Virus record (IMG/VR): IMGVR_UViG_3300031860_000003 | Location: 1-48,532 of that record | Source: a virus | Taxonomy: Duplodnaviria; Caudoviricetes | DNA length: 48,532 bases | Strand: one strand, 5' to 3' | Shown here: positions 1-48,532 of the stretch, piece by piece | Layout: every line of letters begins with the position of its first letter | How positions within the stretch are numbered: position 1 is the first letter of the stretch | Made by a program: the position numbers and the translations under genes | Notes under the pieces: model-generated | Databases searched by the model: none | The model's input: only the letters and a program-made list of their open reading frames with translations | What the model was told of the DNA's origin: nothing

Positions 1-1
1 T

Positions 2-3000
2 CGCGATATCCACCTTGCCGGTGCCCAAGGTGACCATCCACGGCGGGATCTGGAAGTGATACGTCCCGGCGGATAAGTATGCCGCCGATACCGCTGAGTA
101 TTGGGAGGTGCCGGGCGACCCGCTGAGTTGTAAATAGGGGATGCTGGACGAGTACTGCACGGGGCCGCTGCTGCTAGGCGGCGGGAGGGTGGCGGGCGCT
201 ATCCCGCCGCTGGTGCTGAGATTGCGGGTCAACGCCATCTGCCCGGCGGGGAACACACCCGGCTGTGGGGTCACCTGATGCTGGACCCCGGCCACCGAGT
301 ACGCCCCGGTACCCACCATGATCATTTCAGCGACGTAGTAGTGGCCGGGCTGGGTGGTGACGTAACTGGCCGAGGGCAGGTTGTAGGAGTTCCACACCAG
401 GGTCGGTCCGGTGCTGATGCTGGCGTGAATATCGGGTGAGGCGTACATCAGGGTCTGCGCCCCGGTCGTGGTGCTGATCGAGTAGATGTTGAGGTAGAAG
501 CCGCTGATAGTGCCGGTGGCGTTGCCGCCGAACCAGCGGATGGATTCCTTGATCCCGCCGTCCGGGGTGGCGATGATGCCGCATGCCGGGACGTTGTTGG
601 TCAGGGTGATCGTCGGGGTGGTGGTCCCGGTCAGCGCCGCGAAATTGAACACCGAGTCGCCGGTAGGGTCGATGCCCGCCGAGATGGCCTTCTGGCCGCT
701 ACGGGCGATCAGGTTGTTGTTCGCCTGAGTGGCGATGCTGTGGGCGCTGTCCAGAGTGCTGACGGCATTCGCCTGGCCGTAGCTGATGGCGGGCGGCGCG
801 ATGTCGCCGCTGCGCGCCGCCAGGCCGGAGGGGTTTCCAACAAGCCCGTCGTAGAGAGTGTTTGCGAAGCCCTGGATGGACGACAGGGCGTTGCCCATGC
901 CCCATGTGGGCGGCCCGGTGACGTTGGGTAGGGGTACGGCGTTGAGCACCGTCTGCACGGCGTTGATGTCGGAGCCGATAAGGCTGGGGATGCCGCCCAG
1001 CGTGGTGACCATCGCTGACTGCAACTCGGTCTGCGCGGCGGTGGTACCGCTGACCAGCGAGGCGTCCAGCGTTCCGGCCCACCCGGCGGGCAGGCTGGGG
1101 ATCAGGCCTGGGGAGAGCAGTCCTGAGATGATCTTGGAGGCGTCGAGACCCGCGACGTAACCCGCGCTGAGAATGCCACCGGCGCTGATCCCCTGTAGCC
1201 GGTTGGTGATCGGCGTGATCGAGCTGGGGATATCAGTGAAGCTGCCCAGGCCCAGCGCGTTGACCAGGGCGATCGCGTCCGTTTGCAGCATCCGGGCGAT
1301 CATCTGGGTGTTGATGTTGCTCAGCGTGCCGGTCAGCCCCGCCGTCCAATCGGTGGAGAACAGCCCGGTCTTGGTGATGGAACCGTCGTCCCACTGGATC
1401 GTCCCGGCGGTGACCGACGGCATCACCTGCAGCAGCAGCCGCACCGAGTCCACCCCGGCTGGCACCGTGTAGGTGCCCGACATCTGCTGCCAGCTCGCAG
1501 TCCCGCGCGAACCGGCCAGCAGCGGGCCACCGATGCTCGCCAGATCGACGACGCTCTGCAGCACCCCGAGCAGGTAGCAGGCCAGCGACAGCTTGAAGCA
1601 CGTCCCGGTGCCCGTGCACCCAGTCCACTGAATCCAGTGCGAGCAGGTCAGCGTCTGGCCCACCGACACGAAGCAGGGCGGGTCGGAGAACAGTTGCCCC
1701 AGTGTGCCGTTCGCGATCGCCTGCACCGCGCCGGAGCCGTCCGCGGTGTGGCTGATCGAGGAGATCCACGACCACATCCCGCCAGCGTTGACTGACGCCC
1801 CGGTGGCATATGTCGCGTTGGACAGCAGGTTGGGCAGGAAGTTGCCGATCTGGCCGACCGACAGGTTCGGCAGGCTCCACTGCCCGAAGATGCCCGAGAT
1901 GATCTTGGAGGCATCCAGACCCGGGATCTGCGGGGGGCTGAAGATGCCGGAGGTGATCTTGCTGGCGTCCAGGCCGGGGATGTTGATCGCGGGCACGGCG
2001 AACCCGGCGCCCAAAGGGGCCAGCGGGGCCAGCAGGTTGGTCGGCGCCAGCATCGTGTTGATGAAGTTGATCACCGCGTTGACGCTGTTGAACGGGATGG
2101 TGAGCAGCGCCGAGCTGGTGGTGCCCAGGATGGATTCCAGCGAGTTGATGTAGTTGGTCAGGTCGGTGATCGTCCCGGCGGGCAGGTCGGTGATCGCGGT
2201 GATGATCTGCTGGGTGCTGCCAGCCTCCACTCCGCCTAGCGCCGTTCCCAGGTCGCTGACGAGGTTGGTGACCATCGACTGGGCGAACTGGCCGGTGGCG
2301 ATCTTGGTGGCGTCCAGCGCCGGGACGATGGTCGCCAGGATCGGGGTCACGATGTTGACGCCGGGGATCTGCGTCAGCCAGTACTGCATCGTGGTCAGCG
2401 TGTTCCCGCTGGGCGGGCCGCCCTGCGAGTTCGCGACGGCGTTGTGGATCTGCGCCAGGCCCGGCACGAACGAGTTGGCGAACACCCCCGACGTGATCTT
2501 GGAGGTGTCCAGGTTGGGCAGGTTGATCTGCGGGATGAAACCGGACGCGTCCAGCGGGGCCAGCAGACCCTGCGGGATCAGCATCGTGGTGATGAAGTTC
2601 TGCACCGCGGTATCGGGATGGAACAGCCCCGACGTCAGCGGCGGGAAACCCAGCATTTGCAGCAGCTGCGAGAAGTACGTCTGCACCTCAGCGGGGGTGC
2701 CGACGCCGGGCGGGAACCCGACCGTGGACAGGATCGAGTCGATGATGGCCTGCCCGCCCCCGACCGCCTCGTTGATCAGGTTGATCGCCAGGTTCTCCAT
2801 CGGGATAAAACCCTTGAGACCCAGCTTGATGGTGGCATCCTCCGCCAGGCCGGCGACCAGCCCGGTCGGCCACATCATGACCTTGATGAAATCGGCCACC
2901 GCCAGCTGCGCGTTGAACCCCTCCGATGTCAGCGGCGGGTTCGCCAGCATCGACATCAGGTCGTTGAACATCTGGTTGACCTCGTTGGCGGTGCCGCTGC

Positions 3001-3556
3001 CCGGCGGGAAACCGATGGAGCCCAGAATCGCGTCAATGACGGCCTGCGCGCTGCCCAGCGTCTCACCGATGATGTCCATCGCGATGTTCTCGATCGGCAC
3101 GTACAAGCCCGGCAGCCCCGCCGACGTGGAGGCGTCCTGCACCAGGAACGCCAGCAACTCGGTCGGCTTGAGCTGGCCGGTGACGAAGTCGTGCACGACC
3201 GTCTGCGCCTGGAAGTCGACGGTGCCGAAAAGCCCGACGCCGACCCCGACGAACGACTCGATGTCGCGGAAGTATTGGCCGAGGTAGGGCCAGTTGAGCG
3301 GCGAGAGCTGGTCGAAGACGTTCGGCAGGTTCGCCAGGTCCTTCAGCAGCTCGGCGAGCGGGATGCCGAGGATCTGGCCGATCAGCTCCTCCAGCAGCTG
3401 CAGGAACTGGTTCGAGGCACCGCGGGCCTGCTTGCCGATGACGTCCTGCAGGCCCTCGTCGAGCTGGTTCAGGGGATTCTTGTTGACCTGGAACAGGTTG
3501 GTGCCGGTGATCGGGACTTGCCCCGAGAACAGGTCGATCGCGCCGAAGGCCGCCAT
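2..3556 (-). CDS. Large minor tail protein, runs off the left edge (>1180 aa)
   Basis: Manually read open frame from ATG 3556 (MAAFGAIDLFSGQ...); absent from the ORF track because no stop lies in the window. Repeated LD(A/T)(S/T)KI(I/T/A)(S/T)G motifs typical of mycobacteriophage minor tails; a CBM/galactose-binding-like segment (WQQMSGTYTVPAGVDSVRL). Confidence 0.85.
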   Translation of the reverse strand, partial: MAAFGAIDLFSGQVPITGTNLFQVNKNPLNQLDEGLQDVIGKQARGASNQFLQLLEELIGQILGIPLAELLKDLANLPNVFDQLSPLNWPYLGQYFRDIESFVGVGVGLFGTVDFQAQTVVHDFVTGQLKPTELLAFLVQDASTSAGLPGLYVPIENIAMDIIGETLGSAQAVIDAILGSIGFPPGSGTANEVNQMFNDLMSMLANPPLTSEGFNAQLAVADFIKVMMWPTGLVAGLAEDATIKLGLKGFIPMENLAINLINEAVGGGQAIIDSILSTVGFPPGVGTPAEVQTYFSQLLQMLGFPPLTSGLFHPDTAVQNFITTMLIPQGLLAPLDASGFIPQINLPNLDTSKITSGVFANSFVPGLAQIHNAVANSQGGPPSGNTLTTMQYWLTQIPGVNIVTPILATIVPALDATKIATGQFAQSMVTNLVSDLGTALGGVEAGSTQQIITAITDLPAGTITDLTNYINSLESILGTTSSALLTIPFNSVNAVINFINTMLAPTNLLAPLAPLGAGFAVPAINIPGLDASKITSGIFSPPQIPGLDASKIISGIFGQWSLPNLSVGQIGNFLPNLLSNATYATGASVNAGGMWSWISSISHTADGSGAVQAIANGTLGQLFSDPPCFVSVGQTLTCSHWIQWTGCTGTGTCFKLSLACYLLGVLQSVVDLASIGGPLLAGSRGTASWQQMSGTYTVPAGVDSVRLLLQVMPSVTAGTIQWDDGSITKTGLFSTDWTAGLTGTLSNINTQMIARMLQTDAIALVNALGLGSFTDIPSSITPITNRLQGISAGGILSAGYVAGLDASKIISGLLSPGLIPSLPAGWAGTLDASLVSGTTAAQTELQSAMVTTLGGIPSLIGSDINAVQTVLNAVPLPNVTGPPTWGMGNALSSIQGFANTLYDGLVGNPSGLAARSGDIAPPAISYGQANAVSTLDSAHSIATQANNNLIARSGQKAISAGIDPTGDSVFNFAALTGTTTPTITLTNNVPACGIIATPDGGIKESIRWFGGNATGTISGFYLNIYSISTTTGAQTLMYASPDIHASISTGPTLVWNSYNLPSASYVTTQPGHYYVAEMIMVGTGAYSVAGVQHQVTPQPGVFPAGQMALTRNLSTSGGIAPATLPPPSSSGPVQYSSSIPYLQLSGSPGTSQYSAVSAAYLSAGTYHFQIPPWMVTLGTGKVDIA

Positions 3557-3560
3557 AGGC

Positions 3561-5063
3561 TCACCGCCCGCGCCGTCTGGTTCCGCCTGCCAGCGCCGGC
3601 GTCATCATCATCGACGGCTCGCTGACCGGGACCACCATCACGAAGCCCTGCGCGTCGGTCGGGCTGAACTGATACAGGCCGATAGCACCGTCGTTGAACA
3701 GGTTGAAGTACAGGGTGCCCTCGGCCGGGTTGGAGTGATTCGCCGGCACCACCGCCAGCCCGTTGGTCGGGGTGATCGCGTTACCCGGATTGCTCGGATC
3801 GGAATAGTGCGGCATACAGTTCACTTCGCCCAGGTCGTTGCCGAAGCCGCGGCCGATCAGCGCGCCCGACGTCGGGTCGCCCAGGCGGATCTCCACACCG
3901 ATCTGCAGCGGGTTGGCCGAGAGCTCGAGGCCGAACGCACCGAGATGGCCCCACACCACCGGGGTCCACGGAAAGGCTTGCGGCGGAATCGGAAACGAGC
4001 CGATCGCGGCGCGCTGGGATAGGCCACTAAAGCCGGTGAACGAAGCCTCCGGCATGGAGTAGGGCGAGGGGATCAGCTGGGAGATCGCCACCGGCACCCA
4101 GACCGGGTAGTTCACCGTGGCACCGTTGGTGGCGGGCGGGGTCGCCAGTGTGCCCGTCGCCCCGGTGTCGGCGTAGGCGTTGGTGGTGACGGTGGCGATC
4201 AGGTGGTTCTCGCCGCCCGAGGCCAGGCCGCGGTAGAGGTTGTAGCTGTCCGCGCCCGGCACCGTGTCCCAGATCAGGTTGGCGGTCGATCCGGTGCCCA
4301 CCGTGGTCGAGCACTCGTTGGACGGAGTGGACTCCCCGGCCGCCGAGTTGACCGTGACCATCCAGAAGTATTCGCCGGACAGGCTGCCGCCGGAGGACAG
4401 GTGCGACACCGCCAGCCCGGTGGGCGGGCTGAGGTGACCGGCCACGGTGCGCCCGGTGTAGCCCAGCACGTCGCCGGGTGCCACGCCGCCGGACAGGTCG
4501 ACGTCGGGGCACAGCGCCATCGCCGGCGCCGGCCCGGTCGGGCCGACCGGGATGGACAGGTTCATGTTCCACGTCGGATACAGCGGGGTGCCGCCGATCG
4601 GGTCCACGTAGGACGCCATATCGGGCGGGATGATGTCCACCGACGGGGTGATGATCGGGCACGGTCCCGGCGGCCCGGGGGTGCCCAGCATGACCCGCCG
4701 CCAGCTCAGCCCGTACCAGATGTAGGCCGACGCCCCGATGATCGCGCCCTTGGAGTCCACGTCGTCGAGCAGCCAGAACTTGCCGATGTCGGCCTGGCTG
4801 TTCTGCAGCGTCTGCGGCAGGTCGCTCGGGTCGTCGACGCTCATGTCGTTTTCGAGCTTGAGCGCGAACGCCGCCGGGCCGGGCACGCCCTGATCGCCCA
4901 CCACCGCCGGGAACACCAGCGACCCGATGTCCCCGTAAATCTCGTAGGTCCCCGAGAACGGGGACTGTGAGTCGGGCGGGATGACCGACCCGAACAGGTA
5001 GGTGCCGACCAGGTAGGAGGCCACGAAGGACTGGTCGCCGGGGGCCGAGAGTGAGGTTGTCAT
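3561..5063 (-). CDS. Minor tail protein with short collagen-like GxxG motifs and an FN3-like insert
   Basis: 500 aa; GTPGPPGP; PPTGLAVS...YNLYRG...YADTG FN3-like pattern; position after the hub gene. Confidence 0.8.
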   Translation of the reverse strand: MTTSLSAPGDQSFVASYLVGTYLFGSVIPPDSQSPFSGTYEIYGDIGSLVFPAVVGDQGVPGPAAFALKLENDMSVDDPSDLPQTLQNSQADIGKFWLLDDVDSKGAIIGASAYIWYGLSWRRVMLGTPGPPGPCPIITPSVDIIPPDMASYVDPIGGTPLYPTWNMNLSIPVGPTGPAPAMALCPDVDLSGGVAPGDVLGYTGRTVAGHLSPPTGLAVSHLSSGGSLSGEYFWMVTVNSAAGESTPSNECSTTVGTGSTANLIWDTVPGADSYNLYRGLASGGENHLIATVTTNAYADTGATGTLATPPATNGATVNYPVWVPVAISQLIPSPYSMPEASFTGFSGLSQRAAIGSFPIPPQAFPWTPVVWGHLGAFGLELSANPLQIGVEIRLGDPTSGALIGRGFGNDLGEVNCMPHYSDPSNPGNAITPTNGLAVVPANHSNPAEGTLYFNLFNDGAIGLYQFSPTDAQGFVMVVPVSEPSMMMTPALAGGTRRRGR

Positions 5064-6663
5064 GGCACCACCCTTTGTGCGGTTGCTTGCAGGAAGCCCT
5101 CCCCGGAGAACAGCGGATAGGCCACGCCCTGTGGCGGTTTGGCGATCGGCCCCATCGGCTGCACCATGACGAACAACTGGGCCGCGGACGGGTTGAAGTC
5201 ATAGACCCCGATCTGGCCGTCGTTCCACAGGTTCGTATAGAGGGTGCCCATCGCCGGGTCGGTGTGGTTGGCCGGCACCACCGCGTAGCCGTTGGTCGGG
5301 GTGAGGGAGCGGTTCCGGTTGTTCTGGTTGTTCGCGCTCGAGGAGTAGTGCGGGTAGATGTTGATCCGGCCCAGCGTGTTGCCGATCCCGCGGGCCACCT
5401 GGATGCCCTGGGTGGGGTCGCCGAGCAGCACCTGCGCGCCGATCCGGAACGGATCGCCGGTGATGAATTCCAGCACGTCGTTGATCAGGTTGCCGCCGGA
5501 GTCGATGATGCCGATCACCGCCGACGACAGATCCGGTGGGATCAGGTTGGTGATGTCGGTGACGATCGGCGCGATCACCTGGGCGCCCAGCGTGTTGACG
5601 AACTCCAGCAGGGTGTTCGCCGCGCCCTGCAGGGTGGCGTTGATGTTGTTGACACCGACCGTGACCAGGTTCTCCAGGAATCCCTCGATGGTGGCCGGGT
5701 CGGCGTTGTAGGGGATCGGTGGGGTGGTGGCGCCGCCGACCGACAGGGTGAACGTGCCGCCCAGCGCGGTCACCTTGAGCAGCTGCTGGACGACGCGACC
5801 TGGGTGGTGTCCGTGCCGCCCAGGTGACCCCACACGATCGGCGTCCACGGATAGGGCTGCGGCGGGATCTGGAAGGAGCCGACACCGACCTGCTGGGCTA
5901 CCCCGCTGTAGGAGGCGAACGAGCCCTCCGGCATCGACCAGGTGGTCGGCAGCTGCGCGCCGATGCCGCCCGGGGCCCAGACCTCCTGGCCGGCCGCGGT
6001 GTAGCGCCCGGTGAACATCATCAGGTCCCCGTTGACCGGCGCGGCGGTGATTTCGTCGACGTCGGGGAAGTCGAAGATCGGGGTGGTCTGCCCGCACTGG
6101 CCGGCCGGGGCGGCCAGCTCGAACTCCCACGTCGGCGAGAGCCGCGGCCCGGAGGTGTTGACGAAGGACTTGTTCGGGTTGTTGCTCTCGTCGTAGGGCG
6201 GGATCAAATCGACGATCGGGGTGATGGCCGGCACCGGACCCGGCGGCCCGAAGCTGCCCATCATCATCCGGCGGTAGGCGGTGCCGTACCAGATGTACAT
6301 CGTCTGGCCGATCACCTGGCCCTGGTCGTTGAGGTCCTGCAGGACGTAGTAGCGCCCGATGTAGTCGGGGTTGTTGGGCAGCGGGACCAGGTCGGCCTCG
6401 GAGTTGACGGTGGGGTCGACGACCTCGCGGACCTGGAAGCCGATCTGGCCGGGCGGCCCCTGCGGGCCCTGCAGCGCGGCTTTGTCCAGGTCGCCCTGGT
6501 CGGCCATCACCTTCAGCGCCGCGGTGTAGCCGTTCGGGGTGTCGGGCATGGTGGTTTCGGCCGACACGTCCAGCTTGACGACGCAGTGGCCCAGCGGCAC
6601 CAGCTCGCCCAGCTGCGGCGGCGCCGGCGTCGGCACGCCCAGCGGATCCATCAGCGACGTCAC
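5060..6663 (-). CDS. Minor tail protein paralogous to 3561-5063, split by a 1-nt frameshift near 5795
   Basis: N-terminal part in ORF 5770-6663 and C-terminal part in the frame of ORF 5060-6670; both halves are collinear with the 500-aa neighbour. Confidence 0.8.
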
Positions 6664-7355
6664 GGCTCACCTCCGTGTCCGTTGGTGGACACCGAGTCGT
6701 GTGGACAGGACTCGTTTGGCTCCAGGGCCCTGCCGCAGACCGAGCAGACCCACTCCTCGGTGATCACCGGCGTGACCGCCCAGCCGCCCAGGTCCTGGGG
6801 CGGGTCGCCGTCGCGCTGCGCGGCCAGCCGCCGGGTGTCGGGCGGCAGATGGTGATCGCTCGAGCGGTGCTCGGGCAACAGTTCCTCGGCGGCGTCATCG
6901 GCGGCGCGGGCGTCCACCCAGGTGTAGGCACCCTCCGTCACGCCGGGGCCGCCGTAGTGGCGCTTCTTGATGTAGCAGCGGCCGCTCGAGCGGAAGCCCA
7001 GCAGCGCCAGCGTCCAGGCGATCGCCACCTTGGGCTGCGTCATGTGCACCCCGGACAGGTCGACGACGTGCCCGTCGGGGTCGTTGGGGTAGTCCAGGTT
7101 GTGATAAATCTCGATATAGGCGGCCTGCACCTTGAGGATCTCCTGCGCGCGCTTGCGCTCCTCGCCCTGCAATCCGGCCTGCTCGATGGTCTTGGGCGTC
7201 AGCTCGCCGTACTCGCCGAACTGCAACTTTGGCACCCCGCGCGAGCCCGCGTAGGGGTTGGTGCCGGAGAACCCGTAGCGCGAGCTGCCGATGCGGTTAT
7301 TGGAGCGCCCCGGCCCTTGCCGCGGTACGCCTTCCACTATGTTCTCGTCGTCCAT
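6660..7355 (-). CDS. Tail-region protein, possibly mycobacteriophage gene-29/DUF2744-like
   Basis: 231 aa, coupled to both neighbours; AWTLALLGFR segment and synteny. Confidence 0.55.
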   Translation of the reverse strand: MDDENIVEGVPRQGPGRSNNRIGSSRYGFSGTNPYAGSRGVPKLQFGEYGELTPKTIEQAGLQGEERKRAQEILKVQAAYIEIYHNLDYPNDPDGHVVDLSGVHMTQPKVAIAWTLALLGFRSSGRCYIKKRHYGGPGVTEGAYTWVDARAADDAAEELLPEHRSSDHHLPPDTRRLAAQRDGDPPQDLGGWAVTPVITEEWVCSVCGRALEPNESCPHDSVSTNGHGGEP

Positions 7356-9335
7356 TTATGCCTCGAAAATCGTTCCTTCTCCGGCCACCTCGGAAATGAG
7401 CCCGTACACGGCGGCGATGGTCTTGAATGCGGCGGCGAACGGATCGGATTTCTTCTTGTCCTCGCCGATCTTTATCGACACGGTCAGCGGTTTATCCCAC
7501 GACCATTCGCGTTTGATCCCGTACACGTTGTCGACGTAGATGATGCCGTTCTCCTCGAAGCCGACCCGGTCCCCGAGCTGGTAGTCGATGTTGGCCATCC
7601 ACGGATGCCCGTCGATGGTGTCGGCCTTGAACGCGGCGAAAGCCCTTGTCTTCCAATCGGCGTCGCGCAGCGTCAGCACGGACGCCAAGGTGTAGGCGGT
7701 GCCCGAGCCCTGCTCGAAATGCTCCTGCCAGGCCATGTCGCCGGCGATCAGCGCCCGGGCCGGATCGGTGTAGCGCTCCCAGGCCAGCAGGGTATTGTCC
7801 AGCTGGCCTTGATAGAGGTTGTCCAAACCGGGAGTGCCCGGAGTCTGCGCCTGACCGGGTATCCCGTTCTGCGTCTCCCACAACGAGATATAGGTATTGA
7901 TCACGTCGGACAATTGCGAGATGCCGTAGCGGATCGCAAAGGTGATCGCTTCATTGACAATGACCGGACTCTTGGAGCCGGTCATCATCGTCTTGACCGC
8001 GCCCTTGTTCCAGGTCAGGTCGGTGTTGATCATCCCGTTGTATTCGCCGTCCCACCAGATCACCTTCGGCGGCGCCGGCGCCACGTCCAGCAGCGCCTGC
8101 AGCAGGTCGGTCTGACTGACCCCGGCCGCATCGGCGAGCGTCTCTCCGTTCAGCGTGTTCGCCACGTCGTAGGTCTGACCGGTGGTCGGGTTCACCAGCA
8201 CCGGGGTCAGCAGGTCGTCGAGGGTGACCGCCACCGTGGAGATCAACCCGTCCGCGGCCGTGCCGGTGGGACCGGTGATCCCGTCGATCTGCTCGAAACT
8301 GCACACGCAGCAGTTGCGGATCGGCGCGGTCAGCGCGTTGATGTCGCCGCCCAGTTGGTCCACCAGGTTGGCGTCCAGGCCCAGCAGCCCCAGCACGTCG
8401 GCGCCCAGGCTGAGCAGGTTGGCGAGCTCGACGTTGGGGGAATCCGGGTCCGTGGTCAGGTAGACATACCAGCGCATGATGCAGCCCGAGTCGGTGAGCA
8501 CGTCCTTGAACGACTTGTACATGTCCGTCCAGGTGGCGCCGATCGCCGACCAGCGGGACTGGTCGAGCACCGGGTCCACGAACGCCACCTGGATGGGCCA
8601 CGCCAGAGGCGAGAAGTTCAGCAGCGCATCGGGACCGAGCGGGTTGATCCACTGCGCCGGGTTGAAGATGTTGGTGATCGTCGACCAGATCGGCATGAAC
8701 AGCCGGCCCAGGTTGACGAACGTGGACAGCGCGCAGATGGTGCGGCACGGTCCCGGCAGCACCCACATCCGCGGCAGCTGCACCTCGGGCGGGAAGATCG
8801 GGTTGGCCGCGATCAGGATGCGCTTGGCGTGCTCGTAGAAACTCAGCGCCGTCAGGGTGATCTCGTGGATACCCTTGTCGTCCTTCTTGACATGGATCTC
8901 GGTGACCTTGCCACCCCAGCGGGTTCTCCAGTCCTGCTTGGTCGGGATCGGGTCGATGAGCAGGTTGAGGTCGGTGAGCAGGTTGGTCTGCACCGTCATG
9001 TAGTCGGTGAGCCAGTTGTCGTAGAGGATGGTCACCGTGCACTTGCCGGTGTCGTCCATCAGTTCTTCCATGCTCACGTCGAGCTCGCCGTCGAGCTCCT
9101 GGAGGATCTCGATGTTGGAGTCGGCCAGCCGGATCAGCGGCTTCTGCTTGCTGCTCATCAGGGTGGTCAGCCGCACCCCGTTGAGGTAGGCCGCGGTCTG
9201 ACACGGCGCGCTGGCCAGGTCGGGCTGCTCGGGCACGCCCGGCGTGGGCAGGTGCTCGTCCACCCATTCGGTCAGCCGCATCCCGATGGTGGACTGCTGC
9301 GGCAGCAGGCCGATGCCGGACAGGAACTGGCTCAT
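7356..9335 (-). CDS. Minor tail protein (Gp37-like / hub)
   Basis: Start MSQFLSG at an ATGA overlap; RWGGKV, ANPIFPPEVQLPRMW and DYQLGDRVGF motifs of actinophage hub proteins. Confidence 0.85.
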   Translation of the reverse strand: MSQFLSGIGLLPQQSTIGMRLTEWVDEHLPTPGVPEQPDLASAPCQTAAYLNGVRLTTLMSSKQKPLIRLADSNIEILQELDGELDVSMEELMDDTGKCTVTILYDNWLTDYMTVQTNLLTDLNLLIDPIPTKQDWRTRWGGKVTEIHVKKDDKGIHEITLTALSFYEHAKRILIAANPIFPPEVQLPRMWVLPGPCRTICALSTFVNLGRLFMPIWSTITNIFNPAQWINPLGPDALLNFSPLAWPIQVAFVDPVLDQSRWSAIGATWTDMYKSFKDVLTDSGCIMRWYVYLTTDPDSPNVELANLLSLGADVLGLLGLDANLVDQLGGDINALTAPIRNCCVCSFEQIDGITGPTGTAADGLISTVAVTLDDLLTPVLVNPTTGQTYDVANTLNGETLADAAGVSQTDLLQALLDVAPAPPKVIWWDGEYNGMINTDLTWNKGAVKTMMTGSKSPVIVNEAITFAIRYGISQLSDVINTYISLWETQNGIPGQAQTPGTPGLDNLYQGQLDNTLLAWERYTDPARALIAGDMAWQEHFEQGSGTAYTLASVLTLRDADWKTRAFAAFKADTIDGHPWMANIDYQLGDRVGFEENGIIYVDNVYGIKREWSWDKPLTVSIKIGEDKKKSDPFAAAFKTIAAVYGLISEVAGEGTIFEA

Positions 9336-10471
9336 CGCGACCTCTTGAAGCGCTGCGGCACGACGGCCAGGATCTGCCCGTTCGGTTCGCTGTGCGCCAC
9401 CGTCAGGTTCACCACGGTCTGCGGCGGGATCGCGAACATAAACTTCCCGTTCCAGGTCAGCTGCAGCGGCAGCCCCTCGTTGGCGATGCCGGACAGGAAG
9501 AAGTCCAGGATCATCGACTGGCGGATGATGTCGAAGATCAGGTTGTCGGTGGGGTCGTTGGCCGCGGTCAGGGTGCGGTGTCCCGGCTCGGTGTCGGCCA
9601 TGTACGTCCCGACCGCGGGCTGGGTGAACGGCAGCACCACCAGCCGGGTGGACTCGTTGTCCTGCACGATCGCCTGCCCGGGTGAGCTGACGTAGAACGT
9701 GACGTAGGACGGCAGGTCGCCGCGGTTGGCGATCGGCAGCGTGCCCCAGTGGTACATGGGCAGCCCGGTGATCTCGTCGATCAGCGTCACCAGCGGGGAC
9801 AGCAAGCCGGAGAGGATGCCGCCGCCCGCCGGCGGGGCATACGGTGCGGCGTTGGCGCCGGCGGCGTCGAACAGTCGGTACAGCGCGGGCTTGGTGAAGT
9901 ACGGGCGGGCGGCCACCCAGGTCAGGTCCCACTGGCTGGCGTTGTTGCCGAACGCGGTCGGGTCGATCTTCTGCGGGCTCTTGACGGTCTCGGACGGGCG
10001 CACCGGGATCCAGCGCCACCCGGAATAGCGGGTGTAGACGCCGAACCAGCCGTCGTTGGATTCGTCCTGGCCGGCCCACCAATTGTCCTCGGCGAGGCGG
10101 TACTGGTACTCCGTCATGGGCGGGGCCTGCGAGCCGATGACGATGCCCAGGTCGAACATGCGCTCGGGGATGTTCTGGCGCTCGATGGTGGCACCGAACA
10201 TGTACGGCGAGTTGACCAGGACCTGCTTGTAGGGCCACTGCTGGTCGCCCGACACGGTGGTCGCCAGCCGCACCCCCTCGCGGCCCTTGGACGGGCCGGC
10301 CAGGTTGAAGATGCGGTCCTGCGGCGGGGTGATGTAGACGGCGTGGGTCATCATGCCGCGCACCGGCGGCGGCAGCTGGTCGAAGCTCACCGGCTCGACG
10401 AGCTGCGGGAGGTAGGCGGTCGAGGTGGTGCCCGGCCACAGCTGCGGCCCGACGATCGGCGCTGAGGTCAT
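9332..10471 (-). CDS. Distal tail (Dit-like) minor tail protein; alternative start GTG 10543
   Basis: First gene after the tape measure; FNLAGPSKGREGVRL, SGWRWIPVR and NRGDLPSY motifs. Confidence 0.8.
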   Translation of the reverse strand: MTSAPIVGPQLWPGTTSTAYLPQLVEPVSFDQLPPPVRGMMTHAVYITPPQDRIFNLAGPSKGREGVRLATTVSGDQQWPYKQVLVNSPYMFGATIERQNIPERMFDLGIVIGSQAPPMTEYQYRLAEDNWWAGQDESNDGWFGVYTRYSGWRWIPVRPSETVKSPQKIDPTAFGNNASQWDLTWVAARPYFTKPALYRLFDAAGANAAPYAPPAGGGILSGLLSPLVTLIDEITGLPMYHWGTLPIANRGDLPSYVTFYVSSPGQAIVQDNESTRLVVLPFTQPAVGTYMADTEPGHRTLTAANDPTDNLIFDIIRQSMILDFFLSGIANEGLPLQLTWNGKFMFAIPPQTVVNLTVAHSEPNGQILAVVPQRFKRSR

Positions 10472-10539
10472 CCACGGCGTCACGTCGCGGCCGCGGTGTC
10501 CGTTGGTGGACACCGGGGCTGCGGCACTGCGCGAGATTC

Positions 10540-13500
10540 TCACACCGGCACCCCCGCGCCGCCCGCCATCTCCGGCGCGCGACTCCACCGGTTGACCGCC
10601 TGCTGCGCGCGGTCCACGATCTGGTCGGGCGGCACGCTGTTGGCGTTGACGGTGATCTGCGGGCCGCCGGTCATCCGCTGGGCCTGGTTACTCAGCGCCC
10701 CGACGATGCCGCCCAGACCGCCGGGGCCCTGGCTGCCCGACATCCAGGAGGCGACCTCGGAGGGGGACCGCGGCGGCGGCATCCCGGGCAGCGTGCCGGT
10801 GCGCTGCTGGTAGTCCATCAGCGACGTGCGTGCCGGGTGCATCAGCCAGTCCATCGCCGTGGGCTTGCCGTCGGCCGACCACACCGCCGACACGGTCTGC
10901 GCGCCGTCCTGCGTGCCGTCCTGCGTGGCATACCCCGCGCCGCCCGCTCGGCTGCCGCGTCGCGGCCTAGGGGTCGGGGGCGGCTCCGGAGGCTGCCCCG
11001 GGAGCGGAATCACGTCCTGTGGTCCAACCGAGCGACCCAGGTAGCCGGACCAGCTCCCGATGTCACTCTGATGGAACTGCCCCGGGCGCGCTTGGCCGCC
11101 CCCTTGTCCTGACGGCGGCGCCGCGTGCGGCGCCGGGGGCGTCACCGGGGGTTGCTCCGGCGGTGGCGCGTTTGTCACCGGGCCGTTCTGGTCGTAGATG
11201 CCTTGCGACACGCCGTCCCTGATCAGCTCGCGGCGCCCGTCGGGGAGCATGTACCACCGCTCGTGGGTCGGGTCGAGTTTATGGCCGCCGAAGGTGTCTC
11301 CCTCGTCCGCTGGCGGAGGAACCGCCGGTGGGGCTTTCGGCGTATCGGCCTTGGCGTCCTTCTTCTTGTAGCGCCCCGGACCGATGTAGTCCCAGTTGGT
11401 TGCCGGGCCGTGCGCGTGGGCGTACTCACCCTGCGAGTTGGGCGCGTCGTCGCCGTAGACGTCGCGGCCCTGGGCGTCTTTGCTGCTGGGCGTTTCTTCG
11501 GTAGCCGGGAATGCCGTACTCGGGCCGGGCCCTGCCGGCACCGGCGGGGGTGTGGCGCCCACCGCCGGGGCGCCGCCGCCGGTGGCGGCGCTGCTTCTGC
11601 CTTCGCCCAGCTGATTGGCGATGCCCAGCGCGGCCGACGCGGTGCCGGCGAACAGCTTCCAGATGCCCCACTGCCACGGCGGTTTGCCGAACACGTCGCC
11701 GAACCCCAGCTCCTGGGCCATGCCCTTGATCAGGCCCGCGCCCATCGCGGCGGCGTTCTCGTCCGGGCTGACGGCCGCCTCCTTGGCTTTGCTCTCCCAC
11801 GGCGGCAGGTTGTCGAGTTGCTCGGCCTGGTCGACCTGGGCGTCGTGCAGGCGCTCATTCGCCTTGCTCAGCGCCTTGCTGGTCTCCTTCTCCTTGTTGA
11901 TGGCCTCGGTGAGTTCCTTCTTGGCTTTCGCCTCGTTCGTCGTCTGGTGCTGGTCGTCGGTCATGAGGTCGAGGTACTTCTGCCAGGTGTCGGGGAACTT
12001 CTGTTTCGCGTCGTTGACGACCTTGTCCCAGGCGTCGTTGGCGCTGCGCAGGCGGGCCAGCGCGTCGGTTTCGGCCTGGCTCGCGTCATGCAGGGCCTGC
12101 GCATCGTCGGTGGCTGTGCGGGCCCGCATCTCGGCCTCGTGCAGCCACTTGGTGAAGTCACGGCGCACCTCGGGGGTCAGGCTCGCGCCCTTGTCGGGCA
12201 TGTCCATCGGGTAGAGGAACCAGCCGTAGGGTGTCTCGACGGCCTGCGCTGCCGGGCGCGGTGCCCCGGCCGGGGCGATCGGCGCCGGCCAGCCCGCCGG
12301 CGGCGGCGTCAGCGGCTGGCCCGGCCCGACCGGCGCGGGCACCTTCGGCAGGTTCGGGTCGCCGTGCACGGTCTTATCGACCAGTACGACCCTCGGTAGG
12401 CCGCCAATCTGGTCCCCGCCGCCCTGGTCGTCCCCGCCGGTGCCGCCGCCGGGCTGGCGCCGCAGCAGCCGGCCCTGGTTCATCGCGTGCAACACACCGG
12501 GCGGCGCCGCACCGGGTGGAACCAGCAGCTCGCCCGGCTCGGTGATGATCGGCACCATCCCGCCGCCCGCCATCCCGAGGCCCATCTGACCCAGGACGTC
12601 GCGGTACTGCGCCGTGCGATGCCGGTTCAGGATGAACGTCCCGGCCGGCACGCTCATCGGCACGCTGTCGCGGCCCGGCCAGTGATAACCCTTGATGATG
12701 CCGCCGTTGGCCATGCCGAGCAGGCCGCCCTCCTGGACCATCGCGACGGTGTGGGTCGTATCCGGCGTATCCGGCGCGGGGCCCCAGCCCGGGGCCCAGG
12801 TCATCGGCTTGTCGGGACCGTGCCATACCTTGCCGGTGAAGTTCTTGCCCTCTTTGTCGGAATACACGTCCCCGGCGCCGTCGACCCAGCCTCCGGCGTC
12901 GTCGACGTGAGTCATGTGCTCGTAGCCGCCCACGGGTGCCGGTGATTTTCTCTCGCTTGCCTTTGTGCCCCACCAGTCGACCGGTGCGCCCTTGGTGTCC
13001 TTGGTGATGGCCGCCGTCGCGGGGGGTCCGGCGGCCGGGGGACCGGCCGGAGGGTTGGCGGCGCCGGGCGAGGATGCGGCCGCGGCCGGCGAGGCCGACG
13101 TGGCCTTTCCGCTCACCCAGTCCCAGAACGCCTCCGGGTGGGGCAGCTTGAAACCCAGCGCCTCGAACACGCCCTGGACCAGACCGGCGAACAGGGGAGC
13201 CAGCGGCCCCGCAGCGTGACCCGTACCGCCCGCACCGCCCGCGCTGCTGACCGCGCTGACCAGAGACACGTTAGAGCCGGAGTTGAAAGTCAACCCGTTA
13301 CCGGAGGTGTTCCAGTTCGCCGGCAGCGTGCCGCTGGTGGCGAGCTGCGCGAGGTCCGGCGCGGAACCGGGCACCATCGCGAGGTGGACGTGGTCGTGGT
13401 GTTCCCCCAAGGTCTTCGCGTCGTAATAGGAGTTCCCCTGCAGCTTCCAGTCGCGGATGAATTTGCCGTCGCCGATGTTGAAGTCGGTGTTCCAGCCCCC

Positions 13501-16500
13501 ACCAGCGTGGATCAGCTGGGCGATGTGGGGTCCGAAGTTGCTCGCCATGTAGGTGGCGAAGCGGGTTTCCGCCGGCGTGTCGGTGCCATCGGAGAAGTCC
13601 CCGGCCATGCCCTTGGGGTGATACCCGCTGTCGATCGAGTGGCGCGCCCTGCCCGAGGTCAGCGTCAGACCCATCCCGTGCGCGATGACGTCGGCGCCCA
13701 GGATCTCGGCGTCCACGCCCTGGATGTCGTCGTGGCTGTAGTCACCGCTCACCAGGCCACCGGGCAGGAACCCGCGGATCCCCTCCTTCTTGTGGATGGC
13801 CATGCCGAGGCCCGCCGCCAGCTCGTCTGCGTTCTCCCGCTTCGGGTCGGGCGGGATTCCCAGCCAGTCCCGGCCATCCGGGTGAGCGCGGAAGATGTTG
13901 GCAGCTATGTCGGCCTGCTGCTGCGGGGTCGCCATGCCGGGATGCCTCACGTCGAACTTCAAGCCGCCGTTGTCGGCCCACGTCGCCGGGGTGATCTGGA
14001 ACAGCCCCTCGGCCTCGTTCCAGCCGGTATTGACATCGACGTAGCCGTGCTGGGTGACCCTCGGGTCGCCGCCGGACTCGCGCATGATCAGGTGCGCCCA
14101 CGCCGCGTTCGGGGACGTCCACAACCCGGCGCCGGTGGGCGATATCGGCACCCCGCCGCCGAGCATGTGTGACCACACCGAGGTTTTCGACACCGGCAGC
14201 CCGACGTGCGGGGCCAGGTGGGACTCGGAGTGATACGACAGCGACGACGTCGCGCCGCCGTGCTGGAAGCCAGCCATGCCACCGGCAATATTGCTTATGC
14301 TGCCGAGTCCGGGTCCATAGATGGTTGTCAGCCACGGCACCATGCCATGCCAGCGGCTGTACTTCGGCGGATAGTCAGGGTCGAAATGGCCGGGGTTCTC
14401 GGTGACGTCGCGGGGGATCGGGCCACCAGTCGCGTTGTGCATGGGCAGATCGAAAGACAACCCAAGATAGTTACGCTCCAGGTAATCCAGCGCCCACTCC
14501 TCCTGGTCGTGGCCACTGTCGGCATGAGCACCGCCGCCACCCGCGAAGCCGGGAATCCGCAGATACTTTCCCACGAAGGGGATGTTCGTCAGGCCCAGCC
14601 CGTACCGGTGCCCCGGGGTCTGGGCGGAAACGCCGGTGTTCAGAATGTCGATGCCCCAGTTGAGGAACTCCCGCACCGGCCCCAGTTGGCGCTGCGACCC
14701 CACCGAGGTCATCGAGGTGTCGATTCTCATCCGCGGGTCGAAGTTGCTTCCCCCGGTCGGCAGGTTCGGATCAAAGGGCGGTGGCCAAGGCAATCGCCGG
14801 CGAGATGAGCCGGGCGCCCCGGGGTCATCGCCGCGCTCGCCAACATCGCCGCCGGGCTGGAAGGCGAAACCGCCACCGGCGAAACCGAGGAACTTGTATC
14901 CGGCGCTGCCCACACCCGGAACGGGGCGGTCCTCCTTCAGCCCCACATGGCCGCCGGTGGCGTAATTGCGATTGGCCGCCCACTGAACATCCCAGACGTG
15001 CTGCGGGCCGCCGTGGTAGCGGCCCTTCATGTAGTTCAGCATCGCCGTCACCTGCTGATACGGGGTCAGCGCCTGCGCCGCGGCGATGCTGGTGACCTGC
15101 GGGAAGCCGTAAGCCCGGTAATTCGACAGCGTCAACTGGCCCAAACCGACCGAGTTGTCACCCCGCTGCGCGTTGATGTCGGAGTAGTTGACGTTGGCCG
15201 GGTTCCACGACGATTCGCCTTGGATGATGTTGGACAGCGGCGCGAACTCGCTTTGCGGGAAGCCACCCGCCAGCATCCCGGCGAACCCACCGCCCAGCAG
15301 CGCCTGCAACGCCTGGTCCTGAACCGGACCGCCCGGGCCCGGTGCTGCCGCCCCGGCGACATTGAGCGTGGTGGAACCCGCGGCCAGGTTCAGCTTGACG
15401 TCGATCGCCACCCCTTCGGTGGTCTGCAGATTCGACGGGATACCGGCCGCGGTCATCACGTCTTCGGCGCTCTTGCGGTCCTGGTCCTTGACGGCCAGGT
15501 TGGTGGGCAGCGCCACCCCGGTCTCGGTGACGCCGGCCTGCGTCACCTCGCCCTGCAACTTGTCGGGTATCCCGGCGCTCGTCAGGGTGTCGGCCGCGCT
15601 CATCGGCAGCGGCGCTATCACGTTGATCGCGGCGGGCAGCGCGATAGCCCCGGTCGCACCGGCGAACGCGCCGCCCTGCATGCTGGCGGGGATGCCGGCG
15701 GCATCCAGGACGGTGCCGCCGTTGGCGAACGCCTGCAGGTTCATCGCGTCCAACATCGGCCCGTACTTGGCCACCGCGGGCAGGTTCATCACCTTCTCGC
15801 CCGCGGTCGCCCGGATCAGCACCTTGTCGGTGCCGCCGGGACCGGTGACGGTGCCACCGGACTGGAAGAAGGCCCCGACGATCGGCAGGCTCTTGAGGAT
15901 GGCCTTGCCCAGGTTTATTCCGCCGCCGCCGCCGTCCGCTCCTTCGTCGTCCCAATGCCCCGGCGAGATCCCGTGACCGGGCTCGCGGTGACCGGGCACC
16001 CAGTGGCGCTCGTGCTTCTTTTCCTCGGTGCTCGGCGGGGCGCCGCCGAAGTTGAGAATCTCGTCGAGGATGCGCTGCTGGTCGGGCGGCAGCTTCTGCA
16101 GGTCGAGGAAGATTTTGGCGTGAATCCCGTCGGTGCCGGCCAGTTCCTCGGGGACCCCGATCCCCTTCGTCAGGAACTCCTTGACGGCCTGATCGGGCAG
16201 GTTGTCGATCGAGAAGTTGACCTTCTTGACGATCTCGGGGAACTTGTCCGGCCCGAACAGGGTGTTCAGGTAGTCCTGGAGGTCGTCCATCTCCTTCTTG
16301 GTGTGCGCGGAGAAGCTGCGGATCTGCCCGGTCGACTTGTCGGCGTCAACGGTGATGCCCAACCCGGCCAGCTGATTGGTGACCTGTTCGAGCGCCGCCG
16401 GGTCGATCTTCATCCCACCCTCGAGGCTGCCGGAGATCGCCTGCTGCAACTTGGGGGCGTCGCGTTGGATGGTGCCGCGCCAATCCTTGAAGGGATCCTC

Positions 16501-19395
16501 GGTGCCGGGCATGTTGATCGGCGCCCCGAAGGTGGCGCGGGTGGCCTGCCACATCGCCCGCGCGCCCTGGGCCATCGTGGTCAGGGCGGCCAGCTTGGGC
16601 TCCAGGCTCGCGATCCCGTCGCCCAGCTCGTCGAGTCCCTCGGCGCCGCTGCGCATCCAGCCGCCGACATCGAGGTCGAGCATGGACTTCAACGCGCCCA
16701 TCGCGTGCACCGCGCCCTTGGTGACCTCGCCCAGCCCGGGGACGAACAGCGCCAGTTGCGCGGTGAACGTGATGAGCGCGGCATCGGCCGCCATCATCGC
16801 CAGCACGATCGCGTCCTTGGTGGACTCGACAAACCCGCTCATCTCGCGCAGCATCTTCGCCAACCAGTGGCTGATCCGCGAGCCCCAGTCCAGCAGCTTC
16901 TCCCCGATCGTCCCGACGAAGCCGATGAACTCGACCTGATGGGTCTGCAACCAGGTGCTGACCTTGTCGCCGATACCGGTCAGGCCGCGCACCAGCCCCA
17001 GTCCCATCGGCGCCAGCGCGGCCACCACCTGCTGGGAGAGCACCTCCAGCTCCTGGCCCAGGTCCTTGGTGGCCTGCAGCGCCTCGTCGATCGGCTCGTG
17101 CAGCTTGACGCCCTCCTTCGCCAACGCGGCGTTGACCTCGTCGACGGTGGCGGGGATCTCCTTGAGGTCGCGCAGCCACTTGGTCAGCACCTCGGCGCCC
17201 TTGGGTGAGGTGGCCAGGCCGATGGATTGCACAAATCTTTCGGCGGTGTTCTCGTCGGCGGCGTCGCGGACGATGTCCACCACTTCCTGCAAGGACATCC
17301 CCGTCTTGGCCAGCTCGTCTTGCATGTGCGCCAGGGTGAACGGGAAGCGTTGCAGCGCAGGCTGTCCGAGGATCTGCTGGATCTTGCCCATGATGAAGGC
17401 GGCCTGGTCCATGTTGTAGCCCATGTCGTTCCACGCGATCGAGGTGGCGTCCAGGTCGTGGGTGAGGTCGTTGATGGCGATCCCGGTCATCCGCTCCAGG
17501 TTGATCATCATCGTGAGCTCGTCGTTCGCCTTCTCGGCGGGGATGTTGAACGAGGTGAGCGCGGCGCTGAAGTTGTCGACGTTGATCTTGGTGTCGCCCA
17601 GGAGCTCGTTGCCCTCGGCCAGCGTGGTCGCCAACTCCTTCAGCTGGGCGTTGGTCAGCCCGGCGCCGTCATTGAGGACCGACAGCCGCTGAGAGAGCTC
17701 GCCCACCACATTGGCGACGTCCTTGAAGTGCACCAGATCACCGGAGGCGGCGATGTCCTGCACGATGGTCAGGTACTCGGACAGGTGCTCGAGGCCCAGC
17801 GTCTGGCCGGAGATGGTGCGGGCCGCCTGCTGCCACTTGTTACCGATGTCGAGGATCGCCTCGCCGAACTGCCCGGCGATCGACGTGTAGTCCTGGATCG
17901 CGGAGAACACCTGGCCCAGCACGCCCGAAATCTCCCCGGTGACCGAGGTGATCATCCCGCCCAGGATCGGGATCTTCCCGATGGTGGAGTCCAGGTAGGA
18001 GTTGACGGCGTTCAGCGGCATCTGAACCGCGGTCTGGATACCCTCCAGCCCGGCCCCGATCATCTGCTGAATGTTGGGCATCTTGCCCTCGACGACGCTG
18101 GTGAAGCCGCCCATCAGGGCGTTGCCGGCGTCCTTACCGACCTTCTCGAACGCCTGAAACTCGGTGTTGACCAGCTTGACGAAGTTGTGGATCGAGGACA
18201 CCGCGATATCGACGGCCAGCGCGATGCCCGCGGCGATGCCCGACTTCATCGCCAGCGACATCCCCTTGGCGGCCTCGCCGGCGGCCTGCGCGCTCTGGTC
18301 CGAGAACGTCTTCCAGCCGGAGAGCATCTTGCCGCCCATCTGGGCGGTGATGTTCTGCAGGTCTCTGGAGCCTTGAAGCATCCTTTCCGAGGCGTTGAGG
18401 CTGAACATCTCGGCGGCCTCGGCGCCGGTCTGGCCGAAGAATCGCGCGACCGCCGGACGCAGCGATGCCGGGGTGAACTTCTGCACCAACGGCAAAAACG
18501 CCCGGTCGAAGCCCGAGCCCATTGACTGCGCCGCTGCGGCGCCGACCTCCTCGAACCCTGCGGTTTTCCCGCTGGCGAGCATCCCCCGAAAGGCTTCTGC
18601 CGACAGGATCTGCTTGATGGTGGGCACGAACCCGCCCGCATAGCTCATCGCGGCGCGTTCGCCCTCGGAGAGCAAGGTCGCATTGGCGGCGGCGGTGGCT
18701 TCCCGGTAGGCGTTGGCCAGCTGATCGGTCAGCCCGCGCGCCATGATGGCCTGCATCCCGCCGGTGGACCACAACTCGCTCATGGTGGTGCGGATGCCGC
18801 CCTTGATGGCCTCGCCCATCCGCTCCCCGGCGGCGGCGGCCTGCATGGTCGGGATATTGAAGAACTGCTGGGCGATGGTCTGGCGGATGTCGCCGATGCC
18901 CCGCGAGGCGCCGCGCATGACGGTGCGGCCCCACTGCTCACCGACGGTCTCGGCCTGGGCGGCGTCGAACGCCTCCCGCATCTCCTTGTTCAGCGAGGCC
19001 CGCAGCGCCGGTCCCACCTTGGACAGCGAGCGGGTGATGTCGGCCGCGATCGCATCCGACGGCAGCGCCATCGCGCCCTGGAACGCGGTCTGCATCTCGC
19101 GCTGCAAACCTGCGCGCAGCGCCGGGCCGACCTTGCCCAGCGTGCGCTGCACGTCGGCGGTCAGGCTCTCCTCCAGCGAGCGGCCCAGCAGGCCCCGAAT
19201 CGAGCCGGCCTCCACCGCGGCCGCCATCGCGCCCTTGATGACCGGGGTCAGCGCCGACGGCAGCGACGACGCCATGCCCTGCGCCAGGCCCGACGCGGCC
19301 TGCGCGCCGATCGCCTGCATCTGTGAGTAGATGCCGGCGGCCGACGCGGCGACGTCAACCCAGGAGACGCCCTGCCCGGCGCCCGGCGCGCTCAC
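10540..19395 (-). CDS. Tape measure protein with C-terminal cell-wall hydrolase-like domains
   Basis: 2951 aa, Ala/Gly-rich helical N-terminal half, follows the chaperones; two transglycosylase-like (ES..N/DP...GLxQ) and one HxH peptidase-like segment. Confidence 0.93.
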
Positions 19396-19808
19396 GAGAC
19401 CAGCCCGGTGGCCGAGTAGACCCGGCTGCGACTGCGGCCCTTGGGCTTACTGGCGTAACGCGCCGCATCGCGCTTGTCGGCTTCCTCCCAGCTCATGGCC
19501 TGCATCGGGAAGAACTTCGCGCCCTCCATCGGATCGACCTCCCGCGCCGCCACGCCGGGACGGGGATAGGGCTGGGACAGCGTGCCGATGCCGGCCTGCT
19601 GCTCCTGCATGTTGGCCAACAGCTGCGCCTCGCGCGACCAGCCGCCGTCCAGGAAATACCGCACACTACTGGTGGGCGGGGCGCCCACCACGACCGTGAT
19701 CATCTCCGCCAACGTCAGGCTGTTCACGTCGCGGCCCAGTCTCATCACGTCGTAGTGGAAGGCATGCCAGCACTCGCCCACCACGCGCACCAGCATTAGG
19801 ATTCCCCC
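19392..19808 (-). CDS. Tail assembly chaperone, -1 frameshift extension (gpT-like)
   Basis: -1 frame is open from the slippery site to the tape measure start. Confidence 0.85.
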
Positions 19809-20341
19809 GGCAACCCCACTTCTTCCTTGGCCGGATTCACAGCCGGGGTGAACCACCCCATGAAGAACTCGCCCTGATCGTCGTCGGAGAGCAGCGTCAC
19901 CCGCTCCTGGATCGAATCAGGCACCTCCGCCATGTCCATCCACTCGAAGCTCTGCTGGACCTGGTCCACCTTGCGCAGCTTCCACATGAAGTTGTACGAG
20001 GGCCGGATGGTGGTGATGTGCGGGAACACGATCGGGTCGTCCCCGGCCTTGGACCCCCTCGTCGGGGTGAACACGTACACCTTGGTGAACTCCCCGTAGG
20101 GATGCTCCGGGGTGCCCGGCGGGTTCACCGGCGGCGGCTTGGGCTGCGTCGTCGGAATGTATTCCTGCGGCGGCGCCGCCGCGAACGGGTTCGCCGTTCC
20201 CGGCGCGGACGCGTCGGGTGGCGCCCCGGACATCGCCGAACCGGTCGGTACCGAACCGTTCGTGCCGGCCCGCCGCGGCGCCGCCCGACGTGGTGCTGTG
20301 CCCTTACGGGGCACAGACTTGCGCTTGGCTACTGCGGTCAC
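19796..20341 (-). CDS. Tail assembly chaperone (gpG-like)
   Basis: Lies between major tail and tape measure and ends ...LPGES at the slippery site. Confidence 0.88.
   Translation of the reverse strand: MTAVAKRKSVPRKGTAPRRAAPRRAGTNGSVPTGSAMSGAPPDASAPGTANPFAAAPPQEYIPTTQPKPPPVNPPGTPEHPYGEFTKVYVFTPTRGSKAGDDPIVFPHITTIRPSYNFMWKLRKVDQVQQSFEWMDMAEVPDSIQERVTLLSDDDQGEFFMGWFTPAVNPAKEEVGLPGES
19802..19809 (-). other. Programmed -1 frameshift slippery site CGGGGGAA
   Basis: CCG GGG GAA TCC TAA at the chaperone end; same type of site as used by mycobacteriophage chaperone genes. Confidence 0.85.
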
Positions 20342-20937
20342 AGCGGTTGCCCGTCGTCCCAGTACTCATACGCGTGGTTGTTGTAGCCGTCGGGGAACGG
20401 CCGCAGCGTCAGGTCGAACATCGCCAGCTCCTTGTGCACCCACTTCAGCGGGCCCACCAGGGTGATACGGCCGGTCGGGATCACCAGGCGCATGTTCATC
20501 TGCAGGTAGTAGGCGTCGATCACCCAGCTCTGGTACGGCAGCAGCTCGCGGTTCAGCTTGGCGCTGATCAGCGTGCCGCTTGTCGACGTCGGCGGGGTCA
20601 CCGTCACGTTGGCGGCACCGTGGGCGGCGCGCTGCACGTCGGCGTTCATCATCTGCATGAGCTTGAACTTGATCGTCAAGCCGTACTTGTCCTGCAGGAT
20701 GGCGATCAGGTCACCACCCCAGTCGTTGACCTCGGTGTTGGGGCGCTCCTCGGTGCGGTCCACACCTTCGACACTCACCCGGCCGAGCGTGATGAACGCC
20801 GGGTCCAGGGCGCTGGTCGCGTCGGTGGGCAGCGTGGTGCCCAGTGGGGCTGTCAGGACACCGCCGGTCACCTTGGGATACGGGGCGACAACTTCCTGGA
20901 CTTCCGCTTCCAGGAGTGGGGGCAAAACGGTCGTCAT
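20338..20937 (-). CDS. Major tail (tube) protein
   Basis: APLGTTLPTDATSALDPAFITLGRVSVEG and DWGGD motifs; AGGAGG SD. Confidence 0.92.
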   Translation of the reverse strand: MTTVLPPLLEAEVQEVVAPYPKVTGGVLTAPLGTTLPTDATSALDPAFITLGRVSVEGVDRTEERPNTEVNDWGGDLIAILQDKYGLTIKFKLMQMMNADVQRAAHGAANVTVTPPTSTSGTLISAKLNRELLPYQSWVIDAYYLQMNMRLVIPTGRITLVGPLKWVHKELAMFDLTLRPFPDGYNNHAYEYWDDGQPL

Positions 20938-21055
20938 CGGATTCCTCCTGCTCGATGGATAGATCGGGTGATGACGAGCAGGAGAGTCACACCATGTTTT
21001 CCGTGGTCAGGCGCGACACGCCGCGAAAATCCCGACCTAGATTGCCAATGGAGAC

Positions 21056-21475
21056 TTGTCTATTACCGTGCAGGTCAGCGAACCGCGGTGCAGCGTCGAG
21101 GGATGCCCGTATGCGCCGGCGCGCCGCGGCATGTGCTGGATGCACTACAAGCGCTGGCTGAAATACGGTACCGCCGGACCTGTCGGGCGCATCGGCCGCA
21201 AATCCACCCTGGAGGAACGGTTCGTCAACAGGGTGCGCCTCGGTCCCGGTCCCTGCTACGTCTGGACCGGCTACGTCCACAAACCCAGCGGCTTCGGTGC
21301 GCTGGTCGTGGGGCACCGGTTCATCTACGTGCACCGCTACGCCTGGGAACGCGAGTTCGGGCCGATCCCGCTCAAGGCCCGGGTGATCCAGACGTGCGGG
21401 AACCGGCTGTGCGTGCGCCCCGACCACCTCGAGCTGCGGGTGTCCACGCGCGGACACCGACTTTCGTCACAGTGA
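21056..21475 (+). CDS. HNH-endonuclease-like protein, possibly inactive
   Basis: N-terminal CSVEGC...RGMCWMHY zinc motif; HRYAWEREFGPIP...VIQTCGNRLCVRPDHL. Confidence 0.8.
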   Translation: MSITVQVSEPRCSVEGCPYAPARRGMCWMHYKRWLKYGTAGPVGRIGRKSTLEERFVNRVRLGPGPCYVWTGYVHKPSGFGALVVGHRFIYVHRYAWEREFGPIPLKARVIQTCGNRLCVRPDHLELRVSTRGHRLSSQ

Positions 21476-21490
21476 CGAAACGCCCCGGTG

Positions 21491-21898
21491 TCATCGCCTA
21501 CGGGAGAACGTCACCTTGAGCAGGTCGAACTCTGAGGGGCTGAGGTTGACGCGGTTGTACCACCTCGCCCAGCGCTGCCACATCCACAGCACCTGCGGGT
21601 CGTCGTCGGCCGCGCCGATCACGTTGACGCCGTTCTTGAGCAGCTGACACGCCACGTCGTACTTGAACAGCGCCGCGCCGCGGCGATCCCCCGGCGGCCG
21701 GCAGAACGGGCCCAGGATCGGCAGTGGGAAGCTGGCGTCCAGCCAGGACTGCACGTCGGACGCGGGGCTCAGGCTCACGATCGCGATCGCGTGGCCGAGC
21801 TGGTGGTGCTTCTGCGCGAACGCCAGGCCCTTGCCGATCACCGAGCCGTCCCAGTCCCGCAGCGTGCCGTCGAGGTCCAGGACTACCGCTGGCGTCAT
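21491..21898 (-). CDS. HAD-superfamily phosphatase (PNKP phosphatase-domain-like)
   Basis: VVLDLDGTL motif I, Ser motif II, Lys, ADDD motif IV; ATGA overlap with the upstream gene. Confidence 0.75.
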   Translation of the reverse strand: MTPAVVLDLDGTLRDWDGSVIGKGLAFAQKHHQLGHAIAIVSLSPASDVQSWLDASFPLPILGPFCRPPGDRRGAALFKYDVACQLLKNGVNVIGAADDDPQVLWMWQRWARWYNRVNLSPSEFDLLKVTFSRRR

Positions 21899-22491
21899 GA
21901 GCGCCTGCGGCTGGGCCGCGGCGGGTTGTGCGGCAGCGGGCCGGGCGGTGCCGCGGCTCCCTGCGCGACCACGTTCTGGGCGGTGATCTGCTCGGGCGTG
22001 ACGATTCGCTTGAACCGCTGGCCGGGGATGATCGGCAGGCCGGGCATGCGCCAGGTGACCATGCTGCGATACCGGGTCATCGGGACCAGCGGGTCGCCCT
22101 TGCGCTGGTTCCATCCGGAGCACCGCGCGTAGGTGCAGTACCAGACGTCGCCGTTGGGCATCTTCACGGAGCTGCCGGTGAAGTTGGCGCCCCACGCGAC
22201 GGCCTCCTCGCCGAGCTGCTCGGCCATCGCCTCGTCGGTGTTGTTGGCGTAGGCGTGCAGGATGCAGGACACGTCCCACAGGATGCCGTCGCTGCGCAGC
22301 ACGCCGCCGCCGGCCTCCACCCGCAGGAACCCGTTGATGGTGTCGGCGGTGTTGGACGGCTTGGGCACCCGGGTGCCGCACGGCGTGGGCGCGATGAGCG
22401 GGGTGAAGTACGCCAGGGCGACCAGCTCGGTCGGTGGTGGCCGCACCGTCTGGTAGGTGCGGACCTGGCTGGGGGAAACCGGGGTGCTCAT
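21895..22491 (-). CDS. Tail terminator / tail completion protein
   Basis: GFLRVEAGGG...ILHAYA motif and synteny. Confidence 0.7.
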   Translation of the reverse strand: MSTPVSPSQVRTYQTVRPPPTELVALAYFTPLIAPTPCGTRVPKPSNTADTINGFLRVEAGGGVLRSDGILWDVSCILHAYANNTDEAMAEQLGEEAVAWGANFTGSSVKMPNGDVWYCTYARCSGWNQRKGDPLVPMTRYRSMVTWRMPGLPIIPGQRFKRIVTPEQITAQNVVAQGAAAPPGPLPHNPPRPSRRRS

Positions 22492-23129
22492 ATCTCGGCG
22501 TCGCCCGGATCCAGCGAGGCCGCGCCGAAGTAGTTGCCGCCCCGGGCGGCCTGCTCGTCGACGGCGGCCAAGTCCTGAATCTCCAGGTGCTCGGGCACCT
22601 CGGCTCCCTCCATCGCGTACACCGAGTGGAACTCGTCGTGCTCGCCCAGGTAGCGTTCGTAGGCCTCGTTGCCCTCGTACTGCGCCGGCAGCGGGTCGGA
22701 ACCGACCGTGGCCAGCGCCTTGAGCAGGGTGGCGTTCAGGTCGTCGTCGACGCGGGCGGCCGCATTGCCGGGCTTCACCCGGCCGCGGGCGCGGATGTTC
22801 TCGGTGTTGTTGGACACCTGGTAGACGTAGATCGCGCCCTTCGTGATGGCCGCCGCATTGGCTTCGTTCGCGATCTCCTCGCAGCGCTGGTCGACCATCG
22901 CGGTGATCTCCGGGCTGTGCATGATCATCCGGAAGTAATCGGGGTTGATCTGCAGCACGATGCCCCCGCCCAGGTCCCACGAGATCGGCATGGACTCATC
23001 GGAGCGCCGTTCGAGCACCAGCTCGCCCTCGTGTTCCAGGACGATCTCGGCGCCCTCGGCGGTGAAGAAGGCTTTCTCGGCGTCGCCGCCCCAGCTGGGC
23101 AAATCGCCGAACAGCCGCGGCTCGGTCAT
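22488..23129 (-). CDS. Neck protein (HK97 gp10-like position)
   Basis: ATGA-coupled; RARGRVKP...TLLKAL motif; synteny. Confidence 0.6.
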   Translation of the reverse strand: MTEPRLFGDLPSWGGDAEKAFFTAEGAEIVLEHEGELVLERRSDESMPISWDLGGGIVLQINPDYFRMIMHSPEITAMVDQRCEEIANEANAAAITKGAIYVYQVSNNTENIRARGRVKPGNAAARVDDDLNATLLKALATVGSDPLPAQYEGNEAYERYLGEHDEFHSVYAMEGAEVPEHLEIQDLAAVDEQAARGGNYFGAASLDPGDAEI

Positions 23130-23587
23130 GTCACCCTCCTGATCTTGACGATGCCGCCGAACTGCATGGTCAGCCGCGGCCACGGTGACATCCGGTCCTC
23201 GGCCGGGTCGCCGTCGACGAAGTAGGCGATGCCGTTGGGCGACCCGTCGGCGGTGGTGGGCTCGTAGTAGTAGTTGCCGTCGGCGTCCTTCGGCAGGTCG
23301 GCGAACAGGATGATCTGATCGCCCGCCTGATACAGCGTCGGGTCGGGCACGCTCATGTGCAGGATCGTCTCGGCGCGTTCCTGGAACTCCGCGCCCATCA
23401 CCAGGTGGCTGGAGCCGCGCCGGCCGAACTGGGAGATGTCGTAGAAGTCGCGGACCACCGGAGGGTCCTCCACCACCACGTAGTTCTGGTGCTCGTCGAG
23501 CTGGGTGGCGTCCTCCCAGCGGGCGATGTGCACGCACTGCCAGGGCGTGGTGGTGAACGGGCGGCTCACCCACGGTTTGGTGGGCAT
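23126..23587 (-). CDS. Head-to-tail stopper
   Basis: DEHQN, YFVDGDPAED...GGIVKIRRVT pattern; synteny. Confidence 0.75.
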   Translation of the reverse strand: MPTKPWVSRPFTTTPWQCVHIARWEDATQLDEHQNYVVVEDPPVVRDFYDISQFGRRGSSHLVMGAEFQERAETILHMSVPDPTLYQAGDQIILFADLPKDADGNYYYEPTTADGSPNGIAYFVDGDPAEDRMSPWPRLTMQFGGIVKIRRVT

Positions 23588-24204
23588 CAGATCACCGTGG
23601 GCAGCCGGTACGGCGAGAGCCGGTTCTTCTGGTCGGCGGACAGCGTGGCGCCGTAGGCCTGCATCAGCGACAGCCTAAATCCCGGGGTCTGGATCTCCTT
23701 GACGTTGCCGGCCGACACCTCGGTGGTGGTGGTGGTCAGCTCGTAGGCGACCTCCTTGACCGGGGTCGGCACCTCGGGGAAGCCGCTGTTGCACGCCACC
23801 GTCGCATACCCGAACTGGTATATCGGCAGGAACGACCAGTTGTCGGGACCGTAGTAGTAACCGGCGTACTGCGTCCACTGCTGCACGGAGGTCGGCTCGA
23901 TCACCCCGTAGTCGAACCAGGTGTACTGCGTCGGGTCCAGCAGCCACGGGTTCTCCCCGTTGGGGTCCTGGATGGTCACCGACGCCACGTCGGTGACAAA
24001 CGTCGAGGGCACCTGGATGATGCCCTTGGACTGGATCGGCAGGTTGGGGATGGTCAGCGCCAGGTTGGGGTAGATGTGCCAGCCGCAGTAGACGCGGATC
24101 GCCTCGCCGGCGACATGCAGGAACCAGTCCGGGTCCTGGTTCTGGAACTTCAGCCAATCCGGGTCGGCGGGGTCGAGCAGGTCGGGCGGCTGGGGAACGG
24201 TCAC
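23587..24204 (-). CDS. Head-to-tail adaptor
   Basis: AIRVYCGWHIYP, SGFPEVP and LSPYRL motifs. Confidence 0.8.
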   Translation of the reverse strand: MTVPQPPDLLDPADPDWLKFQNQDPDWFLHVAGEAIRVYCGWHIYPNLALTIPNLPIQSKGIIQVPSTFVTDVASVTIQDPNGENPWLLDPTQYTWFDYGVIEPTSVQQWTQYAGYYYGPDNWSFLPIYQFGYATVACNSGFPEVPTPVKEVAYELTTTTTEVSAGNVKEIQTPGFRLSLMQAYGATLSADQKNRLSPYRLPTVI

Positions 24205-24206
24205 GG

Positions 24207-24713
24207 CTACCCCTCTAGCGCATCGCGGAGCTTCTCTTGCAGGTCGGCCTTGCGGTCCTCATGGGTGTGTTCGATGCCCAGGCTGTCCAGCTCGGTGCGC
24301 AGCTCGGCCACCGTCAGCGACTCCACGTCGAACACCTCGGCCTGGGGCTCGGGCTCGGGCTCGGCCTCGGGTTCTTCCTCGTCGGCGACCTGTTCCTCGG
24401 TGGGCCCGTCGTCGTCGATCTCGACGACGTCGGCCTCGGCGAGCAGCTCGCCGGTCATCGCGTCCACCAGGTCGATCAACTCGTCGTCATCGCTGACCTC
24501 GCACTCGGCGGCCAGCGCCGCCAGCCCCTCGGGCACCTCCTCGTCGGCTTCCTCGAACGCCTTGACCCGTTCCAGTAGGGCGCGGGCCCGCGCCGCCTCG
24601 ACGTCACGCACATAGAGACCGCCCTCCGGTGGTGGTGAGATCCGGCCGGCCTTGCCCGCGACGATCTCCACCTCCCTGGGGGCGACCGCCTTGGATTCAC
24701 GACCTACAGCCAT
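24207..24713 (-). CDS. Acidic protein with C-terminal HeH/Rho-N-like helical domain
   Basis: LTVAELRTELDSLGIE...RKADL; TATCCT 6 nt before the ATG suggests a leaderless mRNA. Confidence 0.65.
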   Translation of the reverse strand: MAVGRESKAVAPREVEIVAGKAGRISPPPEGGLYVRDVEAARARALLERVKAFEEADEEVPEGLAALAAECEVSDDDELIDLVDAMTGELLAEADVVEIDDDGPTEEQVADEEEPEAEPEPEPQAEVFDVESLTVAELRTELDSLGIEHTHEDRKADLQEKLRDALEG

Positions 24714-24785
24714 GACGGCAGGATATGTGCGAGCGGGCCGATCATCCGCGCGGCGCGCCGCAGCGGGGTACGGTAAGGCGGTTAC

Positions 24786-24855
24786 GGCAAGGTTCGGCGA
24801 GGCGCGGCCTGGTAGGGCACGGCTAGGCATGGCACGGCTCGGCTGGGTTTGGCAA
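24786..24855 (+). repeat. GGY-NN pentamer array 1 (14 perfect units)
   Basis: GGCAA GGTTC GGCGA GGCGC GGCCT GGTAG GGCAC GGCTA GGCAT GGCAC GGCTC GGCTG GGTTT GGCAA. Confidence 0.9.
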
Positions 24856-24858
24856 GGG

Positions 24859-24893
24859 GAAGCCCCCGGTGTAAACCGGGGGCTTCGCCTTTG
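24859..24893. terminator. 12-bp hairpin, probably a bidirectional terminator
   Basis: GAAGCCCCCGGT-GTAA-ACCGGGGGCTTC; follows the capsid stop on minus and array 1 on plus; short U tails. Confidence 0.75.
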
Positions 24894-24898
24894 CTGGA

Positions 24899-26350
24899 TC
24901 AGAAGGTCGGAGCCGTGAGGCCCGTGATCTCGACCACTGACTGCGGGTAACGACCTGCGGAAAAGGCCAGGTAGTTGTAAATCTGCAACAGCACCGTGAG
25001 GTTCGTGGCCAGTGTTTCCGGCAGCACGCGGGCGCGGATGCCGGATTCCCATAGAACTAGATCGCTGGCTCGCAAAACATAAATTAAATCTTGATTGCCT
25101 GGCGACCCACCGGCGGTGGTGGTGATGTTCGGATCGGTCACGACCGGCAGACCGTGCATCTGTCCCACCACCTGCTGGCTTGCCACGTCGCTCAGCACAC
25201 CGCCGACGTTCATCGGGGAGTTCGCCGCTGGCAGGAACAGCGGGCGCTCCTGGTTGTCCAGCAGGCTCAGGAACCAGCCCCACCGGACCGGGTGCATGAC
25301 GATCACCTCGGGTGGCAGGAAGCGCTGGGTGTGGACCAGCTGGATCGCGTTGGCGATCGCCGAGTACACGCCCTGAATCGTCACGGCGCTCGCGGCCACC
25401 GTGAGGATTCCCGGCGTGTTGTTGACGCCCAAAACCTGACCGCCGGTGCCCGAACCGGCAAGCACCTGGGTGTCGGTCGACGCGGCGTGCGCGGCCACCA
25501 GGTCGCGGAACACCACATCGTCGAAAGCGATCGGGCTCTGGTCGATCAACTGGATCGAAACCCCTTGCGCGCCAGCGATTGTCCGCACTGGAGCGTTGAT
25601 GAAGGTGTCGGTCAAATCGACCTTGGCGATAGCGGTGTTGTCGGCGGTCTGTACGCCAACTGCGGTACCAGTCAACAACTTTGGAATGTTGATGCTGTCC
25701 GTTCCGCCGGGCAATGCCTGGCGTTGCACCAGGTTGGCGAAAGCCCTACCGGGACGGGCCAATTCGATGTACTGGTCCATCAGCCACGCCGGCGGAACAG
25801 CGTAGCCGCCCTGGCCGTCGACCCGGCTGATGTCACGGTACTCCTTGAAGGAGTCATCGCTGGCCACGTCTTGGGCGTGGCGCATCAGCCGGCCACGGGC
25901 TTCGCCGTCGCCGTCGAGGTTGCACGTCATCTTCACGAGGTCGGTGACGTAGCTGCTGCGCCGGTCGCCCTTCTGGTAGGTCAGCTGCTCCTTGACCTGG
26001 ATGCGGGCGTCCTTGGCCTTGCGGATGCCGGCCAGGTTCTTGGCGATCTGCCCGGAACGTTCCACCTCGGCGCGGATCTCGTTGATCCTCTCGTCGAGGC
26101 CGATGACCTCGGCGCCCTGGGTCCGCATGTCGCCCATGTACTTGCGGTACTCGGCGTCCTCCTCGAGCTCCAGCTTCTCGCGGCCCTGCTCGCGGGCCAG
26201 CAGGAGTACGGCTTCGGCCTTCTGCTGGGAGCGGGCGCGATTCTCGGCAGTGGACTCGCGCCGCTTGAGCAACTGGTCGAGGAAGTCCTCGAGGCCGCCC
26301 GCGGGCGGCACCATGAGGTCCCGCCGTTCTTGAATCTCGGTCATGTTCAT
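24899..26350 (-). CDS. Major capsid protein (HK97 fold, N-terminal coiled-coil delta domain)
   Basis: GGYAVPPAWL, TIAGAQGVSIQLIDQS and GLPVVTDPNI motifs. Confidence 0.93.
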   Translation of the reverse strand: MNMTEIQERRDLMVPPAGGLEDFLDQLLKRRESTAENRARSQQKAEAVLLLAREQGREKLELEEDAEYRKYMGDMRTQGAEVIGLDERINEIRAEVERSGQIAKNLAGIRKAKDARIQVKEQLTYQKGDRRSSYVTDLVKMTCNLDGDGEARGRLMRHAQDVASDDSFKEYRDISRVDGQGGYAVPPAWLMDQYIELARPGRAFANLVQRQALPGGTDSINIPKLLTGTAVGVQTADNTAIAKVDLTDTFINAPVRTIAGAQGVSIQLIDQSPIAFDDVVFRDLVAAHAASTDTQVLAGSGTGGQVLGVNNTPGILTVAASAVTIQGVYSAIANAIQLVHTQRFLPPEVIVMHPVRWGWFLSLLDNQERPLFLPAANSPMNVGGVLSDVASQQVVGQMHGLPVVTDPNITTTAGGSPGNQDLIYVLRASDLVLWESGIRARVLPETLATNLTVLLQIYNYLAFSAGRYPQSVVEITGLTAPTF

Positions 26351-26577
26351 GACTCTCTTTGGTGTGGGCCCGTTTTCGGGCATAGACAGGGAAGGACGTG
26401 GCTCGAACTGGGCGGATAGCTCGTCACCGGTCCGCTGCGATGGAGGGCTCGTCGCCGCATCACCGGAGCTACTGGCCCGAACCCGGCGGCCGACCGGGCA
26501 CATGACCTGACCAGGATCGTAGGCGCAGATTTTCCGTGGTCGGCGGCGCGACACGCGGAGTGTCCGTGCGTGGACAC

Positions 26578-26760
26578 TCAGACCAGGTCTTTGACCGGCC
26601 CCCAGATCGGGAGTCTCCACCACGGCGGCAACCAGCCGACCCAGCGGATGCCGTCCAGATACGCGGCGATCTGCTCCTCGGTCCAGCCCTTGCCGCGCAG
26701 CCAGCCGCCCTTCTCCGCGCGGGCCTCCGCGATGATCTGCTCGCGGGTGCGCTCACTCAT
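26578..26760 (-). CDS. Hypothetical protein (60 aa)
   Basis: Fills the operon between protease and capsid. Confidence 0.5.
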   Translation of the reverse strand: MSERTREQIIAEARAEKGGWLRGKGWTEEQIAAYLDGIRWVGWLPPWWRLPIWGPVKDLV

Positions 26761-26899
26761 CAGCGGCGACCGCGGCGATGGCGGCGTCCTGGGCGGCCCG
26801 CAGATCGGGAACCACGGCGTCGTCGTCGGCCGGGATCACGGTGATCTCCACGCCGCCGCCGGGTGCCACCTTGGCCACCACCTGGCCTACGTCGGGCAT
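26753..26899 (-). CDS. Hypothetical protein (48 aa, MPDVGQVVAKV...)
   Basis: TGATG overlap with the protease stop; high GC3. Confidence 0.55.
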   Translation of the reverse strand: MPDVGQVVAKVAPGGGVEITVIPADDDAVVPDLRAAQDAAIAAVAADE

Positions 26900-28632
26900 C
26901 ACGATGCCGGCTTCATCACGTCGGCGTAGCCGGACTTGGCGATCGCGCGCAGTCCCTCACTCACGGTGATGGTGTCAGGGTCGCCGAACTCGCTGCGCAA
27001 CTCCTCCAGCTTCTTGGAGATGTCGATATCCTTGCCGGGGATGTGCTGCAGGTCGCGGACCTGCCGGCGCGCCCGGGCCAGCATGTTGCGGATGTCCTTG
27101 TCGCCGATCGCCTCGGCCATCTCATAGCAGGTGACGATCGTCTTCTCCAGTGCGGCGGCCAGCGACAGGTCGATCGGCTCGGAACGCTTATCGTCGTCGT
27201 CCTCGTCGCCGTCGGGCTCCTTGTCGTCACCGTCGTCGTCGCGTTCCTCGTCGTCACCGGCGTCGGCGCGATCGTCGTCGTCGTCGGAGCCGAACGGCTT
27301 GGCCTGCTTGCCGCCGAAGTTGTCGGCCTGGCGCTCGTCGGTGCCGTCCATTGCGTTCTCCTCGCTTCCGTGGTCGGGACAGGTGTCGCCGGGGCAGCGG
27401 TCCCCGCCCGGGCAGACTTCGTCGTTGGCCAGCAGCCACAGCGCGTACTGCTGCTTGGTGTATGCCTCGTCGTGCGCGTCGTAGCCGCCCTTGGGCCCCA
27501 CGCCGACCACGTCGGCGCCCGGTGCCACGTCGGGACGCCCGCCCAGCGTCTCGTCGTAGTCGGACGGGTAGCCCTTGGTGTAGGGCTGGTCCTGGCCGGT
27601 GCTGGCCACGGTGTCGGGCGCCCAGGTGTAGGGCTGGGAGAACGCCCGCCCGCCGTCGCCCGGAACCGACCAGGCCTTGGGCGCGGGCTTGATCAAAGCC
27701 TTCTTGTCGCTGTCGTCGCTGATCTCCACGCCGAACTGCTTGGCGGCCGCACGGATCTTGCCCATGATCGCCGACTGCTGCTCGGAGGTGTAGCGGCCCT
27801 TGTTCTGCGCGAACCGGGCGGCGGCGTTACGCACCCGCGCCGCGGAGTTCAGCGGGTAACGCTTCTTGCCGTTGCCGTCCTTGGCCGGCTTGCCCGCGCT
27901 GTCCAGGTAGCCGGGGTCGGCGAAGTTGGACACGCCGGCGTACTTCTTCGGGGTGCTCGCGCGGATGCCACCGCCGACGATGCGCTGGAGCACGTCCACG
28001 GCGCTGCGGATCTGGCCCGGGTCCATCTTGCTGCGGATCTCCACGAGCTCCTTGTTGGACAGCGACGCCAGTGCGCCCACGGCCTCGGTCACCCGCGCCG
28101 CGGTGTTCGGGTTCATCCCGTAGTTGACCACGCTGACATCGCCCTTGCGCAGGTCGACCTCGGTGATCATCCGGTGGGTGTAATCGCTCGACCAGTCGTG
28201 CGCCCGGACGTGGAAGGCGAAGCTCATCTCGTCCATGTCGCCGCGCTTCATCTTCGGCAGCAGTCGCTGCACATCGGGGTCGCTGGGGTCCAGATCGGCG
28301 CGCACCAGCAGACCGTGGTCGTCGACGCGCAACTGCAGCGTGCCGCTCTTGGTGCGCGCCAGCGGCATGTCGGTGTGGTTGATCAGCAGCATCACGTCGG
28401 GGTTGCCGGCCAGGGTGGTGTCGAACGCGCGGGTGTGCAGCTGCTCCACCCAGCCGCCGGCACGCGGGCCGCCGTGCACGTCGTACTCGTGGAAGGTCGA
28501 CGCGTAGCCCTCCAGGATGATGTGCCCGGACAGGGCGTCGGTCCGCATCTCCAGCGGGGAGGCCATGCGGCGGCTTTCGCGGACATCGAGGATCTTCTCC
28601 CGGGTGCGCCGCTCCTCCAGGGTGGTCGTCAT
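26899..28632 (-). CDS. HK97-family prohead protease with long C-terminal extension
   Basis: LEGYASTF, LINH, EMSFAF and GDVSVVNYGMNP motifs. Confidence 0.9.
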   Translation of the reverse strand: MTTTLEERRTREKILDVRESRRMASPLEMRTDALSGHIILEGYASTFHEYDVHGGPRAGGWVEQLHTRAFDTTLAGNPDVMLLINHTDMPLARTKSGTLQLRVDDHGLLVRADLDPSDPDVQRLLPKMKRGDMDEMSFAFHVRAHDWSSDYTHRMITEVDLRKGDVSVVNYGMNPNTAARVTEAVGALASLSNKELVEIRSKMDPGQIRSAVDVLQRIVGGGIRASTPKKYAGVSNFADPGYLDSAGKPAKDGNGKKRYPLNSAARVRNAAARFAQNKGRYTSEQQSAIMGKIRAAAKQFGVEISDDSDKKALIKPAPKAWSVPGDGGRAFSQPYTWAPDTVASTGQDQPYTKGYPSDYDETLGGRPDVAPGADVVGVGPKGGYDAHDEAYTKQQYALWLLANDEVCPGGDRCPGDTCPDHGSEENAMDGTDERQADNFGGKQAKPFGSDDDDDRADAGDDEERDDDGDDKEPDGDEDDDDKRSEPIDLSLAAALEKTIVTCYEMAEAIGDKDIRNMLARARRQVRDLQHIPGKDIDISKKLEELRSEFGDPDTITVSEGLRAIAKSGYADVMKPAS

Positions 28633-28652
28633 CGCTGTACCTCCAGTTGCGG

Positions 28653-30014
28653 TTAGGTTCTCATCAGAAAGCTGCGGCCGTTGCGAGGCGCGCCGTCGTC
28701 CTGCGGCTCGTCTTCGTCCTCGTCCTCGCCGCCGTCCTTCTCGCCGCCGGCGATCGGCGGCTGCGGGAAGCGGTCGCCACCCGGCGACGGCGGCGGCGGC
28801 GGGTTGTTGAGTGCGGGCGGGGTGCCGGCGGGCATCATCCGGTTGGAGATGTAGAGCACGTCTCCGCCCTTGACCGGGTCCATCTCCTCGCGGGCCCGGA
28901 CCTCGTTGGCGGTCATGAACGCGTTGGTGGTCTGCCCGCCCAGCGCCTTGGCGTAGGCGGCGTAGCGGCCCTCGATGTCACCGCGCAGCAGCGCGTCGTA
29001 GTCGAACTGCACGTACTGTCCTCCCGGTAGGCACGCGGATACGATCGACTCGACGCAGGACGTCCAGGCGCGGAACGTGAAAGTGATTGCACCCAAAGTG
29101 ATTTGCTCGACACCGGTTCCCCAAGCAGTGGTCTCTTTCGTGTCTCCGATCAGGATCGGCGGCACCCCGTACATCAGGCAAATCTCGGAGCGCTGGAACT
29201 GGCGCGTGGCCAAGAACTGACTTTCCTCGGGACTGATACTCAGGTTCTCCCACTTGAACCCGTTGGTCAGCACCGCGGGCAGGCGGCGCCCACCGTGCGA
29301 CGCGATCCAGTTCTTCTGCTGGCGGGTGACCGCCTTCTCATCCAGGTCCTGCTCGGTGAACAGGATCCCGGACGGGTTGGCGCTCTCCTTGAAGTAGCGG
29401 TAGCCGTACTCCTCGGCGCCCAGGCTCATCCCGATCGCGACCGCGGCCTGCTTTATCGGACTCAGGCCCCAGGGCTCGCCGGGCATGGTGAACCGGCGGA
29501 TGTGGATCATGTCCTTGGTGGGCATCTGCTCACCCATCACCCGGTAGATCGGGTCGAACCACAGCAGCAGATCGGGGCGGCGCTCGAGGAACACCACGTC
29601 GGGATGCAGCGGCAGCAGCGAGGTCGGGTAGCCCAGCTTGTCGCGGCTGGTGATCAGGTGATAGCTGTTGCCGCGCAACGCCATCGACGCGATCACCATC
29701 CACTTCCACTGGTAGAGGTCGAAGCCCGGGAACGGGGCCCGCAGGATCGCCGGCTGCGGCTTGACCTCCTTGGGCACCCCCTTGGAGTCGCGCCGGTAGG
29801 CCTTCCACGGCAGGCTCGCGATGGTGTCGGCCAGCACCCGCACGCAGGCCAGCACCGTCATGCAGGCCATCGCGCGGTGCACCCCGAGGTAGTCGTCCAG
29901 CACCCCGACCTGGGGTGGCGGCACGAACGCCGAGCTGGTCAGTGTGCGCTGCTCCATACCAGCGGGGCTGACGCCGGCGCGACCGCCGGTGACGAGTCGG
30001 GCGAGGATGCTCAC
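28653..30014 (-). CDS. HK97-family portal protein
   Basis: VLACVRVLADTIASLP, LRGNSY, GLSPI, SQFLATR and MTANEVRAREEM motifs. Confidence 0.93.
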   Translation of the reverse strand: MSILARLVTGGRAGVSPAGMEQRTLTSSAFVPPPQVGVLDDYLGVHRAMACMTVLACVRVLADTIASLPWKAYRRDSKGVPKEVKPQPAILRAPFPGFDLYQWKWMVIASMALRGNSYHLITSRDKLGYPTSLLPLHPDVVFLERRPDLLLWFDPIYRVMGEQMPTKDMIHIRRFTMPGEPWGLSPIKQAAVAIGMSLGAEEYGYRYFKESANPSGILFTEQDLDEKAVTRQQKNWIASHGGRRLPAVLTNGFKWENLSISPEESQFLATRQFQRSEICLMYGVPPILIGDTKETTAWGTGVEQITLGAITFTFRAWTSCVESIVSACLPGGQYVQFDYDALLRGDIEGRYAAYAKALGGQTTNAFMTANEVRAREEMDPVKGGDVLYISNRMMPAGTPPALNNPPPPPSPGGDRFPQPPIAGGEKDGGEDEDEDEPQDDGAPRNGRSFLMRT

Positions 30015-30028
30015 GGCCGAAGTTTCCC

Positions 30029-30499
30029 CTAGCCGCTGAAGTTCCTGCTGGTCGCCACGCCGAGCAGGACCAGACACAGACCGGCAATTAAGGTGCCCAG
30101 CCAGGCGGTGATCAGGAATCCGGTGGTGATCAGCAGGCCGATTCCGACGAGCTCGAGCCCGGTGGACACCACCTCGCGGATCTCGCCGCGGCGGTCCCGG
30201 GGCGCCTTGGGCTCCTCGATGCGCCCGACCTTCATCGGCGGCGGGTTCTCCACCGTGCGTTCGCGTTCGGGCTCGCTCTTGCGCTTGCGCTTGGGTTCGA
30301 CCTTGCGTTCGGGCTCGGGCTCGGGCTGATCAGCCCACGGCGGGGCCTCCGGCGCCATCATCTCGGCGACCCGCGCCTCCTCGATGGACTCGCGCGCCAG
30401 GCCCATCGCGGCGGCCGCGGGGGCGTCCTCCTCCCGGTAGAGCCGGCCGCCGCCGCCGAACCGGGGCCGGGAGATACTACTGCTCGTTGAATCGCTCAT
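30029..30499 (-). CDS. Hypothetical membrane protein
   Basis: Two C-terminal hydrophobic helices; lies between terminase and portal. Confidence 0.6.
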   Translation of the reverse strand: MSDSTSSSISRPRFGGGGRLYREEDAPAAAAMGLARESIEEARVAEMMAPEAPPWADQPEPEPERKVEPKRKRKSEPERERTVENPPPMKVGRIEEPKAPRDRRGEIREVVSTGLELVGIGLLITTGFLITAWLGTLIAGLCLVLLGVATSRNFSG

Positions 30500-32078
30500 C
30501 GGTTTCCTTCCGCCATTCGTTGAGGGTGTCGTCGTCGGGCCACTCCCACACGGTCGGATCGCCGACCTCGGGAGGCGGGTTGTTCAGCAGCCACACCGCG
30601 CCGCAGCAGGCGATCACCGGGGAGGCGTCCACCGGGGAGGTGCGCCGGTCGAAGAACCAGGCGTCTCCGACGCGGCGTGCCGGAGTGGACGCGGCCGCGC
30701 GATCCAGCACGGGGGCCGGTCGGTGTTTGATGGACCCGTCCACGATGCCGTCGTAGAACTCCCCGGCCCCGGCCGCGAGCTGGGCCACCGGCGCGCCCCA
30801 GTCGGTGATGGTGATCCCCACCGCGCGCAGGTCGTCGGCCAGCCCGGACACCGGCGCGTTGGTCTTCTGCAGGCAGACGCCGGCGAACTTGTCCTTGCGG
30901 GTCTTCAGCCAGTCGGGCAGCCAGCCGGTGCCCTTCGGCGGGGTCTTGATCACCTCGATGTGGATCTTCCCGTCGGACCGCCGCGACGCCACCCCGACGT
31001 AGGCGCGGGTGCGGTGGTAGTTGTACTCGATGCAGGCGTAGGCCGGGGATTCGGGATCGCGCTTGGACTCCTTGTCGACGGTGTCCTGCCACGCCTGGGC
31101 CGGGATGATGCCCGGCAGCAGCGAGTCGACCCACTGGCAGAGATATTCCGTGCGGAAGCCCGGCATGTCGTCGGCTTCCATGTTCTCGAAATGCGCCCGC
31201 AGGTCGTCCAGGCAGAACTCGTTGAGCAGCCCCAGGGCCGGGTTGGCCAGATACCAGTAGCGGTCGTCGCGCGGGTCCACGTCCTCGGGCACCGACCACT
31301 CGAAGAACCCGGTCTGCGTCTCGGCGGTGTCGCCGAGCGTGATCTTGCGCACCGCGACGGTGCGCAACTCCTTGAGCTTGACGGAGCTGTTCTCCCCGGC
31401 GTTGGAGGTCGCCAGCACCTGGCTGCAGATCCGCACGTTGGTGGTCGGGGTGACCGCGTTCCAGGCGTCCGGGGTGGTGTGCGTGCGCAGCTCGTCGAGC
31501 CAGGCGAAGTCCACCGAGAGCGAGCGGCCGCCCTTCTTGTTCGCCGTCGCCGCGCGCCAGTAGCGCCGGTAGCTTAAGATCGCGCGGTGCTTACCGTTGG
31601 TGACCCGGTGATTCAGCAGCTCGGGCGCCAGCAGCGGCTGGTCGCGGATCTCGTCGACGATGTCCTTCAGGGTGGTCTCGGCGTAGTCGAGGTTCTGCGC
31701 GGCCACCACGGCCAGCCGCGCGGCCGGCCACTCCGCGCACGGCCGGCCCTTCTTGTCCATGAACAGCCGCCACAGCCCCAGCCCCATCCCCCACTTGGTC
31801 TTCCCGTTTTGCCGGGCGACCAGGATGATCAGGTAACGGAACCTGAAACCCGTTCCGTTGCGGCGCTTTTCGAGCGCCCGGTAGTACAGCCACTTCTGCC
31901 ACGGCAGCAGCTGCCACTTGAGGATGTTCTCCAGGAAGTAGCAGCACAGCGGGCCCCAGGTGGCCTCGGGGCGGATGCCGAACTCGGCGGTCTCATCGAC
32001 GTGCTCGGGCAGCGGCGGGGTGAACAGCCGCGGGAGCGTGGAACCGACATAGGGATCGGCCTGCAGGACTGCACTCAC
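30477..32078 (-). CDS. terL: Terminase large subunit
   Basis: Walker A ARQNGKT, Walker B AWLDELR, TSNAG, ANPALG and FRTEYLCQWV. Confidence 0.95.
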   Translation of the reverse strand: MSAVLQADPYVGSTLPRLFTPPLPEHVDETAEFGIRPEATWGPLCCYFLENILKWQLLPWQKWLYYRALEKRRNGTGFRFRYLIILVARQNGKTKWGMGLGLWRLFMDKKGRPCAEWPAARLAVVAAQNLDYAETTLKDIVDEIRDQPLLAPELLNHRVTNGKHRAILSYRRYWRAATANKKGGRSLSVDFAWLDELRTHTTPDAWNAVTPTTNVRICSQVLATSNAGENSSVKLKELRTVAVRKITLGDTAETQTGFFEWSVPEDVDPRDDRYWYLANPALGLLNEFCLDDLRAHFENMEADDMPGFRTEYLCQWVDSLLPGIIPAQAWQDTVDKESKRDPESPAYACIEYNYHRTRAYVGVASRRSDGKIHIEVIKTPPKGTGWLPDWLKTRKDKFAGVCLQKTNAPVSGLADDLRAVGITITDWGAPVAQLAAGAGEFYDGIVDGSIKHRPAPVLDRAAASTPARRVGDAWFFDRRTSPVDASPVIACCGAVWLLNNPPPEVGDPTVWEWPDDDTLNEWRKETDERFNEQ

Positions 32079-32263
32079 TCGCCGTGCCTCGCGTACCGGT
32101 CGAACTCCCGGTCATCCTTGTTGGTCCAGTTCAGCGACTTGTACAGCGCGCGCCGGGCCTCCGACTCGCGGGCCTCGGCCATCGCCTCGTCGACGAGCTC
32201 GCGGAACGGCGCGAACACAAGCCGGCACAGTGCGATGACCGCATCACACAACAACCTGCGCAC
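32075..32263 (-). CDS. Hypothetical protein (62 aa)
   Basis: GTGA overlap with the terL start. Confidence 0.5.
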   Translation of the reverse strand: MRRLLCDAVIALCRLVFAPFRELVDEAMAEARESEARRALYKSLNWTNKDDREFDRYARHGE

Positions 32264-32345
32264 GGGGTAATGGTCCCGCGCTAGTTTCCGTTACTGGGGT
32301 CAAGCACATTCCCCGGCGTGTCGCATTTCGCTTTACGCGAAACAG

Positions 32346-32421
32346 TAGCGCGGGTCGGATTCGAACCGACGATTGCTTGGTTATGAGCCAAGAGGGATAG
32401 GCCTGGCTTCCCTACCGCGCT
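32346..32421 (-). tRNA. tRNA-Met(CAT)
   Basis: Cloverleaf; anticodon loop CTCATAA. Confidence 0.9.
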
Positions 32422-32423
32422 CG

Positions 32424-32495
32424 CTGAGGTGCCTGGACTCGAACCAAGATCAACGGAGCCAGAGTCCGTTGTGCTGCCGTTTACACCACACCTCA
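32424..32495 (-). tRNA. tRNA-Gln(CTG)
   Basis: Cloverleaf; loop CTCTGGC. Confidence 0.9.
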
Positions 32496-32499
32496 TTCG

Positions 32500-32572
32500 C
32501 TGACCTGGGAGGAGTCGAACCTCCAACTACTGGATTAACAGTCCAGCGTTCTGCCAGTTGAACTACAGGCCA
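32500..32572 (-). tRNA. tRNA-Asn(GTT)
   Basis: Cloverleaf; loop CTGTTAA. Confidence 0.92.
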
Positions 32573-32576
32573 CCGG

Positions 32577-32649
32577 CGCCTCCTGCCGGGATCGAACCGG
32601 CGATCTCCTGGATGAGAGCCAGGTGAGATGACCGCTACTCCAAGGAGGC
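32577..32649 (-). tRNA. tRNA-Glu(CTC)
   Basis: Cloverleaf; loop CTCTCAT. Confidence 0.9.
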
Positions 32650-32650
32650 G

Positions 32651-32723
32651 TGATTCCGATCGGACTCGAACCGATGTCGTCCGGCTTGAAAGGCCGGCAG
32701 GCTAACCGCTACCCCACGGAACC
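32651..32723 (-). tRNA. tRNA-Glu(TTC)
   Basis: Cloverleaf; loop CTTTCAA. Confidence 0.9.
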
Positions 32724-32727
32724 GGGG

Positions 32728-32799
32728 TGCGCCCGGTCGGGCTCGAACCGACGTCTCAGGATTAAAAGTCGAGAGCTAAACCATCTCAGCTACGGGCGC
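32728..32799 (-). tRNA. tRNA-Lys(TTT), two anticodon-stem mismatches
   Basis: Loop CTTTTAA; stem CTCGA/TCCTG. Confidence 0.82.
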
Positions 32800-32841
32800 C
32801 TGATTGGGCATGCGTTCAGGCTCCGGTTTACGCTGTCGCAT
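32776..32841 (-). CDS. Candidate leader peptide MRQRKPEPERMPNQAPVAEMV
   Basis: GAAGGAG SD, TATACT -10 at 32876-32881; codons match the downstream tRNAs. Confidence 0.7.
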   Translation of the reverse strand: MRQRKPEPERMPNQAPVAEMV

Positions 32842-32907
32842 TTCAGGCTCCTTCCGTGCTCGGGATGTCGCGTTGAGTATAACCTCCCACCGCGCCACAC
32901 TGGCGCA

Positions 32908-33954
32908 ATGGACGCTCAATCCCCGCCGCCGCCGGCGATCCCCGCCGATGACGACGAGCTGCACCAGATGCTGGTCGCCAAATTCCGCAGCCGCACCATC
33001 AGCTCCTGGGCGCTCACCGCACCCGCCATCCCCAGCCTGATCGACGAGTACATCGACACATGCGACAAGATGCTCGTCCCGGTGTCCCGGCCCTGGGCGT
33101 CGTTGACCCGCGAGGACAAGCGCGACATGCTCGCGCCCACCATCCAGGAGGCATTCGACGCCTCCCCCCGGTCGCGCGTCACCCTCGACTGGGATTCCAA
33201 CACCGACGTCCTGCGTATCTCCGCGCGGGTCCAGAGCATCAGCGACAGCTACGACTCCTGGCTGGACGATCGCGGCTGGGCCCCGTTCGGCACCCACGCC
33301 GACGCGCGCGTGTGGCTGTTGGCCGAAGAACTCTCGGGGGGCCGGCGCGACATCCCCATCCTGGACATCGGCGCCGGCGTCGGCCGCAACGCGATCGCGC
33401 TGGCCCGGCACGGCTACCCGGTCGATGCGGTCGAGCTGGCCCCGCGGTTCGCCGCGCAGATCCGTGCCAACGCCGACTACCTGGAGCTGACCAACATCCG
33501 CGTCCTGGCCTGCGACGTGTTCGACACCGAGGACCTGCGCGACGACTATCAGCTGATCTTCGCCGCCGAGGTGGCCACCGACTGGCAGTTCGCCCAGTGC
33601 CGCAACCTGTTCGAGCTCGCCGCCAAGCGGTTGGCTCCCGGTGGCCTGCTGCTGTTCTCCGCGTTCATCGCGCGGCAGGGTTACACCCCCACCCAGGTGG
33701 CGCGCGAGCTCGGCCAGCACGCCCTGTGCCGCCCGTTCACCGCCGACGAGATGACCGAGGCGGCGGCGGGCCTGCCGCTCGAGCTGATCGCCGACGACTC
33801 GGTCTACGACTACGAGAAGGGGCACCTGCCCAAGGAGGCGTGGCCGCCTGCAATATGGTTCGAGGCTTGGGCCACCGGCAACAACCTGTTCGCCGGCGCG
33901 CCCGATGCGTCCCCGATGCAGCTGCGCTGGCTGGTCTACCGGCGCAACTACTGA
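32908..33954 (+). CDS. Class I SAM-dependent methyltransferase
   Basis: ILDIGAGVGRN motif I, VDAVEL and LAPGGLL; high GC3. Confidence 0.9.
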   Translation: MDAQSPPPPAIPADDDELHQMLVAKFRSRTISSWALTAPAIPSLIDEYIDTCDKMLVPVSRPWASLTREDKRDMLAPTIQEAFDASPRSRVTLDWDSNTDVLRISARVQSISDSYDSWLDDRGWAPFGTHADARVWLLAEELSGGRRDIPILDIGAGVGRNAIALARHGYPVDAVELAPRFAAQIRANADYLELTNIRVLACDVFDTEDLRDDYQLIFAAEVATDWQFAQCRNLFELAAKRLAPGGLLLFSAFIARQGYTPTQVARELGQHALCRPFTADEMTEAAAGLPLELIADDSVYDYEKGHLPKEAWPPAIWFEAWATGNNLFAGAPDASPMQLRWLVYRRNY

Positions 33955-33976
33955 GTGTCCACGGGGTGGACACCTG

Positions 33977-34046
33977 CTGCTCCGCCAGGATTCGAACCTG
34001 GACAACGAGAACCAAAATCTCGACGGCTGCCGGTTACCACGGAGCA
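33977..34046 (-). tRNA. tRNA-Gln(TTG), shortened D arm
   Basis: Loop TTTTGGT; intact T and acceptor arms. Confidence 0.8.
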
Positions 34047-34047
34047 G

Positions 34048-34117
34048 TGCCCCCGAGTGGAGTCGAACCACCGCAACCGAGTTTCGGAAACTCAGGGCCA
34101 GATCCGCTGGCGAAGGC
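34048..34117 (-). tRNA. tRNA-Arg(CCG), atypical D arm
   Basis: Loop TTCCGAA; D hairpin CCAG/CTGG directly abuts the acceptor stem. Confidence 0.7.
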
Positions 34118-34148
34118 TAATTGCGAATTCCGAAATTGGAAATTAGCG

Positions 34149-34222
34149 CCCCGCCGGAGGGATTCGAACCCCCATTTCATGGCTTAGAACACCACCGCTG
34201 ATCCAGATTCAGCTACGGCGGG
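34149..34222 (-). tRNA. tRNA-Arg(TCT)
   Basis: Cloverleaf; loop GTTCTAA. Confidence 0.82.
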
Positions 34223-34271
34223 CAGGCGAGACTGAGCGTTGTCGCCTTCGTCTCGCCTGCCGTCGCATCAT
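34209..34271 (-). CDS. Candidate leader peptide MMRRQARRRRQRSVSPARRS
   Basis: GGTGAGG SD; uses all six Arg codons and both Gln codons. Confidence 0.7.
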   Translation of the reverse strand: MMRRQARRRRQRSVSPARRS

Positions 34272-34350
34272 GACCTCACCTAACCGAACCAGACCACAGC
34301 CTGCCGTGCCCTATCATGCCCGACCTTGCCAGACCTATCCGGACCGGACC
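34271..34350 (-). repeat. GGY-NN pentamer array 2 (13 of 16 units perfect)
   Basis: Minus strand GGTCC GGTCC GGATA GGTCT GGCAA GGTCG GGCAT GATAG GGCAC GGCAG GCTGT GGTCT GGTTC GGTTA GGTGA GGTCA. Confidence 0.88.
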
Positions 34351-34371
34351 ATACGGCATCACATCACTGCG

Positions 34372-34444
34372 TGCCCTCACGAGGAATCGAACCCCGGGCC
34401 TCCTGGTCCGTAGCCAGGCGCTCTCTCCGCTGAGCTATGAAGGC
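34372..34444 (-). tRNA. tRNA-Arg(ACG)
   Basis: Cloverleaf; loop CTACGGA. Confidence 0.9.
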
Positions 34445-34445
34445 G

Positions 34446-34519
34446 TTCCTGCTCCTGGGATCGAACCAGGGTCCTTCTCCTTATCAGGGAGCTGCCCCTA
34501 CCAACTGGGCCAAGCAGGA
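34446..34519 (-). tRNA. tRNA-Ile(GAT)
   Basis: Cloverleaf; loop CTGATAA. Confidence 0.88.
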
Positions 34520-34520
34520 C

Positions 34521-34595
34521 TGGCGACCCATACGGGGAACGATCCCGCGACCTCCGGCTTGACGGGCCGGCGCTCTACCACTGAGCTAATGAGCC
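34521..34595 (-). tRNA. tRNA-Asp(GTC), encoded CCA
   Basis: Loop CCGTCAA; T loop ATCGTTC. Confidence 0.85.
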
Positions 34596-34671
34596 AGGTG
34601 GGCAACTCCCCTCCGACGAGAGGGGCGGCAGTTACCAGATCCGTAGCTGGGTTCGCCGATGGTAGTTACCC
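34596..34671 (-). ncRNA. Unknown structured RNA, copy A
   Basis: Fills the Gly-Asp spacer; homologous to 35673-35769. Confidence 0.55.
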
Positions 34672-34672
34672 G

Positions 34673-34745
34673 AGCACCCGACGGGCTACGATCCCGCGGC
34701 CTCCACGTTGGCAACGTGGCGCTCTGCCTGCTGAGCTACGAGTGC
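34673..34745 (-). tRNA. tRNA-Gly(GCC)
   Basis: Loop TTGCCAA; T loop ATCGTAG. Confidence 0.88.
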
Positions 34746-34774
34746 CTGCGCTTCGCTGATTCAGTTATTGTACG

Positions 34775-34850
34775 AGCCGCAGACAGGAATCGAACCTGCG
34801 CTCTGCTTGCTTACAAGGCAAGTGCTACAGCCAACATGAGCTACTGCGGC
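34775..34850 (-). tRNA. tRNA-Thr(TGT)
   Basis: Cloverleaf; loop CTTGTAA. Confidence 0.88.
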
Positions 34851-34853
34851 CTG

Positions 34854-34926
34854 TGCGCTCGGCAGGGATCGAACCTGCGGCCTGAAGATTAAGAGTCAAC
34901 AGCTCTACCGACTGAGCTACGAGCGC
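34854..34926 (-). tRNA. tRNA-Lys(CTT), two anticodon-stem mismatches
   Basis: Loop CTCTTAA; stem GTTGA/TCTTC. Confidence 0.85.
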
Positions 34927-34985
34927 GGATCAACCGGGGCGGTCGTCGGCTTTCGCCGCCCCTGTGTGCGCGTTCGTCGCATCAT
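34917..34985 (-). CDS. Candidate leader peptide MMRRTRTQGRRKPTTAPVDPRS
   Basis: AAG plus four Thr codons directly upstream of tRNA-Lys(CTT) and tRNA-Thr(TGT). Confidence 0.6.
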   Translation of the reverse strand: MMRRTRTQGRRKPTTAPVDPRS

Positions 34986-34986
34986 G

Positions 34987-35058
34987 TGTCCCGAGCAGGT
35001 ATCGAACCTGCGGCCTCCACCGTGTCGGGGTGGCGCTCTCCCGCTGAGCTACCAGGAC
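34987..35058 (-). tRNA. tRNA-Val(GAC)
   Basis: Cloverleaf; loop CCGACAC. Confidence 0.87.
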
Positions 35059-35139
35059 GGGGCCCAGGCTTTTGATGACGGTGAACCTGAGCCCGAAACA
35101 CCGGACGGTCAAGTCTCGTGGCGCCACGGCTTGACCCAG

Positions 35140-35211
35140 TGTCCCGTCGTGGTATCGAACCACGGGCCTCCTGCGTGTGAAACAGGCGCTCTCCCGCTGA
35201 GCTAACAGGAC
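35140..35211 (-). tRNA. tRNA-Val(CAC)
   Basis: Cloverleaf; loop TTCACAC. Confidence 0.88.
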
Positions 35212-35212
35212 G

Positions 35213-35285
35213 TGCCAAGACGTGGAATCGAACCACGGCCTCCGGCTTTTCAGACCGGCGCTGCTACCAACTGAGCTATCGAGGC
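35213..35285 (-). tRNA. tRNA-Phe(GAA)
   Basis: Loop CTGAAAA; two acceptor-stem mismatches. Confidence 0.83.
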
Positions 35286-35286
35286 G

Positions 35287-35360
35287 TGGACCAGGGCGGA
35301 TTCGAACCGTCATCCGTCTCCTTGCAAGGGAGCTGCTCTGCCAATTGGAGCTACAAGCCC
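35287..35360 (-). tRNA. tRNA-Ala(TGC)
   Basis: Loop CTTGCAA; G3:U70 identity pair. Confidence 0.88.
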
Positions 35361-35450
35361 GTATGAAGTTGGGTCCGGTCCTTCGCGTCTTTCGTTCCGG
35401 CTACCCCCACCGAGGTCTGACCTCGCGCTGGTGGACGAGGGGCGCTAGCG

Positions 35451-35521
35451 AGCGGATGACCGGAATCGAACCGGTGTCGGCAGCTCGGAGGGCTGCTGCG
35501 CGGCCACTACGCCACACCCGC
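35451..35521 (-). tRNA. tRNA-Gly(TCC)
   Basis: Loop CCTCCGA; U73. Confidence 0.85.
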
Positions 35522-35596
35522 TGGGGTAACCGACCGGAATCGAACCGGCGTCCTCGGGGCCACATCCCGATGCTCTGCCATTGAGCTACGACTACC
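35522..35596 (-). tRNA. tRNA-His(GTG), G-1:C73 and encoded CCA
   Basis: Cloverleaf; loop ATGTGGC. Confidence 0.9.
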
Positions 35597-35597
35597 G

Positions 35598-35669
35598 AGC
35601 GCCCGGCGTGGGTCGAACACGCTTAAGCGGGTTTGCAGCCCGCCACCTGATCCGTTCGGTCACAGGCGC
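35598..35669 (-). tRNA. tRNA-Cys(GCA)
   Basis: Loop CTGCAAA; U73. Confidence 0.88.
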
Positions 35670-35672
35670 TTT

Positions 35673-35769
35673 GGTGGTGGCGCTCCCCTCCGGCGAGAGG
35701 GGCGACACGCTCCCCGAGTGGGGAGCTCATACCGGAACCGTAGCCGGATTGGCCGTTGGTAGCGTCACC
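35673..35769 (-). ncRNA. Unknown structured RNA, copy B
   Basis: Homologous to 34596-34671 with an extra hairpin; starts 7 nt after TGGACC-N17-TACCGT. Confidence 0.55.
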
Positions 35770-35816
35770 GTGTACCACGGTAAACCCTGCCGCCGACAAG
35801 GTCCATCCATTTTCCG

Positions 35817-35897
35817 TACCGGCAGCAGGAGTCGAACCTGCACAGCTCACGCCACGGATTTACAGTCCGCTTCCCTCGCCACATGGGATGCGCCGGC
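35817..35897 (-). tRNA. tRNA-Tyr(GTA)
   Basis: Loop CTGTAAA; extended variable arm. Confidence 0.88.
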
Positions 35898-35898
35898 G

Positions 35899-35969
35899 CA
35901 CGCTCCCCAGGAATCGAACCCAGACCAAGAGGTTTGGAAGCTCTTGTGCTACCACTACACCAGGAGCGC
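35899..35969 (-). tRNA. tRNA-Trp(CCA)
   Basis: Loop TTCCAAA; G73. Confidence 0.85.
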
Positions 35970-35973
35970 CTCG

Positions 35974-36047
35974 TCGGGGAGGCAGGATTCGAACCTGCGA
36001 TGTCTTGATCCCAAATCAAGTGGGCTGCCTGGCTGCCCTACACCCCG
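35974..36047 (-). tRNA. tRNA-Pro(TGG)
   Basis: Loop TTTGGGA; C1-G72, A73. Confidence 0.9.
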
Positions 36048-36080
36048 GTTTGGTCCCGGCGTGTGTCCACGACCGGGCGG

Positions 36081-36116
36081 CTAGCGCCAGGGATACGGTC
36101 GTGGGGCGAAGAACAT
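36081..36116 (-). CDS. Candidate leader peptide MFFAPRPYPWR
   Basis: TATGAT 7 nt before the ATG (leaderless spacing); Pro/Tyr/Trp codons upstream of tRNA-Pro, -Trp and -Tyr. Confidence 0.72.
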   Translation of the reverse strand: MFFAPRPYPWR

Positions 36117-36132
36117 GGTGATCATCATAGCG

Positions 36133-36204
36133 TGCGCTTCCAGGGATTCGAACCCTGACTGGGCCGGGTTTAAGCCAGCTGCCTCTGCGTTGGGCTAGAA
36201 GCGC
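36133..36204 (-). tRNA. tRNA-Leu(TAA), short variable loop
   Basis: Cloverleaf; loop CTTAAAC. Confidence 0.85.
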
Positions 36205-36205
36205 G

Positions 36206-36278
36206 TACACCCTCTGGGATTCGAACCCAGACTTGACCGGGTTTGAGCCGGATGCCTCTCCCGTTGGGCTAAGGGTGC
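36206..36278 (-). tRNA. tRNA-Leu(CAA), short variable loop
   Basis: Cloverleaf; loop CTCAAAC. Confidence 0.85.
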
Positions 36279-36284
36279 TTGCCG

Positions 36285-36358
36285 TACTCCCGGTGCGATT
36301 CGAACGCACACTGTCTGGTTCCTGAGACCAGTGCTTCTGCCAGTTGAGCGACGGGAGC
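36285..36358 (-). tRNA. tRNA-Leu(CAG), short variable loop
   Basis: Cloverleaf; loop CTCAGGA. Confidence 0.85.
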
Positions 36359-36387
36359 AGGTTTCTTGTTTCTTTGTTTCGTAAAAG

Positions 36388-36476
36388 CGGAGGGCGGAGG
36401 TCATGCTCCCCGAGCGCCATCACGCGCTACCCGGTATTCGACGCCGGTCGCAGGCTATCCCGCTGCTTCACCCTCC
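36388..36476 (-). tRNA. tRNA-Ser(CGA), atypical T arm
   Basis: Loop GTCGAAT; long variable arm AGCGC/GCGCT; T arm lacks TTC. Confidence 0.7.
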
Positions 36477-36477
36477 G

Positions 36478-36562
36478 AGGAGGGCTACGGGATTGAACCG
36501 TAAGCGGTGAGGCTTGCTCGGGTTAGCAACCCGGCTCCGGCGACCAACCGGAAAAGCCCTCC
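36478..36562 (-). tRNA. tRNA-Ser(GCT)
   Basis: Loop TTGCTAA; long variable arm. Confidence 0.82.
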
Positions 36563-36566
36563 AGAC

Positions 36567-36614
36567 TTAGCTAAGTCGTAAGGGACTAGATGACAGCAAT
36601 CGGTGGTCGCGCAC
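36567..36614 (-). CDS. Candidate leader peptide MRDHRLLSSSPLRLS
   Basis: TACACT 7 nt before the GTG; 8 Leu/Ser codons upstream of the Ser/Leu tRNAs. Confidence 0.75.
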   Translation of the reverse strand: MRDHRLLSSSPLRLS

Positions 36615-36631
36615 GTCAAGCAGTGTAGCAG

Positions 36632-36699
36632 TGCCGCACAAGGGATTTGAACCCTTCCCGTTCGCTTGGTTAGGGCTCACGGTCTGCCGTCGGTGCGGC
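36632..36699 (-). ncRNA. tRNA-like element or pseudo-tRNA
   Basis: Perfect 7-bp acceptor and AAGGG-TTCAAAT-CCCTT T arm; no canonical anticodon arm. Confidence 0.5.
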
Positions 36700-36776
36700 T
36701 TTCCAGCGGTGCTCCATAAACGTCAGCATCAGATACCAGCGCAGGGCCCGCCAGCGCATGGCCCACCACTCGGACA

Positions 36777-36929
36777 TCAGCACGCCAGCCTGGGGATGTT
36801 GATGCACCTGCACAAGTAGTACATGTCGTCATCCTCGGTCAACTCAGCGGCGGTGCCGATCTCGATGCCCTCGCTGTCGTAGATCACGCTGACGTCGGGC
36901 ATCATGCCCATCGTCACCAGCCCGTTCAC
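36777..36929 (-). CDS. Hypothetical protein (50 aa)
   Basis: GTGA-coupled; high GC3. Confidence 0.5.
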   Translation of the reverse strand: MNGLVTMGMMPDVSVIYDSEGIEIGTAAELTEDDDMYYLCRCINIPRLAC

Positions 36930-37009
36930 AGGCGCCCGCTTTTCTGCAGGGCCGCCACCAGGAAGTACAGCAGGATCAAGCCGCCGATCACCCCGACCAG
37001 TGTGTTCAC
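36926..37009 (-). CDS. 27-aa single-TM peptide
   Basis: MNTLVGVIGGLILLYFLVAALQKSGRL; overlaps both neighbours by GTGA. Confidence 0.5.
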   Translation of the reverse strand: MNTLVGVIGGLILLYFLVAALQKSGRL

Positions 37010-37458
37010 GTCTCTCCGTTCACCTGTTTGCGCTGCGCGCGGTAGGCCGACAGCTCGTCCAGCACGTCGCCGTCGTCGAGCTCGGCGTCGCTCATCGGCG
37101 GGGTCGGGCCGGCGCTGATCCGCTCGTCGACCATGTCGTAAATCTTGGCCTGGTCGGCCATCAGCCGCCGCGCCACCTCGATCGCCTTGAGGTCGTTGTT
37201 GTCGACGTGGCTCATCGCCTTCTTGACCAGGTGCTCCATCCGGGCCATATAGATCGTCATGGCGTTGGCGTTGCGCAGGATGTGGTCGGCGGCGCAGCGC
37301 TCCAGCTCGGCCTTGATGATCTGGTTGACCCGGGCGTCAGTCAGATTGACCTGCGCGTTGGCACCGATCGTCTTCTGGCTGTGCCCGGCCACGAACAGGT
37401 CCAGGATCAGCGCGTCCCGCTGCTGGCGTTCCTTGCGGGTCAGCGCCCGACCGGTCAT
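37006..37458 (-). CDS. Probable terminase small subunit (N-terminal HTH, helical)
   Basis: RDALILDLFVAGHSQKTIG HTH; DLKAIEVARRL; DELSAYRAQR-type C terminus. Confidence 0.6.
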   Translation of the reverse strand: MTGRALTRKERQQRDALILDLFVAGHSQKTIGANAQVNLTDARVNQIIKAELERCAADHILRNANAMTIYMARMEHLVKKAMSHVDNNDLKAIEVARRLMADQAKIYDMVDERISAGPTPPMSDAELDDGDVLDELSAYRAQRKQVNGET

Positions 37459-38231
37459 GGTTTGTATCTTCCCGCCAGAGCGTGGTTCAGGTCGGGATCG
37501 CCGAGGTTGGGCGTGTCGCCCAGCGGGTCGGTGCCGACCCGCTCCTTGATGATCTCCCGCATCAGCCAGGCCCGGCCGCGGGCGACCCGGTAGCGCGACA
37601 TCAGCGCTTCGTTGCGGCCGTAGTCGCGGTCCCAGCCCGGGCTGTCGGCCTTGGCGCCGGTGTACCCGCCGGCCGCGGCGCTGTTGTGCTCGAAGGCGTA
37701 GATGTTGCCCGGCGTTCGGCGCAGCGTGGACAGGGTTTCCACCACGAAGGTGAACGCGGTGTCCTCGTGCCCCCAGCCGATGAACGCGGGGTCCTGCCCG
37801 CCCAGGCGCCAGTATTCGGCGGTGGTGGTGACCAGGCAGCCGCCCACCCCGGCCGCGCCGTCGCCGCCCCACTCATACAGCGTGGGCAGCTCGGCGAGCC
37901 TGCGGAACGGGACCTCGACGTACTCGGGCGCCAGGATGCGGTAGCGGGTGAACGGCCAGCACACCCCGACCGGGTCGGCGACGGCGGCCTTGACGTTGGC
38001 GATGTCGGGCACGGTGTCGGCGTCGCAGATCACCACCACGTCGGTCTTCGCCTGGGCCACCGCGTTGTTGCGGGCCTGGCTCAAGCTGAAGATATCGCCG
38101 TCGGAGTCGGCGGTGATCACCGGCCAGCCGGTTTTCCACCAGAGCTCGAGCACCCGGTTGTAGGCGGCCATCCGCGAGGGGCTGGGCCGCCACGGGATGC
38201 ACACCGTGGCCGGCGCCCTACGGCGGCTCAC
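37455..38231 (-). CDS. GT-A glycosyltransferase (GT2/GT7-like)
   Basis: VCIPWR, SQARNNA, DAD motif and GGQDPAFIGWGHED. Confidence 0.88.
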   Translation of the reverse strand: MSRRRAPATVCIPWRPSPSRMAAYNRVLELWWKTGWPVITADSDGDIFSLSQARNNAVAQAKTDVVVICDADTVPDIANVKAAVADPVGVCWPFTRYRILAPEYVEVPFRRLAELPTLYEWGGDGAAGVGGCLVTTTAEYWRLGGQDPAFIGWGHEDTAFTFVVETLSTLRRTPGNIYAFEHNSAAAGGYTGAKADSPGWDRDYGRNEALMSRYRVARGRAWLMREIIKERVGTDPLGDTPNLGDPDLNHALAGRYKP

Positions 38232-38470
38232 ACCTTCACCTTGCCGCAGTGCACGCAGTTCGGGGAGGCTGACACGTACTCGCAGGCGCACATGTTGTCG
38301 GGATCCTCGCCGTGATAGCCGGGGCAGCCGCACGGCCGCCACGAGGTGTACTGGCCGGTCTCAAAGTTCCAGCCGGACAGGATGCGGACCCGGCATTTAC
38401 CGTCGCCATCGAGGTTGTGCTGCTTGGCCAAATGCGGGCATTCCGTACACTTCGGGCTCACCCTCCTCAT
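38228..38470 (-). CDS. Small Cys/His-rich protein
   Basis: CxxCxH...C, CGC and CxxC motifs. Confidence 0.55.
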   Translation of the reverse strand: MRRVSPKCTECPHLAKQHNLDGDGKCRVRILSGWNFETGQYTSWRPCGCPGYHGEDPDNMCACEYVSASPNCVHCGKVKV

Positions 38471-38582
38471 TGTCGGCGTCCTCCGCTGATTCGCCGGGAT
38501 GCCGGGGCCGTGTCATCACCACGATCAGCACCATGTTGAACACGCACACGCACACCAGGGCCAGAAACGTCGCGAACAGCAT
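38397..38582 (-). CDS. Small membrane protein
   Basis: N-terminal hydrophobic helix and acidic tail. Confidence 0.5.
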   Translation of the reverse strand: MLFATFLALVCVCVFNMVLIVVMTRPRHPGESAEDADNEEGEPEVYGMPAFGQAAQPRWRR

Positions 38583-38680
38583 GGGTATCTACAAGTACCA
38601 GACGGACTTGAATTCCGTGTTACGGCAAGCTAATCGGGCCATAACCCGAGCCGCCACACGTCATCGTCGCGAACTCCTCG

Positions 38681-39334
38681 TCAGGGCTCATCGTGGACGT
38701 ATTTCCAGTGCCCGTTGCCGGCGGCGGCGCGCCACACCGACTTCACGGCCGGCACGTCCACCAGCCGGAACCCGGCCGCCATCAGCGCGAAGCACTCGTG
38801 GATGTCGGCGCCCCAGTGCGCGAACTCGCCGTCCGGGTAGGGGAACGCGCGCAGCACGTCGCGGCGGGCGGCGAACACCCCGCCCTGGACGTGGATTTGC
38901 GGCAGGTCGGCCGGGAAGCCGTGGCTCTGCGGCGGCCCGGCGGCCTGCAGGCAGCCGGTCATCGCGACGGTGCGGGTCTGGTCGTCGACGATCGGCGCCA
39001 GCAGGTCGACCGCCCAGGACGGGTCGCGGGCGAAGCCGTGATTGGTGCACACGTACAGCAGGTACGGGCGGGTGGCGAGCTTGACCGCGAGGTTCATCGC
39101 CGGCCCGTAGAGCAGGTTGTTGCCCAGCTGCCATTGGTACCGGGTGCGCTGGATACCCTCAGCCTCCGCGGTGATGAGCGCGTCGGCGAGGCGCTGGCTG
39201 GTGGTGTCGGAGTTGTCGATGACGATCAGCTCGGAGTCCAGCGGCGTCAGCGCGGGCAGCAGGTCGCGGTTCAGCCGCTCCAGGGCCCGGTCCTCGTTGT
39301 TGTGGGCGATCATGATCGCCGTCACCGGGATCAC
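38681..39334 (-). CDS. GT2-like glycosyltransferase
   Basis: ELIVIDNS, NLLYGPAMNLA, GGVFAARRDV and WGAD motifs; DxD position degenerate. Confidence 0.72.
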   Translation of the reverse strand: MIPVTAIMIAHNNEDRALERLNRDLLPALTPLDSELIVIDNSDTTSQRLADALITAEAEGIQRTRYQWQLGNNLLYGPAMNLAVKLATRPYLLYVCTNHGFARDPSWAVDLLAPIVDDQTRTVAMTGCLQAAGPPQSHGFPADLPQIHVQGGVFAARRDVLRAFPYPDGEFAHWGADIHECFALMAAGFRLVDVPAVKSVWRAAAGNGHWKYVHDEP

Positions 39335-39588
39335 GCGAGCCTCCAGTAGCCCACGATCTTCGCCGTACCACCCTCGCTGGGGTCGAAGATGTCGTGGATC
39401 ACGCCGTCGACGACCGCGCTGGGATGGCCGTCGGCGCGCAGCACGATCAGGGAATGCGCGGCAGGCAGGTTCTCCTGGACGAAGTCGACCGCGAACGGGA
39501 ACTGGACATACGGCCAGCCGCCCTCCCGTGCGATCTCGCGCAGCCGCCCGAGCGATCCGTCCTGCGCGCAGGTGCAGACGTGCGTCAT
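39331..39588 (-). CDS. Hypothetical protein
   Basis: Coupled ORF; GHPSAVVDGVIHDIFD. Confidence 0.55.
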   Translation of the reverse strand: MTHVCTCAQDGSLGRLREIAREGGWPYVQFPFAVDFVQENLPAAHSLIVLRADGHPSAVVDGVIHDIFDPSEGGTAKIVGYWRLA

Positions 39589-39794
39589 CAGTGCCCCTCT
39601 CCGCTGGCGAGGCGCTGCAGCGCGGTCGCGGCGATCATCGCCAGCATGATGATCCGTTGCGGGTGATCCAGGGCCAGCATCGAGATCATGATCTGGGAGG
39701 TCGGTTGCGGGGCGGTGCGCAACGCCTTGATGAATTGGTCCACGATGTCGTCGGCGGCGGCCCACTGGACGGGGTCATCAGCGTGGTGGTTCAT
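39588..39794 (-). CDS. Hypothetical protein
   Basis: ATGA-coupled ORF. Confidence 0.55.
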   Translation of the reverse strand: MNHHADDPVQWAAADDIVDQFIKALRTAPQPTSQIMISMLALDHPQRIIMLAMIAATALQRLASGEGH

Positions 39795-40294
39795 TTGACG
39801 GCCAGCGCGTAGATGTCGCCGGCGTTGGACTCGTCGGCGAACCAGAAGTGGAACGGCTCCAGCCACTTTCGCAGATCGTCGCGGGTGACGTTGCGGTAGA
39901 ACTCGCCGTCGCGGATCGGTCCGCCGTCCACCGCGGAGTGCGGTGCCCGCCCTTCTCCGGCGGTGGTCATCAAAAACACTCCGCCCGGACCCAGCATCGC
40001 GTGCGCGTTGTGGCAGATCGCCTCGGCCTCGTCGGTGTGTTCCAGGGTTTCGCAGCAGACCACCGTGTCGGCCATCGGCCCGTGCCAGGTCGCCGCGTTG
40101 CCGACGCGGTCCACGTTGGGGCCGGGCACGATGTCGACACCGACGTAGTGACGGGCGTCGGTGAACAGCGGGCGCACCGGCCCCGAGTACGGCCAGTCCC
40201 CGGCCACGGTGCGACTGCCCAGCTCAACCACCCACTTGCGGGGCTCCAGCCGTTCCAGCATCGAGAAGATGAACTTGTACGCGCCCTCATGCAT
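39791..40294 (-). CDS. Class I SAM-dependent methyltransferase
   Basis: VVELGSR, YVGVDIVPGPNVD, CCETLEH and LGPGG. Confidence 0.85.
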   Translation of the reverse strand: MHEGAYKFIFSMLERLEPRKWVVELGSRTVAGDWPYSGPVRPLFTDARHYVGVDIVPGPNVDRVGNAATWHGPMADTVVCCETLEHTDEAEAICHNAHAMLGPGGVFLMTTAGEGRAPHSAVDGGPIRDGEFYRNVTRDDLRKWLEPFHFWFADESNAGDIYALAVK

Positions 40295-40360
40295 CAAATC
40301 TCCCGATCTAGATCGTTGTGGCTCCATAGGCGACGGGCGCGGATAGACGCCAGGTGGCAC

Positions 40361-41026
40361 CTAAGCTCCTCTCGACCAACCTGGGCAGTAGCCCAGGATC
40401 ACGTTGCCGGTGTCCCAGTTGGTGCGGGTGCCCACCTTCCACGCCTTGCGCTCGGTGCGCTGCTGCATCGGCCACGGCCCGTCGATCGGCACCCCGTCGG
40501 CGTGGTCGACCAGCGAGGGCACCGTGTAGCAGATGCCGACGTTCCAGCTCTGCGCCCAGCGGGTGATCCGCAGCGGCAGCTCCTCACCCCGCTGGGTGAT
40601 GTCGTCGAGCATCGGGGTGACCATGCGGATGCGGATCGCGTAGGCCACCGACCCGATCAGGCAGTCCCCGAGGATCCACGCCTTGCGCTCGGACTCGGCG
40701 GTACGCACCGCGTCGGCGGCCGCCTGCTGGGTCTCCTGTGAGGGGTGGCCGTAGCCCAGGTAGAGCCCGACAATCGGCGCCGGCGCGTGCGCCAGCGCCC
40801 GTTTGAGCTGGGTGCGGAAGTCGCGCACCGGCCACGCGTCGTCCTCGAGCACCACGCACCAGTCGGTGTGCCGGTAGGCCAGGGCCTTGAGCACGGCGAT
40901 GTGGTTGCCCTCGCGGCCCAGGGTGCCGTCGTCGACGTTCATCGCGATCGCCCCGACGTCGTTGCGCAGTGCCCGCGCGGTCGGGGCCCGCGAGGTGTGC
41001 GCGACCACGCCGACCGCGATGGTCAC
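40361..41026 (-). CDS. Actinophage glycosyltransferase (GT25-like)
   Basis: IAVGVVAH, WCVVLEDDA, LYLG and PSLVDHAD motifs. Confidence 0.8.
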   Translation of the reverse strand: MTIAVGVVAHTSRAPTARALRNDVGAIAMNVDDGTLGREGNHIAVLKALAYRHTDWCVVLEDDAWPVRDFRTQLKRALAHAPAPIVGLYLGYGHPSQETQQAAADAVRTAESERKAWILGDCLIGSVAYAIRIRMVTPMLDDITQRGEELPLRITRWAQSWNVGICYTVPSLVDHADGVPIDGPWPMQQRTERKAWKVGTRTNWDTGNVILGYCPGWSRGA

Positions 41027-41050
41027 GGCTTCACGACGAAGTAGGGCAAG

Positions 41051-41266
41051 TCATCGGCCCGCCCGGGGCCGGACCTTGAACCCCAGCGCGGTGCGCGCCG
41101 GGAACGTGTCCACCCGCAGCTGATCCAGGCCGGGCCGGAACTCCACGTCGGTCGCGATCACCCACTCGTCCATGTTCTCCTCCGTGTTGTAGCCCTTGTG
41201 CTCCAGCTCGCAGGGCACCTCGGTGCCATCCGGGCGCACGATCCGCACCCCCTCCGGTCTACCCAT
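41051..41266 (-). CDS. Hypothetical protein
   Basis: Coupled ORF, high GC3. Confidence 0.55.
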   Translation of the reverse strand: MGRPEGVRIVRPDGTEVPCELEHKGYNTEENMDEWVIATDVEFRPGLDQLRVDTFPARTALGFKVRPRAGR

Positions 41267-41474
41267 CGCCGATCACCTCGGTCAGCAGCTCGTCCAGCAC
41301 CGCGAACACGCCCCCCAGCAGAACCCACATCGCTCGCGGCCGTTCATTCGCCGGAGGACCCCACGGCTCCGATGCGCGGGCAAGCTCGCCGGTCTCCCGC
41401 AGATTCCGCCGAAGCTGAGCGATCCGCTCCTTGTCGACCATCACCAGCTTTTCGTCCTCAGCCATCACGCTCAC
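41259..41474 (-). CDS. Hypothetical protein
   Basis: Coupled ORF. Confidence 0.5.
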   Translation of the reverse strand: MSVMAEDEKLVMVDKERIAQLRRNLRETGELARASEPWGPPANERPRAMWVLLGGVFAVLDELLTEVIGDG

Positions 41475-42573
41475 CCAGCATCTCGTTCAGGACCGCATCG
41501 AGGATGGCGCCGTGCACCCGCAGCAGCCGCCCGATCGTCTCCTGGCTGTTGTCGATTCCGGCGGCCGCCAGGATCTCCCGGTGTTCGTCGCGCAGGCCGC
41601 GCAGCAGCTCGTTGCGGCCGATCGGGCGCCCCTGCATCCGCGCCGCCTTGTCGGATTTACCCAGGCCGCCCTTCTCCACGTCGGCGGCCCAGCGGGCGAT
41701 GGTGTCGTGAAACGAGAACACCCCTCCCGCTTCACCTTTGGCGTCCAACTCACCCTGACAGTCAACGCAGACAGTGGCGACGGTGTCATCGGCGCGGTGC
41801 ACCCGATAGGTGGAGGCGTGCGCGCAGTTCGGGTCGGGCTCGTTGAACACGTCGACCGGTTTCCAGCCGCCCCACTGGGCACACTCGGCCACGTCCAGAT
41901 CGGCGATCGCCGGCGCCGGGATCAGCTCGAACAGCGCCAGCTCGTGCGGCGCCATCAGCACGCCGGCGTCGGCGGCCGGCTCGTGGATCGCCTCGATCCG
42001 GGTCGGCAGGTTGAACGGCGGGGCCTCCATGTCCAGGGCGCGTTCCATGTAGCCGCGCCACGCTAGCCCTTCCGGCTCGTAGTCCTCGTTGGACCCGTCC
42101 TCCCAGTGGCTGGTCAGCAGGTAGCGCGCGCCGCAGGCTCGCATCTTGTCGAGCACCTTGGTGATCTCGTCGTTGGGGAAGTGGATCAGGACGTGGCGCG
42201 CCAGGATGCAGTCCACAGGCGGCATCACCTCGCAGGTGAGCAGGCTGGTTGCGGCGAACTGGATGTGGGGGTTGCCGTAGTTGTCGGTATTGGCCTCGAT
42301 GAAGCTTGGCTCGACATCCCAGCCCATATAGAGATCCAGCCCGGACAGGTCGACCTTGCTCATCCAGTTCCAGTCGCCACAGCCCACGTCCAGCACCGTC
42401 TTGATCCCGTACCGCTTGAAAATCTCGGGCAGGATCTCCCGTAGGTTCTCGGTCTGCGCGAGCGTGGCACCTGGACCGTTGGCAGTCTCGGTGTTACCGA
42501 ACTCGTCGGGCCGCGATTTATGCAGCTCAACGATCTCACTCCATGCTTTGACATTGTCGTCGGCAAAGCTCAT
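41458..42573 (-). CDS. Class I SAM-dependent methyltransferase with C-terminal extension
   Basis: GPGATL, VLDVGCGDWNW, YMGWDV and RHVLIHF; about 150 extra residues with CxxC. Confidence 0.85.
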   Translation of the reverse strand: MSFADDNVKAWSEIVELHKSRPDEFGNTETANGPGATLAQTENLREILPEIFKRYGIKTVLDVGCGDWNWMSKVDLSGLDLYMGWDVEPSFIEANTDNYGNPHIQFAATSLLTCEVMPPVDCILARHVLIHFPNDEITKVLDKMRACGARYLLTSHWEDGSNEDYEPEGLAWRGYMERALDMEAPPFNLPTRIEAIHEPAADAGVLMAPHELALFELIPAPAIADLDVAECAQWGGWKPVDVFNEPDPNCAHASTYRVHRADDTVATVCVDCQGELDAKGEAGGVFSFHDTIARWAADVEKGGLGKSDKAARMQGRPIGRNELLRGLRDEHREILAAAGIDNSQETIGRLLRVHGAILDAVLNEMLGERDG

Positions 42574-43088
42574 GATGCGCGCTCCCTCGATCGCCTAGCT
42601 CGATCTTTCGCGCAAGTGACACAGTCGCGTCGGGTACGCCCATTCGCCATGACTTCCACGTAGGTGTTCTCTGGCGTGAAGGCATGTCCGTTCTTGCAGT
42701 GCGTCTTGCGGGCGTTGTTGTGGCTGCCGTTGGCAACCATGTCATTTGTGTTATCGGGTCGATTGCCCCAGTAAAGATTCTCGGCCCGGTTGTTCAGTGG
42801 ATCGTCATCCCGATGCAGGCCGAAGGGGCGTTCATCTGGGCGCGGGCCCTCGAACGCTTCAAGGATCAGCAGATGTACCTTCGTCGGGCCACGCGGCGGA
42901 ATGTTGACGAACGGATAGAGTCGCCCCTTCCGGTCGGCCAAAGAGAATTTTAATATCCGGCCGCGAGAAAATCTCTGGCGTCCATCCTTCCGGTCGATCT
43001 GCCTATCGAGGCTGCGTATCCGGCCTAGCGATGACGCTTGGTAGCCGGGGCAACTAGGGATGTCGCGCCATTCTTCCGCGAAACTCAT
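42570..43088 (-). CDS. NUMOD4-HNH homing endonuclease
   Basis: EEWRDIP..GYQASSLGRIRS; LHRDDDPLNNRAENL; KTHCKNGHAFTPENT; lower GC. Confidence 0.92.
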   Translation of the reverse strand: MSFAEEWRDIPSCPGYQASSLGRIRSLDRQIDRKDGRQRFSRGRILKFSLADRKGRLYPFVNIPPRGPTKVHLLILEAFEGPRPDERPFGLHRDDDPLNNRAENLYWGNRPDNTNDMVANGSHNNARKTHCKNGHAFTPENTYVEVMANGRTRRDCVTCAKDRARRSRERAS

Positions 43089-43186
43089 GTCCACTCCCAG
43101 GTGATCGTCAGGGTCTTGCCGAACAGCGGTCCGAATATCCAGCCCCGCTTGCGCCGGGCCGCCCAGTTGAAACTGCTGTAGATCAT
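43085..43186 (-). CDS. Hypothetical protein (33 aa)
   Basis: ATGA overlaps at both ends. Confidence 0.45.
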   Translation of the reverse strand: MIYSSFNWAARRKRGWIFGPLFGKTLTITWEWT

Positions 43187-43368
43187 GCGATCCCTTCCTC
43201 GTGGTGTTTGTTGACGAAATCCTCGACGTCGTCGATGCACTGCCGGTAGCCCTGCCACCATGCCTTCTGCCGGGAGTGGTCCTGCTTCGGCGACTCGCTT
43301 TCACGGTGGTCGATGGTGCGCAGCGCGCCCTCGGCCAGCTTGCGCAGCCTGCCCAGCTGCTCGGTCAT
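43183..43368 (-). CDS. Hypothetical protein
   Basis: ATGA-coupled ORF. Confidence 0.55.
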   Translation of the reverse strand: MTEQLGRLRKLAEGALRTIDHRESESPKQDHSRQKAWWQGYRQCIDDVEDFVNKHHEEGIA

Positions 43369-43490
43369 CTCCACAGCCGGTCCCACAGCGCGTGGAACCG
43401 CTCCGAGAGGGTCTTGGGCCGATCGTGCACCGGGCAGCCCGGCTCCATGCTGGGCCAGTCGTGCTCGTCGAAATCACAGATACAGGTCAT
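43365..43490 (-). CDS. Hypothetical protein (CxC...CPVH, 41 aa)
   Basis: ATGA overlaps at both ends. Confidence 0.5.
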   Translation of the reverse strand: MTCICDFDEHDWPSMEPGCPVHDRPKTLSERFHALWDRLWR

Positions 43491-43729
43491 AAGCCCACCA
43501 GGGTCGTGAGGTTGATGTAGCCGATCATGCACCGCTTGTTGCACAGCTTGAACACCAGCGTGTGGCGGGCCCCGCCACCGGGGCCGCGGTGACCCTTCTT
43601 GCCGGGCATGACGAACGTGGTCGCGCCGCGCGATGGTTTGTTGCCGCAGATCGGGCAGTGCCCCATGACGTGGAACGGCCCGGGGATTCTCATCTCCCCG
43701 TCGCCGACCTTCACCGTCAGCCCGGTCAC
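43487..43729 (-). CDS. Hypothetical Zn-binding protein
   Basis: CPIC...CNKRC. Confidence 0.55.
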   Translation of the reverse strand: MTGLTVKVGDGEMRIPGPFHVMGHCPICGNKPSRGATTFVMPGKKGHRGPGGGARHTLVFKLCNKRCMIGYINLTTLVGL

Positions 43730-43917
43730 GGGGTGTTCCTGGGCGCGAACACGATCGACGTGGGCGCCGGCACCGGCTCCCCGGAGGCCGGGCAGCGCAG
43801 CTTCGCCCGGCCGGTCCCGATGAAGTGGCGCTGGTAGCGGTAGCGGCGCTCAGAGGGAATCCACTGCACCGGCGCCGTCGCCGAGCAGGTGTGGCACTGC
43901 ACCTGCACCCCGCTCAT
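43726..43917 (-). CDS. Hypothetical Zn-binding protein
   Basis: CHTC...H...CPASG. Confidence 0.55.
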   Translation of the reverse strand: MSGVQVQCHTCSATAPVQWIPSERRYRYQRHFIGTGRAKLRCPASGEPVPAPTSIVFAPRNTP

Positions 43918-44090
43918 GACAGCGGCTCCGCCACCGGCAGGCTGTGGTCGTCGCCGCAGTGCCGATAGGTGGGCGCGGCCCCGTGCGGGGTGGCGTGCCA
44001 CCATCTGTCGCCGTACTTGACGAAGTGGATCTTCATGACGGCCTCTCCGCAGTGTCGGCAAATCTTCACAGGTATCGGGGGTTGGCCCAT
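43914..44090 (-). CDS. Hypothetical protein (CRHC...WWH)
   Basis: GGAGG SD; coupled to the next gene. Confidence 0.5.
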   Translation of the reverse strand: MGQPPIPVKICRHCGEAVMKIHFVKYGDRWWHATPHGAAPTYRHCGDDHSLPVAEPLS

Positions 44091-44221
44091 CGGACCTCCA
44101 CCCAGGGGGTGTTCTCGATCAGCGTCCGCATCGGGCTGGTCACCGCGCGCAAGACCTCGATCACGCCGAGCTGGGCCGCCACCCCGGCGGCGTCCTGCTG
44201 ATCACGCACGATGATGAGCAT
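44066..44221 (-). CDS. Hypothetical protein (51 aa)
   Basis: Fills the gap; high GC3. Confidence 0.45.
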   Translation of the reverse strand: MLIIVRDQQDAAGVAAQLGVIEVLRAVTSPMRTLIENTPWVEVRWANPRYL

Positions 44222-44222
44222 T

Positions 44223-44480
44223 TTATGTGGCGACCCGCTCGTCGTAGACGACGGCCTCGGACGGATCGCGCCCGTACACCAGGCCGCCGGCCAGCAGCTC
44301 GTTGTACTCGGCGCAGTCGCCGCAGTGATGGCGGCGCACCACGAACCCGTTGGTCAGCGGCTTGAAGTTCGGCGGCTCCGACCAGGACTTCCAGCGGGTG
44401 TCGGGCACCAGCACCGCCACCGCGCCGCACTTGTCACAGCACACCAGTGCGTTCATTCCGTACAGGTTCATCTCGGTCAC
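44223..44480 (-). CDS. Hypothetical Zn-binding protein
   Basis: CDKC...HCGDC. Confidence 0.55.
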   Translation of the reverse strand: MTEMNLYGMNALVCCDKCGAVAVLVPDTRWKSWSEPPNFKPLTNGFVVRRHHCGDCAEYNELLAGGLVYGRDPSEAVVYDERVAT

Positions 44481-44570
44481 GCGCTGATGGTAACGGCAAA
44501 CCCGGACAGGACTCCGAGACTCGCCGCATCGCGGCGAAAACTGCCGAAAAATCCGTATATTCGCAGATCA

Positions 44571-44981
44571 TCACGGATTGTCCTGGATTGACGCGGAGGT
44601 GTCCACCGGTGGACACTCCTGGCGCATTTTGTCCAGACCCTCGGCGATCTCGGTCAAACACGCCTTCATGTCCGGCCCAAGCATGTCATCGGTCCAGCCC
44701 TGCCTGCGCAGCCCGGCTTCGATCCCGGCGGCGCTGACCCGCTCGACACGCGGCCGGATCGGGATCGCGATGTCGATGGTGTTCTTCTCCGCCTCGTCCA
44801 TGAACGCCGCCAGCGCCCGACCGCAGTCGGTGCACAGGTCATACCCCGTCGGCGTCCCGCGCGGATCGTCCGACACCGTCAGCCGCACCCACCCCTCGAT
44901 CCGGTTCCGCCCGCCCTTGCCGCCCGGGTCGACCACCGTCGTCCCGCAGCGGTCGCACGTCACTGTGGCCTCCCTGCTCAT
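44571..44981 (-). CDS. Hypothetical Zn-binding protein
   Basis: CDRCG...DLCTDC. Confidence 0.6.
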   Translation of the reverse strand: MSREATVTCDRCGTTVVDPGGKGGRNRIEGWVRLTVSDDPRGTPTGYDLCTDCGRALAAFMDEAEKNTIDIAIPIRPRVERVSAAGIEAGLRRQGWTDDMLGPDMKACLTEIAEGLDKMRQECPPVDTSASIQDNP

Positions 44982-45211
44982 AAGGCCTCGACCAGCAGGG
45001 TGAACAGCGCCCAGCCGTAGAACAGCAGCGCGAACGGGGCTATGGCCGCACACAGCCACAGCGTGGCGCGGTACTCGAGGCGGGTGCGGTCGGTGAAGTC
45101 GTGCGGGTCGCCGGTGTAGCCGAACAGCCAGCGGCGCGCCTGCTCGGTCATCTGAACCGCGTCCACCGCGCGATGTCGCGCCACGCGGGGCGCCATCGCG
45201 TGCCTATTCAT
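44978..45211 (-). CDS. Hypothetical membrane protein
   Basis: C-terminal hydrophobic helix. Confidence 0.5.
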   Translation of the reverse strand: MNRHAMAPRVARHRAVDAVQMTEQARRWLFGYTGDPHDFTDRTRLEYRATLWLCAAIAPFALLFYGWALFTLLVEAL

Positions 45212-45506
45212 CGGCCCAGACCACGGTGGTGGCGCCGTCATGGCCGTGGATGGCGACCAGGTCATCCACAGAGTTGTACACAGCTGTGGACCGCAGCGCC
45301 ACGATCCAGCGCAGCGCCACCGTGCCGTCGGTGAACGCCACTCCCTCGGCCACCACCCCCACCCCGGAGGTGCCGGAAGGGTCCTCGGTCCGGTTCAGCA
45401 CGAACCGCCGCGGCAGCGACCCGGTGATGAACGCGGCCTGCGGTTTCGCCTCGCCGGGGTCGGCCCACTGGCCGCTCTCGCCCAGGGCCCTGCTGTGTTC
45501 GACCAT
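45204..45506 (-). CDS. Conserved phage hypothetical protein
   Basis: AGGAGG SD; RTEDPSGTSGVGVVAEGVAFTDG...IHGHDG motif. Confidence 0.7.
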   Translation of the reverse strand: MVEHSRALGESGQWADPGEAKPQAAFITGSLPRRFVLNRTEDPSGTSGVGVVAEGVAFTDGTVALRWIVALRSTAVYNSVDDLVAIHGHDGATTVVWADE

Positions 45507-45592
45507 TCTTCCTCCTTCTCGGCACTCGACGATGCATCCCTGGTGCACGAAGCAGGCCAGCGGATACGGACACCACTGCTGGACGGGACACG

Positions 45593-45796
45593 TCACAGCA
45601 CCCCGCCGAACGGCGGGTCGTCACGGTGCGGGCGGTCCGGGTTCTCTTTGAGCCACTGGCGGCCGAGCCGCTGACGTGCGCGCACCGCGCGCCGCTGCCG
45701 CCGGTGGCGCCACTTGTTGCCCAGCCACCAGCCGGTCGCGATGCAGCCGGGAACGGTGATCGCGACGTAGATCAGGTAATACTCAATGATGCTCAC
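45593..45796 (-). CDS. Hypothetical membrane protein
   Basis: TM helix followed by an Arg-rich tail. Confidence 0.5.
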   Translation of the reverse strand: MSIIEYYLIYVAITVPGCIATGWWLGNKWRHRRQRRAVRARQRLGRQWLKENPDRPHRDDPPFGGVL

Positions 45797-46017
45797 CACC
45801 ACCTCGCCACGACGCCGACCGCCAGGATTAGCGCGAGCGCCGAGAGCGCCGCGCTGAACACGCTCAACCGCAGCCCCCACGTCGGGTGCTCGAGGACGAA
45901 CCGCGCCACGGGATGCGCCGCCTCCCATTCGCAGGCCTTGCAGGTGGGGAACTGCTCGCGCAGGTGTTCGGGCATGGTGGTTTCCGGGTTGAATCCGTGC
46001 CTACACGTCGGCGTCAT
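45793..46017 (-). CDS. Hypothetical membrane protein
   Basis: CRHG...CKAC plus C-terminal TM helix. Confidence 0.5.
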   Translation of the reverse strand: MTPTCRHGFNPETTMPEHLREQFPTCKACEWEAAHPVARFVLEHPTWGLRLSVFSAALSALALILAVGVVARWW

Positions 46018-46204
46018 AAGGTGGCTTCCCTTCACTCTCTCGCAGGAATCGGCGGGCCCGCTCCATCGGATCCACCGAGGAGGTGTAGCCGTGGCAGTTG
46101 CCGCAGTACCCCCACTCGATGTCGTGCGGGTTGTAGCTGGTCATGTGGCAGACCGGGCAGGTGACGTGCGGGTACTGCTCGGTGTGCGGGTAGTCCTTAG
46201 TCAT
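46001..46204 (-). CDS. Small Zn-ribbon protein
   Basis: TCPVCHMTSYNPHDIEWGYCGNCH. Confidence 0.65.
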   Translation of the reverse strand: MTKDYPHTEQYPHVTCPVCHMTSYNPHDIEWGYCGNCHGYTSSVDPMERARRFLRESEGKPPYDADV

Positions 46205-46547
46205 CGGGGTTCCTCGGGATCAGCTTGTCCATGAACTCGGCGCGGCTCATCGTCTCGCCCACCATCCAGGGGGAATCAGGGGTGTCGAGGACCTGGCGCA
46301 ACTCCTCGGCTGCGGACAGCCTGCTCTCGGCCGTAGGAGGGGTCGGGGAGCCCTTCGCCGTGCCCTTGGGTTCCTGTAGCTCCCCGACCCCACGTTCATC
46401 CACCGGTTCGGCCAGCACGTTGCGGCACTCCCGGTGCGCGTGATGCCCGTCCAGGTGATACCACTGGCCGGGGTCCAGCTTGTGGGTGCTGATCAGCTGG
46501 ATCGGCTGGTGGCAGTGCTTGCACGTCGACTCGGTCGACTTAGTCAA
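46197..46547 (-). CDS. Hypothetical protein
   Basis: CKHC...WYH motif. Confidence 0.55.
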   Translation of the reverse strand: MTKSTESTCKHCHQPIQLISTHKLDPGQWYHLDGHHAHRECRNVLAEPVDERGVGELQEPKGTAKGSPTPPTAESRLSAAEELRQVLDTPDSPWMVGETMSRAEFMDKLIPRNPDD

Positions 46548-46716
46548 TCTGCACCCCCATCAGCACGTCGGTCAGGTGGTCCAGGTAGGCGGGCAGGTAC
46601 TCGCCGGCGAACCCGCAGGTGCAGTTGCCCGAGAGCTGGCGGCCGGCGTGCTGGTGGTTCTCCAGCAGCAGCCGGGTCACGTCCCACTCGGCCCGCACCA
46701 TCTGCGCCTCGCTCAT
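46540..46716 (-). CDS. Hypothetical protein
   Basis: H...CTCG...HLTDVL motif; ATGA-coupled. Confidence 0.55.
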   Translation of the reverse strand: MSEAQMVRAEWDVTRLLLENHQHAGRQLSGNCTCGFAGEYLPAYLDHLTDVLMGVQID

Positions 46717-46874
46717 GTGATCGCCCCGTCCGGCCAGACCATGTCGTAGTTCTCCGTCCCGCAGTGCACGCACCGCTTGAGCGCGAACACCGGCATGTCG
46801 GCCCACTCGCGCGGCGGCTCGATCCGCCGGTGGACCTGCCAGTCATGGCTCCCGAACAGACACCGCAGTCTCAA
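46713..46874 (-). CDS. Hypothetical protein (RCLFGSHDW...RCVHCG); start uncertain
   Basis: Common phage C-x-x-G-x-H-x-W motif. Confidence 0.5.
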   Translation of the reverse strand: MRLRCLFGSHDWQVHRRIEPPREWADMPVFALKRCVHCGTENYDMVWPDGAIT

Positions 46875-47092
46875 CAGCGCACCTCCACGCTCATCTCGAT
46901 CTTGTGATCGCTGGACAGCGGGCCCGTGCCGTGCTGGTGCGCCCACGCGTCGCGCTCACGCTCGGTGGCGAACGGCATCGGCGCCCAGCGGTCCGGCCAG
47001 CAGTCCCCGCAGTAGGCCAGGAAGAACACCCTGGGGCGGCCCAGGAAGCGGTGGGTTTCCCCGGTGCCGGTGATGTGTTCGACGGTCATCAT
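46871..47092 (-). CDS. Hypothetical protein
   Basis: CGDC...ERDAWAHQH. Confidence 0.55.
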   Translation of the reverse strand: MMTVEHITGTGETHRFLGRPRVFFLAYCGDCWPDRWAPMPFATERERDAWAHQHGTGPLSSDHKIEMSVEVRC

Positions 47093-47223
47093 CGCCGCTG
47101 CCTCTCCAGATAGGCGACCAGCTTGGCCGGATAGGGACGGCCCGTCTTGTCGCAGTTGCGCTTGAGCACCACCATGATTCGGCGCTCCAATTCCTCGTCG
47201 CTCATATTCGCCAGATCCGCCAC
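47089..47223 (-). CDS. Hypothetical protein (44 aa)
   Basis: GGGAG SD and ATGA overlap. Confidence 0.45.
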   Translation of the reverse strand: MADLANMSDEELERRIMVVLKRNCDKTGRPYPAKLVAYLERQRR

Positions 47224-47224
47224 G

Positions 47225-47365
47225 CTAGCGCCGACTCCCGTCCTCGATATAGGCGACCAGCAGTTTGAGCGCCTGAGCGGCGGGGCTGGGCCAGTTGCGT
47301 GGATCGTCAACCGCTCGAAGGCATTGCTTGGACTCTGCGAGCACCTGGTCGAGTTGTTTGCCCAT
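47225..47365 (-). CDS. Hypothetical protein (46 aa)
   Basis: GAAAGGA SD after an AT-rich gap. Confidence 0.5.
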   Translation of the reverse strand: MGKQLDQVLAESKQCLRAVDDPRNWPSPAAQALKLLVAYIEDGSRR

Positions 47366-47410
47366 CGTTAGTTCCTTTCATAGATAAACGTTGCCGATCC
47401 TTGGGTGTCG

Positions 47411-47806
47411 TCATATCGTTCCGAACCTCCCGAAGTCGGGCAGCGCCGGCTTGCCGTCCAGGCGCCCCCACAGGTGCAGCACGTTGCTGCGGATGTTGAT
47501 GTGCTGCTCGGGCGGCACGAAGCACTGATAGGCGTGCCCGTCGCCGAACACCGCGCGGTGCAGCTCTTTCAGGTCGGAGTAGCTCGGGACGCGGGCCTGC
47601 ATCCGGTAACTGACCGACGCGTGCAGCCAGTCGGTGCCCGGCTCGCTGGCCGGGTCGATCGACACGATGATTCCCTTGCCGCCCGGGCCCAGGATGAACC
47701 AGGCGTCCTCGGACTCCTGTCCGTCCCAGCTCCACGCCGATGGCTTCTCCCACTGATGCCCCAGCCGCTTGTGGATGGCGGCGATGTCGATGCGGTCGCG
47801 GTTCAT
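47411..47806 (-). CDS. Conserved phage protein (DUF7694-like)
   Basis: WLHASVS...PSYSDL...HINIRSNVLHLW; family name from recollection. Confidence 0.7.
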   Translation of the reverse strand: MNRDRIDIAAIHKRLGHQWEKPSAWSWDGQESEDAWFILGPGGKGIIVSIDPASEPGTDWLHASVSYRMQARVPSYSDLKELHRAVFGDGHAYQCFVPPEQHINIRSNVLHLWGRLDGKPALPDFGRFGTI

Positions 47807-48117
47807 GTGCGCTGCCGCCCGGTGAAGATGTGCCACACGTAGCGGTCCATCACCACGGTGCCCAGGTAGCTACTGAACGCGCCGAGATTGTCCGGCTCGA
47901 TCTCCCGCGGCATCGGGTGCCCGGTGCCCACGATGTAGATCGGCACCGTCACCGGGTCGTGGCGGGAATCCTGCTCGTCGAGGACCATCGCCCACAGGTC
48001 GATGTCGCCGTCCTTGCCGATCGCCACCGTGAGCACCTCGGCCGGCCAGCCGATGGACAGCTCCTGATACTCGGTCAGCTCCAGCGGGTAGCGCAGGATG
48101 CGGTAGTCATCGGGCAT
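47803..48117 (-). CDS. Conserved phage protein (DUF7352-like)
   Basis: LWAMV...IVGTGHP...YLGTV...VWHIF; family name from recollection. Confidence 0.7.
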   Translation of the reverse strand: MPDDYRILRYPLELTEYQELSIGWPAEVLTVAIGKDGDIDLWAMVLDEQDSRHDPVTVPIYIVGTGHPMPREIEPDNLGAFSSYLGTVVMDRYVWHIFTGRQRT

Positions 48118-48280
48118 AAGGCACGTCCGATCGGGGCCGCTCCGACTCGGGCGGCAAGGTGCCCGCCTCTTTCGCCGCGGCGTAGTGCGGGCAGTGCGAC
48201 CAGTGCCCGCACGCCAGGTTTCTCAGGTTCATCGTCTCGAAACCGCAAGTGCCGCAGCGGTATCCCTGTATTCCACTCAT
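48107..48280 (-). CDS. Hypothetical Cys-rich protein (57 aa)
   Basis: GAGGTGA SD; CGTCG...CGHWSHC. Confidence 0.45.
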   Translation of the reverse strand: MSGIQGYRCGTCGFETMNLRNLACGHWSHCPHYAAAKEAGTLPPESERPRSDVPYAR

Positions 48281-48283
48281 CAC

Positions 48284-48493
48284 TCACCTCGCATACGGGT
48301 TGTATCTGCGCCGTTTCCACCACGGGCGGGCCTCGACCTCCTCGATCGCGCGCAACAGGCTGATGTTGGCGCCCACCAGCTTGGTGATGATCTCCCACAG
48401 CACCGGATCGCTCTGCGCGATCGGCTTCTGGATCTCGTGCCAGCGGTCCATCATCGCCACCACGTCGCGCCGGGCGCGCTCCGCGTGACTCAT
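48284..48493 (-). CDS. Hypothetical protein
   Basis: GGAGG SD; RPWWKRR tail. Confidence 0.55.
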   Translation of the reverse strand: MSHAERARRDVVAMMDRWHEIQKPIAQSDPVLWEIITKLVGANISLLRAIEEVEARPWWKRRRYNPYAR

Positions 48494-48532
48494 TTGCGCT
48501 GCCTCCGTTGCTGCACCCGATAGCTCATCACG

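Follow-up and report, generated by a model that had tools for sequence, protein, structure and literature searches.

Why phages carry tRNA genes is a long-open question, and the locus described here raises it in a specific form: what is the role of a short reading frame rich in leucine and serine codons that lies immediately ahead of a block of serine and leucine tRNA genes? A current proposal is that phage tRNAs counter host tRNA depletion, and a mycobacterial tRNase has been described that restricts a phage (PMC10264068 and PMC13273310, in the available text of both). The window, i.e., the whole stretch of DNA analysed, is a virus record of 48.5 kb with approximately 67% G+C. Genes for terminase, portal, protease, capsid, and tail proteins lie on its minus strand. 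A tRNA array at 36562-32345 was called with 28 tRNAs by ARAGORN, and at least two further tRNAs missed by the caller, Ser(CGA) and Arg(CCG), were read by eye.

Mycobacteriophages were the top-ranked matches of the window tRNAs, which points to a mycobacterium or a close relative as the host. The phage is siphovirus-like and related to the cluster C phages that carry arrays. Its array is flanked by a small upstream gene and the large terminase. Copies of the array were found in a metagenome contig of 117,852 bp (L392, one mismatch over 4380 nt) and in L001 (no mismatches over the same length), and it was absent from the relatives L002-L006 and L008. The genome of the phage is larger than the window. 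A SAM-dependent methyltransferase gene is placed within the array on the opposite strand (window ~32920-33950, +, in the frame 32650-33954), and glycosyl- and methyltransferase genes are found upstream too.

The layout of the reading frame that had drawn attention to this locus was confirmed in sequence, coordinates, and counts. The hexamer TACACT at 36627-36622 is followed by a 7-nt spacer and a GTG codon at 36614, from which a putatively leaderless frame of 15 codons and a stop runs on the minus strand (36567-36614). The hexamer is preceded by TG-C, i.e., an extended -10, and the putative promoter element of the TGn plus TANNNT type covers 36622-36630 (-). The stop codon (36569-36567) is located 4 nt ahead of nucleotide 1 of tRNA-Ser(GCT) at 36562 and within a palindrome at 36564-36577. 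On recount, eight of the 14 codons after the start were Leu or Ser, each of them different. The frame had also been said to head the array. Strictly it does not quite do so, because a tRNA-like element sits directly upstream at 36699-36632. This element (36632-36699, -) adjoins the promoter, has irregular D and anticodon arms with a CTA triplet in the latter, was called Pyl(cta) by relaxed ARAGORN, and folds with z=-3.9. None was seen at the matching place in the IMG/VR phages G003 and G004.

Some tRNA operons are under T-box control. Covariance models gave no Rfam leader, T-box, or attenuator family at the leader locus in the window, L128, L393, L394, or L248. A sigma-70 scan, which needs a -35 box, returned no promoter at the leader. 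The sequence TTGACG at 36619 was rejected as a -35 box, as no suitable -10 was seen by eye downstream.

The block behind the frame lies on the same strand and begins with tRNA-Ser(GCT) (36477-36562), and tRNA-Leu(CAG), Leu(CAA), and Leu(TAA) make up its remainder (36132-36358), all called by ARAGORN. The second gene, Ser(CGA), which the earlier note had counted in the block, is readable by eye at 36476-36388 with an atypical T arm, and neither ARAGORN nor Rfam called it. Its homologs are called Ser(cga) in L015, L248, and Myrna. Only five of the eight Leu/Ser codons have a cognate tRNA in the block, the exceptions being TCA, TCT, and CTT, and a cognate leader codon is present for four of the five tRNAs. 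TCG, the codon of Ser(CGA), is indeed absent from the window leader, and it is lacking in those of G003 and G004 as well. Cluster C phages also appear to have two unannotated tRNAs in which the T arm is atypical (L128 at ~1201-1291 and 1295-1379, L394 at 1181); Ser(CGA) was read by eye, and Ser(GGA) was called by relaxed ARAGORN. Cluster C1 is said to avoid these two anticodons in the available part of PMC10264068.

The Leu/Ser enrichment has a chance probability of approximately 0.001 by dinucleotide shuffles of the ORF body. At least eight Leu/Ser codons occurred in 192 of 76,817 open 14-codon windows over the six frames of the window DNA, and the remaining two frames of the leader have 2/13. 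Short ORFs of the form TANNNT-N6-8-RTG are found only four times in the whole window, three of them within the tRNA array. That all eight codons differ has P=0.08 under uniform synonymous choice and P=0.002 under the gene usage of the phage. Codon non-repetition is weak in the window leader alone and strong only across orthologs.

For the comparison with orthologs, all retrievable Ser/Leu blocks led by Ser(GCT) were inspected, i.e., those of the window, of three IMG/VR phages (G001, G003, and G004), and of the cultured cluster C phages ET08, Bxz1, Myrna, Cane17, and Tonenili. The leader ORF was found in nine of these nine blocks (eight distinct sequences), which are related and therefore not independent trials; two of the nine, Myrna and Cane17, were retrieved with the ET08 leader as query, and the others via a neighbouring protein, the Pro/Trp/Tyr motif, or tRNA-Leu. 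Examples of the leader sequences are MQRLRRSSTSLRLS, MHARRLLRSRSSLRLSR, MFARLSLSSSLRLS, and MFAFRLSLSSSLLS. YANNNT-N7-RTG is kept across the nine orthologs, with variation in the middle bases of the hexamer. The 7-nt spacer was demanded in the extraction of orthologs, and looser scans (5-8 or 6-8 nt) gave 7 too for the window, G001, G003, Cane17, and Tonenili.

The orthologs have 13, 14, or 16 codons after the start and differ by in-frame indels only. Each holds 7-10 Leu/Ser codons in frame versus 1-4 in the other frames, and the frame-specific enrichment exceeded dinucleotide content in five orthologs (P 0.001-0.007). The codons of the window and ET08 leaders show six synonymous and five non-synonymous differences with two identical, those of ET08 and Cane17 five synonymous and no non-synonymous ones, and the aligned codons of all 28 leader pairs sum to 106 synonymous, 119 non-synonymous, and 130 identical. 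The final Ser codon is AGC, AGT, or TCG, and its codon box was switched in ET08 and Myrna. Within their own leaders, 62 of 66 Leu/Ser codons are not repeated, and they lean to rare ones (TTA, TCT, and CTT make up 0.3%, 1.7%, and 2.6% of their families in phage genes). This diversity and the lean to rare codons fit the sampling of isoacceptors rather than of one amino acid. The ET08 leader region matched 205 phage records, 197 of them over at least 80% of its length, and no CDS was annotated across it among the 40 matches listed. Judged by these comparisons, the leader is a real and conserved feature, and its ORF is conserved as a reading frame.

Outside the phages, the leader-Ser stretch had just three marginal matches when searched as DNA against 401 Mycobacteriaceae genomes. 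The tRNA block was matched in three of 400 genomes of the G002 genus (Mycobacterium), with one genome unscored; in two of the three the match was a Pro/Trp(/Tyr) cassette preceded by a leader, and in the third it was a lone Leu tRNA. Pattern scans for more arrays found at least three tRNAs at 3 of 119 loci, and 2 of 14 were relevant, neither of them new. Further pattern scans found an array in none of 100 genome loci and no new array of this kind among 119.

Leaders with matching codons were also found at other blocks of the array, all on the minus strand. The second unit (36081-36129), recognized by scan and homologs, consists of a -10 box, 7 nt, and a leaderless Pro/Trp/Tyr leader (ORF 36116-36081) before tRNA-Pro, Trp, and Tyr, and has homologs in G001, G003, G004, Bxz1, G472, and G608. 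The scan further identified an Arg/Gln leader (34209-34271) before Arg(TCT), Arg(CCG), and Gln(TTG), and a Shine-Dalgarno-led Lys/Glu/Asn/Gln/Met leader (32776-32841) before Lys(TTT), Glu, Glu, Asn, Gln(CTG), and Met. The latter holds a cognate codon for six of its six tRNAs. The Arg(CCG)-like gene, which was missed by ARAGORN and read by eye, is at 34048-34117. The weakest match is a candidate Lys/Thr/Arg leader (34917-34985) before Lys(CTT), Thr, Gly, Asp, Ile, and Arg, which runs into the tRNA. Four of the six tRNAs have a cognate codon in it (P=0.2), RTRT..GRRKP recurs in four phages, and the rule-based scan gave no match. For the Cys-His-Gly-Ala-Phe-Val block, no leader was found in the window.

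By the rule-based scan, four of seven spacers in the window have a short ORF matching the next four tRNAs, versus a mean of 0.34 for shuffled tRNA order (0/1000). Two matches each were scored in G001, G003, and G004 (19, 23, and 18 of 1000 shuffles, respectively), one weak match in Mareelih (237/1000), and none in three plasmid arrays, cluster M Nanosmite, part of the Daubenski array, and the Bxz1 main array. All three cognate codons occur in the Pro/Trp/Tyr leader of Bxz1, which is nevertheless too long for the scan to score. With block limits drawn by eye, the real pairing of leaders and blocks ranks 1/120 in the window and in G003. The leader of a rearranged block in G001 matches eight of nine tRNAs, and an Ile-containing leader stands ahead of a block beginning with Ile in G004. 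In the relatives, what the leaders contain changes with the content and rearrangement of their blocks.

Two genomes of the G002 genus have a Pro/Trp(/Tyr) tRNA cassette headed by a matched leader of the leaderless kind (L380 ~8100-8190, -; L381 8073-8192, +). The G608 cassette lies amid housekeeping genes, i.e., arabinosyltransferase, MFS, and phosphoglucomutase, and the G472 cassette adjoins an integrase.

The earlier note proposed a Leu/Ser leader whose codons correspond to the tRNAs that follow. This is supported by conservation in 9/9 blocks, synonymous substitution, codon diversity, and parallel leaders at other blocks. A short 5' ORF enriched in codons tied to the downstream genes, as for a ribosome-mediated leader-peptide attenuator, appears to be present. 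Most likely, the leader serves as a leaderless sensor that is read by the ribosome, responds to a shortage of individual tRNAs, and would gate and de-repress the phage tRNA block behind it, a variant of leader-peptide attenuation in which we infer the switch and output steps. Transcription would very probably start at the G of the GTG (36614), and the RNA would be translated without a leader. In mycobacteria a 5'-end ATG or GTG is sufficient for translation (PMC4633059), and genes downstream of leaderless sORFs are controlled by ribosomes that stall on these sORFs (10.1101/834739), according to the available portions of these reports. Because nearly every Leu/Ser codon differs, the leader would probably sample single tRNA isoacceptors, e.g., after cleavage by a host nuclease, and would answer Ser or Leu starvation too.

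The switch may then depend on where the ribosome stands. A ribosome stalled at codons 6-13 would cover the pyrimidine-rich 3' half of the leader, so the 5' acceptor strand of tRNA-Ser(GCT) would be free to fold. A terminating ribosome would occupy this strand, and the released leader would pair with it. We lean slightly towards this step. The misfolded state could in turn silence the entire block. Transcription would most likely end prematurely, probably through Rho, because most tRNAs of a block have codons in its leader and a conserved U-tract is lacking; we see the chances of this step as even. With only 3-4 nt between stop codon and tRNA in the window family, the acceptor strand would be covered by the terminating ribosome itself (+12 mask).

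The switch predicted from folding is clearer in the orthologs than in the window. The predicted leader:tRNA hairpin (36555-36587, -), with the palindrome 36564-36577 as inner arm and an outer arm that pairs with nt 1-8 of tRNA-Ser(GCT), is weak in the window (z=+0.74, nascent piece) and stronger in orthologs. Direct pairing between the 3' half of this ORF and tRNA-Ser nt 1-8 is predicted for the window family. For cluster C and the Pro/Trp/Tyr units, the spacer gives a predicted 1:2, 2:3, 3:4 layout with the tRNA 5' strand as final segment, similar to that of multivalent leader-peptide attenuators (PMC13236596, available part). When the whole tRNA was folded without a ribosome, the acceptor stem had P of at most 0.10 in eight of nine Ser/Leu orthologs, and a ribosome masking the Ser/Leu codons raised it up to 0.6-1.0. 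The six Pro/Trp/Tyr leaders behaved likewise, and P was back to approximately 0 with the ribosome at the stop. The window is the exception, with a full-length fold that favours the tRNA (P=0.88 without ribosome), and its remaining leaders gave mixed folds (P 0.91, 0.87, and 0.04 without ribosome).

Several controls set the weight of these folds. In the window, nascent pairing was not above controls, i.e., synonymous recodings (112/200), shuffled leaders (89/150), and several tRNAs that have no leader (0.60-0.86). Shuffled leaders block the acceptor stem too, in 0-23 of 60 trials, and the cluster C state at the stop codon flips with the assumed ribosome footprint. Covariation is scant (1/9 pairs in the window family, 0/7 in cluster C). 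Ser/Leu codons are pyrimidine-rich and pair by themselves with the purine-rich tRNA strand. The palindrome 36564-36577 has no other match in the window even allowing 3 mismatches. A DNA operator was rejected for it, as it is a single copy and its arms are built from other sequence in G004, ET08, and Cane17; the inner part of an RNA hairpin appears the better reading.

On the output side, the number of T in the 8 nt past the paired tRNA strand is 4 in the window, 3 in G003, and 1-2 in six others. A canonical intrinsic terminator was rejected because this U-tract is not conserved and none was called at the window leader. The leader bodies are C-rich, with C > G in all eight, and of approximately 45 nt, which is short for a Rho site. 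One paper reportedly links Rho and uORFs in mycobacteria. The main rival explanation keeps the same sensor and limits its output to RNA maturation: the first tRNA would fold and be cut by RNase P, or else be degraded, with no transcription termination. We regard this as unlikely, roughly a one-in-several prospect. It would suit a pairing partner that is the acceptor strand itself, the mere 1-4 T in tRNA nt 8-15 with the U-tract not conserved, and two internal leaders that begin right behind the 3' end of the preceding tRNA with no evident promoter. However, leaders that hold codons for most or all tRNAs of a block (6/6, 8/9) fit control of the whole block and not of the first tRNA, and separate -10 boxes are found at several blocks.

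Enterobacterial thr and ilv leaders are multivalent leader-peptide attenuators. The sensor of tRNA shortage proposed here resembles the multivalent attenuator of M. tuberculosis ilvB1 (PMC13236596, available part), where the regulatory codons of the uORF stand for more than one amino acid and the RNA has alternative hairpins, which are predicted in our case. In the ilvB1 type, biosynthetic enzymes are controlled by way of a U-tract-bearing intrinsic terminator (same part of that source), whereas the phage leaders have no conserved U-tract and their last segment lies in the tRNA. With no U-tract terminator, the leader falls outside the classical trp/ilvB1 type. It is also like the polycysteine leaderless sORF attenuators of mycobacteria (Ms5788A; 10.1101/834739) in its leaderless 5' short ORF and in the use of one logic at several loci, and, as proposed, in a stalled ribosome that blocks a pairing which otherwise hides a downstream element. 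The Ms5788A type has a run of a single amino acid and frees the Shine-Dalgarno site of a protein gene, as far as the available text describes it, whereas the phage leader has mixed non-repeated codons with a tRNA 4 nt away, and the hidden element would be the acceptor strand. With neither a tandem run nor a Shine-Dalgarno target, it does not belong to the polyCys type.

Long tRNA arrays are known from other genomes. The cyanobacterial trn L-array is likewise long and is induced by translational stress, but unlike for the phage leaders, its control was proposed via a DNA-binding repressor at one promoter (PMC8421152, available part), and the terms "leader" and "attenuat" are absent from the text of that report. 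Among mycobacterial tRNA array units, group G4, i.e., the cluster C phages, has a related array with Ser/Leu and Pro/Trp/Tyr blocks (PMC5966550, available part); "leader", "promoter", and "attenuat" are absent from the texts of PMC5966550 and PMC12803027. No report of leader-peptide control of phage or bacterial tRNA arrays was found in the literature searched, chiefly the main texts of openly available papers. If the acceptor strand of the tRNA is the switch partner, this would be a form of attenuation for which no description was found in the same literature.

The induction of the cyanobacterial array by translational stress (PMC8421152, available part) would also agree with a general sensor of translation stress or antibiotics, whiB7/ermCL-like, in which Arg-rich and Pro motifs pause the ribosome and the Ser/Leu match is minor. 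Arg codons, mostly CGA, are present in nearly all leaders, and several have an Arg-Leu-Arg or Arg-x-Arg motif. However, a single Arg is left in Cane17 and Tonenili, and such a sensor leaves unexplained that the leaders track each block and its rearrangements. We therefore hold it to be distinctly improbable.

It is more improbable still that the ORF is an incidental, non-regulatory by-product of a promoter and of pairing between the tRNA and a 5' leader rich in pyrimidines. Mycobacterial transcript starts are often RYN, by which RUG starts arise easily (10.1101/834739, available part), and the absence of pairing above controls in the window would be expected. This explanation is opposed by the enrichment in one frame beyond dinucleotide content in the five orthologs, by indels that are in-frame only, by the synonymous changes, and by matched leaders of quite different composition at other blocks. 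A peptide acting in trans as a small phage protein has hardly any chance, since the C-terminal LRLS shared by five of eight distinct sequences is set against an N-terminal half that diverges freely, rare codons favoured over the usual ones of the phage, and a position fixed relative to the tRNA.

The preferred reading, a sensor of tRNA shortage, has consequences for the question of phage tRNAs. If it is true, a codon-sampling leader per block would mean that phages sense the loss of tRNAs and answer it separately for each block, something that plain codon compensation would not require. More broadly, and tentatively, as we give it somewhat less than an even chance, actinophage tRNA arrays might be banks of self-regulating modules. 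In each, a mini-ORF would sample the isoacceptor codons of its block, the ribosome would decide the folding of the first tRNA via its own acceptor strand, and the phage would detect which host tRNAs had been destroyed by a defence nuclease and supply only the block concerned. The same leader is carried in approximately 200 deposited records of cluster C mycobacteriophages. Because it is present in these cultured relatives, the anti-depletion idea for phage tRNAs is directly testable in M. smegmatis.

Other elements were found near the array. The exact PafBC promoter consensus, tGTCgg(N10)tA(N3)T (PMC8635444), occurs in the window at 35777-35798 (-), in L007 at ~8171-8192, and in L383 at ~4775-4797. 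In the window and G003 the site precedes the Cys-His-Gly block, in G001 the Pro-Trp-Tyr leader, and one tRNA block may be driven by this host DNA-damage activator. The window has a second match at 12810 (+). An inverted repeat, its 6-bp arms separated by 6-7 nt, has six copies in the window (44616, 33973, 26577, 21457, 10513, and 6692, -). The Ser/Leu promoter and the Lys/Glu leader of G003 and G004 each have this repeat immediately upstream, and it is possibly the site of a phage regulator.

Two related structured spacers sharing a terminal hairpin are located at 35671-35770 and 34596-34671 (-), with z=-3.2 and -2.6. Two similar copies precede tRNA-Cys in G004, and these spacers are possibly small RNAs. 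The Gly(TCC)-Ala spacer at 35361-35449 (-) is retained in G001 and, in looser form, in G003 and G004; it has neither a matched ORF nor a strong fold. A tRNA-like gene with two anticodon-like stem-loops (CCT and TCT, both Arg), labelled "???" by ARAGORN, is found in G004 (L015 8352-8449). Ahead of the Arg/Gln leader of the window, imperfect 5-nt repeats follow one another in a run at ~34272-34360 (-).
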